Shown here in pieces: positions 1-64,000 of a DNA stretch of 64,000 bases (the first letter of the stretch is position 1; each line of letters opens with the position of its first letter). The translations under genes and the position numbers were made by a program. The stretch is taken from assembly GCA_018817165.1 (NCBI GenBank), contig JAHITY010000061.1, positions 1,733 to 65,732 of the forward strand. The letters run 5' to 3'. Source of the stretch: Candidatus Omnitrophota bacterium. GTDB taxonomy: Bacteria > Omnitrophota > Gorgyraeia > B26-G9. The notes beneath the pieces are model-generated. The model ran no database searches, was not told where the DNA came from, and worked only from the letters and a program-made list of their open reading frames with translations.

Positions 1-860
1 TCTTGGCCGGCTTTTAAAGGATATTTTTTATTGGTCTTAACCGCTAACTTAACTGCGCCAGTTTGAGTAAAAGCAACTATGGCTTTTAAGCTTAAAACAT
101 CTGCTCTTATTTTCGCTAAACAACCGATTGGCACCCGACAACCGCCGCCCATGCTTTTAAGAAATGCTCTTTCGGCAGTGACCTCTGATCGGGAAGAACT
201 ATGATCCAATATCTTGACCATTGCCTTCACATTTTTGTCTTTTTTCCTGACCTGTACGCCCAAAACACCTTGACCCGGAGCAGGCAAAATAATGTTTTCA
301 TTGATATATTCTGTTATTAAGCCCTGCCAACCAAGGCGGATAATCCCAGCAGCCGCAAGCACAATCGCATCAAACTGCTTATCATTTAGTTTTTTTAATC
401 TTGTATCCAGATTGCCCCTAATGTTAACGATATTAAGATCCGGACGATATAAAAGCAACTGAGCCTTGCGCCGAGGACTTGATGTGCCAATACAGCTTTT
501 CAACTCTAAATCATCTAATTTTTTTCCTGAATGAGAAATTAAAACATCACGAGCATCAGCCCTTTTAGTTATTGCGGCAATTTCTAATTCTTTAGGCATT
601 TCAACTGGTAAATCCTTCATGCTATGCACAGCTAAATCGATTTTCCCTTGAATTAATGCTTGTTCTATTTCTTTTACAAACAACCCTTTTACCTGTTCGG
701 TTGGCCATTTCTTTAATCTGTCACCGCTTGTCACTATTTTCTTGATCACAAATTTATAATTCGGAAAGGCTTTTTTAAGCATATCCATAACTAATCTAGC
801 TTGCGTCATGGCTAAAATACTTTTCCTGCTTCCAATCGTAATTATATCCACTTTTTTCAT
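1..860 (-). CDS. hemC: porphobilinogen deaminase (hydroxymethylbilane synthase), C-terminus cut by window start
   Basis: I translated the minus strand from the ATG (revcomp of cat at 858-860). The product is MKKVDIITIGSRKSILAMTQA...GNLDTRLKKL...ILPAPGQGVLGVQ, a typical HemC. The frame stays open to position 1. It lies downstream of hemA in the same operon. Confidence 0.75.
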   Translation of the reverse strand, partial: MKKVDIITIGSRKSILAMTQARLVMDMLKKAFPNYKFVIKKIVTSGDRLKKWPTEQVKGLFVKEIEQALIQGKIDLAVHSMKDLPVEMPKELEIAAITKRADARDVLISHSGKKLDDLELKSCIGTSSPRRKAQLLLYRPDLNIVNIRGNLDTRLKKLNDKQFDAIVLAAAGIIRLGWQGLITEYINENIILPAPGQGVLGVQVRKKDKNVKAMVKILDHSSSRSEVTAERAFLKSMGGGCRVPIGCLAKIRADVLSLKAIVAFTQTGAVKLAVKTNKKYPLKAGQ

Positions 861-883
861 GCCCTACAACACTCCCCAAACAA

Positions 884-1933
884 CTACTCAATCTTTTTTA
901 AATTAGACACATTCAATATTTTCTTTAATTTTATCTGAACTTTTAATAACTGCTGCTCAATTAAATCCTCTATTTTCTTTGCTTCTTTAAGCCGTTCATT
1001 TAAATTAGCATCTTTTACTTTTTCCAAATCATCTAAATTATAAACATAAACATTTTCGAGCTTATTAACATCGGGATCAATATTGCGCGGCAAGCCAAGA
1101 TCAATAAAAAATATTGGCCTATTTTTGCGTTTTATCATAATTTCACTCATCATTGATTGCTTAACAAGAACATGCGGCGCGCTGACAGAACTAATCACAA
1201 TATCAGATTGAATTAAGGTTTGAGGAAATTTATCAAATTCCACTGCTTGTCCGTTAAATTTTTTTGCTAATTCTTGAGCTTTGGAAAATGTTCTGTTTGC
1301 TACTAGAACCATTTGCGCGCCTCTGCCCTTTAAATGATTAGCCGAAAGCTCTCCGATCTTACCCGCGCCGATAATCAGTATTTTTTTATCTGATAAATCC
1401 TCAAAAATTTTACGCGCCATTTCCACGGCAGCAGTGCTGATTGAAACCGCTCCATACCCTATTTGGGTCTGCGTTCTTGCCCGTTTACCAATCTTAATTG
1501 CTTCTTCAAATAAAAAAGAAAATATTCGAGAAACAGCCCCAATATTTCGGGCACTAAAAAAAGCTGCTTTAACCTGTCCTAAAATCTGATTTTCTCCCAG
1601 GATCTGAGAATCCAAAGAACTGCTGACTCTGAATAAATGCCTGATTGCAGCCATATCTTCAAATTCATAAGAATGATTCTTGAAATCCTTCATATTTATA
1701 TTATGAAATTTTTCCAAAAAACCGCTAAGCGCTCCATTTATTTTTTTATCATCACGGGCCAAAGCATAAATTTCAATACGATTACAAGTAGAAAGAATAA
1801 CCCCTTCCTGTATATCGCTATTCTTTTTCAGCGAACTAAGCGCTTCGTCCAAACAAGCTTTAGGAAAAGATAACTTTTCTCTTATCCCGATCGGAGCTGT
1901 CTTGTGATTAAAACCAATAATTTTTATATTCAT
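884..1933 (-). CDS. hemA: glutamyl-tRNA reductase
   Basis: 349-aa ORF. It has STCNRIEIY and an NADP Rossmann GAGKIGE motif. Confidence 0.8.
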   Translation of the reverse strand: MNIKIIGFNHKTAPIGIREKLSFPKACLDEALSSLKKNSDIQEGVILSTCNRIEIYALARDDKKINGALSGFLEKFHNINMKDFKNHSYEFEDMAAIRHLFRVSSSLDSQILGENQILGQVKAAFFSARNIGAVSRIFSFLFEEAIKIGKRARTQTQIGYGAVSISTAAVEMARKIFEDLSDKKILIIGAGKIGELSANHLKGRGAQMVLVANRTFSKAQELAKKFNGQAVEFDKFPQTLIQSDIVISSVSAPHVLVKQSMMSEIMIKRKNRPIFFIDLGLPRNIDPDVNKLENVYVYNLDDLEKVKDANLNERLKEAKKIEDLIEQQLLKVQIKLKKILNVSNLKKIE

Positions 1934-1936
1934 AAT

Positions 1937-2752
1937 TTATAAATAAGAATGCAATCCAGGCAATAGAAAGCTTACCCCTAAATAAGTAAATAGAACTGAA
2001 GTAAATCCGATTATTGATAAAATAGCCGCTCGTCTGCCCCGCCACCCAGCATTAAACCGGGCATGCAAGTAAGCAGCATATACCAACCAAGTAATAAAAG
2101 ACCATGTTTCTTTAGGATCCCAGCTCCACCAATTACCCCAGGCCTGCTGCGCCCAAATAGAACCCGTAGCAATTCCGGCAGTGAGCAAAACAAATCCAAA
2201 AAGCACCATATTGTAATTTATTTTATCCATCACATCGAGAGGCGGTAAACGTTCAAAAAGTTTACCTATATGTTTTAATTTTACCTGTCTTTCCTGCATA
2301 AGATACATTATCCCTAAAAAAAAAGCACAGGCAAAACAAGCATAGCTAAGAAAACAAGTAATTACATGGATAAACAACCAGTAACTTTGCAAAGCCGGCA
2401 TCAAGGGCTTGACTGAACTATCGAGCAATGAAGCATATCCAATAACAAAAAAAACAAACGGCATAATAAAGGTCCCGATTATTTGAAATTTAAACCTGAA
2501 CTCCAAAATAAGAAATATCAATACAATTGCCCAAGCAAATAGTGACATAGATTCATAAAGGTTAGACATGGGAGGAAACCCTGAGATAACCCATCTAATA
2601 ATAAGTGTTACGGAATGATCAATAAAACCAAAAATAGCGCAAAACATCGCTGCTTTAGCCAAGAAAACATTTTTATTTATTGAGAAGAGAACAAAACTCA
2701 ATGCGCTGATTAAATAAGCGATTAAAACCCCTAAGAATAATATCGTGTACAT
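1937..2752 (-). CDS. ccsA: cytochrome c assembly protein CcsA/ResC family
   Basis: Polytopic membrane protein. It carries the Trp-rich heme-handling motif WGNWWSWDPKETW. Confidence 0.8.
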   Translation of the reverse strand: MYTILFLGVLIAYLISALSFVLFSINKNVFLAKAAMFCAIFGFIDHSVTLIIRWVISGFPPMSNLYESMSLFAWAIVLIFLILEFRFKFQIIGTFIMPFVFFVIGYASLLDSSVKPLMPALQSYWLFIHVITCFLSYACFACAFFLGIMYLMQERQVKLKHIGKLFERLPPLDVMDKINYNMVLFGFVLLTAGIATGSIWAQQAWGNWWSWDPKETWSFITWLVYAAYLHARFNAGWRGRRAAILSIIGFTSVLFTYLGVSFLLPGLHSYL

Positions 2753-2764
2753 ATCCCCTCCAAT

Positions 2765-3391
2765 TTACGAAATTTTCAAATGCGCCTTGAGTTCAACGAG
2801 CTTGCGAATCTTTTTATTGTTTATCAATTCTAAAATTTTATCATCAAGTAATGCATCGATCAGGCGCTTCTTGGTTCGCTTGTCTTTATGCTTAAGCTTT
2901 ATCTCATCCCTCAACCGAGATAATACCCCAATATTGTCCGCGTACTTTTTAATCATCACTGCCGTATCCTGACGTATCTTTTTTGCCAATCCAGGAAAAG
3001 CGCCTTGCGTTGATATCGATAATAAAATTCCTTTTTTATTCACAACTGACGGCAAATAAAAATTACATTGCTCCGGCACATCAACCACATTAATTAGTTT
3101 TCCCATTTTATTGGCATCTTTAACTATTTGCGCATTCACCGCTTGATCATTAGTAGCCGCTATTATTAAAAACGCGTCCTTTATGAAATTTTTCTTATAT
3201 TCGGTTTTTTGATAATTAAACGCATTTTTTTTATGCAACTGTTTGAGCTGAAAACAAAGCTTAGGGCTAATAATCGTTATATTGTCCGAACTTTTAAGTA
3301 AAGTTTGGACTTTTCTCAGAGCAACCGCGCCCCCACCGATTACGCAACAGAGCATCTTATCTAATTTTAAACAAACCGGATATAATATCAT
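2765..3391 (-). CDS. precorrin-2 dehydrogenase / sirohydrochlorin ferrochelatase-like (SirC/Met8-like, CysG N-terminal domain)
   Basis: N-terminal GGGAVALRK Rossmann motif. 208 aa. It sits in a heme cluster. Confidence 0.6.
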   Translation of the reverse strand: MILYPVCLKLDKMLCCVIGGGAVALRKVQTLLKSSDNITIISPKLCFQLKQLHKKNAFNYQKTEYKKNFIKDAFLIIAATNDQAVNAQIVKDANKMGKLINVVDVPEQCNFYLPSVVNKKGILLSISTQGAFPGLAKKIRQDTAVMIKKYADNIGVLSRLRDEIKLKHKDKRTKKRLIDALLDDKILELINNKKIRKLVELKAHLKIS

Positions 3392-3936
3392 TTTTCCTGC
3401 TTACTTTTTAAAAATGCATCTACCCCTTGCCTAACTCCATCAACAACTGCTTTTGATGAAATTGTTGCGCCTGTTATAGCCTGAATATTCTTATCAGTCT
3501 TACCTTTAATTAAAACTATGTCCTGAATATTTTTGTCTTTAAATTGCTTTAAAAACTTTGCTTCTGTCTGTTTATACTCAATCTCATTTATTTTTGACCC
3601 CAATCCCGGAGTTTCTGAATGTTCAAGGACTTGCACTCCTGTAATGTTTTCCTTTGTATCAACGCCGACCAAAAGCTGAATATTTCCCCCATACCCTTTA
3701 CCCGAAAGCGGTAAAGCCCATCCGATTAGATTATTTTGAGCATTTTTTGCCTCATAATAAAGAATCTCCCCTTCCTGTTTTTGATAGCTATCTGCGGGTA
3801 ATACAGATTGAAGAGACCTCTCCAAAAGCATTTGCTTTTGCTGCTCGATCACTGGCGAAGTTTTTTGATATATAAGCGCAAGAGTTAAAGCGCAAATCAA
3901 TGCAACAGCAAACAGGGACATACTTAATCGAAACAT
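3388..3936 (-). CDS. FMN-binding domain protein (RnfG/NqrC-like), membrane anchored
   Basis: N-terminal TM helix. It has the ITGATISS motif that matches the covalent-FMN threonine site of RnfG/NqrC family members. Confidence 0.55.
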   Translation of the reverse strand: MFRLSMSLFAVALICALTLALIYQKTSPVIEQQKQMLLERSLQSVLPADSYQKQEGEILYYEAKNAQNNLIGWALPLSGKGYGGNIQLLVGVDTKENITGVQVLEHSETPGLGSKINEIEYKQTEAKFLKQFKDKNIQDIVLIKGKTDKNIQAITGATISSKAVVDGVRQGVDAFLKSKQEK

Positions 3937-3946
3937 TACACACTCC

Positions 3947-4972
3947 TTATATTTTTTTTTGAAATAAAAATACGATCATTCCCGAAAATAACATCAAAAA
4001 ACCAGTCCAAACAAATACTATTCCCGGGTCTTTAATAACTTGGATTATTGTAGCATAAAATATGTCTAAGCGCTTGATTTTGAAATCAAAAACCTCTATT
4101 TCCTGAGACAATATATCATTGATTTGCGGATTGAGAAATACCCATTTTGTGCCAACCGAGTGGTCATGCTGATACATTGTTATGAGTAAAGCCGCATTGC
4201 CTAATTCAGCTGAACGCATAGTAATCCGCCCATTCTGATCAATTTCAGCGTCTGGAAGAAAATGCGTAATCTCCAGGCTAAAACCACCCTTACCGGGTAA
4301 AAATAACGGTTCTCCCTGTTTCCAATTTCCCTGCCAAACCTCATGGCCCATATGACTAATGCTCATTTCTAAATCAGCACAGGCCTTAAAACTTGACTGA
4401 TAGAAACCATATCCCTTGTATTTGAACGGATGATTAACTATTATTTTATGTTCCCGAGCAATATTATCATTTTCCAGCAAGGTTATATTGCTTCGATATA
4501 CTTTGGGTTGCTTTGTATCCGGATAATACTCTATATCAAACTTATCAAAAGTCAGTTTCGCGTTTCCCGGCTTAAGTTCTATTGTTTGGCCAGGTAAGAG
4601 AGTTATATATTCTGAATATTTGAGCAATTTGCTTACGATTGCCCCTGTAAAAATCAGCAATATGCTGAAATGGATCAAAAACAATGCCAATTTCTTCTTA
4701 TTTTTAAACAATGCCCGACTAAAACTATTTATTGTACAAACAAAAAGATTCGTGCCCAGGATAAACAACATACTTTGATAAGCCCATCCATTGTATAAAT
4801 CATTACCTTGAATAAACAATATTCCTTTGCCAAAAAATTCTCCATAATTTTTTAAATAGAACTGGGCATTTTCTCCTTGAACTATAACTGTACCCAAAAT
4901 AGAAACAGCGGCTAAAATTAATAATAGAATAAATGTAATCTTTAAAGAACCTAATTGTTTTAAAAACTTCAT
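3947..4972 (-). CDS. resB: cytochrome c biogenesis protein ResB/Ccs1 (short form)
   Basis: N-terminal TM helix, a large extracytoplasmic domain and a C-terminal TM helix. It is adjacent to ccsA. Confidence 0.65.
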   Translation of the reverse strand: MKFLKQLGSLKITFILLLILAAVSILGTVIVQGENAQFYLKNYGEFFGKGILFIQGNDLYNGWAYQSMLFILGTNLFVCTINSFSRALFKNKKKLALFLIHFSILLIFTGAIVSKLLKYSEYITLLPGQTIELKPGNAKLTFDKFDIEYYPDTKQPKVYRSNITLLENDNIAREHKIIVNHPFKYKGYGFYQSSFKACADLEMSISHMGHEVWQGNWKQGEPLFLPGKGGFSLEITHFLPDAEIDQNGRITMRSAELGNAALLITMYQHDHSVGTKWVFLNPQINDILSQEIEVFDFKIKRLDIFYATIIQVIKDPGIVFVWTGFLMLFSGMIVFLFQKKI

Positions 4973-4996
4973 TATTATTTATCTAAACCCCATTCT

Positions 4997-5863
4997 TTAT
5001 TTTTTCTTCAAAATTCTCTCTTGCAAATCAAATATTGCAAAATGTGATTCATTAATATCCATCAAACTTTCCGTCTTTCCCGCAACGAGATATCCTAGAG
5101 GAGCCAAAGCTTTATAAAAATTCGCATAAACCTGTTTCTGTAACTCTTTAGTAAAATAAATTATTACGTTTCGGCAAAAAATTAGATCTATTCTCTGTAA
5201 CGGTTCATCACTACTCATATTATGATGCCTGAAATTAATCATTGTTTTCAAGTTAGGATTGATTGCATATAAACCTTGTTCGTTTTTCTGAAAATATGCG
5301 CTTATCTGATGACCTTTTAATTCTTTTAATGCTTTTTCTTTATAGACTCCTGCTTCTGCCTGTTTCAATGCAGCCTTATCAATATCAGTAGCATATATTC
5401 TGATTTTAAAATTCTCTTTGAGCTCGGACAATACTTCACTGATCATTATTGCCAAAGAATAGGGCTCTTCTCCGGTTGCGCATCCAGAGCTCCACACCCG
5501 AATAGAAGAAGCATTGATTTCTTTTTTCGCTTTTACAATTTCTGGAATAATCTTACGGCGAACCGCATTAAATGTCTCCGGATTACGAAAAAACTCAGTA
5601 ACATTTATTGTAATTCTATCCAATAAATTGTCATAGCCTTCCGGATTTTTTATCAAGAAGTCTAAATACTCTTCAAAAGAATTAACCCGAGAATCGTGCA
5701 TACCCACAACAATTCTTCTGCGCAAACATTTAGTCCGATATTGACGAAAATCCACACCTCTACGGCGATAAATATTGTGGATTATTTTATTAAAAGCCAG
5801 CAATTCAGCTTCGGGCAAATCATCCTCAAGAAAATCACTTGATCCTGTATTTTTCATAAGCAA
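4997..5863 (-). CDS. cheR: chemotaxis protein-glutamate O-methyltransferase CheR
   Basis: CheR N-domain and a SAM-dependent methyltransferase fold (VWSSGCATGEEPYS). Confidence 0.75.
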   Translation of the reverse strand: MLMKNTGSSDFLEDDLPEAELLAFNKIIHNIYRRRGVDFRQYRTKCLRRRIVVGMHDSRVNSFEEYLDFLIKNPEGYDNLLDRITINVTEFFRNPETFNAVRRKIIPEIVKAKKEINASSIRVWSSGCATGEEPYSLAIMISEVLSELKENFKIRIYATDIDKAALKQAEAGVYKEKALKELKGHQISAYFQKNEQGLYAINPNLKTMINFRHHNMSSDEPLQRIDLIFCRNVIIYFTKELQKQVYANFYKALAPLGYLVAGKTESLMDINESHFAIFDLQERILKKK

Positions 5864-5905
5864 GCCTTTTTTATGACTATGCTATCATAACCAGTCAATT
5901 AACTT

Positions 5906-6172
5906 TTAAGGATTCTTTTTTACTTGTTTGATTGCTTTGACTAATTCTCTTAAAATATCCGCTTGAAACTGCACTTCTGTTTCCGTTATTTTAGTCATGA
6001 TTCTGCCTTTATCAGTCACGATATATCTTGCCGGCAAGCGATTAAGGATAAGCGCCATAATATCCAGCTTACACTTGTGAATTTTTGTCCAGTCCTCATT
6101 AATTCGAGCAAGTTCTTTATCAACTGCATCTTCCACGACTAGTTCCATATAATTCTTTAGTTCCATGTTCAT
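5906..6172 (-). CDS. ComFB-family small protein
   Basis: 88 aa. It has the NY.E..V....KE...I and C.LD..ALILNRLPARY pattern typical of ComFB late-competence proteins. Confidence 0.5.
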   Translation of the reverse strand: MNMELKNYMELVVEDAVDKELARINEDWTKIHKCKLDIMALILNRLPARYIVTDKGRIMTKITETEVQFQADILRELVKAIKQVKKNP

Positions 6173-6221
6173 CCTCCTTTTTAGTTAAAAGCTTCAATTA
6201 CATGCACTGATTAGACTATGA

Positions 6222-7103
6222 TTAAAAATTCCATATAACTTCTAAAGCGTCCATAATATCCTGTGCGTTTTCAACTAATTTTGCGCCCTCTTTAATCAGC
6301 TTATTTGTGCCTTGAGCATTCAATGAATTAGCTATCCCAGGCACAGCTAACACCTCTCTGCCCTGGTTTAAAGCCAGATCAGCAGTGATCAAAGAACCGC
6401 TTTTCTGCGCAGCCTCAACAACTACAATTGCCCTACACAGCCCGCTAATAATTCTATTGCGCCGGGGAAAATTACCCCGTAAAGGCAAAGTATTTAAAGA
6501 AAACTCCGAAATAACTGCGCCGTTTTTAGATATCTCATCAAACAATGTTTTATTTTCTGACGGATAAATATTATTAAAACCACTACCCAAGACTGCAATT
6601 GTTTTTCCTTTAGCATGCAGTGCTCCTTTATGCGCAGCGGTATCAATTCCTCGAGCCATTCCCGAAACAATACAAATCTTACGATTTGCCAAAGCTTGTG
6701 ATATCTGAGCTGATTGGTTTAAACCATAGGTACTGGCACGGCGACAACCAATCACTCCGAGCATTTTACTTTGCAAAACGGTTATATCGCCTTTTACATA
6801 TAAAACAATTGGAGGATCATAAATTTCTTTTAAAAGAACAGGATATCTTGATTCTGCTATGGTAATTATTTCAATATTGTTTTTTTGAATTTGCTCTAAT
6901 TCTTTGACAAATTCAGATGCTAATAATATTTGTTTTATTCTTTTCGCTATTTCAATACTCATGCCGGGAACTTTGCAGCATTCCTCGATATCTACTTGAA
7001 AAATATTTTGCACTGTCTTAAAGGTGTGCATTAACCTAGAAATCAGAATACTTCCTAAGCCGGAAACCATATTTAAAGCTATATAATAATCTTTTTCACG
7101 CAT
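6222..7103 (-). CDS. dprA: DNA processing protein A
   Basis: Rossmann-like DprA core with GMARGID. Confidence 0.8.
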   Translation of the reverse strand: MREKDYYIALNMVSGLGSILISRLMHTFKTVQNIFQVDIEECCKVPGMSIEIAKRIKQILLASEFVKELEQIQKNNIEIITIAESRYPVLLKEIYDPPIVLYVKGDITVLQSKMLGVIGCRRASTYGLNQSAQISQALANRKICIVSGMARGIDTAAHKGALHAKGKTIAVLGSGFNNIYPSENKTLFDEISKNGAVISEFSLNTLPLRGNFPRRNRIISGLCRAIVVVEAAQKSGSLITADLALNQGREVLAVPGIANSLNAQGTNKLIKEGAKLVENAQDIMDALEVIWNF

Positions 7104-7115
7104 TTTACTCAGCCA

Positions 7116-7625
7116 TTAAAGCTTTGCCTTCAACCAAGACTCTATTTTGTCCACAACCTGCATTTTACTCAAACTAGATGTATCCACTGTGTAGTCAGCC
7201 TTAGCATAATAGATTTCTCTTATATTTAAAAGTTCCCTGATCTTTTCTTCAGGTTTTGGAACATTTAATAATGGTCGATGCGCATAATCTTTGGTTCTTT
7301 CAATAATCACTTCCGGGTTTGCTTGCAAGCAGATTACTATTCCGTTTTGTTTTAAATTAGCAATATTATCTACATCTAAAACAACCCCGCCTCCGCAGGA
7401 AATAATTTTATTCTGGTGAAGAGATATCTCAGCAACAACTTCCTTCTCAATCTTACGAAAAAACACCTCTCCTTTTTCAGCAAATATATCGACAATCCGC
7501 ATTTGCTGTCTAGCTTCAATCAACTGATCAATATCTACAAATTCAGCATTAAATTTTTCCGCAAGCATACAGGCTATGGTTGTTTTTCCTGTTCCCATAA
7601 AACCGACCAGTGCGATATTCTTCAC
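7116..7625 (-). CDS. aroK: shikimate kinase
   Basis: P-loop GFMGTGKTT. 169 aa. Confidence 0.8.
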   Translation of the reverse strand: MKNIALVGFMGTGKTTIACMLAEKFNAEFVDIDQLIEARQQMRIVDIFAEKGEVFFRKIEKEVVAEISLHQNKIISCGGGVVLDVDNIANLKQNGIVICLQANPEVIIERTKDYAHRPLLNVPKPEEKIRELLNIREIYYAKADYTVDTSSLSKMQVVDKIESWLKAKL

Positions 7626-7648
7626 AAAATTCTCCTTAGCTTAAATAG

Positions 7649-9067
7649 TTATTTACCTATACAAAAACGGGAAAAAATATTACTTAATATATCTTCAGTT
7701 ATATTCTCACCAACTACTTGGCCAAGAAAATCAAGCGCCTGTCTTATTTCAAAGACAAGACACTCATCATAGCCTTTTTTAGTAACCACCCCAAGTGCAG
7801 CTTGGATACTTTTATAACAATTTTCCAATGCTTCTTTTTGTCTAATATTACTTATTATAAATTCATCTTTTGCAACTATTTGGCCTTTAAAAAACATCTT
7901 TATAATGGTTTTCTCCAAGAAATCTAACCCTTGTTTTTTTAAAGCTGATATTTTAATAATTACAGCATTAGGCATATTTTTCTTGATCTGAGTTAAATCA
8001 ACTTTTAAATTCAAATCATTCTTATTAACCACAATAATTGCTTTTCGACCATATATTTTTTTAGCAACTTCTAAATCTGCTTTTTGAATCTTACGCGATC
8101 CATCGATAACCCATAAAACAAGATCCGATCTTTCCAAACAAGCAAGACTACGACTCATGCTTTCCTGGGTAATAACACACGAACTATCCATGATCCCTGC
8201 AGTATCAGAAATTTTAACCGCAACTCCCCGCATATTTAAAACTTCTTCTACCACATCCCGTGTTGTGCCGGAAATATTGGTTACAATCACTCGCTCATAT
8301 TCAAGCAAAGCATTCATTATGCTGGATTTACCAACATTAGCTGCTCCGACAAGCGCTATGCTAAGACCATTAGCCAGGATGATCCCTTTGTCTGCGCTAT
8401 CAACTAATTTCCGAATATCAGCAGACACAGAATCTAAATTTTTTACTATATTCTTTTTTGTCATTAGCTGGATAGTGTCATCCGGAAAATCAATACTCGC
8501 TTCTAAAGGAGCAACTATTTCCACAAGCTTTGCCATAAGATTTTTAATATGATTTGAAAGTTTGCCCTGCAATTGATGCATTGCGGGTTCTAAGGCTAAA
8601 TCCGTTTTAGCATTAATTACATTTAATACTGATTCTGCTTGGATAAGATCAATTCTGCCATTTTGAAAAGCTCTTTGCGTGAATTCACCCGGCTGGGCAA
8701 GGCGAGCTCCTGATTCGATGCAAAGTTCAAGGATCTTGCGTAAAGTAACAATCCCACCATGACAATTTATTTCCAATACATCTTCTTTGGTATAGGTTAG
8801 CGGTGCCCGCATTACAGTTACAATAACCTCATCAATAATTTCCTGTATTTGGTTTTTAGATTTAGAATTACTAATAACATGACCGTAATGCACACTAAAG
8901 CTAGGCAATTGCGATATTTTTTTCTGCCTGTGCTTACCCTTAAAAATCTTATCTCCGATTTTAAACGCTTTATTGCCGCTTAAACGAACAATGCCGATTC
9001 CCCCTTGCCCTAAAGGGGTTGAAATTGCCGCAATTGTATCAGTAGGATTGATCTTTGTTGCTATCAT
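7649..9067 (-). CDS. mnmE: tRNA modification GTPase MnmE
   Basis: G-domain GAANVGKSS, DTAGI, NKND, and the C-terminal CIGK tail. Confidence 0.85.
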   Translation of the reverse strand: MIATKINPTDTIAAISTPLGQGGIGIVRLSGNKAFKIGDKIFKGKHRQKKISQLPSFSVHYGHVISNSKSKNQIQEIIDEVIVTVMRAPLTYTKEDVLEINCHGGIVTLRKILELCIESGARLAQPGEFTQRAFQNGRIDLIQAESVLNVINAKTDLALEPAMHQLQGKLSNHIKNLMAKLVEIVAPLEASIDFPDDTIQLMTKKNIVKNLDSVSADIRKLVDSADKGIILANGLSIALVGAANVGKSSIMNALLEYERVIVTNISGTTRDVVEEVLNMRGVAVKISDTAGIMDSSCVITQESMSRSLACLERSDLVLWVIDGSRKIQKADLEVAKKIYGRKAIIVVNKNDLNLKVDLTQIKKNMPNAVIIKISALKKQGLDFLEKTIIKMFFKGQIVAKDEFIISNIRQKEALENCYKSIQAALGVVTKKGYDECLVFEIRQALDFLGQVVGENITEDILSNIFSRFCIGK

Positions 9068-9081
9068 CGTTTAACTCGGTC

Positions 9082-10425
9082 CTAATATTTAGGAAAATTT
9101 ATTGTCTTTAATGCTGTAAACGCCTCACCCACGACATAAAGGCTTCCTGTAACTAAAATAAGGTCATCTTTACTGGTACTATTTTCAAAAGCCATACTTA
9201 TTGCTTCTTGAACTGTATGAGTTTTTTTAATAATCCGCTTAAAAGGGGCCAAAATATTTTCCAATTCATCAACATCCATTGCTCTGGGGTTTTGCGACTG
9301 AGTTAAAATAATCATATTCTGCTGCCGCCCCAAATATTGAATCATCCCTTTTACATCTTTGTCTCTACTCACTCCAAAAACTAAAATTGATTTTTTAGGA
9401 ATAAAAATCATATTTACTGCTGCACGCAAAACCTGAGCTGAGGCTGTATTTTGTGCCCCATCAAACACAAGAAAAGGATTTTTATGGACTAATTGCATTC
9501 TGCCTGGCCAATGAGTAGTTTCCAGTCCGCGGCGGATAGCAATTGAAGAAATTACAATTTCATAAAATCTTAAGAGATGAATTACCCCTAGAGCTAAAGC
9601 AGCATTTACTACTTGGAATTGACCGACAAGACTAATATGCAGTCCAGGATAATCAATGTCTTTACCCGTGAAATCAAAAATGCTTCCATCCAGATTATTA
9701 CCGACAACATCATAAAGAAAATCTTTTCCTATTTGATACAATTTAGCATTATTCTCTTTACAAGCACGCTCAATCTCAAGCCAAGCTTGAGGCAGCTGGG
9801 TTACAGTAACCACTAGCGTGTCTTTTTTTATAATCCCGGCTTTTTCCCGGGCAATCTTTTCAATAGAATCCCCCAGGATTTGGGTATGATCTAAACTTAT
9901 TGCGACAAATCCGCAAATTAAAGGTTTAACAACATTGGTTGCATCAAGCCGACCGCCTAAGCCAGTTTCTAAAACAGCAATTTCAATTTTCTGTTGGGCA
10001 AAAAACATAAATGCCAGAACTGTATAAATTTCAAAAAAAGTCAGGCCTGGGATAGTCTCGGCATATGGTTTAATTTGTTCAACTAAAGCGATTACCTCAT
10101 CTTGCTCGATCAACCGCTCTCGGGTTTCTTCCATAGCATCAACATAACTAATTTTAATTCTTTCTTTAAAGTCAATAAGATGCGGAGAAGTATATAATCC
10201 CGCCTTATAACCAGCCTCTTTTAAAATATTAAAAATAAACGCGCAAGTCGACCCTTTACCTTTTGTTCCGGCAATATGAATCGATTTGAATTTATCCTGC
10301 GGATTATCCAGCTTATTCAACAGCTGTTTAACCCGATCTAGTTGCATATCGCTACTAGTAAAATTCATCTCTTTTTCATGATTAATAAATGAATTTAAAT
10401 ATTCTACTGATTGCTGATAATCCAT
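9082..10425 (-). CDS. folC: folylpolyglutamate synthase / dihydrofolate synthase
   Basis: Mur ligase family. P-loop HIAGTKGKGST. Confidence 0.8.
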   Translation of the reverse strand: MDYQQSVEYLNSFINHEKEMNFTSSDMQLDRVKQLLNKLDNPQDKFKSIHIAGTKGKGSTCAFIFNILKEAGYKAGLYTSPHLIDFKERIKISYVDAMEETRERLIEQDEVIALVEQIKPYAETIPGLTFFEIYTVLAFMFFAQQKIEIAVLETGLGGRLDATNVVKPLICGFVAISLDHTQILGDSIEKIAREKAGIIKKDTLVVTVTQLPQAWLEIERACKENNAKLYQIGKDFLYDVVGNNLDGSIFDFTGKDIDYPGLHISLVGQFQVVNAALALGVIHLLRFYEIVISSIAIRRGLETTHWPGRMQLVHKNPFLVFDGAQNTASAQVLRAAVNMIFIPKKSILVFGVSRDKDVKGMIQYLGRQQNMIILTQSQNPRAMDVDELENILAPFKRIIKKTHTVQEAISMAFENSTSKDDLILVTGSLYVVGEAFTALKTINFPKY

Positions 10426-10443
10426 AATTTCTTTATCTCACTT

Positions 10444-12045
10444 TTAATGACAAAAATGTCTTGTTCCGGTCAAAACCATTGCTATCCCGGCTTTTTCCGC
10501 TGCATCAATCACTTCCTGGTCACGAATTGAACCGCCGGGCTGAATTATCGCGGAAATCCCCGCTTTTGCTGCCTGTTCAATAGAATCCGCTTTTGGGAAA
10601 AAAGCATCACTGGCTAAAACAGCGCCCTGACAGCGAATCCCAGCTTTTCTAATCGCGATCATAACACTATCGACCCGACTCATTTGTCCAGCGCCAATAC
10701 CAACCGTTTTTGTATCTTGGCCTAAAACAATCGCGTTTGATTTAACATGTTTAACAATTGTCCAGCTAAAAACCAATGATTTCATTTGCTCTGGAGTTGG
10801 CTTTATTGATGTTACAAATTTTAAATTGTCTTGATCAAGTATTTTTATATTATTCTGCTGAACAAGTAAGCCGCCACTAACCCTCTTGTAATCAAGTTCT
10901 TGTAAATCGTTTCTATCCATACCGACAAAATCAGCAACTTCCATAATTCTAAGATTCTTTTTTTGTTTTAACATAGCCAAAGCTTCCAATGAAAATCCTG
11001 GACCAATAATACATTCTACAAAATCAGCTGAAAGAATTTCTTGCGCAGTCTCAACATCAACTTTGCGGTTAAAGCCGACAATACTGCCAAAGGCAGACAT
11101 TGGATCACAATCTAAAGCATTTTTATATGCTAAATAAAGTTTATCGGCACTTGCCGCTCCGCAGGGATTGGTGTGCTTAACAATACTCGCGGTTGGGATT
11201 TGAAAATCTTTTACAATATTAAGAGCTGCATTTAAATCGATTATATTGTTAAACGATAATTCTTTACCATGCAGCTGCCGCGCATTAGCAACGCTGGCTG
11301 CCATTGCATTTTTTTGTTTATAAAAAGCCGCTTTTTGATGCGGATTTTCTCCATAGCGTAAATCTTGCACTTTTCTAAACTGTAAATCAAGTATTTCATC
11401 CAATTGATTTTCTAAGCCTTGCGGCTTGATCTGATTCTGTAGATAATCCGCAATTGCCCGGTCATAGGCATATGTGCGCTTAAAAACCTCAGCAGCCAGG
11501 ATAGTCCTAGTCTGCGAACTTAAAGCGCCACTATTTTCTTTTAATTCTTTGATAATATCTTTATATCTTTCAGGATTACAAATAACCGCAACACTTTTCG
11601 CATTTTTTGCTGCTGATCTAAGCATCGATGGACCACCGATATCGATATTTTCAATCGCTTGCTCAAATTCCACACTTGGATCTGCCACTGTTTTTTCAAA
11701 CGGATAAAGATTAACAACCACCATATCAATAAATTCTATATTAAACTCTTTAAGCTGATCTAAATGCTTTGGATTATCCCTTAAAGCAAGCAATCCGCCA
11801 TGAATTTTAGGATGCAATGTTTTAACCCGGCCATCAAGCATTTCCGGGAATTGAGTAATATCGCTAACTGATTTTACCGGGATGCCTAATTGGGCAATTT
11901 GTTTGGCTGTGCCACCAGTTGAAATTATTTCCACTTTAAAATCATTTAAAACTTTTACTAAATCATCTAAACCGCTCTTGTCAGAAACACTGATTAATGC
12001 ACGTCTAATTCTAACCACTAGCCTAATCCTTCCATTTATAATCAT
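10444..12045 (-). CDS. purH: bifunctional AICAR transformylase / IMP cyclohydrolase
   Basis: [12 protein letters not shown] start and the MGS-like domain. 533 aa. The true start may be a non-ATG codon near RRALISV. Confidence 0.9.
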
Positions 12046-12056
12046 CCATTTATTAA

Positions 12057-13040
12057 TTAAAACTTAAAATCAAAAACATCCGGTTTTTCAAAATCAGGAA
12101 AACACACATCACTGCTAGTGAGCTCCTGAATCCAACATTTATCAAAACCCAATTGCTGCGCATATTCCACAATTAATTGATATTCCTGATGGTTTAAAAC
12201 TCTGTTTATTTTTTTAAAACTATTTGCTCTATACCGAGGCGCATATTGACTCATTAAGCTCAAACCAATATCATTGCCTATTTCTGCATGCAAAAAATCC
12301 AACACCTGTTTACTATTTGCAATATTATTCGGCAATATTAAATGGCGAACAAAAAGACCGCTGATCGCTTTTCCGGATTTATCCAGCTTAAAACCGCCAA
12401 CCTGCTTATACATAAGCAGCAGCGCTTGTTTAGCATAGTAAACATAATCCGAAACATCCGAATAACTTAACGCGGCATCCTCGCTGTCATACTTTAAATC
12501 AGGCATATATACATCAACTATCCCCTCTAGCAATTCTAGTGCTTTTGCAGAATCATAACCATTAGTATTATAGATAATCGGGATACTCAACCCTTTATTT
12601 TTAGCAATATAAATCGCCTCTATAATCATCGGCACAAAATGCGTGGGACTTACTAAATCGATATTTACCGCTTGTTCTTGTTGCAGTTTGAGCATAATAT
12701 CAGCTAATCCAATAACGCTGACCTTATTTTTAGATACCTGCTGCTGGGATATCTGGTGATTCTGACAATAAACGCAGTGCATATTACAATGAGCAAAAAA
12801 TATAGTTCCCGCTCCCGTGTTTTGAACAAAAGGCGGCTCCTCTCCATAATGGCGCTGCCAATGAGAAACTTCCGCTTGGTTGCCAGCCTTGCAGTATCCT
12901 ACTTGCCCGGCCAATCTATCTACATTGCATTGTCTTGGACATAAACAGCATTGATAAAGCATTTGGTGTGACAGCTTTATTTTCTTTACAAAAACAGCAT
13001 TTTCCAAAGCCATATATTTAGGGATATATTTGTCGATCAT
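12057..13040 (-). CDS. radical SAM protein, PflX-like (COG1313 family)
   Basis: N-terminal Cys cluster CCLCPRQC..DR..G..GYC. Radical SAM CNMHCVYC motif. Confidence 0.65.
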   Translation of the reverse strand: MIDKYIPKYMALENAVFVKKIKLSHQMLYQCCLCPRQCNVDRLAGQVGYCKAGNQAEVSHWQRHYGEEPPFVQNTGAGTIFFAHCNMHCVYCQNHQISQQQVSKNKVSVIGLADIMLKLQQEQAVNIDLVSPTHFVPMIIEAIYIAKNKGLSIPIIYNTNGYDSAKALELLEGIVDVYMPDLKYDSEDAALSYSDVSDYVYYAKQALLLMYKQVGGFKLDKSGKAISGLFVRHLILPNNIANSKQVLDFLHAEIGNDIGLSLMSQYAPRYRANSFKKINRVLNHQEYQLIVEYAQQLGFDKCWIQELTSSDVCFPDFEKPDVFDFKF

Positions 13041-13042
13041 CC

Positions 13043-14536
13043 TTAATCCCTGAGCTTAGAATAAACATGTCTGGCAAACTCTTCTGCCTGCTGTTTACTG
13101 CGCACACTGTTTATTGCCTGGGCTTCCTCTATTTGCGCCAAGATTTTACCAATAATTGGACCTTTAGCTAATCCTAAAAGACTCATCAGCTCATTCCCAT
13201 CGATCAATTTCTCTGTTTTATTTATGACGCTTTCCATCTGAAAAAACTCTATAATAATTTTAAAAAGCTCTTCCTCATAAAAAATAAAATTTTTCGTTTT
13301 GCTTAAATTGCCCTGCATTGCCCATCGATCAGCGATGGTTAAAAGCAAAATCAATACCGCATTCTCCCCAGTATCTCTGATAAATCTAAATTTAGATCTT
13401 TTACTTGGTCTGCGATTCACAAGCTGTCCTGCTCTTAAATGATACAAGACCATATTGCTCAGAACGTAAATCTCTTTTCTCGATAATTTAAGCCTTTTGC
13501 CGATTTTTCTTACTATCAAAGATCCTTGTTTTTCATGGGTATAAAAATGTACTTTATGATCATCCCCCACAAACCGTGTCTGGGGTTTGGCAATATCATG
13601 CAGCAAACAGGCTAGTTTTAAAAGCCAAAGCCTTGATCTGTTCCCGCAAAGTTCTTCAGCCAAATACGCTTTCACTCTATCCGCAAATTCAGCCGGGATT
13701 TTCTCAGGTAAAACTTTTAACAATTTTTCTAACTGAGCCAAGCTTTCCAAGGAATGATCCCAGACATCGAGATGATGGAACAATCCCTGATCAACACCTC
13801 TTAAAGCCTTGATCTCAGGTAAGATCACATCCCAAACGCCAAAGCTATCCATTTGAAGAATATGCTTATAAGCACTTCTTCCTGATAATATCTTGGCTAA
13901 CTCTTCGGCTATACGCTCGGATGAAACATCCGCAATTCTAAACACATTATTCTTAACCAAGGCTGATGTTTGTTGATCAAAACAAAAGCCCCATTGACAA
14001 CAAAATGCATATCCTCTAAGAATCCGTAAAGGATCATCTTTAAAATTTTCCTTGCTAGTAATTTTTAATTTTTTGTTTTTTATATCAGTAATCGCATTAA
14101 AGTAATCAATTATTTCCGCCCTGCCATAAAACAAATCCTGCACTTCAACACAAAGGCTATTGATCGTAAAGTCCCGCTTTTTAAGATCACCCCGAAGCGT
14201 TTTTGCTCTGAAATCTGTAAAATCTAATCTGAATTCCTGGGCAGCTTTATGATAAATAACTCTAGCTGTTTTATGAGTTTCATCTAAAACAACATAATGC
14301 GCGTCAATCTTACGCGCTAATTGTTTGGCAAACTCAAGCGCTCCAGATTTAACCGCGAAATCCCAATCAATTACTCTTTTATAATAATCTTGCTTTATAA
14401 ATAAATCTCTCAATGCCCCGCCGACTAAATATACCCGCAGTTTTTTCTCTTTAGAAATATTGAGAATATGCTCTAATATATTATCATTTTCAAACTTTTT
14501 TAATTTTTTATAATACTTATTAATCGCTTTATCCAT
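13043..14536 (-). CDS. CCA-adding enzyme / poly(A) polymerase family nucleotidyltransferase with HD domain
   Basis: GGALRD head domain and the HD motif LLHDIAK. Start taken at the internal MDKAINKYY codon. The ORF track extends to 14587. Confidence 0.7.
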   Translation of the reverse strand: MDKAINKYYKKLKKFENDNILEHILNISKEKKLRVYLVGGALRDLFIKQDYYKRVIDWDFAVKSGALEFAKQLARKIDAHYVVLDETHKTARVIYHKAAQEFRLDFTDFRAKTLRGDLKKRDFTINSLCVEVQDLFYGRAEIIDYFNAITDIKNKKLKITSKENFKDDPLRILRGYAFCCQWGFCFDQQTSALVKNNVFRIADVSSERIAEELAKILSGRSAYKHILQMDSFGVWDVILPEIKALRGVDQGLFHHLDVWDHSLESLAQLEKLLKVLPEKIPAEFADRVKAYLAEELCGNRSRLWLLKLACLLHDIAKPQTRFVGDDHKVHFYTHEKQGSLIVRKIGKRLKLSRKEIYVLSNMVLYHLRAGQLVNRRPSKRSKFRFIRDTGENAVLILLLTIADRWAMQGNLSKTKNFIFYEEELFKIIIEFFQMESVINKTEKLIDGNELMSLLGLAKGPIIGKILAQIEEAQAINSVRSKQQAEEFARHVYSKLRD

Positions 14537-14936
14537 TGAGAAATTGGAGTTTTTCAAATACTTCCTCTTCAACAAATACTGGAGCATTTAAACGCAAGGC
14601 TAAAGCAATGCTATCACTCGGACGAGCATCAAGATCTAACAATGCACTATCAGACTTAAGTCTGATCATCAAACGGGCATAAAAAGTATTGCCCTCCAGC
14701 TTATTTATAATAACTTGTTCCAGCTTAGCGCCAATTTTTTCGATTAAATTACTCAGCAGATCGTGGGTTAAAGGTCTGGGGCAACGCAAATTGCTTACTT
14801 TCATTTTTATTGCAGCAGCCTCTGCTACCCCGATTATGATTGGCATTTGCCTCTGCCCATCTTTTTCCTTGAGGATAATTATCTGATCATGCTTATTTTC
14901 ATGCATAATTATTTTAAAAAGCTCTACCCTAACCAT
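14529..14936 (-). CDS. bifunctional nuclease (BFN/DUF151) family protein
   Basis: MVRVELFKI...PIIIGV..EA.AI...RP.THDL pattern. The internal Met was chosen to avoid overlap with the upstream gene. Confidence 0.5.
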   Translation of the reverse strand: MVRVELFKIIMHENKHDQIIILKEKDGQRQMPIIIGVAEAAAIKMKVSNLRCPRPLTHDLLSNLIEKIGAKLEQVIINKLEGNTFYARLMIRLKSDSALLDLDARPSDSIALALRLNAPVFVEEEVFEKLQFLNG

Positions 14937-14974
14937 TGCCAACCCTTTCCTATATAACAAAATAATCCTTAAAA

Positions 14975-15592
14975 TCAACCTATCCCAATTGTTTCAAATA
15001 ATACTCCTAATGTCTTAGGATCGGGGATAAGCAATAACTTCCCTGACAAACTTGAGGGGTCACTGGTAAAGGAAACATTAATGCTAATACCTTCATTATG
15101 ACAAATATTATCTCTAAGAAAATCAATAGTTTCTGTATGATTAAAACTTACTTTCGGCACACCACAGCATGTCTTAAGATTGAACATAGAATCTATAGCG
15201 GAAAAGTATGTTGCCGCAATAACAGTAGAAAGTTCCGAAAAAATACTTTCCTGGTCTTTCAGGGTAAGATTTTCAGCATCAACCTTTTCCAAATCATCCG
15301 CGTTTATAAATTTATTCATCAGTTGAATTGCGTCTTTATGGGATAAAATAATCAGTATTTCAGTCAGGTCAGAAATAGCCGCTACAGTAAGATAGGCTAC
15401 GACAATCCCTCCATTTTGATTTTCAGTATGCAATAATTGTTCTTTAGAAAAAGCATCTAATGCCGGCAAGGAAATATCAATCTTTTCCTTTGATATTTCA
15501 CCAATCGCTGTTGCAACATGGCTTATTCCAATATTTGCCATTTCTTTTAATGCTGAGCTTTGGATCTCATCAAATTGTTCTACCCATTCCAT
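14975..15592 (-). CDS. CheC/CheX-like chemotaxis phosphatase family protein
   Basis: Two internally repeated segments with E..N signatures (ALKEMANIG). 205 aa. Confidence 0.45.
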   Translation of the reverse strand: MEWVEQFDEIQSSALKEMANIGISHVATAIGEISKEKIDISLPALDAFSKEQLLHTENQNGGIVVAYLTVAAISDLTEILIILSHKDAIQLMNKFINADDLEKVDAENLTLKDQESIFSELSTVIAATYFSAIDSMFNLKTCCGVPKVSFNHTETIDFLRDNICHNEGISINVSFTSDPSSLSGKLLLIPDPKTLGVLFETIGIG

Positions 15593-15989
15593 TTTTAACT
15601 CCTTTTTGCTTTACAAAATCAGAAATCAATTCTTTATAGCGCCGATCTTCTCTGAGATAAAATAAATCCGGATCATTATCTAGGTGCTGAAAATCATTAT
15701 ACCCGAGCGCTATTGCCTTCTTTAAAGCAGAAAAAGCTTTATCTAGCTGCCCCAACAAAGAACAACTACATGACAAATTATACTGAATTGTAGGATCATC
15801 CGGTTTTAGCTTTGCCAAGCGTTTATCGATTAATAGTCCATTACTGTATTGCCCTGCTTTTGTATAAGCCTCCGCAAGCGGAACCAGCGCATCTACATAA
15901 TTAGAGTTGTCCTTTAAAAGCTTCTCAAAAAACTCTATCTCAAAATAAGCTGCTGAATTTTTATTTAAAGATTTTTTATTTTTTTTCAT
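15570..15989 (-). CDS. TPR-repeat protein
   Basis: TPR-like helical repeats. Confidence 0.45.
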   Translation of the reverse strand: MKKNKKSLNKNSAAYFEIEFFEKLLKDNSNYVDALVPLAEAYTKAGQYSNGLLIDKRLAKLKPDDPTIQYNLSCSCSLLGQLDKAFSALKKAIALGYNDFQHLDNDPDLFYLREDRRYKELISDFVKQKGVKNGMGRTI

Positions 15990-16088
15990 TTCAATTCTCT
16001 CTATTATTTGAAGTTATCTTCATTTTAATTTTTATGATTAAATTAAATATACTTTCTAAATTATATCCTTCTTGAACTATTCAGGCTA

Positions 16089-16760
16089 TTAACCGCCTCC
16101 TAAAAGAAAATATTCTCCCACCCCAATCAACATTAGACCAAATAACTTTTTTATTTTTTCCATCCATTGCCCGGAGCGAGGCATCTTTTTTAACAGGCCA
16201 ATAAATATTCCGAGAATTAATAAAGGAAAACCCATACCCAGAGCATAAACAAACAATAAACTTATTCCCAAACCAATATTTTGTTTGCTCGCAACATAAG
16301 CCAAAATCCCCCCTAAAACAGGGGTCGAACATGGTCCCACCACCAATCCGGATAAAGCTCCGGTCAAAAATGCTCCTGCCGCGCCTGACTTATCTGTGCT
16401 TTTAATTTTCCCCAGCAAAGAGAACTGCGGCATTCTAAAAACTTCCAACATAAAAAGACCCATCAAGATAAAAATATTAGCAATTATAAATCTTGTCCAA
16501 AAGCTATGTTGAAAACTGCCAAATAATTCCCCACTGAGTGCCGCTAACGCTCCTAACAAAGCATAAACTATTGCCAGTCCCAAAATATAACTTAATGAAA
16601 TCAAAATAATCTCTGTTTTACTTTTTAAATTTGCGGTCCCAAGGCAACTGACAATTACCGGCATTATCGGATAAACACAAGGTGTAAAACAAATTAAAAC
16701 CCCAAATGTAAATACGGCAATATATGTAAATATCGAAATATTATCTGATAATACTTGCAT
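16089..16760 (-). CDS. ccdA: cytochrome c-type biogenesis protein CcdA (DsbD transmembrane family)
   Basis: Six TM helices. Two conserved Cys, in CFTPCVYP and GPCSTP. Confidence 0.75.
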   Translation of the reverse strand: MQVLSDNISIFTYIAVFTFGVLICFTPCVYPIMPVIVSCLGTANLKSKTEIILISLSYILGLAIVYALLGALAALSGELFGSFQHSFWTRFIIANIFILMGLFMLEVFRMPQFSLLGKIKSTDKSGAAGAFLTGALSGLVVGPCSTPVLGGILAYVASKQNIGLGISLLFVYALGMGFPLLILGIFIGLLKKMPRSGQWMEKIKKLFGLMLIGVGEYFLLGGG

Positions 16761-16787
16761 AAACCGCTATCTCCCCTTAATCTGACA

Positions 16788-17459
16788 TTATTTCCTGTTT
16801 TTCACAAAAAATGTTTTTAAAACAGCTCCCCCAATAAAACCCCCAATATGAGCCCACCAAGCAACCCCCGAGCTTTGAGTTTCAATCAGAGTATAATAAC
16901 CCGCTAAAAACTGAATTAAAAACCATATTCCCAAAAAAAAGAATGCAGGAACATCAGCAATAGTCCAGAAAATAAACACTGGCAATATTGTAACAATTTT
17001 AGCTTTGGGTGAAAGCAGAAAATATGCACCCAAAACCCCTGCTATACAGCCGCTGGCTCCGATTACAGGTATTGTGGAACTCAAATTCATGATAATATGC
17101 ATACTAGTACCGATTATTCCACATAAAAAATAGAACAATAAGTATCTTAAGTGACCTAACCGATACTCTACATTATCACCAAACACCCATAAGTACCACA
17201 TATTTCCAATTAAATGTAGCCACCCGGAATGAATAAAAAGCGAAATTATCAAAGAAAATATTTTATTTATTACAGTTGCCCAAGTTATCTCATCCCAAAA
17301 AATAAAATAAGCCGGAACTAAAGCATATTTATCAATAAACAAGATTAACCCATTACCCAAAAATATTTCTTTGAAAAAAATATATATATTAACTAAAATC
17401 AAAGCAATTGTGATAATCGGGATATGCTTTGACCTTAGCTTATCTCGCAGTGGTATCAA
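16788..17459 (-). CDS. rhomboid family intramembrane serine protease
   Basis: GASGCIAGVLGAY (GxSG) and AHIGGFIGG (catalytic His). Confidence 0.75.
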   Translation of the reverse strand: MIPLRDKLRSKHIPIITIALILVNIYIFFKEIFLGNGLILFIDKYALVPAYFIFWDEITWATVINKIFSLIISLFIHSGWLHLIGNMWYLWVFGDNVEYRLGHLRYLLFYFLCGIIGTSMHIIMNLSSTIPVIGASGCIAGVLGAYFLLSPKAKIVTILPVFIFWTIADVPAFFFLGIWFLIQFLAGYYTLIETQSSGVAWWAHIGGFIGGAVLKTFFVKNRK

Positions 17460-17753
17460 TATGAAACTCCTTATTAATCCTTAGCTTAGAGCTATATTTT
17501 ATCAAATTATTGAGTTTTCTGCAACACAATTTGCCAGGGAGGATATTAAGCGCATTTGGCTAAAGAAACTTGTAATTATAATACCCTACAAATAAACACT
17601 TTATAACTACAGCTCATGTTTTATGATTTATTTAAAATTACTTTCAGTTCCGCAGACTAATCTTCCGGCGAAACCGCACCCGATAAATCAACCATAAATA
17701 AGCCGGAATGTTTCTGCCTTAAAGTTAAATACAGGCTTCTTCAGCTTTTATAT

Positions 17754-18413
17754 TTATATGATCTCTTGATTTTTCTTCAGATTATACGCGCAAAAATGAT
17801 TTATTTTACAGATTCCACATTGAGGTTCACGTGCACGGCAAATACTTCTGCCATGAGCGATAAATAAATCATTTACCTTGCCCCATTGCTTCCGAGCGAT
17901 AAGTTCCATTAGATCCTGCTCGATTTTACAAGGATTATTAGCTTGAGTCAACCCCAGCCTCTGACTTAAGCGCTTCACGTGAGTATCAACGGCAATCCCT
18001 TCATTTTTGCCAAAAGCATTATATAATATTATATTCGCTGTTTTTCTGCCAACTCCCGGCAGAGAAGTAAGTTCCTGCATATCGCGAGGGACAATCCCCT
18101 TGTATTTTATACAAATAATTCTTGCTGTTTGAATAATATTTTTTGCTTTACTATGAAACAACCCTAAAGAGCGGATTTCATTCTCCAAGGCATTAAACCG
18201 AGCACTCGCATAGTCACTCGCTGTTTTATAATTAAGAAACAATTTCCGGGTAATCTGATTAACTCTAATATCAGTACACTGGGCAGATAATATAGTTGCC
18301 ACAAGTAATTCTATATTTGTCCTAAAGTCAAGGGCTATCTTAGCTTCTGGATACAGTTTACATAATTTTTTTAAAATAATAATTCCTAAGTTAACCTTTG
18401 TTTGTTCGTGCAT
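17754..18413 (-). CDS. nth: endonuclease III
   Basis: HhH-GPD fold and a C-terminal 4Fe-4S cluster C.......C..C.....C. Confidence 0.85.
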   Translation of the reverse strand: MHEQTKVNLGIIILKKLCKLYPEAKIALDFRTNIELLVATILSAQCTDIRVNQITRKLFLNYKTASDYASARFNALENEIRSLGLFHSKAKNIIQTARIICIKYKGIVPRDMQELTSLPGVGRKTANIILYNAFGKNEGIAVDTHVKRLSQRLGLTQANNPCKIEQDLMELIARKQWGKVNDLFIAHGRSICRAREPQCGICKINHFCAYNLKKNQEII

Positions 18414-18528
18414 AATTTACCGTTTTTCTTAGAATTGCTTTTAATCTAAATATTCTTTAAAAAAATATTTGCAATAAATTTTATTTCCCAGTATAATAAA
18501 ATTTAATTATTACAAAAGGAGGTTTCAA

Positions 18529-18717
18529 ATGAAAGCAATAGTCGATGCAGATGCCTGTGTAGGTTGTGGACTTTGCGCAAATATATGCGCTGAAGTATAT
18601 CAAATGCAAGACGATAAAGCTATTGTTATTGGTAATTCTATTGCCGATAATTTAGTTGAGTCTGCAAAAGAAGCAGCTACCAGCTGTCCTGTTGAAGCAA
18701 TAAAAATTGAGGGCTAG
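18529..18717 (+). CDS. small 4Fe-4S ferredoxin
   Basis: 62 aa. CVGCGLCANICAEV plus a distal CP. SD aaggagg precedes the start. Confidence 0.75.
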   Translation: MKAIVDADACVGCGLCANICAEVYQMQDDKAIVIGNSIADNLVESAKEAATSCPVEAIKIEG

Positions 18718-18737
18718 GCTCAAAGCCCTCAATTTTT
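18707..18737. terminator. bidirectional intrinsic terminator between the ferredoxin and the convergent carboxypeptidase gene
   Basis: Stem ttgagggc/gccctcaa with a 10-nt loop. T runs lie on both sides. Confidence 0.5.
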
Positions 18738-18775
18738 ATTCCAAAAACAGATCCACTAAGTTTATACCTGCCATA

Positions 18776-19582
18776 TTAATACTTTTTATTAATTAAATAG
18801 TTAAGATCATCCCAAGGCTTATGGCTACCTTGAATTGCTACAATTAGTTTGCGATTTCTACTAGTAAACGCACCTAAAAAACAATGCCCTGCTTTGGTTG
18901 TATAACCTGTTTTCCCAATTAAATCATTAGAATCGCGCCAAAGAAACTTATTATGATTCTTAATGCTGATAACTTTTTTATCACTACCCGCAACTTCAGT
19001 CATTTTAGTTTGCATTATGGAAACTAGCTGACGATTATTCATACAGGCTTTCATAAATAAAGCAAGATCATACGCTGTTGAATATTGTCTTTTTTTATAT
19101 TCCGGCAACCCAGTAGCATTCAGAAAAAAACTATCTTTTGCTCCCATTTTCTTTGCTTGTTCATTCATTCGCAATGAAAATTGAAACTCTGTCTGAGCCA
19201 TTGCTTCTGCCAAAACTACCCCAGCATCATTAGCAGATGCCATTAATAAACATTTGATCAGATCAATCACTTTATATTCTGCTTTTTCAGTCAAATACAC
19301 TTTGCTGGGCGCAATTCCAGCAGCCCTCTTGCTAATCGTTAAATAACTATTAAGATCAAGATTGTTCGCAGACATAATTGCGGTTAAAACCTTAACCGTG
19401 CTAGCGGCGGGCATCCGCACATTAGCGTTCCGGCTATAAAGAACCTTTCCAGTAGCCGCATCCATGATTATTGCTGATTTAGCCGTAAGCCCTTCCTTAA
19501 CGGCAAATGCCTGCGGACATAAAAAAATTGTCATTACTAAAATAATCAAAAATATTTTCATTAATTGTTTTAATCTTTGCAT
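18776..19582 (-). CDS. D-alanyl-D-alanine carboxypeptidase (peptidase S11, PBP5-like) with signal peptide
   Basis: SxxK motif AASTVK and the SxN motif ASANDA. Confidence 0.75.
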   Translation of the reverse strand: MQRLKQLMKIFLIILVMTIFLCPQAFAVKEGLTAKSAIIMDAATGKVLYSRNANVRMPAASTVKVLTAIMSANNLDLNSYLTISKRAAGIAPSKVYLTEKAEYKVIDLIKCLLMASANDAGVVLAEAMAQTEFQFSLRMNEQAKKMGAKDSFFLNATGLPEYKKRQYSTAYDLALFMKACMNNRQLVSIMQTKMTEVAGSDKKVISIKNHNKFLWRDSNDLIGKTGYTTKAGHCFLGAFTSRNRKLIVAIQGSHKPWDDLNYLINKKY

Positions 19583-19851
19583 AGCGGATTATTTAATCTC
19601 CTATAAATGTAAGAATTATTTCTCTCTGCCTTGGGCGAGTATAAAATTCAACAAGAACAACTTGTTGCCAAGTTCCAAGAAGTAACACTTTTTTTTCAAA
19701 ATGAACAATAATGGAAGGGCCCTGAATTGCCGCCCGGACATGACTAAAACCTTTGCGCCATTCCATGTTTGATTATGCTTATAATATCATGTTTTTAGTA
19801 AAATTAGAATTTATTTTAGTAAGCATTTGCTTATTATCATTTTTTATTTTA

Positions 19852-19880
19852 TTGACTGATTTGAAATATAAAGCTATAAT
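19852..19880 (+). promoter_or_regulatory. sigma70-type promoter for pyrE (TTGACT-17nt-TATAAT)
   Basis: TTGACT at 19852-19857, a 17-nt spacer, then TATAAT at 19875-19880. It lies about 50 nt upstream of the pyrE start. Confidence 0.45.
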
Positions 19881-19930
19881 TTTTGATATTACTAATAACC
19901 TAACTCTTCACTAACCTTTTAGGAACTAAT

Positions 19931-29284: not shown

Positions 29285-30136
29285 CTAAATTTTTTTAAAA
29301 ACAAATGGCAAATTTTCTAAAAGATCACTTGCCAATAAACTAACTACTGCTTTTTTTTGCACTGCTTGATCAGCTGCTAAACCATGAACATTGACTGCTA
29401 ATTCAGCTGCATTATAAGCACTGGCACCTTGCGCCATAAAACCACCAATAATCCCGGTGAGGACATCTCCGCTACCAGCCTTAGCTAATCCAGGATTTCC
29501 AGTTTTATTAATGAAAACTTTTCCATCCTTATCTGCCACTACAGTCTGATAGCCTTTTAATACAGTTACAATATTATACATAGAAGAAAACTCTTTTGCA
29601 AGCTTTCTTCTATTTTTTTGTATTTTCTCTATATCCAAGCCTAAAACCCTTCCCATTTCTCCTGGGTGAGGCGTTATTACTGATAGAGAAGTTCTATTAT
29701 TCAAAATATCCAAATACCCGACTAAAGCATTAATCGCATCAGCATCAATAACCATTGGCTTATCAATAAACTCGATTAATTTTCTGATTAATTTCTGGGT
29801 TTGGCTATTTTGAGATAATCCGGGACCAATAATAATCACATCAACATTATTCGAAAAATGCTTTATCATATCAAATGATTTAAAACTTAGACTAGCCTGT
29901 GATGTTTCCGGAAGGCTGAGACTCATTACTTCAGTAAGCTTGCACTCAATAATATTATTAAGACTGGACGCAATGCCCACTGTCACGAGCCCGGCTCCAG
30001 ACAATAAAGCAGCTTGAGCAGATAAACATGCCGCACCAGTTAATCCGCGAGAACCAGCTAAAACAAAAACATGCCCGCAATTCCCTTTATGAACCTGTTT
30101 TTTCCTATTCAAAAAAATAGAATTTATTCGCTGCAT
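29285..30136 (-). CDS. nnr: ADP-dependent NAD(P)H-hydrate dehydratase (YjeF C-terminal domain, stand-alone)
   Basis: Carbohydrate kinase-like fold. GAGSGDVLTGII motif. Confidence 0.75.
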   Translation of the reverse strand: MQRINSIFLNRKKQVHKGNCGHVFVLAGSRGLTGAACLSAQAALLSGAGLVTVGIASSLNNIIECKLTEVMSLSLPETSQASLSFKSFDMIKHFSNNVDVIIIGPGLSQNSQTQKLIRKLIEFIDKPMVIDADAINALVGYLDILNNRTSLSVITPHPGEMGRVLGLDIEKIQKNRRKLAKEFSSMYNIVTVLKGYQTVVADKDGKVFINKTGNPGLAKAGSGDVLTGIIGGFMAQGASAYNAAELAVNVHGLAADQAVQKKAVVSLLASDLLENLPFVFKKI

Positions 30137-30138
30137 TA

Positions 30139-30513
30139 TTAACCTATGAGAATTGCCATTGCTTGCGCATAATCACGAGTATGAGACATGCTTATAGTAA
30201 TCGTATTAATATTTTTTTTCTTACGTAATTTTTCCATTTGTCCTTTTAAAACTACATTTGGCCGGCCATGTACATCATTTATAATTTCAACATCCCTCAA
30301 ATTAGCACTTGTAAACCCATTACCAAAACCCTTAAGCACTGCTTCTTTTGCCGCAAAACGCGCAGCAAGATGTTCAAAATAAAATTTTCGCTTCATCGAA
30401 TACTCTATTTCTCTAGGAGTAAAAATACGCCTAAGAAAAGGCTCTTTCCAGCGAGCTACTGCATCCTTTATTCGTTTTGTTTCAATGATATCTGTTCCGC
30501 AACTAATCTGCAT
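30139..30513 (-). CDS. acpS: holo-[acyl-carrier-protein] synthase
   Basis: 124 aa. GTDIIE...FAAKEAV.KA.G pattern. Confidence 0.8.
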   Translation of the reverse strand: MQISCGTDIIETKRIKDAVARWKEPFLRRIFTPREIEYSMKRKFYFEHLAARFAAKEAVLKGFGNGFTSANLRDVEIINDVHGRPNVVLKGQMEKLRKKKNINTITISMSHTRDYAQAMAILIG

Positions 30514-30533
30514 CTTTGTCCTTTGGGGTTAAA

Positions 30534-31256
30534 TTATATTGACTGGATAAGCATTTTCATTGTTCTAACCGCCTCATCCATGCCTTTAAGAATTGCTCGG
30601 GAAACAATAGAATGACCAATATTAAGCTCTTCAATTTCCGGTATCTTTTTTAATAATTTAGCAGTATTTTGATACGTTAATCCATGACCAGCATAGACAT
30701 GTAATTCTATTGACTTAGCAAATTTTGCTGCTTTGAGCAATCTATCCAGCTGTCTCTTAACACTAATTTCTGTTTTTGCATTTGCATAAGTACCGGTATG
30801 CAATTCTACAGCATCAGCATTTACTCTTTTCGCTGCTTTTATCTGCTCGAGATCAGCCTCAACAAATAAGCTTACCCAAATCCCTTTTGATTTTAACTTG
30901 ATTATAACATTTTTGATTTTTTTTTCTTTAGCGATTATATCTAAACCGCCTTCTGTTGTAATTTCCTGTCTTTTTTCCGGAACAAGCGTTGCTTGATCCG
31001 GCTTAATTTGACAGGCGATTTTTACAATCAAAAGGTTTATCGACATTTCCAGATTTAAGCGGGTTTTAACTGTTTTTTTAAGAATCTTAACATCTCTGTC
31101 ATTTATATGCCGTCTATCCTCGCGTAAATGAACAGTTATCCCATCTGCGCCGGCAATTTCAGCAATCAAAGCGGCATCAACCGGATCGGGTTCTATTGTT
31201 TTTCTTGCTTGGCGGATTGTCGCAACATGATCTATATTAACTCCCAGTCTTACCAT
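30534..31256 (-). CDS. pdxJ: pyridoxine 5'-phosphate synthase
   Basis: LGVNIDHVATIRQAR N-terminus. 240 aa. Confidence 0.85.
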   Translation of the reverse strand: MVRLGVNIDHVATIRQARKTIEPDPVDAALIAEIAGADGITVHLREDRRHINDRDVKILKKTVKTRLNLEMSINLLIVKIACQIKPDQATLVPEKRQEITTEGGLDIIAKEKKIKNVIIKLKSKGIWVSLFVEADLEQIKAAKRVNADAVELHTGTYANAKTEISVKRQLDRLLKAAKFAKSIELHVYAGHGLTYQNTAKLLKKIPEIEELNIGHSIVSRAILKGMDEAVRTMKMLIQSI

Positions 31257-31258
31257 GA

Positions 31259-32626
31259 TTAAATTCCTACTTCATTGACAATTGCCCGGCCTATATCATT
31301 AGCAATTTTTTTTATTTCATTTTTATTTTCGGCTTCAACCATTATCCTGGCAAGTAATTCCGTTCCGGAATAACGCATAACCAGTCTGCCCCTCCCATTC
31401 AACTGCTTTTGCGCTTGATCTATTTTCTGCTGAACTACCGGCATCTTCTTAAACGGCTTTCTTTCTTTAACCTTTATATTATGAATTAATTGTGGATATT
31501 TTTTAAGTCCATGACAAAGCATTTTAATAGTTTTTTTTGTTTTCTGCAAAGCCATTAAAATCTGTAGCGCTGTAAGCATCCCATCGCCAGTAGTAGCATG
31601 ATCAAGAAAAATCATATGCCCTGACTGCTCTCCGCCAAAAATTAACTTGTTTTTAATCATCTCTTCTAAAACATATTTATCCCCTACATCAGCACGGATC
31701 AACCTTACCTGCAATTTTTCTAAAAGTTTTTCTAATCCAAAATTGCTCATAGATGTGCCGACAACAGCATTGTTTGACAATTTGTTTTCCGCTAGAAAAT
31801 AGCGCACAACCATCGTCATAATATAATCACCGTCTAACACTCTGGCATTTTCATCACTAAATATAACCCTATCGGCATCTCCGTCAAAAGAAAAAGCAAT
31901 GTCCGCTTTTTTCTTTTTTAAATGCTGTGCAGCAATTTCAGGATGCATTGATCCGCAATGTAGGTTAATATTTTCACCGTCAGGCTCATCGTTTAAAACA
32001 AAAACCTTTGCTCCTAAATCAGAAAATAGCTTTCCCGCGTAACCAGACACCGCGCCGTTAGCGCAATCAACAACAATCTTTTTACCTTTAAGATCTAACC
32101 CTGGACAACATTTCTTCAAATGCTCTACATATGAACTGCCTGCAACTTTTTTTATAACAACTTTCTTATGTTTTATTTTTTGTTTACTATTTAGCTCCTG
32201 AATAATCGGATGCGCTATTTTCTCTATAGCTCGCTCCTGTTTTTCTGAAAGCTTATATCCATTATGCTTAAAAAATTTTATTCCATTATCTGTCCAGGGA
32301 TTGTGCGAAGCAGAAATCATAACCCCCATTTGGACATCCATCGCATTAGTCAAATAAGCAAGCCCCGGAGTAGGAATTACCCCAGCAGAACATACCCCAA
32401 TTCCACAAGAACTAAACCCCTGAGCTAAATATTGTTCTATTTGATCGCAAGAACTACGCGTATCCTTACCGATAACAATCTTTATTTTGCTTACTCCCTT
32501 ATGCGATTTCTGCAGCCATTTACCCAAAGCAATACTAACAGCAAAAATAATATTTTCAGTTAAAGGAAACTCACCAAACTGTCCCCGAATCCCATCAGTG
32601 CCAAATAAATGCTCTTTTTCCATCAT
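31259..32626 (-). CDS. glmM: phosphoglucosamine mutase
   Basis: Active-site SASHNP. FGTDGIRG start. Confidence 0.85.
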   Translation of the reverse strand: MMEKEHLFGTDGIRGQFGEFPLTENIIFAVSIALGKWLQKSHKGVSKIKIVIGKDTRSSCDQIEQYLAQGFSSCGIGVCSAGVIPTPGLAYLTNAMDVQMGVMISASHNPWTDNGIKFFKHNGYKLSEKQERAIEKIAHPIIQELNSKQKIKHKKVVIKKVAGSSYVEHLKKCCPGLDLKGKKIVVDCANGAVSGYAGKLFSDLGAKVFVLNDEPDGENINLHCGSMHPEIAAQHLKKKKADIAFSFDGDADRVIFSDENARVLDGDYIMTMVVRYFLAENKLSNNAVVGTSMSNFGLEKLLEKLQVRLIRADVGDKYVLEEMIKNKLIFGGEQSGHMIFLDHATTGDGMLTALQILMALQKTKKTIKMLCHGLKKYPQLIHNIKVKERKPFKKMPVVQQKIDQAQKQLNGRGRLVMRYSGTELLARIMVEAENKNEIKKIANDIGRAIVNEVGI

Positions 32627-33027
32627 ATGTTTTTATCCTTTATCTCTACCCTAAGCAAAGGTGGAGTGCCTATAACTTCGATATTTTGCGGTAAAATAAA
32701 ATTTACCACAGGAGAATATTCCCGGCCCGAACGCAATCCGCTAATATTTACATATGCCGTAATATCCATACGGGTTAATTTTTCTATTTCCTGCTCCGGG
32801 CCTCTGACCCTTATATCAACCGTACTGCGATCAACTTCTACGGTAAACACATTTCTCCCTAAAAATAAATGCTCGCCCATAAGATTAACTTCAACGCCTT
32901 TTAAGTCTTTATAAGCTTGAGGTCCTCCGCTTAATATGGCATGAATATAAAACCAAACGGCTATAGCTAAAAATAAGCTAAAAATTATCATGCCTAAATT
33001 TTTCTTATTACCCTTACTTAACTTCAT
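32623..33027 (-). CDS. cdaR: short YbbR/CdaR-like c-di-AMP cyclase regulator (single domain)
   Basis: N-terminal TM helix plus one YbbR-like beta domain. It lies between cdaA and glmM, as in the conserved operon. Confidence 0.45.
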   Translation of the reverse strand: MKLSKGNKKNLGMIIFSLFLAIAVWFYIHAILSGGPQAYKDLKGVEVNLMGEHLFLGRNVFTVEVDRSTVDIRVRGPEQEIEKLTRMDITAYVNISGLRSGREYSPVVNFILPQNIEVIGTPPLLRVEIKDKNI

Positions 33028-33823
33028 TGCGCTTGTGTCTCCAATTGTAAAACATTACTTTTTTTTCTTCTTTTTGCTGCATAATATTTTTAAGTGCAAA
33101 ACTAAAATCTTTTCCCTGAAAATCAGTTATTAATTCTCCCTGATTAGCTATCGATATTCTCCCTGTCTCTTCTGATACCATAACAACAAGCGCGTCTGTC
33201 TCCTCGCTTAAACCGATCGCTGCGCGATGCCGGGTACCAATAGATCGATCAAGTTCTTGATTTTGAGAAAGAGGAAAAATACAACCAGCAGCAACCAAGC
33301 GCCCCTCACTAATTATGACTCCTCCATCATGCAATGGTCCCAAAGGAGAAAATATTGTATTTAGCAATTCAGCGCTTATCCCTGAATCTATTCTTACCCC
33401 TGTTTCTGCATATGTTTTTAACCCCACCCCGCGCTCAAATGCCACCAAAGCACCTATCCGCTTCTGCCCCAGGCTAGTTAAAGATTGGCTGATTTTACTT
33501 ATAACCCCCTCTTCTGGTAATGGGAAAAATAAATCAAAATATGTTTGTCCAATCTTACTTAATCCTCTGCGGATTTCAGGCTGAAATATTATTAAAAAAC
33601 CAATAACAGATATGGCAAATAATTTAGTAAGGATCCAATTGATAACCGCAAGATTTAAAATATTTGTAAGCGAAAACAATACGATTAAAACAATAACCCC
33701 GCGAACCAAAGGGACAACTCTTGTTCCTTGAATAAACAACATAAATCTATAAATCAAAAACCAAATTATAGAAATCTCAAGCACCATTTTTAATAGTTCA
33801 AAAAAATTCCAATCTATAACCAT
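33014..33823 (-). CDS. cdaA: diadenylate cyclase CdaA
   Basis: Three N-terminal TM helices and a DAC domain (HDGGVII, RHRAAIG). Confidence 0.8.
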   Translation of the reverse strand: MVIDWNFFELLKMVLEISIIWFLIYRFMLFIQGTRVVPLVRGVIVLIVLFSLTNILNLAVINWILTKLFAISVIGFLIIFQPEIRRGLSKIGQTYFDLFFPLPEEGVISKISQSLTSLGQKRIGALVAFERGVGLKTYAETGVRIDSGISAELLNTIFSPLGPLHDGGVIISEGRLVAAGCIFPLSQNQELDRSIGTRHRAAIGLSEETDALVVMVSEETGRISIANQGELITDFQGKDFSFALKNIMQQKEEKKVMFYNWRHKRNEVK

Positions 33824-33825
33824 AT

Positions 33826-34713
33826 TTAAAGCCCCTGCTTGATTATCGCATCAGTCAAAACTGATACCTGTTTCATTTGCCGCACATTATGCACTCTTAC
33901 TATATTTGCCCCATTCACAATTGATACTGCTATACTTGCCGCAGTGCCAAAATCTCTTTCCGGAATAGACAAATTTAACACATTCCCGATAAAGGATTTT
34001 CTCGATGTCCCGATCAAAACCCCACACCCCAATTTTTTAAAACATGCCAACTTATTAATAATTTTTAAATTATGTTCCGTTGTCTTGCCAAAACCAATTC
34101 CCGGATCCAACATAATGCTTTGTTGTTTAATCCCGCTTTTAATTGCTCTTTGTTTAGCTTGTTTAAAAAAAGTTTTTATTTCTCCTACAATATCTTTATA
34201 CTTTGGGTTGATCTGCATATCTAAAGGCGTTTTATCCATATGCATTAAAATAACACCTGCCTTATGCCCTGCAATAACCTGTGCTAATTTTTCATCTTTC
34301 CGCAAAGCAAAAACATCATTTATAATACTCGCACCAAGCTCTAAACAATATTTTGCAACAATAGAACTGGAAGTATCTATGGAAATCGGCACCTTAAGTT
34401 TTTTTGCAAGGATTTTAACTACATGTCCGATACGTAAAATCTGTTCATCATCTGCCACTTGCTTTGACCCAGGGCGCGTAGACTCCGCCCCAATATCAAT
34501 AATATCCGCGCCTTGTTTGACCATTTCTAAAGCATATTCAATTGCTTTGTCTTGGTCAAAATAATTACCACCATCGCTAAAAGAATCAGGAGTAACATTC
34601 AACACTCCCATAATATATGTACGTTTAGAAAGATCAAGCTTATACTTACCACATTGAAATTTACCGATATTACTGGTTTTTTTCATTTTAGAACTATGCA
34701 TCTTTTTCTGCAT
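33826..34713 (-). CDS. folP: dihydropteroate synthase
   Basis: IMGVLNVTPDSFSDGG pterin-binding signature. Confidence 0.85.
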   Translation of the reverse strand: MQKKMHSSKMKKTSNIGKFQCGKYKLDLSKRTYIMGVLNVTPDSFSDGGNYFDQDKAIEYALEMVKQGADIIDIGAESTRPGSKQVADDEQILRIGHVVKILAKKLKVPISIDTSSSIVAKYCLELGASIINDVFALRKDEKLAQVIAGHKAGVILMHMDKTPLDMQINPKYKDIVGEIKTFFKQAKQRAIKSGIKQQSIMLDPGIGFGKTTEHNLKIINKLACFKKLGCGVLIGTSRKSFIGNVLNLSIPERDFGTAASIAVSIVNGANIVRVHNVRQMKQVSVLTDAIIKQGL

Positions 34714-36727
34714 CTATATTATTTGTTTCTAGATCAGCATCATTTTCTTCTTTTCTTTTTTCCAATTTAGCAGTGTCTTTTTTTTGCGGTTTTAATTGCT
34801 CTGTTGCCAAATCAATAAGATGTGCTTCTTTTTCTGCTGGCAAATCAAGCAGTTTACGAACTTCCTTAGAATCCATAACTTCTTTTTCTAAAAGTGTTTC
34901 CGCTAATTTCTTAAGTTTATCAAAGTTATCAGTAAGCAGCTTCTTTGCCTGCTCATAACACTCATCTATTATTTTGCGAACTTCTTGATCAATTATTACT
35001 GCTGTTTGTTCACTGTAATTCTTTTCATCAAGCATGTCGCGACCTAAAAATATCTGCTGCTGTCTATGCCCAAAAGTAAGATGACCTAAAACCTTGCTCA
35101 TCCCATATTCACAGACCATCCTTCGAGCAATTGCCGTGGCTCGAGAAAGATCATTATGTGCCCCAGTAGTTATTTCTCCAAAAATTAACTCTTCACTAAC
35201 TCGCCCCCCCAAGAAAACAACTAACTCTCCCAGCAATTCGCTTTTTGAAACAAGATACTTATCTTCTGTGGGAAAATTCATAGTATAACCCAAAGCAGTT
35301 GTCCCTCTGGGAATAATTGACACTTTATGCAAAGGATCCACCTTAGGAACAAGCATGGATAAAAGAGCATGTCCCGACTCATGATATGCCACTATCTCTT
35401 TTTCATTTTTATTCATTATCCGCGATTTGCGTTCAGGCCCTGCCATAACTCTTTCTATTGACTCCTGCAATTCTTCCATATTAACATATTCTTTATCTCG
35501 CCTAGCTGCAAGTAACGCAGCTTCATTAACTAAATTAGCAAGATCTGCACCCGTAAAACCAGGAGTTTGCCGCGCTAATGAATTCAAACTTACAGATGGA
35601 TGAAGTTTTATATTGCGGGCATGTACCTTTAATATGGCCTCTCTGCCAATTAAATCCGGCCGATCAATAACAACCTGGCGATCAAATCTCCCCGGTCTAA
35701 GCAGCGCAGGATCCAGAACATCAGGACGATTAGTTGCTGCCATAAGAATAATCCCGGCTTGAGTATTAAATCCATCCATTTCAACCAGCAAGGCATTTAA
35801 AGTCTGCTCCCTCTCATCATGACCACCACCAACACCCGCGAAGCGTTGTCTGCCCACAGCATCGATTTCATCAATAAATATTATGCTACCACGCCCCAAA
35901 ACTTTAGAAGCTTTTTTCGCTTGTTCAAAAAGATCGCGAACTCGGCTTGCTCCCACGCCGACAAACATTTCCACAAAATCAGAACCGCTGATACTTAAAA
36001 AGGGTACCCCCGCCTCACCGGCAACAGCTTTGGCTAAAAGAGTCTTTCCCGTCCCCGGAGGACCCATTAATAAAACACCTTTGGGAATTTTACCACCTAA
36101 ACGCTGAAATTTCTTCGGATCTTTTAAAAATTCAATAATCTCTTGCAATTCTTCTTTGGCTTCATCAACCCCGGCAACGTCATTAAACGTGGTTTTAACA
36201 TGATCCTCTCCGATATGCTGCACCCGGCTTTTCCCAAAGGAAAACAATTTATTGCCTCCACCTTGAGAACCGCGATAAGCAAACCAAATAATCATCCCTA
36301 GAATAAACAGCGGCCACATTAGACTTATCACGTTTAACCAAAACAGATTAGACTCTTTAATCGTAAATCCATCAACATTCAAACGTAATTCCTTGATTAA
36401 ATCTGCGTCATTAAGCGGCACAGAAACCGTAAACTTACTCCCGTCTTGCATTTCTATAGCAGCTAACCCCTCTCCTAGTTCAACCTTAGTGATTTGGGAA
36501 TTTTCCTTATTATCCTTATTATGAGTAACCATATTAAAAAATTCTGAATAAGACACTTTCTTTTGCAATGTCTTTTCAAACTGTTCAGATATTAGCCCCA
36601 TAAAAAACAAAACAATCAGCAAAACAAATAAAGGCGTAAACAAGCGCGTTTGCTTATTTTTAGGAGTTTTCTTCTTTTGATTCAGGTTTTTTTCCTCTTT
36701 TTTATCCGGTAATATATTATTATTCAT
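34694..36727 (-). CDS. ftsH: ATP-dependent zinc metalloprotease FtsH
   Basis: AAA Walker [12 protein letters not shown], and the HESGHAL zinc motif. Start set at MNNNILPD, which has an AGAGGA SD. The track ORF extends to 36901. Confidence 0.9.
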
Positions 36728-36897
36728 ATCATCCTCTTGGGTTTTTATTGGGATAAGTACATATTTTAAAAACAGGGCGTGAACAAGTATAAATTTTAGC
36801 AAAACCGCATTTAAATAGCAAGCTTTTTCCTCGAAGAAGATTGCTAAATGATTAAAATTAAACAGGCTTTTTCCAATACAAGCAATTAAAAAACTAT

Positions 36898-37512
36898 TCA
36901 AACATTATTTATATATTTTATAATATATTTGCTAAAATAAGCCAGGCTCGCCCCAAAAACAACTAAAATCAGCTGAACAAAAACAAGTAAATAACTTTGA
37001 ATAAGCCGAACACCATAAATAGCTTTTATCATCCTTGCTTCAATATCTAATAATCTGATCATTAGCAATACTGCGATTATGACAAATATTGTTGTTTTTT
37101 CCAAGTTTGGCAAAAATAAATAAATTGAAATTAAAAAAATCCAGATTGGCATAATATAAGCATGACAACAAAAACTGCTTAAAAAATCAGACTGTAGCTT
37201 CTCTTTCCTTATTTTAATACAAACAGTATAAACCCAGTCTAAAAATATACTAATTCCAGCATTTAGCAATATAAAGATAAAAAAAACAAAAAAAACCACT
37301 AATAAAGCTACGGGGAATTGCGGATTAAGCTTGTAGGATGCAAATTGTTCGATTAACTGTAGACCAAAAGCAGTAAAAATACCCGCAAAAAGCAAAAGAG
37401 AAATAATCGGCTCAAAAGCGGATTCTGCTTTTATTGTGTTTTTAAATACTGAATCCGGCGATATGAAAACCAGAAAACCATTAAAAAATCTTGACCGCAT
37501 AATAAGCACCAA
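36898..37512 (-). CDS. hypothetical polytopic membrane protein
   Basis: 5-6 predicted TM helices. No recognisable motif. Confidence 0.4.
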   Translation of the reverse strand: MVLIMRSRFFNGFLVFISPDSVFKNTIKAESAFEPIISLLLFAGIFTAFGLQLIEQFASYKLNPQFPVALLVVFFVFFIFILLNAGISIFLDWVYTVCIKIRKEKLQSDFLSSFCCHAYIMPIWIFLISIYLFLPNLEKTTIFVIIAVLLMIRLLDIEARMIKAIYGVRLIQSYLLVFVQLILVVFGASLAYFSKYIIKYINNV

Positions 37513-37603
37513 TTACTGTAAAATATTAAATAAATACCTATATCTATTTAGCTTATTATATCACAAAACCCTATTTATACATACCCTCAATACAAGCATT
37601 GTT

Positions 37604-38077
37604 TTACTTATTTTTTTGCTGTTTAAAAGACATCACTCCCACAATACATAAAACCAAAAGTAAAAATATAAAACCTCCGTGAGAACTCTTTTTCTCTTCT
37701 TTTTTAGCAATAGTTATTGGCAAAGCTACTAATGGTTGGGCTGTATCAACAATCATTCCTTGCGGAGTAATCCGCTTAAACTGAGGCATTGGCTGATTAG
37801 CTTCAACTTTAATTGATTCAATAAACGCTTGCTTAGAAACAGTTTTATCATCGGACAAAGAACTGCTAATAGGCTGATTTTGAACAGCTTTCAGGTTGTC
37901 AACTGTCTGAGAATCAACTTGTTCGGCTTGGGTTTTACGCTGTTCATCTTTCACCCTTTGCATTTTTATTGATGATTGCACCTGTTGAGGGCTAATATCA
38001 TCGCAAAAAAGGCAATAACCCGGACTAGATAAAAATAAAACCGCAAACAAAATAAGCGCTATGCTTTTTAATTTCAC
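37604..38077 (-). CDS. hypothetical secreted protein with signal peptide and C-terminal TM anchor plus basic tail
   Basis: N-terminal signal sequence. The C-terminal end reads GGFIFLLLVLCIVGVMSFKQQKNK. Confidence 0.4.
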   Translation of the reverse strand: MKLKSIALILFAVLFLSSPGYCLFCDDISPQQVQSSIKMQRVKDEQRKTQAEQVDSQTVDNLKAVQNQPISSSLSDDKTVSKQAFIESIKVEANQPMPQFKRITPQGMIVDTAQPLVALPITIAKKEEKKSSHGGFIFLLLVLCIVGVMSFKQQKNK

Positions 38078-38100
38078 AGCTCACTCCTTCTACATTTTAA

Positions 38101-39756
38101 TTAATTTTTTTTTAAATATTGAACATGCGGCAAAGCCAAGGCTCTGGGCAAAAAGAAATCCTGAGAGCCCCTGTATTTTGCTCGATTATCATAATTCATC
38201 GTAATATCTCCGCTGTAAACAATTGCTTCATCCCGGGAAACAATTGAACCATTCATTGTAAATGATCCGACTTTTCCGGCAAAAGCATGATTTGTATACG
38301 TCACAGCATCTATATTTTTTATTTGATTCGGATCATCGGCAATACTGGTAAAATAAGTATTATCATAAGATGATTCATAAAATTTTCGATTTGAACCATC
38401 AATTTTTGTCCCGCCATCATTAGCCGTATAATCTCCGTTAAAATAAGGGTCCCCTGAAGAATAATACTGAACATAACCAATCCCGCTATCCGTAGAGTCT
38501 ACTCCATAAGCTTTGGTAAACGGCGGTTTTAAATAACCGGCAACATTTGTTCTCCAATCAGCCAGCGTATAATCCCCGACGATAACATTACCCTTTGCCG
38601 CTAAACCGATAAAATCTTTAGTAGCGTTTATACTATCCGTAGCCGCCGGATCAATGTCTGGCTTAGTCCAGGAAGGCTTATTTACATATTCGAGATTTCC
38701 CAGAATATGGGTATTCCGGCCGGAATAAATACTGCCCTGTCCTTTTATTTTGCCTTTTATCAAAACATCGCCGCTAACAACTACCGGACCGCTTATCTCA
38801 ATAGGATTAGCATCAGTACCTATTAAAACAATATTCCCCGCATGATTATTGTTTACCAGCGTTACTCCGCCTTGTTTAATTGTTCCATTATGGGTTACTG
38901 CCAAATCTTTATAATATTGCAAATCACCTAAAAAAGGCATGTCCAACAACTGTTGAGAAGGCAAACGATCACTTAAACCATCATAGCCGTTTTCATATTC
39001 AAATTCCTCAGCAATGCCGTCACCATCAATATCCTGAGGATCAGCCGTGGGATTAGTCGGCCTAGCCGTTAGATCAACGCTGGCGCGATAAGTCGCGATA
39101 TTACTATGAGCGCTTGTCCCGGTAATACTGCCGACTGCTCCCAGTTCAGGATTAATCGAACCATAAATATCACCATTTACTGCTGGATTAAAATTAAAAC
39201 TGAAATTTCCATTACTGCGAATATCGCCTTGACTAGTAATTCCGCTGCCCCAAAACCAGCCATAATTATTCACAAAGTAAGAAAAATCAAAAACCTTGGA
39301 AGGACTCATCGAATAGCGTACAATCGCGGTAATGCTTTTGGTTGTCCCATTAACCTGGGCAGTGCTGAGCAAAGTAATGTCTTTCGGAACAGTGCTGGCC
39401 ATATCAACAGCCGTTACACTCACGGTATACGAGCCTCCTGGCACAGAAGCCAGTGTAGCATTAAGCGGAATACCCGGATACTTATTAGTCGGATCAGTTA
39501 CCAGATCATCAAACCAGGTAAAAGCAGTTGTCACTTGTCCCTGAGTAATATAATAAGCTTCAAATAATTCAAACAGCTCACGCTTGACTTGATCAAGGCC
39601 GGTTTCCGCTAGAACATATGCTTGTAAAACCTCTTTTTCTTTTATAGTTGCCCGATTATTACTAATACTCCGCGACATAAACGCAACAAACAAAACACTT
39701 AAAACCACCATTACCACTAAAAACACCAACATTGCTGAACCCTGTTGCTTTCTCAT
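38101..39756 (-). CDS. type IV pilus minor pilin/assembly protein, PilX-N domain with large C-terminal Gly/Asn/Thr-rich domain
   Basis: N-terminus MRKQQGSAMLVFLVVMVVLSVLFVAFMSRS matches the PilX_N pattern. 551 aa. Confidence 0.55.
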   Translation of the reverse strand: MRKQQGSAMLVFLVVMVVLSVLFVAFMSRSISNNRATIKEKEVLQAYVLAETGLDQVKRELFELFEAYYITQGQVTTAFTWFDDLVTDPTNKYPGIPLNATLASVPGGSYTVSVTAVDMASTVPKDITLLSTAQVNGTTKSITAIVRYSMSPSKVFDFSYFVNNYGWFWGSGITSQGDIRSNGNFSFNFNPAVNGDIYGSINPELGAVGSITGTSAHSNIATYRASVDLTARPTNPTADPQDIDGDGIAEEFEYENGYDGLSDRLPSQQLLDMPFLGDLQYYKDLAVTHNGTIKQGGVTLVNNNHAGNIVLIGTDANPIEISGPVVVSGDVLIKGKIKGQGSIYSGRNTHILGNLEYVNKPSWTKPDIDPAATDSINATKDFIGLAAKGNVIVGDYTLADWRTNVAGYLKPPFTKAYGVDSTDSGIGYVQYYSSGDPYFNGDYTANDGGTKIDGSNRKFYESSYDNTYFTSIADDPNQIKNIDAVTYTNHAFAGKVGSFTMNGSIVSRDEAIVYSGDITMNYDNRAKYRGSQDFFLPRALALPHVQYLKKN

Positions 39757-39771
39757 CGCGCGCCTCCTTTA

Positions 39772-40317
39772 TCATCTATTGCGTAAGCTTACTTGAGAAT
39801 CCAACTGCATCTGCACAGTATCTCCGATAATCGACTGTGTGCTTAAAACTAAAGCTATTTCTATCAAATCAATACTTGGCTGATTAAACCTTAAATCAGT
39901 GATATGCTCTCCTTTTATCACTGTATCCCCGGTAGCTAAATTAGTTCGCACAAATTGCTGACCGTTTATCCCGCCCAAAGAAAACTGGATCTGGTCTGAC
40001 CAAGTCACTACCCCTCCGGAAAATGATGCTGGGGTTTGAAAGATAATCCGATCTTCATTAGGCGCAAAATTAATTATTGTCACCCTGCCCGGAGCAGATT
40101 CCGACAATTCTGTAGTTATCATATTCATAATTTGACGGGTAAAGGAATGAACATCTATTTGTACTTCACTGGTCAGCCAAGCGCGTCTGCCGCTGGATAA
40201 TATGCCAAAAATTGCTAAAACAATCCCTGTAAAAATCGCCGCTACAACCATTAGCTCGACCAAAGTAAAACCATTTTTATTCCTGAATTTTTTCTGATTT
40301 AAATTTCCTATCTGCAT
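39772..40317 (-). CDS. prepilin-type N-terminal cleavage/methylation domain protein (PilW-like minor pilin)
   Basis: GFTLVELMVVAAIF class III signal. Confidence 0.6.
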   Translation of the reverse strand: MQIGNLNQKKFRNKNGFTLVELMVVAAIFTGIVLAIFGILSSGRRAWLTSEVQIDVHSFTRQIMNMITTELSESAPGRVTIINFAPNEDRIIFQTPASFSGGVVTWSDQIQFSLGGINGQQFVRTNLATGDTVIKGEHITDLRFNQPSIDLIEIALVLSTQSIIGDTVQMQLDSQVSLRNR

Positions 40318-40320
40318 GGC

Positions 40321-40749
40321 TTACCTTACTGTTATAAGACTTGATAAAATTAAGTTACGCAGCCTTTCTCCATCCTGCCAAGACACCACTATGGCAACCT
40401 CAAGCGGATCATCATCTAAAGCATCACCCGTTCCGTCCCGATCAATATAGCCAACTGCTATTTGCTCAGAACCCAGAGAATTTAAACCATTGGCTCCCGC
40501 CCATGCCGTCCAATCAACCGAAGTAATATCACTTAAAGTTGTTATCGCGTCACTGCGCATTTGTTCCAGGACGCGCCGCGCATCTTCAGTGGCCACAGTA
40601 GTGCTTTTCGACATTTCATTTAAACGCAAGCAATTCATATACCCCGAGATCAGCCCTAACAAAACAACTGTTAACAGAGTAATGCTGATCATGATTTCAA
40701 TCAGCGTAAAACCATTAGCATCTAGATTTATTTTTTTCTTTTTAAACAT
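40321..40749 (-). CDS. prepilin-type N-terminal cleavage/methylation domain protein (PilV-like minor pilin)
   Basis: GFTLIEIMISITLL class III signal. Confidence 0.6.
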   Translation of the reverse strand: MFKKKKINLDANGFTLIEIMISITLLTVVLLGLISGYMNCLRLNEMSKSTTVATEDARRVLEQMRSDAITTLSDITSVDWTAWAGANGLNSLGSEQIAVGYIDRDGTGDALDDDPLEVAIVVSWQDGERLRNLILSSLITVR

Positions 40750-40778
40750 GGCCTATCCTCTAATTAAGCGGATCAATC

Positions 40779-40803
40779 ATCTTATGTTATTTTAACATAA
40801 GAT
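40779..40803. promoter_or_regulatory. perfect 25-nt palindrome ATCTTATGTTA-TTT-TAACATAAGAT, ~30 nt upstream of the pilV-like start
   Basis: Seen directly. 11-bp arms. Candidate operator for a dimeric regulator or a bidirectional hairpin. Confidence 0.35.
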
Positions 40804-40845
40804 AAATTATTATTACTAAAAAATATAAATTTATTTCAAAAATTA

Positions 40846-41120
40846 AAACCCATAGCACAGTCAGCTGCTATGGGCGCAAACTATCAAATACACCAAAATA
40901 ATGGTATAAATAATACCCCATGTTCGGCAACTGACGACCCTGGCAGCTGACCATTAGGGGTTAAAACAAAAACCCCGCAGCAGTTAGCTTCGAGGCCAAA
41001 ACAATAGGAAAATTTCCCTATTAAATAGAAAAAACCCTAGGTTCGGAAGCTGACTGCCATGGCAACAAAAGCTGCTTTAGGCTCTCAAGTTTTGCGTCAC
41101 CGGTTTTCACCGGTTTTGCT
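40846..41120. repeat. cluster of four imperfect hairpin/direct repeat units sharing a GTTCGG(C/A)A(A/G)CTGAC core and AGCTG motifs, then CACCGGTTTT x2
   Basis: Units start at roughly 40846, 40918, 40971 and 41036. AGCTG occurs five times in about 250 bp of AT-rich DNA. Confidence 0.4.
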
Positions 41121-41195
41121 ATTATCGTTATAGAGTTAAAGTTCTTTATAAAAGAAGTATACCACAAAAACGTTAGAGTTACCAACTAAGCGCGA

Positions 41196-41432
41196 TTAAG
41201 AATGACAGCCTTTGCCAAACATACATGAAGGCGATGCCTGACATGGCCCTTTTTGCGCGCAAAAATCCTGCTGGGTTTTAGAACCAGTAGAAATAAAACC
41301 ACTGGATATTTTTTTCTGAAGTTTTTTACTGCCGCAATGCACGCATTTAATTTTAGCCTTAGCCTGAGAAACTCCCAACAGAAATTCACTTATCTGATTA
41401 CAATCACTGCATTCATATTCATATATCGGCAT
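41196..41432 (-). CDS. FmdB-family zinc-ribbon protein with Cys-rich C-terminal tail
   Basis: MPIYEYECSDC...CVHCGS zinc ribbon. The tail FCAQKGPCQASPSCMFGKGCHS carries 5 extra Cys. Confidence 0.6.
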   Translation of the reverse strand: MPIYEYECSDCNQISEFLLGVSQAKAKIKCVHCGSKKLQKKISSGFISTGSKTQQDFCAQKGPCQASPSCMFGKGCHS

Positions 41433-41449
41433 AACCTATTATCCTTTTT

Positions 41450-42271
41450 TCAGCGCCTTTTTAAAAAGTGTTTTTTCTTAGAAGCATATAATCTTCTCAC
41501 TCGCCGAGTTTGCGCAGTATTAATCGCCAGCACATTTTTCTTTTTCACATCATAAACAGATTGCACTTGTAATCCATGAAAAAGAAAAACTTTTTTGATT
41601 TTTAAAATTTGCTCTCTGGACAAAGGCTTACACTCCGAAGCCCGCAAAGGCGTATTAATATATATTTTGTCCGCTTTTATTTTTTTAGCTAATAAAGCTA
41701 TTTCTTCGGCAACATGCTGATTCTCTTTTACAAACATTATTTGTAAAGCCAAGGTTCCTTTAAATACTTTACGCAGTTTTTTAAGACCAGTTATAATCTT
41801 CGAAGCTGTAACATTTTTGTATGGATTATTCACACTTGCTAGAACATCATTTGTGCTGGCATCAAGCTTCGCCATGATGATATTAGCTTCCAGCAATTGA
41901 TCTCTTACTGCTTTTTGTCCAAGAAGAACTGAATTTGTGATCACCGCCACGGGTTCTGGTCTGATCTTTTTAATCGCCCTGATAAGCCGTCCGAGATTAG
42001 CCGCTAATGTCGGTTCTCCAGTGCCGGATAAAGTAATGCAATCAATTATTACTTCAGGCAGCGCTTTTATTTCGGCAATTATCTTCTCAGTTTCAATGAA
42101 AATCCGTCTTTTAGCAATAACCGGTTTTTCCCTGCCTACCTGACAATATGCGCAGTCAAAACAACACACCTTATGCTTCTGGGCAATCGGATCAATCCCG
42201 AGAGATCGGCCCAATCGCCAAGAACTAACTGGCCCATAAATATATTTAAACTCTTGTTTTTCCTGCATCAT
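41450..42271 (-). CDS. radical SAM protein (small, no SPASM domain)
   Basis: CCFDCAYC fits Cx3Cx2C. YGPVSSWRLGRSLGID N-terminus. 273 aa. Confidence 0.6.
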   Translation of the reverse strand: MMQEKQEFKYIYGPVSSWRLGRSLGIDPIAQKHKVCCFDCAYCQVGREKPVIAKRRIFIETEKIIAEIKALPEVIIDCITLSGTGEPTLAANLGRLIRAIKKIRPEPVAVITNSVLLGQKAVRDQLLEANIIMAKLDASTNDVLASVNNPYKNVTASKIITGLKKLRKVFKGTLALQIMFVKENQHVAEEIALLAKKIKADKIYINTPLRASECKPLSREQILKIKKVFLFHGLQVQSVYDVKKKNVLAINTAQTRRVRRLYASKKKHFLKRR

Positions 42272-42295
42272 ATTGCTTTTATGCCTTTACAGTTA

Positions 42296-43021
42296 TTAAA
42301 AAGAATAGATTAACGATAAAACAGTTCTCGTGTCATTTTTCTTCGCCTCACCAGTTGGATTAGCATTAAACTCATCAATAAAGCTGAATCTTAATGACAT
42401 CGTATCACTCAAAGGATTGGTAAATCTTGTTTCAGCGACAACCCGGAAATCATCACTTTCTTCCAGATTTTGATACATTGCGATATCCTGAGAAAGCCTT
42501 GCTTTTTCAAAAACCGGCTTTTCACAAAAAACCCGCGGCACAAGGATAGCGTCAGTTCTTTCTTTTGTGGCATCCACATAATTAACATGTTCTAAACCTA
42601 CCCCGACTTCAGCCATTGCTTTCCAATCTTCTGTATCGGAAAACCAATATCCTGCACCGACAACAGGCAGTATTCTATAATCAATATTAGAAAACTTATC
42701 ATGTTCTGCGGAAAACTTGTAAAAAGCATACCACTGGTCCTCTAAAAAACTTAAGGCATAACGTAAAGAAGCACTATGCTTTTGCCCATCCATTTTTTTA
42801 TTCTGAGAAGAATATAAGGTACTTGCTTTTAAAGTAACCTCATCTGACTCTGTCTTCTTATCGGCTTCGATTGCTCCGGTTAATTGTGAACTCTGCGTAT
42901 TCCCTGTTGCCTTTGTAAATCCCAGAGATGCTTCTCTTTTCCAGATATCTTCAGCATATGCGTCAGTTGATAAAATCGCGAAAATAAAACCCAAAACCAA
43001 CAAACCCATAATTTTTTTCAT
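42296..43021 (-). CDS. DUF481-family outer-membrane beta-barrel protein
   Basis: Signal peptide, GFTKATGNTQSS pattern, alternating beta strands, C-terminal aromatic residue. Confidence 0.45.
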   Translation of the reverse strand: MKKIMGLLVLGFIFAILSTDAYAEDIWKREASLGFTKATGNTQSSQLTGAIEADKKTESDEVTLKASTLYSSQNKKMDGQKHSASLRYALSFLEDQWYAFYKFSAEHDKFSNIDYRILPVVGAGYWFSDTEDWKAMAEVGVGLEHVNYVDATKERTDAILVPRVFCEKPVFEKARLSQDIAMYQNLEESDDFRVVAETRFTNPLSDTMSLRFSFIDEFNANPTGEAKKNDTRTVLSLIYSF

Positions 43022-43057
43022 CCTTGAATTCCCTTTCCTATATTTAATAACTCTTCG

Positions 43058-43876
43058 TTATTTACCAAATGGTAATAAATTTTTTAATTTTTCTGTTGTC
43101 GTTTTAACTGTTTCAGTTGCTGTCCCGCCAACATTTTTACCCAAACCTAAAGCATCCCCGGCAATATTTCCCACCAGTTTGCCCGCGTCTTTTACCGATC
43201 CCTGCAGACTATCCGTTAAAGGACCGAGTTTAAAATTAGTCAAGCTAGAAAGAGTCGTATTAGCCAAAGCCTTAACCACAATAATCCGGACAACAGCCTC
43301 TGGATCAGTAATATTCTCATACTGCTCATCAACATTAATCTTAAACTCCTTAATTACCGGCTCACCGCCCTTAGAATAATCCTTGTATATTACCTTGCCG
43401 ATTTTTAACTTCATCAAATCAATCTGAATCTGAAGCTTTTCTCCTGTGACTGCTTTTGGCTGATCTTTCTTTGCCGGCTCAGTTTTTTTTGCTGTTTGGA
43501 CTGCGGTTAAAGAATCTAGATTTAAAACACCCTGCTTATTCTTTACAACCACAAATTCTTTTAAATCCAGTCTAACTTCGCTTAAATGCACTTTCTTCTT
43601 CATCAAAGCACCTAAATCATAATCCACATAAATCTCTGGTAAATCCATCATAATCTTATCTTCAAAATCAGCAGGATTATATAAAACCAAACCATTGATT
43701 CCCAATAATGTATTCATCAACCCGATATTAATGCTCTCAACCTGCATATTAAGTCCGGTTACAACTTTAACCCCGGTAGTAACCGCTGCTTTTACAATCA
43801 TATTCCTGCCCACAGCCAAAACTATCAGCAGCACCAACAAAAACACAACAATACCAATACAAATTTTTTTAAGCAT
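43058..43876 (-). CDS. AsmA-like/DUF748-like membrane-anchored protein
   Basis: N-terminal TM anchor and a periplasmic beta-rich domain. Confidence 0.4.
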   Translation of the reverse strand: MLKKICIGIVVFLLVLLIVLAVGRNMIVKAAVTTGVKVVTGLNMQVESINIGLMNTLLGINGLVLYNPADFEDKIMMDLPEIYVDYDLGALMKKKVHLSEVRLDLKEFVVVKNKQGVLNLDSLTAVQTAKKTEPAKKDQPKAVTGEKLQIQIDLMKLKIGKVIYKDYSKGGEPVIKEFKINVDEQYENITDPEAVVRIIVVKALANTTLSSLTNFKLGPLTDSLQGSVKDAGKLVGNIAGDALGLGKNVGGTATETVKTTTEKLKNLLPFGK

Positions 43877-43984
43877 TGTTCCTCCTTTTTTATTTTAAAC
43901 AGAAATATTCAATCTTGGAATAATTTTAAGATTATTTCAGTATACAATTTGCAGTCAATGCTGTCAATTAATCCTTGAAACTTA

Positions 43985-44737
43985 TCATTTGACTTGATTT
44001 TTTAAAGTTCCAATCCCGTCGATAGACACCTCAACAATATCTCCTGGCTTCATATTACCAACACCCGGGGGAGTCCCAGTTGAGATAATATCGCCAGGCA
44101 AAAGAGTCATTACTTGGGAAATAAAGCTGATCAGATAGGGAATGGGGAAAATAAGCTGAGCTGTTGAAGAATGCTGTTTTAACTTACCATTAAGATACGC
44201 GCTGATCATTAGATCATCTGTGCTGATATCTGTCTCAATCCAGGGGCCGACCGGGCAAAAAGTATCAAACGACTTGGCTCTTGTCCATTGTCCGTCTTTT
44301 TTCTGAATATCGCGGGCAGTGATATCATTTAAACACGTATAACCCAAAACACATTTCAATGCCTTTGCCTCGGAAATATTATGGGCTTTTTTGCCGATCA
44401 CTATTGCCAACTCAGCCTCATAATCAAGCTGTTTTACGCCAAGCGGATATTTGATATTATCCAAGTGGCCAATCAAAGCTGTTGGTGGCTTTAAAAAAAT
44501 AATCGGCTGTTTGAGTGTTTTCATCCCCAGCTCCTTAGCATGATTTTTATAATTTAAACCAACTAAGATAATTTTTTGAGGAACAGTCGGAGGCAGCAAT
44601 TTTAGCTGTTTAAACCCAATAACTTGCCGGCTAAATTCAATGTTCACAAAAGGAGCGGTTTTTAAGACTCTGACTGCCTTACCTTCTAATACTCCCCATA
44701 ACTCTTGTTGCTTATAGATAAATCGCAATATTTTCAT
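43985..44737 (-). CDS. fumarylacetoacetate hydrolase (FAH) family protein
   Basis: KIILVGLNYKNHAKE, plus the FAH-family metal-ligand pattern E..ELAIV.GK. Confidence 0.7.
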   Translation of the reverse strand: MKILRFIYKQQELWGVLEGKAVRVLKTAPFVNIEFSRQVIGFKQLKLLPPTVPQKIILVGLNYKNHAKELGMKTLKQPIIFLKPPTALIGHLDNIKYPLGVKQLDYEAELAIVIGKKAHNISEAKALKCVLGYTCLNDITARDIQKKDGQWTRAKSFDTFCPVGPWIETDISTDDLMISAYLNGKLKQHSSTAQLIFPIPYLISFISQVMTLLPGDIISTGTPPGVGNMKPGDIVEVSIDGIGTLKNQVK

Positions 44738-44869
44738 ATTTGCTTAATCCTTGGATTATAACCATTAATCAGAAACACTTTTATGCCCATAGTCTACCAT
44801 AAAAAAGGAAAACAGATAAAAATAATCTTTTTAAATTTTTTCAGATGAGAATTACTAATTGAAAAGGGT

Positions 44870-45520
44870 TTATTGAAAATTACCGCATACTTCTTTTAAT
44901 ACATTTACAATTATTTTATTTTTATATTGGCTTACTTCCTGCACAGTACTCGATCCGCCTGCGACAAAAATTGCATCCATTTTAGCGCGCTGCGCAGTGT
45001 CCATATCCACATCCATATCCCCGGCATAAACCGCATCCTGAATTTGAACATCTAATTTTTTTAATACTTCAAATAAGATTTTCGGTTTTGGTTTTAAGCT
45101 ATTAATTTGATCAGCGCAAAGGATAAAATCAAAATATTTTTTTATATCCAAGGCTTTAACCACAATATCAGTATAAGCCGCCGGACGATTGGAAGCAATT
45201 GCCAGCAATTTTTTCCTGCGTTTTAAATTATAAAGCATTGCCTTGGCATACGGCTTTAATTTTGCATGTTTTTTTAAAGAACCCTTATGATGAGTGCGAT
45301 ACAATGATAAAGCTTTTTCCACCTGATTTTTCGGGAAGAATTGGGCAACAAAGTTTTTGTCTCCATGACCAATATTGCTTTTTATTACCTCAAAAGCAAC
45401 CGGCTCATAGCCAAATTTATCCCGGCAAAAATTAAGACTTGCGCTAATCGCCTGATAAGCGTCAACCAATGTCCCATCCAGATCAAAAATAAATAGCTTT
45501 TTAACTTTAGCTGTGATCAT
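44870..45520 (-). CDS. HAD-superfamily hydrolase (phosphoglycolate phosphatase-like)
   Basis: Motif I FDLDGTLVD and motif IV GDMDVD. Confidence 0.7.
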   Translation of the reverse strand: MITAKVKKLFIFDLDGTLVDAYQAISASLNFCRDKFGYEPVAFEVIKSNIGHGDKNFVAQFFPKNQVEKALSLYRTHHKGSLKKHAKLKPYAKAMLYNLKRRKKLLAIASNRPAAYTDIVVKALDIKKYFDFILCADQINSLKPKPKILFEVLKKLDVQIQDAVYAGDMDVDMDTAQRAKMDAIFVAGGSSTVQEVSQYKNKIIVNVLKEVCGNFQ

Positions 45521-45593
45521 ATTCCCCTATTTTAAAATAAAAAATGATTGATGAATAAGCGGAATTAGCAAGGAGTTCCGATCTAGAACAAGC

Positions 45594-46001
45594 TTATTTT
45601 TTACTTTTTTTATTATTCCCAATAACGTATTTTCTTACTTTGATCAAATCAGTCGAACTAATATCAGTAAACTTCAAACCGAATAAATACTCTTTTTTTT
45701 GCGGTGGAATTTTCTTAACCCACATAACTTTGGTAATCGCATATATCGGCCTAGCTTCAAAAGCGAATTGAAACTGGATGCCTATGGTCAAATCCCCTGA
45801 TTTTAAAAAAGGCATCCAGCGATCAATAATATCCCATGTTTTCATACTCAAACCAGTCGAAGAGAAATCTACCAGCAAACCAGCTCGAAAATTTAAAAGA
45901 TCCTGAGCATTAAGCATATTAGGGGTCATCTTATCCATGATCAGAAAATTTATATCCAGCATTTGGCTTACGCGATTATTTAATCTTCTCTCAATGCCCA
46001 T
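45594..46001 (-). CDS. PilZ domain protein
   Basis: RRLNNR and D.S.TG c-di-GMP-binding motifs. Confidence 0.45.
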   Translation of the reverse strand: MGIERRLNNRVSQMLDINFLIMDKMTPNMLNAQDLLNFRAGLLVDFSSTGLSMKTWDIIDRWMPFLKSGDLTIGIQFQFAFEARPIYAITKVMWVKKIPPQKKEYLFGLKFTDISSTDLIKVRKYVIGNNKKSKK

Positions 46002-46025
46002 CCGAATATCTCCGCCCCTAATATT

Positions 46026-46571
46026 TTACTTTAAATATGCTTTGATTATTTTCTGATCCTTTACCGGCTTATCCATTGGGCCCACTTTAATATTCTCAAT
46101 TTTTTCAACACTGTCATAACCCGCCACTACTTCACCAAAAATAGTATGCTTCATATTAAGCCAAGGGGTTGGTTTTGTAGTAATAAAAAACTGGCTGCCA
46201 TTTGTATTTGGACCGGCATTTGCCATTGCTAATATCCCCGGTTTATCAAAAGTCACAGTCTTAACAACCTCATCAGCAAAAGGTTTTCCCCAAAGTGACT
46301 CGCCACCACGTCCTGTACCGGTCGGATCTCCGCCCTGAATCATAAAATCTTTAATAACTCTATGAAATATAATTCCATCATAATAACCTTTTTCAATCAA
46401 ACCGCGAAAATTCTCGCAGGCTTTAGGAGCAATATCATCTTTAAGCTTAATTTCAATAATCCCTTGGTTTGTTTCCAATACAACCATGTTCTTAACCTCC
46501 ATTTTTTCTTGCGCCAGCACATTTGCGGCAAACAATAATCCAATTAAAATACCGAGAATAACTTTTTTCAT
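46026..46571 (-). CDS. peptidyl-prolyl cis-trans isomerase, cyclophilin type, secreted
   Basis: Signal peptide plus the cyclophilin core [15 protein letters not shown]. Confidence 0.85.
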
Positions 46572-46586
46572 AACTGCCCCCTATTT

Positions 46587-47270
46587 CTATTGATCATGCT
46601 TTGATTGGCAATAATTTTCAATAAATGTCCAAATACCCGACTTCGAAACTTTATTCGATTTTGTAAATATTAGGCCTACTTCAAAATTATCTGAATTTTC
46701 GCATTTCTTAGCCCAAACAACTTTTACTTCAAGTTCTATATTCTGATGAACACCTGGCAGTTTAAAGTTTATCAGCAAGCTATCCTCTGAGGCGACTTCC
46801 TGCTCAAGGAGCAACTTCATCCCTCCGCGGCTAATATCAATACTTTTACCCGAAATTTTTTTTTGAGAATCACCTAAATAGCTACCATTAATCGCTGCCT
46901 GTACATCACAGCGAATAAACTCACGGATTTCATCCACCCGGCTAGCGCAATCATAAATAAACTTGGACAAACGCTTATTATCCGGCTCATTTGTATGATT
47001 AAACCTTATGCCCGTAGCAAAACGATTATTCCGCCCAGGTAATTGCCAAAGAATGGTGCCTTCAATCGGTAAAGGCCTGGACCCATCCGGAATATCAAGT
47101 TCAAGCTCTACAATAACTCCATTTTTTAAAGCAATATCAGTATACACATTTATTCCAATAAAACTTAAATCTTTGACCGCGATCTTGCGTTTTCCTTCAA
47201 TCCCACCCTTAAGCTTAAAGCTTACTTCTGATAAGCCCTTAACCCGAACAAATTTTCTTCTTTCTTCCAT
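46587..47270 (-). CDS. tandem PilZ domain protein
   Basis: Two RR..R / D.S..G pairs (ERRKFVRV...DLSFIG and IREFIRCDV...DISRGG). Confidence 0.55.
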   Translation of the reverse strand: MEERRKFVRVKGLSEVSFKLKGGIEGKRKIAVKDLSFIGINVYTDIALKNGVIVELELDIPDGSRPLPIEGTILWQLPGRNNRFATGIRFNHTNEPDNKRLSKFIYDCASRVDEIREFIRCDVQAAINGSYLGDSQKKISGKSIDISRGGMKLLLEQEVASEDSLLINFKLPGVHQNIELEVKVVWAKKCENSDNFEVGLIFTKSNKVSKSGIWTFIENYCQSKHDQ

Positions 47271-47272
47271 AA

Positions 47273-47446
47273 TTACTCCTTGGTATTTAAGCTGTCCTGT
47301 CCATCAGCAATCCGTTCAAGCAACTTCACAATAACTGAAATGTTTTTTTTCATAAAAATCGGAAACCCAATCAAATAACAAGAAAGCCCTAACCCCACAA
47401 ATGTCCAAATAACAATCAACAGCTTAACCCATATACTACAGTTCAT
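47273..47446 (-). CDS. small single-TM protein (57 aa), translationally coupled between the nitroreductase and the tandem-PilZ gene
   Basis: ATGA start/stop overlap with the nitroreductase stop. Its own stop lies 2 nt before the PilZ ATG. Its terminal AAGGAG doubles as the PilZ SD. Below the ORF-track size cutoff. Confidence 0.35.
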   Translation of the reverse strand: MNCSIWVKLLIVIWTFVGLGLSCYLIGFPIFMKKNISVIVKLLERIADGQDSLNTKE

Positions 47447-47955
47447 TTGCTACTCTCCCTATTTTTAAAAGACTCCCAATGAATCACATCAGCCAAACAC
47501 CGTTTTTTTGATTGCGCCTTTAATTCATCCGCAATGCCCAGCGAAATAATGCTGACCAGCAGCAAGCCGCTTGCTTTGAACATCTCACCCACCTGCTCGG
47601 CATATTCTTTTTTATCCCCGGCTATCCAACAAGCCCCTATTCCCTGAGCGGCGGCGGCTAAAAGAATATTCTCTGTTGCCGCGCAGCCATCTTCCAAATA
47701 ATATTTTGTTTTTTGACAAAACACAATAATTGCTGCTTGCGCATCTTTAATAAAACTGCCGTTTGCCGCTATTTCAGACAGTCCCAGCAAACTCGAGGAA
47801 TCTTGAATTACAACAAACTCCCATGGCTCAACCGCCCTAGCACTGGGAGCTCTTCGTCCGGCATCAACTAATTGCTCTAAAACAGCGCGACTAATCTCTG
47901 TGGTTTTATATTTTCTTATACTTGTCCGATCGCAAACAACTTTATCGAAATCCAT
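47443..47955 (-). CDS. nitroreductase family protein
   Basis: 170 aa. RTSIRKYK start. NAD(P)H nitroreductase fold pattern. Confidence 0.7.
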   Translation of the reverse strand: MDFDKVVCDRTSIRKYKTTEISRAVLEQLVDAGRRAPSARAVEPWEFVVIQDSSSLLGLSEIAANGSFIKDAQAAIIVFCQKTKYYLEDGCAATENILLAAAAQGIGACWIAGDKKEYAEQVGEMFKASGLLLVSIISLGIADELKAQSKKRCLADVIHWESFKNRESSK

Positions 47956-47966
47956 CGCAGTAATCC

Positions 47967-48248
47967 TTATTTTTTATTTTTCGGCATTCTTAAAATAACC
48001 GCTGTTATTACTACAGCACTGAATAATATCATATTCGTAATATTAAAAGTTTTCCAGACCATATCCGGAGAAGACATAGCCGCGGGAAACATTAATAAAA
48101 AACAAATCCATACGCCAAAAGCCCAATAAAGACTTATATCTTTTGAAGATCCTCTTTTAACCATTCTGTAGATCAAAGGAATATTCCATAAAGGTAATAT
48201 GATTGACGCGATTAAAGCTATTTTTCTTAACACAGATACCTCAGTCAA
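47967..48248 (-). CDS. small membrane protein
   Basis: Three TM helices. 93 aa. Confidence 0.35.
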   Translation of the reverse strand: MTEVSVLRKIALIASIILPLWNIPLIYRMVKRGSSKDISLYWAFGVWICFLLMFPAAMSSPDMVWKTFNITNMILFSAVVITAVILRMPKNKK

Positions 48249-48726
48249 CAGTTTTCATACCAAATTCTTGTTTAACTTTAATCTTAATATCAATAAAATC
48301 TTTATGGCTGACATTAAACAGATTAGCTACCTTGCGGATAGTTTCCATTTCCCTAACATCCAATTCTTGATCAACACAAGCCACGCTAAATAGTATCTCA
48401 ATAATATTAATTTTAGATTTATACGACAATTCCTTGCTGATCAAGCTTGTGAAACTATGCATGTCTATGCTTTGTTTTTGCGCTTGTTCAATTGACTGAA
48501 GAATCCAAGGAATATCATCTACCGGAACACTAGCAAAAGAAATTAAAATTTCTTTTATTTTTTCTTTTTCCAAAGGTAAAAATTTATCATCTGCCGCGGC
48601 AACAATCCAAAGCAAAACCCCTAAGGCAATCTTATCATCAATTTTATTTTTATCTAGACTCGAAGCCGACACCTTCCAAACCGAAGCAATTACTTTATTC
48701 CTAAATTGATCCAAAAATCCGCTCAT
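48241..48726 (-). CDS. TerB-like domain protein
   Basis: Helical pattern with acidic pairs resembling the TerB/DjlA N-terminal family. Confidence 0.4.
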   Translation of the reverse strand: MSGFLDQFRNKVIASVWKVSASSLDKNKIDDKIALGVLLWIVAAADDKFLPLEKEKIKEILISFASVPVDDIPWILQSIEQAQKQSIDMHSFTSLISKELSYKSKINIIEILFSVACVDQELDVREMETIRKVANLFNVSHKDFIDIKIKVKQEFGMKTVD

Positions 48727-48738
48727 AATCCCTATACT

Positions 48739-49416
48739 TTATTTATTATTTTTATACTCAGTTTCAACATATGATTCAATCTGCTTTTTAGACTCATCAC
48801 TTATTTCTAAAAATTCAATTCCGGTTTCAAATAGATTTTCTTCATTTTTTTTAACCCAAGCAACAACTGTACATTTAGCAATGATTTTTTCCGCTTGACC
48901 CGGCAAATTAAACTCTACGCATAACTGCGTTCCTTTATCCATTTGCTCACTAGCCATGACCTTTAAGCCCAAAGGACATACATCAATACTAATACACTGC
49001 TTTTTGACATCCGGCTGATCAAGTAAATTATATTTTATTTGAGCCCGAAAATCACACCTTACATATTCTCTCCGCTCAACAGTTCTCCCAGTAGCCTTTT
49101 CGATAAATCGAAATAGTTTATCCCGATTCTGATCATCAATATAGGTAAACTGGATTCCGATATCAAGCAAATCCATAGTTACCTGTCTTTGCCAAACCAT
49201 TTTTCCTTCAAGTCTGATATCCCCCTCGACTCCGGAAATATTTAAAACCAACTCCAAAACATCTTTTTCAGTTAGCTTTTTAGAACTAATTATCCTCAAA
49301 CCATTACATCCCAGATCTTCCAAGCCAACCCTGTCCGGAATATCCTGATTCCCTTTGATCGTATAGCTTGCATGAGCGTCCACATTTAAACGCACATAGC
49401 CTCTTTGCTCTTTCAT
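48739..49416 (-). CDS. tandem PilZ domain protein (paralog of 46587-47270)
   Basis: QRGYVRL...DLGCNG and RREYVRCDF...DVCPLG. Confidence 0.55.
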   Translation of the reverse strand: MKEQRGYVRLNVDAHASYTIKGNQDIPDRVGLEDLGCNGLRIISSKKLTEKDVLELVLNISGVEGDIRLEGKMVWQRQVTMDLLDIGIQFTYIDDQNRDKLFRFIEKATGRTVERREYVRCDFRAQIKYNLLDQPDVKKQCISIDVCPLGLKVMASEQMDKGTQLCVEFNLPGQAEKIIAKCTVVAWVKKNEENLFETGIEFLEISDESKKQIESYVETEYKNNK

Positions 49417-49528
49417 TACACTGCCTATCTTTTAAATGTTTTTAAAAACTTCTCCCTAAACAAGTATTGCATATTTGTTTTACTATATAATATTAAGGCT
49501 TTTTGTTCAAGCAATAAATGCTTAAATT

Positions 49529-50032
49529 CTATTCCATATGATCTAAAATCAGGATACCATTCAAATGATCAATCTCCTGCTGCACAGCCCTGCTGCCCAA
49601 ATTTTTCAAACAGGTAAAAAACGGTTGCTTATTTTCGTCCAAAGCCTTTATTTCAACAATCTGCGCGCGTTTAATTTTTACATATGTACTCGGAACGCTC
49701 AGACAGCCCTCCTCTTCATCCAACTGTCCCTTTTCAGAAATAATCTCAGGATTAATAAATACCCAGATCGGATCTTCATTTTTAGCCACAACTGAATCAT
49801 CCTCAATATCCGGGGCGATATAATCTTTGCGTAAAACAAATACTCGTTTTAAATATCCGATTTGCGGAGCAGCCAGCCCCACTCCATTAGGAGTAGCCAG
49901 CAAAGTATCCTTCAGATCTCGAACGACCTCAGCAAGCTGCGGATCATTATTCTGGACAACAGCTGACTTTGCTTTCAAAATATGCTCTGATTGAGAAATT
50001 GATAGGATCTTTTTAATCGCCATAATTATCAC
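49529..50032 (-). CDS. def: peptide deformylase
   Basis: GVGLAAPQIG and EGCLS motifs. The third motif is the variant QQEIDHLNG, which diverges from the canonical HEhDHxxG. Confidence 0.8.
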   Translation of the reverse strand: MIIMAIKKILSISQSEHILKAKSAVVQNNDPQLAEVVRDLKDTLLATPNGVGLAAPQIGYLKRVFVLRKDYIAPDIEDDSVVAKNEDPIWVFINPEIISEKGQLDEEEGCLSVPSTYVKIKRAQIVEIKALDENKQPFFTCLKNLGSRAVQQEIDHLNGILILDHME

Positions 50033-51285
50033 CCTCCCATTATTTGCTTATTATATTCACTTGATTCCGGTATTCTTAAAAGAAACATAAATCCAGCGAT
50101 TAAAAGCGGGATAAAACATAATAAAGCTACCCGATAGCCCAATGCTTCAAACCGGCTGAATACAAGTAATAGTAAACCCCAAAGGATCGGACCAACTATC
50201 CCCGATAAATAACAGATAAAATTAAACATACCAAAAGCCTCACCCGCTGCTCCCTCCGGCACAATATTAACCACAAACGCTCGGGAAACAACCCAAGTAG
50301 AGCCTAAGCTTATGCCAGCGAGCACAACAATGATCCAATGATAGGGCGGAACCACTAAAGCTGCTACAAATAAGCAAATAGTCCACAAAGAAAATACCCA
50401 GATCATTGTTCGTTTACAGCCAATACGATCACTGATCAGTCCGGAAGAAATACTGCCGATAACGGCAAAAACCGTTCCCAAAATTACAAATTTAAATACA
50501 TCAGCATCATTCAAACCAAATACCCTGTTAACATAAATTGACATAAATAACATGGTTACATTAACTACGCACAAACCGAAAAAAGCTGCTTTTAAAAATT
50601 CACGCAAAGCCGCGTACTCCTCTTTTTGAAAAAGCGTTACATACATCCGCTTAAAAATCTCAACAACCTGCATTTGATTAACACAAATCTTCTTTTGCTG
50701 CTCTAAAGGAATAACTTTGTCCTTAACAAACAACATACACGGAAGAGAAAATAATAAAAATAAAATTCCTGTCCATAAAAAAGATGCTTGATAACCATGC
50801 GCCTGCACAATCGGCTTTGTGCAGATCAATGCGATTATCGCGCCAAAGTAACCAAACATTTTTCCCAAACCGGAAACCAGCCCGACCTTTCCCGGAGAAC
50901 TTATATTTAACATCAAAGCATTATAAAAAATCGTTGCTTCCTGACAGCCGATATTAGCAATCCCGAAAAATACCAATGCGCAAAATACATCATTAGTAAA
51001 ACCCAAAAGTATGGTAAACAATATACACAATAAAGTAAAAAAAATGAGAAAAGGCTTATGTTTACCCCGCACATCAGCAACTGTACCAAAAATCGGGGCA
51101 AGTAAAGCAATAAAAAAAGTAGATACGCCAAAAGCAATGCTGTAAAAAATCTCCGGAGTATGCTTTTCAAGAATCAGCCAACGAACAAAATACAAAGAAA
51201 TGATATTCAAGACAAAAAACTGATTTGCCGTATCATACATGGCCCAAGATATAATCTGACCATTTTTTTTAATCGCTGCGATCAT
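50029..51285 (-). CDS. MFS transporter
   Basis: 12 TM helices. 418 aa. AAGGAAG SD. Confidence 0.75.
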   Translation of the reverse strand: MIAAIKKNGQIISWAMYDTANQFFVLNIISLYFVRWLILEKHTPEIFYSIAFGVSTFFIALLAPIFGTVADVRGKHKPFLIFFTLLCILFTILLGFTNDVFCALVFFGIANIGCQEATIFYNALMLNISSPGKVGLVSGLGKMFGYFGAIIALICTKPIVQAHGYQASFLWTGILFLLFSLPCMLFVKDKVIPLEQQKKICVNQMQVVEIFKRMYVTLFQKEEYAALREFLKAAFFGLCVVNVTMLFMSIYVNRVFGLNDADVFKFVILGTVFAVIGSISSGLISDRIGCKRTMIWVFSLWTICLFVAALVVPPYHWIIVVLAGISLGSTWVVSRAFVVNIVPEGAAGEAFGMFNFICYLSGIVGPILWGLLLLVFSRFEALGYRVALLCFIPLLIAGFMFLLRIPESSEYNKQIMGG

Positions 51286-51504
51286 AACTCTTCCTTATAT
51301 TCAATAAATTCCAGAAAAATTAAGCTTATAAAACTGTGTTCATAGTATAATATAGTCTATGAATTATGTCTCTATTTTTTTAATTTCAGATATAATTGGA
51401 CAATCTGGTGGCTGATCCTCCTTCGCCAAGGCTTCGGAGGACAGGTGGCTAATGGTCGATAGCTTATAGAAAAAGCAGAATACAGAAAAAAGACACAAGG
51501 TTGC

Positions 51505-51534
51505 AAAGTAGGGGCCGCGCTTGCCCCGGCCCGT
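51505..51534 (+). repeat. REP-like hairpin with GTAGGGG head (GTAGGGG-ccgcg-cttgc-cccggccc-GTA)
   Basis: Same head and loop (cttgc) architecture as the REPs flanking the RAYT at 63.5-63.9 kb. Confidence 0.5.
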
Positions 51535-51563
51535 AATAATAGACAAGGTGAAATCATTAATAA

Positions 51564-51593
51564 GCGGGCGCAGGCAAGCAGCGCCCCTACAAT
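51564..51593 (-). repeat. REP-like hairpin, inverted relative to 51505-51534 (minus strand reads attGTAGGGGcgctgcttgcctgcgcccgc)
   Basis: Together with the upstream REP it forms an inverted REP pair. It is embedded in a 360-bp GC-rich island. Confidence 0.5.
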
Positions 51594-51871
51594 AAAGGGT
51601 AGGAATAATTATTTAGGCGGGTTTGAATCCTGATTTTGATAGGACTGGCAAAATCAGAGATTCATCCTCGGAGTCCCGCACGATGCGGGACGAGAATGAG
51701 CCAAAATGATTGATTCCGGACCGAGTGATAAGCCGATTTTGTTTTCAGTATTGCGTATTGAGTATTGCGTGTGAAAAGCAGGAAAAAGTTAACGTATTTA
51801 CGCGTTGAAAAGTATTTTATTTTTAACTCATGCACGCGCTAACGCGCAAACTGGTTAACGGGTCATTCGTT

Positions 51872-52303
51872 TTATTGGAACCTAAGGCCTTTTACAACGT
51901 AGCGGTTGTTCTGCTTGGTAAGAAAAAGTTTTATCAGAACATCATCCTGTGTTTTATCAAAAGTCGCTTTCCAAAGCACAACAACAAGATCGTCTTTATG
52001 CAAACTGCCCATATATTCCCGATACATATAATTACCCACTGTCTGCTTAAGATATCGCGCAACTTGAAAAAATTTTGTTCTAGATCCCAGAACCTTTAAA
52101 GGTTGATCAAAATCCTTGGAATAAGCCATATAATTTTCCAACTGAACTCCTTTTAAGATATTATCCATGATCGGATCAGCTACTTCTTTCATTTCCTGGT
52201 TTGTCTTATTTCTCGGAGCAGCCTGAACATCTGAAGAATATATCGTTGGAGCTAGCAAAGTAAATAAAAACGTTATAACCATCAAGCTTCTTAAGTATTT
52301 CAT
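51872..52303 (-). CDS. hypothetical secreted protein
   Basis: Signal peptide MKYLRSLMVITFLFTLLAPTIYS. Confidence 0.45.
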   Translation of the reverse strand: MKYLRSLMVITFLFTLLAPTIYSSDVQAAPRNKTNQEMKEVADPIMDNILKGVQLENYMAYSKDFDQPLKVLGSRTKFFQVARYLKQTVGNYMYREYMGSLHKDDLVVVLWKATFDKTQDDVLIKLFLTKQNNRYVVKGLRFQ

Positions 52304-52554
52304 CTTCTACTCCTTTTCATATTTCTATATAAAAAAATATTATACTTCCCCTAATTAATATTATACCCTAAAAAAAAATTTTATCCAGCTTCTAGATATG
52401 TTAATCATCCAACCCATAAACAATAAAACCATTGAATTTGGTTCTAACATAGCCTGTGATATACGCTAAATCCTCAAATATTAAAAAGATGTTCAAGTAT
52501 ATCATACAACCCTGCTTTTGCAAGAGACAGGAGCTTAAACCACAAATCGCGCCT

Positions 52555-52680
52555 TTAAAAGGTTAAGGTTACGATGCCCGTTTCGTCTTAGGGTAAAGTT
52601 ATCGGCTTAAAATTTATTCTTTTTAACCCTAACCGTTAACGTTACCGATACGGGCTTCGTTACCGCTAAACCCTACCTAT
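52555..52680. repeat. dispersed ~125-bp palindromic element, copy A
   Basis: GGTTACGATGCCCGTTTCGTCTTAGGGTAAAG ... CGTTACCGATACGGGCTTCGTTACCG. The arms are mutually complementary. It is near-identical to copy B at 55881-56010. Confidence 0.55.
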
Positions 52681-52711
52681 CTGTTTTCTGCCAACCCTTT
52701 TAAAGATAATA

Positions 52712-54790
52712 CTATTCCGCTATCGACTGTATTGCTTTTTCGATCTTTTTCTCAATGCCTCTTTCCAAAAATCCCGGCAGGATTTTCTTGATTTTATCTT
52801 TAAAATCTGACTCTAACCATTTAAAATTAGGCGATTTATATAATCCAGACAATTGGAAGGCAAAGTTTACAGCAGTTGTATCATTGCGCATTAAGCCCAG
52901 TAAAAGCTGAAATTTTGATGACTGACTGAGTAAATCCCGGGCAATGCTTATTGAAAGCTGACTAGAAAGCATTTCATTGTTTTTTAAAATAAAATTTCCG
53001 GCTAAATTAATTTTTTCGCTGGATAAATCAATCTGTTCAAGCATGGCCATCTGATCAGTTATCATAAACTTAGAAGAAAGATTAGCAAAATCAACTCTAG
53101 TTAAAGCCGGTATATTAAAAAATTCCGACAGCCAGACAAAAAAACGAACATTTTCCAAAAACCCATTTTTAATTTCTAAATGTCCTTGCATCTGAGCTTG
53201 GGGATAACTATTATAAACAAGATCACAGGCAAATTTACCATCGATCTTTCCTGTCAGCTTAGCCTGAAGCTTACGATAAGCGCCAAACAAAGACAACAGC
53301 ACTGTTTCCATTTCATTAGCGCTGACATCTTCAACTTTTAACTCACACCTTGTCTTTATCGGCCTATCTGAAACATCCAAAGACACGTTACCCTCTAATT
53401 TCCCGCCATAGATATCACTATTAAATGCCGCAACCTTTAAATCTTTATTCCTTAAATCAAACAATAAATCAAAATTACTCAGAGCAAAGTCATATATTTT
53501 ATCAGCTTTATACTGCAAAATTATTTGTTTGACAAAAAGCTTAATTCGCTGATCAGGCGTCAAACCAAAGCTGGCATTATTAAATAAAGCTTTAACGATT
53601 TGTACAGAGTAGTTATTATTAGTACCCTTTAAGAATCCTATATTCATTTTCCCGTCTAAATTCCCTTTATCCACTATACAGGAAAAATCCAGATCAAGAC
53701 TTTGCGGATTATTTTTTCTTAAACTCACCGCTTGTTGGGCAAATGTTGACAAACTCAGATTAAATGCTGTTTTTTCCAGGAAATCAATATCTCCCTTTAT
53801 TTTTACCGGGATATTATTTATAACCAAAGTAGCTTGTTCTAAATTAATTTTTTTAGACGCAAACCGAACAATACAATTAATATCAAGCATATTTAAACTT
53901 GTGGGAGAAACATTGACTTTCTGCGGAATACGTTTATAGACTAAAAGATTTCTAATATATTTTATCTGCTCATTTTCTTTATTTATCGAATATTCCTGCT
54001 TATAAAAATCCTCTATAGTGGAAAATCCGCTTAAACTCAAAACACTGGCCTCCAAACTCCCTCTTAAATCAAGCTGAAACTTACCGCTGGAAAAATTAAG
54101 AGTATCGATCGAGAATCCCTTAGGAGTAATTCTTCCAAAAAAATCATACTTTACCGGCTGCTCAAAAACATTATCAGTTTGCTTTTCTTGCCCCAATGCC
54201 CGACTAAGCATCCGTAGGTTAATATCGCCATAGCTTACAATTTTAAATCCCGGACCGATTTTAAGTTTTGTATTGGCAATAATTGCCCGAGAAGCGATTC
54301 CCTTTCTTTCCAGGATATACTGCGAATCCTCCATAACGATTTTCAGCGGCCGGCCCTGAGCCAACAAATTAATTAATTCCACAATACCCTCAATGCTTTC
54401 TTTTAAAAATAGCGGGTATTCAAAAAAATCGATTTTAGGCTGGACTAAATAAATTTTAGAAATAATCAGCTGCTTTTTGGCAATAATTTCCTTTAAAGAA
54501 AATACCAGGGTTATTCTTTTAATCGCCAGGGGAAAATATTCTGAATTATGAACACTATCGTGCACAGCAACATCTTTGAGAATAATAAAGAAAGGCGGCA
54601 AATAATTGATCCTGCCGATTGTCGCAGGCTTATTTAAATATCCGCTTATTTGCTCCTCTATCTTAGACTTGTTAGCCATAAGCGCTGTTTTCACAACAAA
54701 GGAGACTAAAACAAAAAACAGAATTAATAAGGTAATTAAACCCAGCACCAGAACTGGTTTAGAAATAGACTGTTTCAAACAATGCCTCAT
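52712..54790 (-). CDS. AsmA-family protein
   Basis: N-terminal TM anchor. A 692-aa periplasmic beta-rich protein with AsmA-like N and C regions. Confidence 0.55.
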   Translation of the reverse strand: MRHCLKQSISKPVLVLGLITLLILFFVLVSFVVKTALMANKSKIEEQISGYLNKPATIGRINYLPPFFIILKDVAVHDSVHNSEYFPLAIKRITLVFSLKEIIAKKQLIISKIYLVQPKIDFFEYPLFLKESIEGIVELINLLAQGRPLKIVMEDSQYILERKGIASRAIIANTKLKIGPGFKIVSYGDINLRMLSRALGQEKQTDNVFEQPVKYDFFGRITPKGFSIDTLNFSSGKFQLDLRGSLEASVLSLSGFSTIEDFYKQEYSINKENEQIKYIRNLLVYKRIPQKVNVSPTSLNMLDINCIVRFASKKINLEQATLVINNIPVKIKGDIDFLEKTAFNLSLSTFAQQAVSLRKNNPQSLDLDFSCIVDKGNLDGKMNIGFLKGTNNNYSVQIVKALFNNASFGLTPDQRIKLFVKQIILQYKADKIYDFALSNFDLLFDLRNKDLKVAAFNSDIYGGKLEGNVSLDVSDRPIKTRCELKVEDVSANEMETVLLSLFGAYRKLQAKLTGKIDGKFACDLVYNSYPQAQMQGHLEIKNGFLENVRFFVWLSEFFNIPALTRVDFANLSSKFMITDQMAMLEQIDLSSEKINLAGNFILKNNEMLSSQLSISIARDLLSQSSKFQLLLGLMRNDTTAVNFAFQLSGLYKSPNFKWLESDFKDKIKKILPGFLERGIEKKIEKAIQSIAE

Positions 54791-55283
54791 TAATATAAAC
54801 TTCCAAGCGATCTATAAAATATACAGCTTTATATTTTAAGCCCATGGGAGAATTATATGGATACTCTTTATATTCACTAAACAAAAGACTCAGTTGTTTA
54901 AAAGTAATCACCTTCTTTTTTAAGTCATATTCACTGCCCTGTGCTTGCATTTGTTCCATCTTTAAAAGATAAACCACCGCAAACGGCAAAGCATCTGAGC
55001 GGGGATAAAGCTCGACAAATTTAGAAAAAGATGTATAGGCATCAAAATAATTAGCGGAAGCAAAATAATACTCCCCGGTCGCGAATAAAGCATCATGATA
55101 ATATGGCGAGCTTATTGATAAGCGCAGCAAAGAATGGAACTGCATAAAACCAAAATCTCTTTCGCCTACTTTAATTGACTGTTTAGCGCTATTAAATAGC
55201 TCCGCGTCTTCCTGGGCATAACCAGACATTGGCCCTAGAATCATACTACTAGCCAAAATTAATAATAAAAAGTTTTTCTGCAT
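54759..55283 (-). CDS. hypothetical secreted protein, TPR-like
   Basis: Signal peptide. Tyr/Phe-rich helical repeats. Confidence 0.4.
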   Translation of the reverse strand: MQKNFLLLILASSMILGPMSGYAQEDAELFNSAKQSIKVGERDFGFMQFHSLLRLSISSPYYHDALFATGEYYFASANYFDAYTSFSKFVELYPRSDALPFAVVYLLKMEQMQAQGSEYDLKKKVITFKQLSLLFSEYKEYPYNSPMGLKYKAVYFIDRLEVYINEALFETVYF

Positions 55284-55372
55284 CCCTTCCCCCCCCTTTA
55301 TTCTTGCGCTTATCTTTAAATATTATTATAACAAACCAAAAAACAGATTAAAAGCATTTTCCCGAAATTACG

Positions 55373-55412
55373 AAAAAAAGCCAACTCTTTTTATCTGAGC
55401 AAGAGCTGGCCT
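55373..55412 (-). terminator. intrinsic terminator after the orphan receiver gene
   Basis: Minus strand: gccagctctt-gctcagataa-aaagagttggc followed by T7. Confidence 0.5.
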
Positions 55413-55438
55413 TTTAAAGTTTAAACTTATCAAACTGC

Positions 55439-55852
55439 TTATTTTTTAATATTTTCTGCTATTACCTTTAATAAAGCTTCCGGATTAATCGGCTTTTCGA
55501 TAACCGCTCTAACCGGCAGCCACTCATCATCTGGTTTAAAATCATAGGCCAGATGCATATCATTTTTAATTCCCGTGACCATAATAACCGGAATATTTTT
55601 TGTCTTCTCGTCATCTTTAAATATTCTTGCCGTATCAAACCCTTCCGTTTTATTAGTCATCATAACATCAAGTAAGATCAAGTCAGGCATTTGCTCTTGC
55701 GCAATAGTAAAACCTTCTTTACCGTTTGGCGCGGTTAAAACTTCAAAACCCTTTGACATGAGCATTGTAGAGACTGCATCCCTAAAATCACCATCATCAT
55801 CAATGATCAATAGCTTTCCTGCCATAATCCCCTCCTTTATTTGAACTATCAC
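55439..55852 (-). CDS. single-domain response regulator receiver (CheY-like)
   Basis: LLIIDDD, DLILLDVMM and KTEG motifs. Probable true start at MAGKLL (55825). It is a paralog of the receiver domain fused to hndA. Confidence 0.75.
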   Translation of the reverse strand: MIVQIKEGIMAGKLLIIDDDGDFRDAVSTMLMSKGFEVLTAPNGKEGFTIAQEQMPDLILLDVMMTNKTEGFDTARIFKDDEKTKNIPVIMVTGIKNDMHLAYDFKPDDEWLPVRAVIEKPINPEALLKVIAENIKK

Positions 55853-55880
55853 AAAATCAAGTTTACAGTTATAGCTTTAA

Positions 55881-56010
55881 GCGGTTACGGACAGGGTTAC
55901 GATGCCCGTTTCGTCTTACGGTAAAGGCTGTGGTCTTAAAATTTATTGTTCTAAGCCTAAACCGTTGAACGTTACCGATACGGGTTTCGTTACCGTTAAA
56001 CCTTACCGAG
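55881..56010. repeat. dispersed ~125-bp palindromic element, copy B
   Basis: Aligns over essentially its full length with copy A, with a few substitutions. It sits between the hndD stop and the orphan receiver gene. Confidence 0.55.
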
Positions 56011-56085
56011 TGTCAACATATCTCCAATTAATAAACAATCTTGATTATAAACTTTTTATCAGATTATTGCAAGCCCAACTGCTGT

Positions 56086-57831
56086 TTATTTTTTATACAT
56101 TGGTTTTGGCGTATATCTTGTATGTAATAGTTTATGCGATTTTTCTCCTAAAGGTTTACCTAAAAACTCCTCATATAATTTGCAAACAAAAGGATTTTCA
56201 TGTGAACTGCGGATTTTAGTATCAGCATCTTCCTGATACAATCCTTGCGCTCTTTTAATCCGCAGCTTATCAGTTACCCCATAAGGTTGCCCACCGCCGC
56301 CAACACATCCGCCCGGACAAGCCATGACTTCAATAAAATGGTATGGCATCTCAGTTTTATCAGCAATTGCTTTTTCCACTTTCTTTAATACATACTCGAC
56401 ATTCCCAATACCGTGAGCAACCGCGACCTTTACTTTTGTGCCTTCAATATCAACTTCCGTTTCCTTCACACCTTCTAATCCGCGGACACTATTAAAATCC
56501 AGCTTAGCCAGTTTTTTATTAGTGACCAAACTATACGCGGTTCTAAGCGCTGCTTCCATTACTCCTCCGGTAGCGCCAAAAATTACCCCGGCTCCGGTAT
56601 AATCTCCCAGGATATGATCAGGCTGCTCATCAGATAAATTAGCAAAATCAATCCCTGCCTGCTTGATCATCCGGGCCAACTCCCTGGTCGTTAATACAAT
56701 ATCAATATCCTGATGCCCTGAAGCAAACATTTGCTCACTTCTGCTAACTTCATATTTTTTCGCGGTACAAGGCATAATTGAAATCATTTCTATTTTTGCC
56801 GGATCAATCTTATTCTTTTGAGCATAATAAGTTTTAGACAATACGCCCACCATCGCATGCGGAGATTTAGCCGTAGAAAAATACTCAATCATATCCGGAT
56901 AAAATCTTTCCATATAATCTACCCATGAAGGACAGCAAGAGGTAATCAAAGGCAGCACTCCCTTTTTATGGACAAAACGTTCGACAAATTCAGAGGCTTC
57001 TTCAACAATGGTTAAATCCGCCCCAAAAGTTGTATCAAATACCGCTTTGAAACCGAGCATTCTTAAAGCAGCATATAATTTACCGGTTAAATTTGTGCCC
57101 ACAGGAAAACCAAACGCCTCTCCGATCGCGACTCTTACTGCCGGCGCGATCTGAACCACGCAAAACTTATCGGGATTATACAAAGACTGCCAAGCTCGAT
57201 GAGTTTGATCATACTCGAAGATTGCCCCAGTCGGGCAATGCGCTGAACACTGCCCACACTTAATACACGGACTATCCGCCAAATTAATATCCCCGGCTGC
57301 TGAAATTCGGGTATTCATCCCTCTTTCTAAAAAAGATAAAGCCCAAACGTCCTGCAAATCCTGACAAACCTGAACACAACGTCCGCATAAAATACATTTT
57401 TCCGGGACCAAAGATATTGTTTTTGTAGAATCGTCTTCCGGTAAGTTTCTTAAATGATGCTTAAACGGAAATTCTCTTATTCCAAAATCACCTGCCAACT
57501 TCTGTAGCTCGCAATTATTATTTCTCCCGCACTGCAGACAATCATTAGGATGATTCGACAAAATTAATTCAATAACAGTTCTACGTGTTTCTTGCAATTC
57601 CTGATCATGCGTGATAATGTCCATGCCTTCATCCAAAGGAGTGCAGCATGAGCGCATCATTTTATTCGTACCCTTAATTTTGACAATACATATGCCGCAT
57701 GCTCCAGTCGCATGCAAATCAGGATGCTTACAAAGAGTAGGTATATTCACATTAATCAGTTTAGCGGCATCCAAAATAGTACTGCCTTTTTTTACCTGTA
57801 CATCGACATTATTAATTTTTGCTTTTATCAT
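56086..57831 (-). CDS. hydA: [FeFe]-hydrogenase catalytic subunit (HndD/HydA type, NuoG-like N-terminus)
   Basis: N-terminal 2Fe-2S fold, a His-ligated cluster, two 4Fe-4S clusters, and the H-cluster motifs TSCCPSW, MPCTAKKYE and MACPGGCVGGGGQP. Confidence 0.85.
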   Translation of the reverse strand: MIKAKINNVDVQVKKGSTILDAAKLINVNIPTLCKHPDLHATGACGICIVKIKGTNKMMRSCCTPLDEGMDIITHDQELQETRRTVIELILSNHPNDCLQCGRNNNCELQKLAGDFGIREFPFKHHLRNLPEDDSTKTISLVPEKCILCGRCVQVCQDLQDVWALSFLERGMNTRISAAGDINLADSPCIKCGQCSAHCPTGAIFEYDQTHRAWQSLYNPDKFCVVQIAPAVRVAIGEAFGFPVGTNLTGKLYAALRMLGFKAVFDTTFGADLTIVEEASEFVERFVHKKGVLPLITSCCPSWVDYMERFYPDMIEYFSTAKSPHAMVGVLSKTYYAQKNKIDPAKIEMISIMPCTAKKYEVSRSEQMFASGHQDIDIVLTTRELARMIKQAGIDFANLSDEQPDHILGDYTGAGVIFGATGGVMEAALRTAYSLVTNKKLAKLDFNSVRGLEGVKETEVDIEGTKVKVAVAHGIGNVEYVLKKVEKAIADKTEMPYHFIEVMACPGGCVGGGGQPYGVTDKLRIKRAQGLYQEDADTKIRSSHENPFVCKLYEEFLGKPLGEKSHKLLHTRYTPKPMYKK

Positions 57832-57834
57832 GGC

Positions 57835-59583
57835 TTACTCCCGTATTACCGCGTCAAATTTACACACATCAAAACATTTACCGCATTTGATACATAGTTC
57901 TTGGTTAATAATATATTCCTTATTTTCATTCTTCGGTATCGCATTTACCGGACAGTCTCTCGAACACATCCCGCAGCTTACACATTTTTCTTTAGAAATC
58001 ACAAAGCGCAATAAATCAGTACATTTTTTCGCAGCACAGCGATGATCATTAATATGCTGATCATATTCAACGCGAAAATATTTCAAGGTGGAAAGAATCG
58101 GATTTGGCGCTGTTTGACCCAATCCGCACAAAGAAGCTTTTTTAACCGAATTACAGATATTTTCCAGTTTTAGCAGATCGCCCTGACTGGCTTTTCCACG
58201 AGAAATATCCTTAAGATAGTTTAACATCTGAAAACCGCCGATTCGGCAAGGCGCGCATTTACCACATGATTCATCAACACAAAAACGCAGATAAAACTTG
58301 GCAATATCCACCATGCAATCATCTTCATCCAGAACGATCATTCCGCCTGAACCCATAATTGAACCGAGCTTTTGAAGATTTTCATAATCAACCGGAGTAT
58401 CGAGAAATTCCTTGGGAATTACCCCGCCCGATGGACCGCCGGTTTGAACAGCTTTTAATTTTTTATCTTCAAATACGCCGCCGCCGATTTCATAAACAAT
58501 CTCACGGATTGTAATCCCCATCGGCACTTCAATTAAGCCGGAATTTTTAACCTTACCGGTCAAAGCAAATACCTTAGTCCCCTTAGAAGTCGCGCTGCCG
58601 ATAGCAGCAAACCATTTCGCCCCTTTTAATAATATCACCGCGATATTCGCCAATGTTTCCACATTATTAATAACTGTTGGCTTTCCCCATAATCCTTTGA
58701 TTGAAGGATACGGCGGACGAGGAGTCGGACAACCTCTTTTACCTTCGATTGAAGCAATCAAAGCCGTCTCTTCACCACAAACAAAAGCGCCCGCTCCCAA
58801 ACGGATATCCAAATCAAAATTAAAATCACTGCCCAGAATATTTTCACCTAAAAGGCCATATTCCCGCGCTTGCTCAATTGCTTTCTGAACTCTTTCAATT
58901 GCCAATGGATATTCCGCGCGAATATAAAAATAGCCTTTATCCGCTCCGATAGCAAAGCCGCCGATAATCATACCTTCAATAACTGAATGCGGATCGCCTT
59001 CTAAAACACTCCGATCCATGTACGCTCCGGGATCACCTTCATCCGCGTTACAGATTATATATTTCTGATCAGCCTCAGTACGCCGCGCGAAATTCCATTT
59101 AGTTGCCGTAGGAAAACCTCCGCCGCCTCTGCCCCTTAAGCCGCTTATTTTCAGCTGCGCGATAACCTCTTCCGGAGAAGAATCAAAGATCACCCTTGAT
59201 AATGCTTGATAACCATCTAGAGCAATATAATCATCAATGTTTTCCGGATCAATTATCCCGCAATTACGTAAAACAATTTTTAACTGCTTGGGATTATCCT
59301 CGAGTACCGACTCTTTAAGCGTTTTATTTTTCTTAATCACTTCACTAACAAGCTCAGCAATCGCGGTTTCATCGCTAATTTTATAGATAATATTTTCCGG
59401 TAAAATTTTTACAATAACTCCCTGACCATAAATACCCAGTTCAGCAACCCGGATAACCTGTACTTGTCCGTCTAGCTTTTCTTCGGACAAAACGCTAGTG
59501 ATCATATCCGCGTAATCAGCCTCACGCTGCTTTCCATCAGTATCACAGACCAATATTATTTTTTTATCATTTTTTCCGCTCAT
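57835..59583 (-). CDS. NuoF-like NADH-binding flavoprotein subunit of bifurcating hydrogenase (HndC/HydB)
   Basis: GLRGRGGGGFPT FMN/NADH site, a 4Fe-4S CGKCAPCR, and two C-terminal ferredoxin clusters. Confidence 0.85.
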   Translation of the reverse strand: MSGKNDKKIILVCDTDGKQREADYADMITSVLSEEKLDGQVQVIRVAELGIYGQGVIVKILPENIIYKISDETAIAELVSEVIKKNKTLKESVLEDNPKQLKIVLRNCGIIDPENIDDYIALDGYQALSRVIFDSSPEEVIAQLKISGLRGRGGGGFPTATKWNFARRTEADQKYIICNADEGDPGAYMDRSVLEGDPHSVIEGMIIGGFAIGADKGYFYIRAEYPLAIERVQKAIEQAREYGLLGENILGSDFNFDLDIRLGAGAFVCGEETALIASIEGKRGCPTPRPPYPSIKGLWGKPTVINNVETLANIAVILLKGAKWFAAIGSATSKGTKVFALTGKVKNSGLIEVPMGITIREIVYEIGGGVFEDKKLKAVQTGGPSGGVIPKEFLDTPVDYENLQKLGSIMGSGGMIVLDEDDCMVDIAKFYLRFCVDESCGKCAPCRIGGFQMLNYLKDISRGKASQGDLLKLENICNSVKKASLCGLGQTAPNPILSTLKYFRVEYDQHINDHRCAAKKCTDLLRFVISKEKCVSCGMCSRDCPVNAIPKNENKEYIINQELCIKCGKCFDVCKFDAVIRE

Positions 59584-59584
59584 C

Positions 59585-59959
59585 TTACTTACCCTTTACG
59601 TTATAAATGTGATCATTTAATAATTTTTTATTAGCAACATGTCTTTCAATAATTTCAATCGCGCTTTTTTTATCAACATTACCATATATAACCTGCGGCA
59701 CGCCATCAATACAAACCTCAACTAATGGCTCAGCATAACATTTGCCGGCACAGCCGCATTGACCAACCGTAACAGCTAAATTGCGTTTCTTTACTTCCTG
59801 TTTTATAGTTTCTAATACAATATCCGCGCCCGCGGCAATCCCGCAAGTACTCATTCCAACTTTAATCCAGTTGTTTCTTGGCTTTGCATGCTCCTGCTTG
59901 ATTTTGTTTAAAGTTTCCCTTGTCAGCTTACTCATTATTCTTGCTCCCTTCTTTAACAT
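59585..59959 (-). CDS. small thioredoxin-like [2Fe-2S] ferredoxin (HndB-like)
   Basis: TCGIAAG...GQCGCAGKC. A real start at MSKLTRE (59935) is possible. Confidence 0.6.
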   Translation of the reverse strand: MLKKGARIMSKLTRETLNKIKQEHAKPRNNWIKVGMSTCGIAAGADIVLETIKQEVKKRNLAVTVGQCGCAGKCYAEPLVEVCIDGVPQVIYGNVDKKSAIEIIERHVANKKLLNDHIYNVKGK

Positions 59960-60806
59960 AAAGTGACAGAATGTCCATTACTTCTTTGGTCTTAACCTTT
60001 CCATACACTTTACTTCCAATTGTAATTACCGGAGCTAAACCGCAGCATCCTAAACATCTAACAACCTGAAGATGAAATAATTTATCCGGCGTTGTCTGCT
60101 CTTCTTCAACATGTAATATCCTTTTAAGCTCTGATAATATTTTAGGAGCGCCTTTTAAATAACAAGCAGTACCCATGCATACAGAAATTGTATTTTTTCC
60201 CGGAGCCTCAAGTTTAAAATAATTATAAAAAGTTAAAACTTCATAAATACTCGCCATGGGAACTCCCAAAATCCTCGACAATTCAAATGATACATTGCGC
60301 GGAACATAACCATAATGATTCTGAATCTCATGCAAGATCATAACCAGATTGCCTTTTTTACCCTTCCACTTATCCGCTAATATTTCTAATTCATTCACTG
60401 TTTTTAGATGATCTTGAGAATTAAGCTTAATGCATTTTCCTACTATTTTAAGCAATGATTCTGGTTTTACCGGTTTTTCCAGCACAGTTATTACTGGTAA
60501 AGATTTATCATTCGCCCGCAGCTCAAAAGGAAAATTCATTTCCTTATGCGCTCCAGTAATCATTATAATCGGAATTTCACGGCTTGCAGCATCAGCCGCG
60601 ATTGCCTTGGCAATATCCGCACCTTCGGTTTTATAGCTCATCATCATATCCAGCAATATCAGATCCGGGGAATCCTGCTTTACCTTAGAAAACCCCTCTT
60701 GCCCGCTAGCCGCAGTAGTTACCTTATATCCGTTTGCTTCCAATAAAAGCTGTGTGGCTTCGCTAAAATCCTGATCATCATCAACAATAAGTATCCTCGC
60801 ACCCAT
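59928..60806 (-). CDS. fusion: N-terminal response-regulator receiver domain + C-terminal NuoE-like [2Fe-2S] subunit (HndA/HydC)
   Basis: Residues 1-125 form a receiver (ILIVDDD, DLILLDMMM, KTEG). The C-terminal half has the NuoE Cys pattern CMGTACYLKGA...RCLGCCGLAPV. Confidence 0.7.
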   Translation of the reverse strand: MGARILIVDDDQDFSEATQLLLEANGYKVTTAASGQEGFSKVKQDSPDLILLDMMMSYKTEGADIAKAIAADAASREIPIIMITGAHKEMNFPFELRANDKSLPVITVLEKPVKPESLLKIVGKCIKLNSQDHLKTVNELEILADKWKGKKGNLVMILHEIQNHYGYVPRNVSFELSRILGVPMASIYEVLTFYNYFKLEAPGKNTISVCMGTACYLKGAPKILSELKRILHVEEEQTTPDKLFHLQVVRCLGCCGLAPVITIGSKVYGKVKTKEVMDILSLYVKEGSKNNE

Positions 60807-60829
60807 ATTTATTCCTTTCTTACTTTTCT

Positions 60830-62680
60830 TTAAACATTCTGCTCTTCTATTTTTATCGTAAACTTAAACGAATTTCCCGCATTTTTCGGCTCAACCCAAA
60901 TTTCACCGCCATGCTGCTCAATTATTTTTTGAGTAATAAACAAGCCAATACCAGTACCTTTGACTTTTTCCATACCCGCATAAATCAAGCGCGAGAACTT
61001 TTTAAATAATTTATCAGTATCAATGCTGGCAATCGGCCTGCCATCATTGTAAACTTCCACTTCTAAAATGCTGTTTTTGACTTTAGTCGTAATTCTGATT
61101 ATCCCGCCTTCTGCTCCGTATTTAATCGCGTTTGACAGTAGATTATTGACGACAATCTGAATCAGCCCAATATCCAGGTTAATCACAATATCCGGATCGC
61201 CCTGAAGCTCAATTGTCATATTTTTTTCTTGAGCCAGCTGAAGAAAAGATTCTATGGCAACATCAAATATCTGCTCTTTTAAATTTGCCATTGTCTTTTT
61301 CAACATTATCTCATCTTTTTCGATCCGGCTTAAGTTAAGAAAATTTTTCACTGTGGCGGAAAGATAATCCAGATTACGAGACATCGAAACCAAAGTTTTT
61401 TTCTGCGCTTCATTCATTGGCCCGAGAAACCCTTTTCTTAAATTATAAGCATTTAAAACAATCGAAGATAAAATGCCTTTAAGCTCATGAGAAACAAAGC
61501 CGACCAAATCCAAATAATTCCGATTTAATACCTCCAATTTATTATTAGAAACAATCAGACTTTTTTCCCGCTGATCCAGCTTGCTGGACATGCTATTAAA
61601 CGCGTCGGCTAATTCTCTTAATTCCTTTAAAGGGCTATTTGTTTGTACTCTATGCTGCAAATCGCCGCTGGCAATTTTGCTGGTCGCGCTTAAAATCATC
61701 GTCATCGGCTTGGTAATTGCCGCGGTTAAAATCAAAGCCAAAATAGCGGCTAAAACCCCGGCAGCACAGATAATTGTAAAAAACGCGAAGACTATTGCCC
61801 GTTCCGTATCGACAAACGGTTTTTCCAGCACCCCAACATACAGCATTCCGATAATATTATTCTCAATATCGACAATCGGTTCATATGCTGTCAAATACCA
61901 GGCATTGACCACAAAAGCTCTATCCACCCAAGTCCCGCGTTTTTTCACAACCTCATTATAAACAACTTCCGATATCCGTGTGCCGATTGCTCTTTGTTTT
62001 TTATCAGTTAAAACATTGGTGGCAATTCGCACATCATCCTGAAAAATAGTTACTGTTCCGACCGGATTGCCTTCATAAATTTTGTTTTGGAAAACCAGAT
62101 TACGGATATTATCAACCAAAGAAAAATCCCGGTTAATTATTTTCCCGCCATAAATAATCTTGCTTACTCTATTCGATTTATCAAAAATCGGCATAGCATA
62201 TTCAATCGCCATGGCCTGCTCAAGGATTTTTTTGTCTGTAGGAATTGCTTTGGGCGTAGCTAATATAGCTATCTTAACCTTTGCCGCTAAATCCTGATCA
62301 ATTTTGATTAACTCTTGTTTGTCAATAATTCTTGTTCCGCCAATCGCCTTGCCTTCAAAAGCGCTCAAAGCAATCTGACTGACAACCTGTTGTTTTTGAT
62401 CAATTGAAATCTGATACATATAATCCAAGCCGGTCTTCCGCTTAAATTCAATTAAATCAGAATTATCACAAGTAAGCTCAAATGCCTGCCGAATAGAATC
62501 TATTTGATTATTATAAACCGAACGCGCAGTTTGTAAATTACTCTTAACTTCCTGCTGCGCTTTTTCTAAAATATCCTTTTTAAGAATATCGGCGCCCAAC
62601 ATAGCGATAGAAACACCCAAAACAATAATCAGGCTGAAAAAAGATAAAAATATTCTTGGTTTAAGTGAATTTAGTTTCAT
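60830..62680 (-). CDS. sensor histidine kinase with large periplasmic (Cache-like) domain
   Basis: TM helix, a ~260-aa periplasmic domain, a second TM helix, HAMP, the HisKA motif SHELKGIL, and an HATPase with N and G boxes. Confidence 0.8.
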   Translation of the reverse strand: MKLNSLKPRIFLSFFSLIIVLGVSIAMLGADILKKDILEKAQQEVKSNLQTARSVYNNQIDSIRQAFELTCDNSDLIEFKRKTGLDYMYQISIDQKQQVVSQIALSAFEGKAIGGTRIIDKQELIKIDQDLAAKVKIAILATPKAIPTDKKILEQAMAIEYAMPIFDKSNRVSKIIYGGKIINRDFSLVDNIRNLVFQNKIYEGNPVGTVTIFQDDVRIATNVLTDKKQRAIGTRISEVVYNEVVKKRGTWVDRAFVVNAWYLTAYEPIVDIENNIIGMLYVGVLEKPFVDTERAIVFAFFTIICAAGVLAAILALILTAAITKPMTMILSATSKIASGDLQHRVQTNSPLKELRELADAFNSMSSKLDQREKSLIVSNNKLEVLNRNYLDLVGFVSHELKGILSSIVLNAYNLRKGFLGPMNEAQKKTLVSMSRNLDYLSATVKNFLNLSRIEKDEIMLKKTMANLKEQIFDVAIESFLQLAQEKNMTIELQGDPDIVINLDIGLIQIVVNNLLSNAIKYGAEGGIIRITTKVKNSILEVEVYNDGRPIASIDTDKLFKKFSRLIYAGMEKVKGTGIGLFITQKIIEQHGGEIWVEPKNAGNSFKFTIKIEEQNV

Positions 62681-62686
62681 TTATAT

Positions 62687-63331
62687 TTATGCTTCCTGCG
62701 CATCCTTTTCCAATGCTTTTTCCAATAAATTGCTAAAATAAATTACATTTTCCAGCTCCAGCACCAAATTAACATTATTCACTACACACTCTCTGGGAGC
62801 GCGTAATCTAATTGGCGCAAAATTCAAAATACCCTTTACTCCGGATAAAACCATTAAATCCAAAACCTGCTGTGCCGCTGATTCCGGAACAGCAATAATC
62901 CCAATGCGAATATCATTTTTTTGAATAAACTCAATCATATCATCAGCAGCTAAAACCGGAATATCAGCCCGGGGATTTACCTTTAACGGATCAGCTTCAA
63001 ACACCGCATCGATCCTAATCCCGTCTTTTTCAAACCCTTCGTATTTAGCCAAAGCCGCGCCAATATTACCCGCGCCCACAATAATCGCGTGCTGGATTAT
63101 GTTTTTACCGAGGATATTATTCAAATGCTCAATCAGCTCATCAATCTGATACCCGCCACGCTTATTTCCAGAAATACCGAAAATTGAAAAATCTTTTCTT
63201 ACCTGACAAGAATTTACCCCAATAGCATCAGCTAAATTGTCAGAAAAAATTCGGCCAAACCCCATTGTTTTTAATCTTCTCAAAGCATTTTTGTATCGAG
63301 AAAGCCGGATAATACTATTTTTATTCCTCAT
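62687..63331 (-). CDS. rex: redox-sensing transcriptional repressor Rex
   Basis: Winged-helix N-terminus, YQIDEL, and the Rossmann motif IVGAGNIGAALA. Confidence 0.85.
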   Translation of the reverse strand: MRNKNSIIRLSRYKNALRRLKTMGFGRIFSDNLADAIGVNSCQVRKDFSIFGISGNKRGGYQIDELIEHLNNILGKNIIQHAIIVGAGNIGAALAKYEGFEKDGIRIDAVFEADPLKVNPRADIPVLAADDMIEFIQKNDIRIGIIAVPESAAQQVLDLMVLSGVKGILNFAPIRLRAPRECVVNNVNLVLELENVIYFSNLLEKALEKDAQEA

Positions 63332-63344
63332 TGAATAAACCTTC

Positions 63345-63362
63345 TTGTGATTTTTTTCACAA
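63345..63362. promoter_or_regulatory. Rex operator TTGTGAtttttTCACAA (matches the TTGTGAA-N4-TTCACAA consensus)
   Basis: Perfect inverted half-sites. It lies 14 nt upstream of the rex start. Confidence 0.55.
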
Positions 63363-63407
63363 TAATTAAACTGATAAAAAAAAACATCTATTTGTTAAAA
63401 TAGATTT

Positions 63408-63425
63408 TTGTTACTTTTTTCACAA
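63408..63425. promoter_or_regulatory. second Rex-box-like site TTGTTACTTTTTTCACAA
   Basis: 63 bp from the first site. One half-site is degenerate. Confidence 0.35.
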
Positions 63426-63467
63426 TATAATATAAATGTACCATATATCTGCCTCTTGTCAAGGGGT

Positions 63468-63485
63468 TTTGTTATTTTTTCACAA
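63468..63485. promoter_or_regulatory. third Rex-box-like site TTTGTTATTTTTTCACAA
   Basis: A further 60-63 bp upstream. Degenerate. Confidence 0.3.
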
Positions 63486-63536
63486 AAACCTTAATTTGCA
63501 AATTTTGATTTAAATAAACAAATAATTTTACCCAAT

Positions 63537-63567
63537 CCTGTAGGGACAGGGCTTGCCCCTGTCCGTT
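63537..63567 (+). repeat. REP element (cctGTAGGG-acaggg-cttgc-ccctgtcc-GTT)
   Basis: GTAG head plus an 8-bp hairpin. Confidence 0.5.
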
Positions 63568-63597
63568 ATAGAATAATTCATAATATTATGTTTATCA

Positions 63598-63873
63598 TTA
63601 TAAAAAAATTATTGTACGAATTATATGGTCATAAAATGAACGTTGCCATTTAAATTTATTATTATTTATCTGATTGATTTGTTTTGTAACAGCGGATTTA
63701 AACGAACGGATAATTACAGATAAAGACCCAGCAAACAGTCCTTTATTATATCCTGTAGGGGCACAGCGTGCTGTGCCCGTATCATGTAAAATTATTATTC
63801 CATGGATATGATTCGGCATGATAACGTATTCGATTATTTCGACATTATCATATTGATTAGGGATATCAATCAA
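63598..63873 (-). pseudogene. degraded IS200/RAYT-like HUH tyrosine transposase (TnpA_REP)
   Basis: HUH motif IMPNHIHGII and the distal WQRSFYDHIIR. The N-terminal half is missing. A REP hairpin (63752-63781) is embedded in-frame (translated as TGTARCAPTG). Another inverted REP occupies the expected 5' end. Confidence 0.55.
63752..63781 (+). repeat. REP element (cctGTAGGGG-cacagc-gtg-ctgtgccc-GTA) inside the RAYT remnant
   Basis: Same head as 63537. Confidence 0.5.
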
Positions 63874-63913
63874 TTGATTATCAATTATTTGACCGATTAT
63901 TAATAATTCTATT

Positions 63914-63943
63914 CGGGATGGGGCAAGCCCATCCCCTACAGGT
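63914..63943 (-). repeat. REP element in inverted orientation (minus strand reads cctGTAGGGGatgggcttgccccatccc)
   Basis: Forms an inverted pair with 63752-63781 around the transposase remnant. Confidence 0.5.
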
Positions 63944-64000
63944 TATTGTATTATTTTACCAAATATGCATTCATGATCTATTGCACATATCGTTATAAAA

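Follow-up and report, generated by a model that had tools for sequence, protein, structure and literature searches.

An Omnitrophota [FeFe]-hydrogenase operon whose sensor kinase and NuoE-fused receiver probably act on the enzyme itself

Introduction

What becomes of H2 in anoxic ecosystems is determined by multimeric [FeFe] hydrogenases. Closest to the operon described here are HndABCD of Desulfovibrio fructosovorans and HydABC of Thermotoga maritima, Acetobacterium woodii and Thermoanaerobacter kivui, group A3 multimeric, electron-bifurcating enzymes with the same subunit set and order. In the solved and reviewed enzymes, however, the NuoE subunit carries no receiver and the operon no two-component kinase; the present locus has both. 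Rex control of such operons is established, and the only regulation of these enzymes that we know of is either transcriptional, through Rex, or attributed to poorly understood HydS/Ser-Thr modules.

In Firmicutes, for example Ruminococcus albus (Zheng et al. 2014, cited in PMC6288185), genes for a group C sensory [FeFe] hydrogenase (HydS), a PP2C phosphatase, and Ser/Thr-kinase-like and HATPase proteins stand beside those of the bifurcating hydrogenase. The HydS system resembles our locus in having signalling genes inside a bifurcating-hydrogenase cluster, with Rex nearby. There, however, the sensor is a cytoplasmic PAS-hydrogenase and phospho-signalling is of the Ser/Thr type, whereas here a membrane Cache kinase and, by prediction, His-Asp phosphotransfer to the enzyme's own receiver would be at work; Pfam finds no PAS, PP2C, DRTGG or HATPase_c_2 genes in our operon. 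At another locus (L088), a receiver-NuoE fusion occurs together with a HydS-like gene, DRTGG, HATPase_c_2 and PHP.

Two-component systems dedicated to a hydrogenase are also represented by HupUV-HupT-HupR and HoxBC-HoxJ-HoxA, which provide H2-sensing control of [NiFe] hydrogenases with a cytoplasmic regulatory-hydrogenase sensor and a DNA-binding regulator as output; our locus, in contrast, has an extracytoplasmic sensor domain and no DNA-binding domain on the receiver side. In CheB, PleD/WspR and RpfG, a receiver controls a non-DNA-binding output in cis by phosphorylation. Unlike their self-contained catalytic domains, the output here is an Fe-S subunit that passes electrons within a redox complex of four subunits, and the receiver itself shows no canonical alpha4 in an AF2 model. 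Among single-domain response regulators (CheY, DivK, the NCBIfam DVU0259 family), the two receivers of our locus score best against single-domain or PleD-type proteins; against NF045717, the stand-alone and the fused receiver reach 68 and 63 bits, far under the family cutoff of 160. The sequence-only reading that drew attention to the locus knew of no comparable hydrogenase, and our literature search likewise found no paper describing a receiver-NuoE fusion with a kinase in a hydrogenase operon, as a characterised feature of a hydrogenase class or otherwise. We propose that this operon is, more likely than not, subject to two layers of control: transcription, through Rex, and the enzyme itself, through the kinase and its receiver.

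Results and discussion

Organisation of the operon

The gene cluster belongs to an uncultured Omnitrophota bacterium, and all its genes lie on the minus strand of the 64-kb stretch of DNA that was analysed (the window). They follow each other in the order rex, histidine kinase, Response_reg::NuoE fusion, hndB, hndC, hndD and stand-alone receiver (Table 1). Translations, Pfam and NCBIfam bear out the six genes and the downstream receiver as first described. The gaps of 2 to 23 nt given at that time are approximately right for four junctions between rex and hndD (6, 23, 1 and 3 nt) and wrong for hndB, which overlaps the stop codon of the fusion by 8 nt. Beyond the cluster's own, no receivers or kinases were found elsewhere in the 64-kb window, and the domain scan agrees with the earlier statement that a DNA-binding response regulator is absent, both from the operon and from the window.

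Table 1. Features of the hydrogenase locus, in window positions.
Feature	Position	Strand	Details
Intrinsic-terminator-like hairpin	55373..55410	-	GCCAGCTCTT ... AAGAGTTGGC then T7; end of the cluster; read directly
Stand-alone receiver	55439..55825	-	128 aa; Response_reg 1.3e-17
Promoter-like site between hndD and stand-alone receiver	56044..56072	-	TTGCAA, 17 nt, TATAAT; kept in close relatives L001, L006
hndD	56086..57831	-	581 aa; [FeFe] hydrogenase; Fe_hyd_lg_C 316 bits, Fe_hyd_SSU, Fer2_4, NADH-G_4Fe-4S_3
hndC	57835..59583	-	582 aa; NuoF-like NADH/FMN; Complex1_51K, NADH_4Fe-4S, Fer4; TIGR01959 479 bits
hndB	59585..59935	-	116 aa from second ATG; small thioredoxin-like [2Fe-2S]; weak 2Fe-2S_thioredx match
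Fusion gene Response_reg::NuoE	59928-60806	-	292 aa; Response_reg aa 5-122 (2.8e-19), 2Fe-2S_thioredx aa 144-281 (7.6e-44)
Fusion, NuoE/HndA/HydC-type [2Fe-2S] module, aa 137-292	59928..60398	-	2Fe-2S_thioredx 149.5 bits; C210, C215, C251, C255
Fusion, connector, aa 123-136	60399..60440	-	within predicted helix aa 115-146; AF2 secondary structure
Fusion, REC domain, aa 1-122	60441..60806	-	Response_reg 69.8 bits vs cutoff 30.2; D9/D10/D11, phospho-acceptor D53, T84, K111
Membrane sensor histidine kinase	60830..62680	-	616 aa; sCache_3_3 (8e-32), HAMP, HisKA, HATPase_c (Pfam)
rex	62687..63331	-	214 aa; NCBIfam NF003996 Rex equivalog, 231.8 bits vs cutoff 138
Predicted Rex operator palindrome	63345..63362	.	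TTGTGAAAAAAATCACAA; 1 mismatch to consensus
Predicted Rex operator palindrome	63408..63425	.	TTGTGAAAAAAGTAACAA on minus strand; 1 mismatch to TTGTKAANNNNTTMACAA
Sigma-70-like promoter upstream of rex	63435..63462	-	TTGACA, 16 nt, TACATT, TG extension; consensus match, 10/12

The operon codes for a multimeric NADH-linked [FeFe] hydrogenase of the Hnd/HydABC type, group A3 (named A6 by NCBIfam): an H-cluster subunit with N-terminal Fe-S domains is accompanied by NuoF-like and NuoE-like partners. HndD scores 811.7 bits against NF040763 ("NADH-dependent [FeFe] hydrogenase, group A6"; cutoff 765), has the H-cluster motifs TSCCPSW, MPCTAKKYE and EVMACPGGCVGGGGQP, and by its predicted architecture is a catalytic and not a sensory hydrogenase. 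HndC ends in a 2x[4Fe-4S] region, and the position of hndB is kept in all loci, with 116-aa orthologues in L081 and L083. Electron bifurcation or confurcation with NAD(H) and ferredoxin would be the activity expected of this type, of which the sequence shows the cofactor-binding domains.

According to its equivalog match, the rex product is an NADH/NAD+-sensing transcriptional repressor, made up of an N-terminal winged helix and a Rossmann domain for NADH (Pfam Put_DNA-bind_N and CoA_binding). Two predicted operators of the TTGTGAA-N4-TTCACAA type appear to flank a promoter-like site before rex: one lies directly downstream of the -10-like hexamer, which ends at 63435, the other 14 nt upstream of the rex start codon. 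Sites with at most 2 mismatches number 9 in the window against 3.3 expected. Since Rex biology is established and predicted operators are present at the locus, a transcriptional layer can be proposed, in which Rex bound to its two operators would tie transcription to the NADH/NAD+ ratio. The hairpin at the other end of the cluster has an 11-nt loop and is missing from our terminator scan list, where the limit was 8 nt.

A receiver fused to the NuoE-like subunit

The HMM scan suggested in the sequence-only reading detects both Response_reg and 2Fe-2S_thioredx in the fusion gene. The NuoE half aligns to nearly full-length HydC of the solved bifurcating hydrogenases (7t2r_C, 8a6t_C, 7p5h_C, 7q4v_C). 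As the operon has no other NuoE gene and this half amounts to an entire HydC-type subunit, the fusion must be the structural subunit of the enzyme. Pfam finds both domains in 119 of the 120 best-ranked homologous clusters (54-100% identity), the exception (P0006) being an N-terminally truncated NCBI call of the same gene, a 203-aa protein. The fusion architecture, as looked for in other genomes, thus recurs in more than 100 clusters, mostly of Omnitrophota, which retain both domains, the four cysteines and a helical connector of fixed length.

A merger of two genes by a sequencing frameshift or assembly error has a negligible probability: the reading frame is uninterrupted in over 100 independent clusters (JGI, ENA, NCBI, Logan) and 30 non-duplicate loci, and genuine split versions exist that can be told apart from the fusion. 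The truncated call P0006 at the fusion locus is the sole hint of an artefact.

The Asp/Lys geometry of a receiver, whose possible lack had been a concern, is in place. Across 119 homologues, D9 is conserved in 116, D10 in 107, D11 in 112, D53 in 111, T84 in 113 and K111 in all; the four [2Fe-2S] cysteines of the NuoE module are invariant as well (119/119). In the AF2 model, residues 115-146 form a single continuous helix running from receiver alpha5 into the first NuoE helix. The connector within it varies in sequence and keeps its length, with a K111-to-W147 spacing of 36 aa in 116/119 homologues. The same model predicts beta1 to beta5, alpha1-3 and alpha5 of the receiver, while residues 85-106, in the place of alpha4, are non-helical (pLDDT ~58-70). 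The residue three before K111, which by its spacing we take to correspond to the aromatic switch of CheY, is Ile or Val in every one of the 119 homologues. With an insert in the modelled alpha4 region and an aliphatic switch position, this receiver is atypical, and the canonical output mechanism may not apply to it.

The sensor kinase

The kinase is built in the order TM1, extracytoplasmic sCache_3_3, TM2, HAMP, HisKA (H398) and HATPase_c, its hydrophobic segments spanning residues ~8-34 and 293-330. HisKA and HATPase_c exceed their Pfam cutoffs, and the H-box (FVSH398ELKG), N-box (NNLLSNAIKY) and G2 box (GTGIGL) are normal. The G1 box reads YNDGRPI and departs from the classical DxGxG with its adenine-contacting Asp. 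The earlier description of a canonical periplasm-sensing kinase therefore holds for a membrane Cache kinase with two TM segments and an sCache_3_3 domain, and fails for the G1 box. The variant YN[D/E]GxPI occurs in 23/24 aligned non-identical Cache-kinase orthologues from hydrogenase clusters (L019 has YNDSDPI); the L085 kinase, outside this pattern, has a canonical G1 box, DNGYGI. Judging from the motif, the change from Asp to Asn might leave the enzyme with little or modified kinase activity, or tip it towards acting as a phosphatase.

This variant bears on a metabolic reading of the locus, in which the receiver would be phosphorylated mainly by acetyl phosphate, from which single-domain receivers can autophosphorylate, or the NuoE [2Fe-2S] cluster would, through its redox state, govern (de)phosphorylation of the receiver, the kinase being chiefly a signal-controlled phosphatase. 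The conserved G1 exchanges of the kinase clade (Asp to Asn, Gly to Pro; not in L085) suggest altered nucleotide handling and speak for this reading, whereas the normal H-box, N-box and G2 box speak against it; on the whole we find it improbable as the principal explanation. It is compatible with direct control by the kinase rather than exclusive of it. Under such signalling the hydrogenase would be an input or integrator of the pathway, rather than its target only.

Kinase and receiver across genomes

We compared 160 loci, all from uncultured MAGs, with 26 assessable fused, 6 split and 92 plain NuoE genes. A kinase lies immediately upstream in 19/26 fused, 0/6 split and 2/92 plain cases (Fisher p = 3e-14, for counts that are phylogenetically non-independent). 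The 19 kinase-linked fusions, whose kinases go down to 48-55% identity, all retain D53, T/S84 and K111, and all six kinase-less fusions are degenerate, a co-variation with p = 6e-6, again for phylogenetically non-independent counts. The losses differ: D53E/D10A in L011, D10N/D11N/T84I in L012, D53N in L083 and L100, D53S in L105 and D53E in L106; the receiver tree puts them at no fewer than four distinct positions. These comparisons argue strongly, at the sequence level, for the fused receiver as a target of the kinase. The earlier claim that it signals to the enzyme's receiver and not to a DNA-binding regulator has in this way gained comparative support (19/26 against 2/92 for the kinase; 19/19 against 0/6 for the sites); under its further, hypothetical part, phosphorylation would gate H2 metabolism post-translationally.

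Since kinase-less lineages keep a degenerate receiver, the domain should have a phosphorylation-independent, structural role as well. One might go further and see its main task in the assembly or oligomerisation of the Hnd complex, with phosphorylation irrelevant or vestigial. The degenerate active sites retained in six kinase-less lineages fit this view, as do the non-canonical alpha4 region and the aliphatic residue at the switch position; the full D/D/T/K set in 19/19 kinase-linked fusions, which indicates selection on phosphorylation chemistry, and the invariance of K111 argue against it, and make it an unlikely account.

The view of the locus as a one-off oddity did not survive the comparison. 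The cluster is one variant of a module of Rex, Cache kinase and single-domain receiver that is widespread in Omnitrophota [FeFe]-hydrogenase clusters, and receiver-NuoE fusions also occur with other NuoEF-type enzymes. Receiver and NuoE are adjacent separate genes in L010, L026, L030 and L031; L002 and L010 each carry a further [FeFe] cluster in which, too, NuoE has a receiver gene beside it. Ca. Velamenicoccus archaeovorus and L170 combine the same rex-kinase head with an unfused NuoE and a stand-alone receiver. The full architecture of the window, plus HydF/G/E, is present on a metagenome contig (L081), the fusion protein of which (P0080) is named Candidatus Aureabacteria by NCBI. Distant fusions (33-37% identity, canonical receivers) head formate-dehydrogenase-like and Hdr-like clusters and are independent of the Omnitrophota hydrogenase fusion. 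Going by their sequences, the split, stand-alone and distant fused versions show a recurring receiver-NuoE partnership.

The stand-alone receiver

The receiver just downstream of hndD is present as reported, its start being misplaced: ATG 55825, behind AAGGAGG, is likelier than GTG 55852. The noted likeness of the two receivers is confirmed, the quoted peptide similarities being found in the translations, with 44% identity over 127 aa (blastp). The stand-alone protein has an intact D/D/D/T/K set and the same alpha4-region insert. In the receiver tree, the hydrogenase-cluster receivers form clades of their own, marked by a DxMM(T/S)x(K)TEG motif and this insert; the clade of the stand-alone receiver is sister to that of the fused ones.

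Its existence raises the question of a branched pathway, in which the stand-alone receiver, or a DNA-binding regulator elsewhere, is the real output of the kinase, and the fused receiver drains or buffers phosphoryl groups, or competes for the kinase, with the hydrogenase unaffected. Such a paralogous single-domain receiver follows hndD in 7/19 fused loci, and here it is provided with a separate, conserved promoter-like site. Branched pathways do exist, as L085 has its sCache_3_3 kinase beside both an NtrC-type sigma-54 activator and one of the distant fusions. A sink, however, would not need to be joined covalently to NuoE by a helix of fixed length, nor would it be expected on the NuoE-type subunits of several different enzymes; 12/19 fused loci have no downstream receiver, and the window holds no DNA-binding response regulator. 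We therefore regard this possibility as rather unlikely, if the least so of the alternatives considered. That the stand-alone receiver might itself be a phosphate sink or a competing partner, as the sequence-only reading suggested, gains no support from these data, which do not contradict it either.

A proposed pathway of control

We thus favour, with reasonable though limited confidence, direct control of the hydrogenase by the sensor kinase and the fused receiver, beyond the Rex layer. The kinase would sense an extracytoplasmic ligand through sCache_3_3 and determine whether Asp53 is phosphorylated in the receiver that forms the N-terminal part of the NuoE-like HndA; a further target is probably the paralogous receiver encoded after hndD. 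As receiver alpha5 is predicted to run on as one rigid helix into NuoE, the phospho-state may be passed mechanically, or via receiver dimerisation, to the HndA/HndC diaphorase lobe. A changed assembly state or electron flow would then gate NADH-dependent H2 production or uptake with no new gene expression. Presumptive in this scheme are the phosphotransfer itself, the ligand, and the kind and direction of the enzyme's response. Taken as a whole, the scheme suggests that the enzyme is under the direct control of an outside signal, with gene expression bypassed.

In the solved HydABC structures, HydB and HydC project as outward lobes, and next to the HydC cluster are the mobile bridge domains considered important for bifurcation (PMC9499530). 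From a steric point of view, an N-terminal addition to HndA is therefore plausible, and it is well placed. Models in which conformation gates bifurcation call for a handle, and the receiver would sit on the peripheral HydB/HydC lobe whose movements have been proposed to gate it. If the proposal is true, this would be the first case known to us in which an electron-bifurcating enzyme is itself the object of His-Asp phospho-control, and it would link an extracellular signal to redox disposal. It can be tested directly with few parts (the cytoplasmic portion of the kinase, HndA-D and D53 variants), and the intact and decayed phospho-sites offer natural "locked" variants (D53E, D53N) for comparison. 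It would also give a physiological clue for Omnitrophota, to our knowledge a phylum without isolates.

More tentatively, flavin-based electron-bifurcating (Bfu/NuoEF-type) enzymes might in general be direct targets of two-component His-Asp signalling, with a receiver on the NuoE-like subunit as the phosphorylation-operated clutch of their diaphorase/bifurcation module, both in Omnitrophota hydrogenases and in the formate-dehydrogenase-like and Hdr-linked complexes of other phyla, by which an extracellular cue could switch H2 production or consumption on a timescale of seconds. For ultra-small bacteria that depend on a host or partner, the cue is possibly a partner-derived metabolite.

Gene cluster and its control

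Seven close-set minus-strand genes, together with their flanking signals, span 55373-63462. The assignments are confirmed by Pfam and NCBIfam, and the sequence-only reading, which had described an operon of rex, a membrane sensor kinase, a receiver-NuoE fusion and hndBCD with a stand-alone (orphan) receiver behind it, proved correct in every material respect. The translation of hndD contains all three H-cluster motifs. By every sequence criterion tested, the enzyme is a member of Hnd/HydABC group A3.

Features of the hydrogenase gene cluster
Feature	Position	Strand	Evidence or remark
rex	62687-63331	-	Rex equivalog (NCBIfam), 232 bits (cutoff 138)
Histidine kinase, 616 aa	60830-62680	-	Pfam: sCache_3_3, HAMP, HisKA, HATPase_c
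Receiver-NuoE fusion (HndA), 292 aa	59928-60806	-	Response_reg aa 5-122, 2Fe-2S_thioredx aa 144-281
hndB	59585-59935	-	Pfam/NCBIfam
hndC, NuoF-like subunit	57835-59583	-	Pfam/NCBIfam
hndD	56086-57831	-	NCBIfam 'NADH-dependent [FeFe] hydrogenase, group A6', 812 bits (cutoff 765)
Orphan receiver, 128 aa	55439-55825	-	Pfam/NCBIfam; about 233-260 nt from hndD
Rex-type palindromes	63345-63362, 63408-63425		One mismatch each; around the promoter-like site
Promoter-like TTGACA/TACATT	Upstream of rex		Consensus match; flanked by the Rex-type palindromes
GC-rich hairpin, then T7	55373-55410		3' of the last gene; read in the sequence

Rex control of such hydrogenases is established and, taken with the two predicted operators, it follows that the promoter here should be under Rex control. 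A further Rex-operator-like site, TTGTTAAGGTGGTCACAA, with one mismatch, lies at 20963-20980 within a plus-strand ORF (20545-21288). No other receiver, other kinase or DNA-binding response regulator was found in the 64-kb window; the absence of the last, previously noted for the operon, holds throughout.

The receiver is a conserved addition to a complete NuoE subunit

The fusion is the sole NuoE gene of the operon. The domain scan recovered both halves that had been read in it, and the same architecture is present in 119 of the best 120 homologous clusters (54-100% identity), the named ones being mostly from Candidatus Omnitrophota and one from Ca. Aureabacteria. The sole exception, cluster P0006, is NCBI's own call of this very gene, entered under the name 'NAD(P)H-dependent oxidoreductase subunit E' and N-terminally truncated to 203 aa; most of the receiver is lost in this way, and surveys based on annotation would miss the fusion. 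An origin by frameshift or artefact is rejected by the conserved two-domain architecture across homologues and non-duplicate loci. One protein, P0139 (578 aa), has two Response_reg and two 2Fe-2S_thioredx stretches by Pfam and is apparently a single polypeptide in which the entire receiver-NuoE unit is duplicated in tandem.

Across the 119 full-length homologues, K111 and the four cluster cysteines are invariant. D9, D10 and D11 are conserved in 116, 107 and 112 of them, T84 in 113, and the phospho-acceptor D53 in 111. W147, the first NuoE residue that is invariant, lies exactly 36 residues beyond K111 in 116/119, and the sequence between them varies.

Residues 137-283 align with nearly full-length HydC chains of solved bifurcating hydrogenases (7t2r_C, 8a6t_C, 7p5h_C and 7q4v_C), so the subunit is complete and the receiver is purely an extension at its N-terminus. 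In an AlphaFold2 model built with 66 family members (mean pLDDT 81.5), the receiver fold is predicted, with alpha5 extending into the NuoE module as a single helix (aa 115-146); where alpha4 would be expected (aa 85-106), the model is non-helical and less confident. A Foldseek search of the PDB with this model matched NuoE/HydC/NDUFV2 chains only, and nothing bearing on the atypical receiver. The structural literature (PMC9499530) describes HydB and HydC as lobes projecting outward, with the HydC [2Fe-2S] cluster beside mobile bridge domains thought central to bifurcation. A receiver at the N-terminus would thus be sterically plausible and well placed.

Kinase presence follows the integrity of the receiver site

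Drawing on genome and metagenome collections, we located counterparts of the window proteins at 168 related loci and counted the non-duplicate ones with an assessable upstream region. A Cache kinase (membrane sensor histidine kinase with sCache_3_3) lies directly upstream in 19/26 loci with a fused receiver-NuoE gene, in 0/6 where the two are separate genes, and in 2/92 with plain NuoE (fused versus plain, Fisher's exact test, p = 3e-14, the loci being phylogenetically non-independent). D53, T/S84 and K111 are kept in all 19 kinase-linked fusions. The receiver site is degenerate in all six kinase-less ones (association p = 6e-6): D53E and D10A in L011; D10N, D11N and T84I in L012; D53N and D10G in L083; D53N in L100; D53S and T84L in L105; D53E and T84D in L106. 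These lineages occupy several separate positions in the receiver tree, indicating that kinase loss and decay of the phospho-site coincided repeatedly.

Such co-variation is the pattern expected if the operon kinase uses D53. It gives partial support, and substantial added strength, to the earlier proposal, whose first half is that this kinase acts on the receiver built into the hydrogenase subunit; the second half of that proposal, a gating of NADH-dependent H2 metabolism through enzyme activity, is something that we infer. Less probably, the receiver is mainly a structural pseudo-receiver. Its degenerate form is still retained without the kinase, and in those lineages it must, judging from this comparison, contribute something beyond phosphorylation; the intact site of every kinase-linked fusion is what use of D53 by the kinase would lead one to expect. 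At the acceptor position, kinase-less fusions carry a phosphomimetic-like Glu (L011, L106) or a non-phosphorylatable Asn (L083, L100) or Ser. The D53E and D53N proteins could be used as natural 'locked' variants.

The kinase has a variant G1 box

The kinase has a hydrophobic segment on either side of its Cache domain, one near aa 8-34 and the other near aa 293-330, which puts the sensor domain at aa ~35-292 and the cytoplasmic portion at aa ~330-616. A sequence search of the PDB with the sensor domain gave weak matches only, with two ligand-binding domains of chemoreceptors (E = 2e-4), which point to no particular ligand. The H-box (H398), N-box and G2 box are normal, but the G1 box, near aa 547-553, reads YNDGRPI instead of the canonical DxGxG. 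The form YN[D/E]GxPI recurs in 23 of 24 aligned orthologues from hydrogenase clusters (loci L001-L120), L019 having YNDSDPI; the kinase of locus L085, paired with an NtrC-type regulator, has a canonical G1 box, DNGYGI. The G1 Asp contacts adenine in GHKL ATPases, and in the variant it is replaced by Asn, a change suggestive of a different way of binding nucleotide or of a bias towards phosphatase activity. This variant box prompts a less probable, reverse or metabolic scheme, where acetyl phosphate or the redox state of the cluster would set phosphorylation and the kinase would be mostly a phosphatase; the normal H-box, N-box and G2 box speak against it.

Receiver-NuoE partnerships beyond the fusion

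Receiver (127 aa) and NuoE are encoded side by side by separate genes at L010, L026, L030 and L031. In the receiver tree these split receivers group with the downstream orphan receivers, in a sister clade to the fused ones. At L002 and L010 there is also a second [FeFe] cluster, where NuoE has a still different receiver gene as its direct neighbour. Both in L170 and in the closed Ca. Velamenicoccus archaeovorus genome, a kinase of the same clade as that of the window (about 50% identity) comes after rex at the cluster head, followed by a 119-aa protein, NuoF, HydA, an unfused NuoE among HydG/HydE and a 127-128-aa receiver; the NuoE placement is NuoE-HydG-HydE at L169 and HydG-NuoE-HydE at L170. 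L081 has the exact window architecture, then a TM1266-like gene and HydF/G/E; it is a metagenome contig, and its fusion protein, P0080, bears the name Candidatus Aureabacteria at NCBI.

Distant fusions (33-37% identity) with receivers of canonical length came out of an exhaustive search through 1.8 billion cluster representatives. Their surroundings include a HydA-like cluster (L085), a molybdopterin formate-dehydrogenase-like cluster in Dissulfurispiraceae (L086), an HdrA/MvhD/HdrBC-like cluster (L087), and HydS-like sensor, DRTGG, HATPase_c_2 and PHP genes (L088). At L088, from a Pseudomonadota MAG, another small carrier/redox protein bears a receiver: a Response_reg and GCV_H (glycine-cleavage H-protein) fusion at 4572-5342, directly upstream of the receiver-NuoE gene. 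Reverse-order NuoE-receiver fusions, suspected from match coordinates (P0158, P0164, P0169, P0131 and P0249), are multi-receiver proteins without NuoE by Pfam.

At L085 (2983-8855), genes for a sCache_3_3 kinase, an NtrC-type sigma-54 activator and a double-receiver protein precede, in that order, those for the fusion, NuoF and a HydA-like protein. The pathway there is apparently branched, one arm acting on transcription and the other ending in a receiver attached to the enzyme. This bears on a further, less probable alternative for the operon, in which the fused receiver would be a phosphate sink or branch point and the true output would lie with the orphan receiver or with some distant regulator.

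Proposed mechanism and known systems

In the explanation that we favour, the Cache kinase would sense an extracytoplasmic ligand and determine whether D53 of the HndA receiver is phosphorylated, the orphan receiver probably being a target as well. The rigid alpha5/NuoE helix with its fixed length, or else dimerisation of the receiver, would relay the change to the HndA/HndC lobe, with an effect on assembly or electron flow. As a whole we regard this chain as more probable than not; within it, we infer phosphotransfer, the sign of its effect and the ligand.

Several known systems are similar in spirit. The HydS/PP2C modules of Firmicutes differ from the predicted His-Asp chemistry and the membrane sensor of this cluster, HupUV-HupT-HupR of [NiFe] hydrogenases has the DNA-binding output missing here, and in the receiver-enzyme fusions CheB and PleD the output is not, as here, an electron-transfer subunit of a multi-subunit complex. 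Searches of the full-text literature, with some subscription papers outside coverage, turned up no account of a receiver-NuoE fusion and none of a Cache kinase in such operons. Neither receiver nor kinase is mentioned in hydrogenase reviews and surveys (PMC6288185, PMC9304861, PMC11406978) or in Omnitrophota genomics papers (PMC8542988, PMC10066038). IMG auto-annotation tags some distant fusions 'NADH:ubiquinone oxidoreductase subunit E/CheY-like chemotaxis protein', so the architecture is visible in databases and apparently undiscussed. The regulatory layer is apparently undescribed; because literature coverage is incomplete, we do not claim strict priority.

Neighbouring elements

A dispersed repeat of ~135 nt, possibly a MITE-like element, has two copies (55880-56010 and 52575-52700, roughly 85-90% identical). 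The first lies in the hndD-to-receiver spacer, and two close relatives, L001 and L006, lack this insertion. A cis-regulatory RNA in this spacer was rejected: the added length is the repeat insertion, 55000-64000 has no Rfam match, and the RNA fold is not significant (z-score -0.63).

Just upstream of the rex promoter, a 91-aa ORF (63598-63873) has a 'MPNHIHGII' motif that resembles those of HUH/Y1 (IS200 or REP-associated) transposases. With GC-rich palindromes on both sides (about 63530-63560 and 63913-63940), it resembles a RAYT-like element that has been truncated. Two paralogues of ~225 aa with two PilZ domains each (46587-47270 and 48739-49416), encoded a few kb away from the operon, are candidate c-di-GMP receptors.
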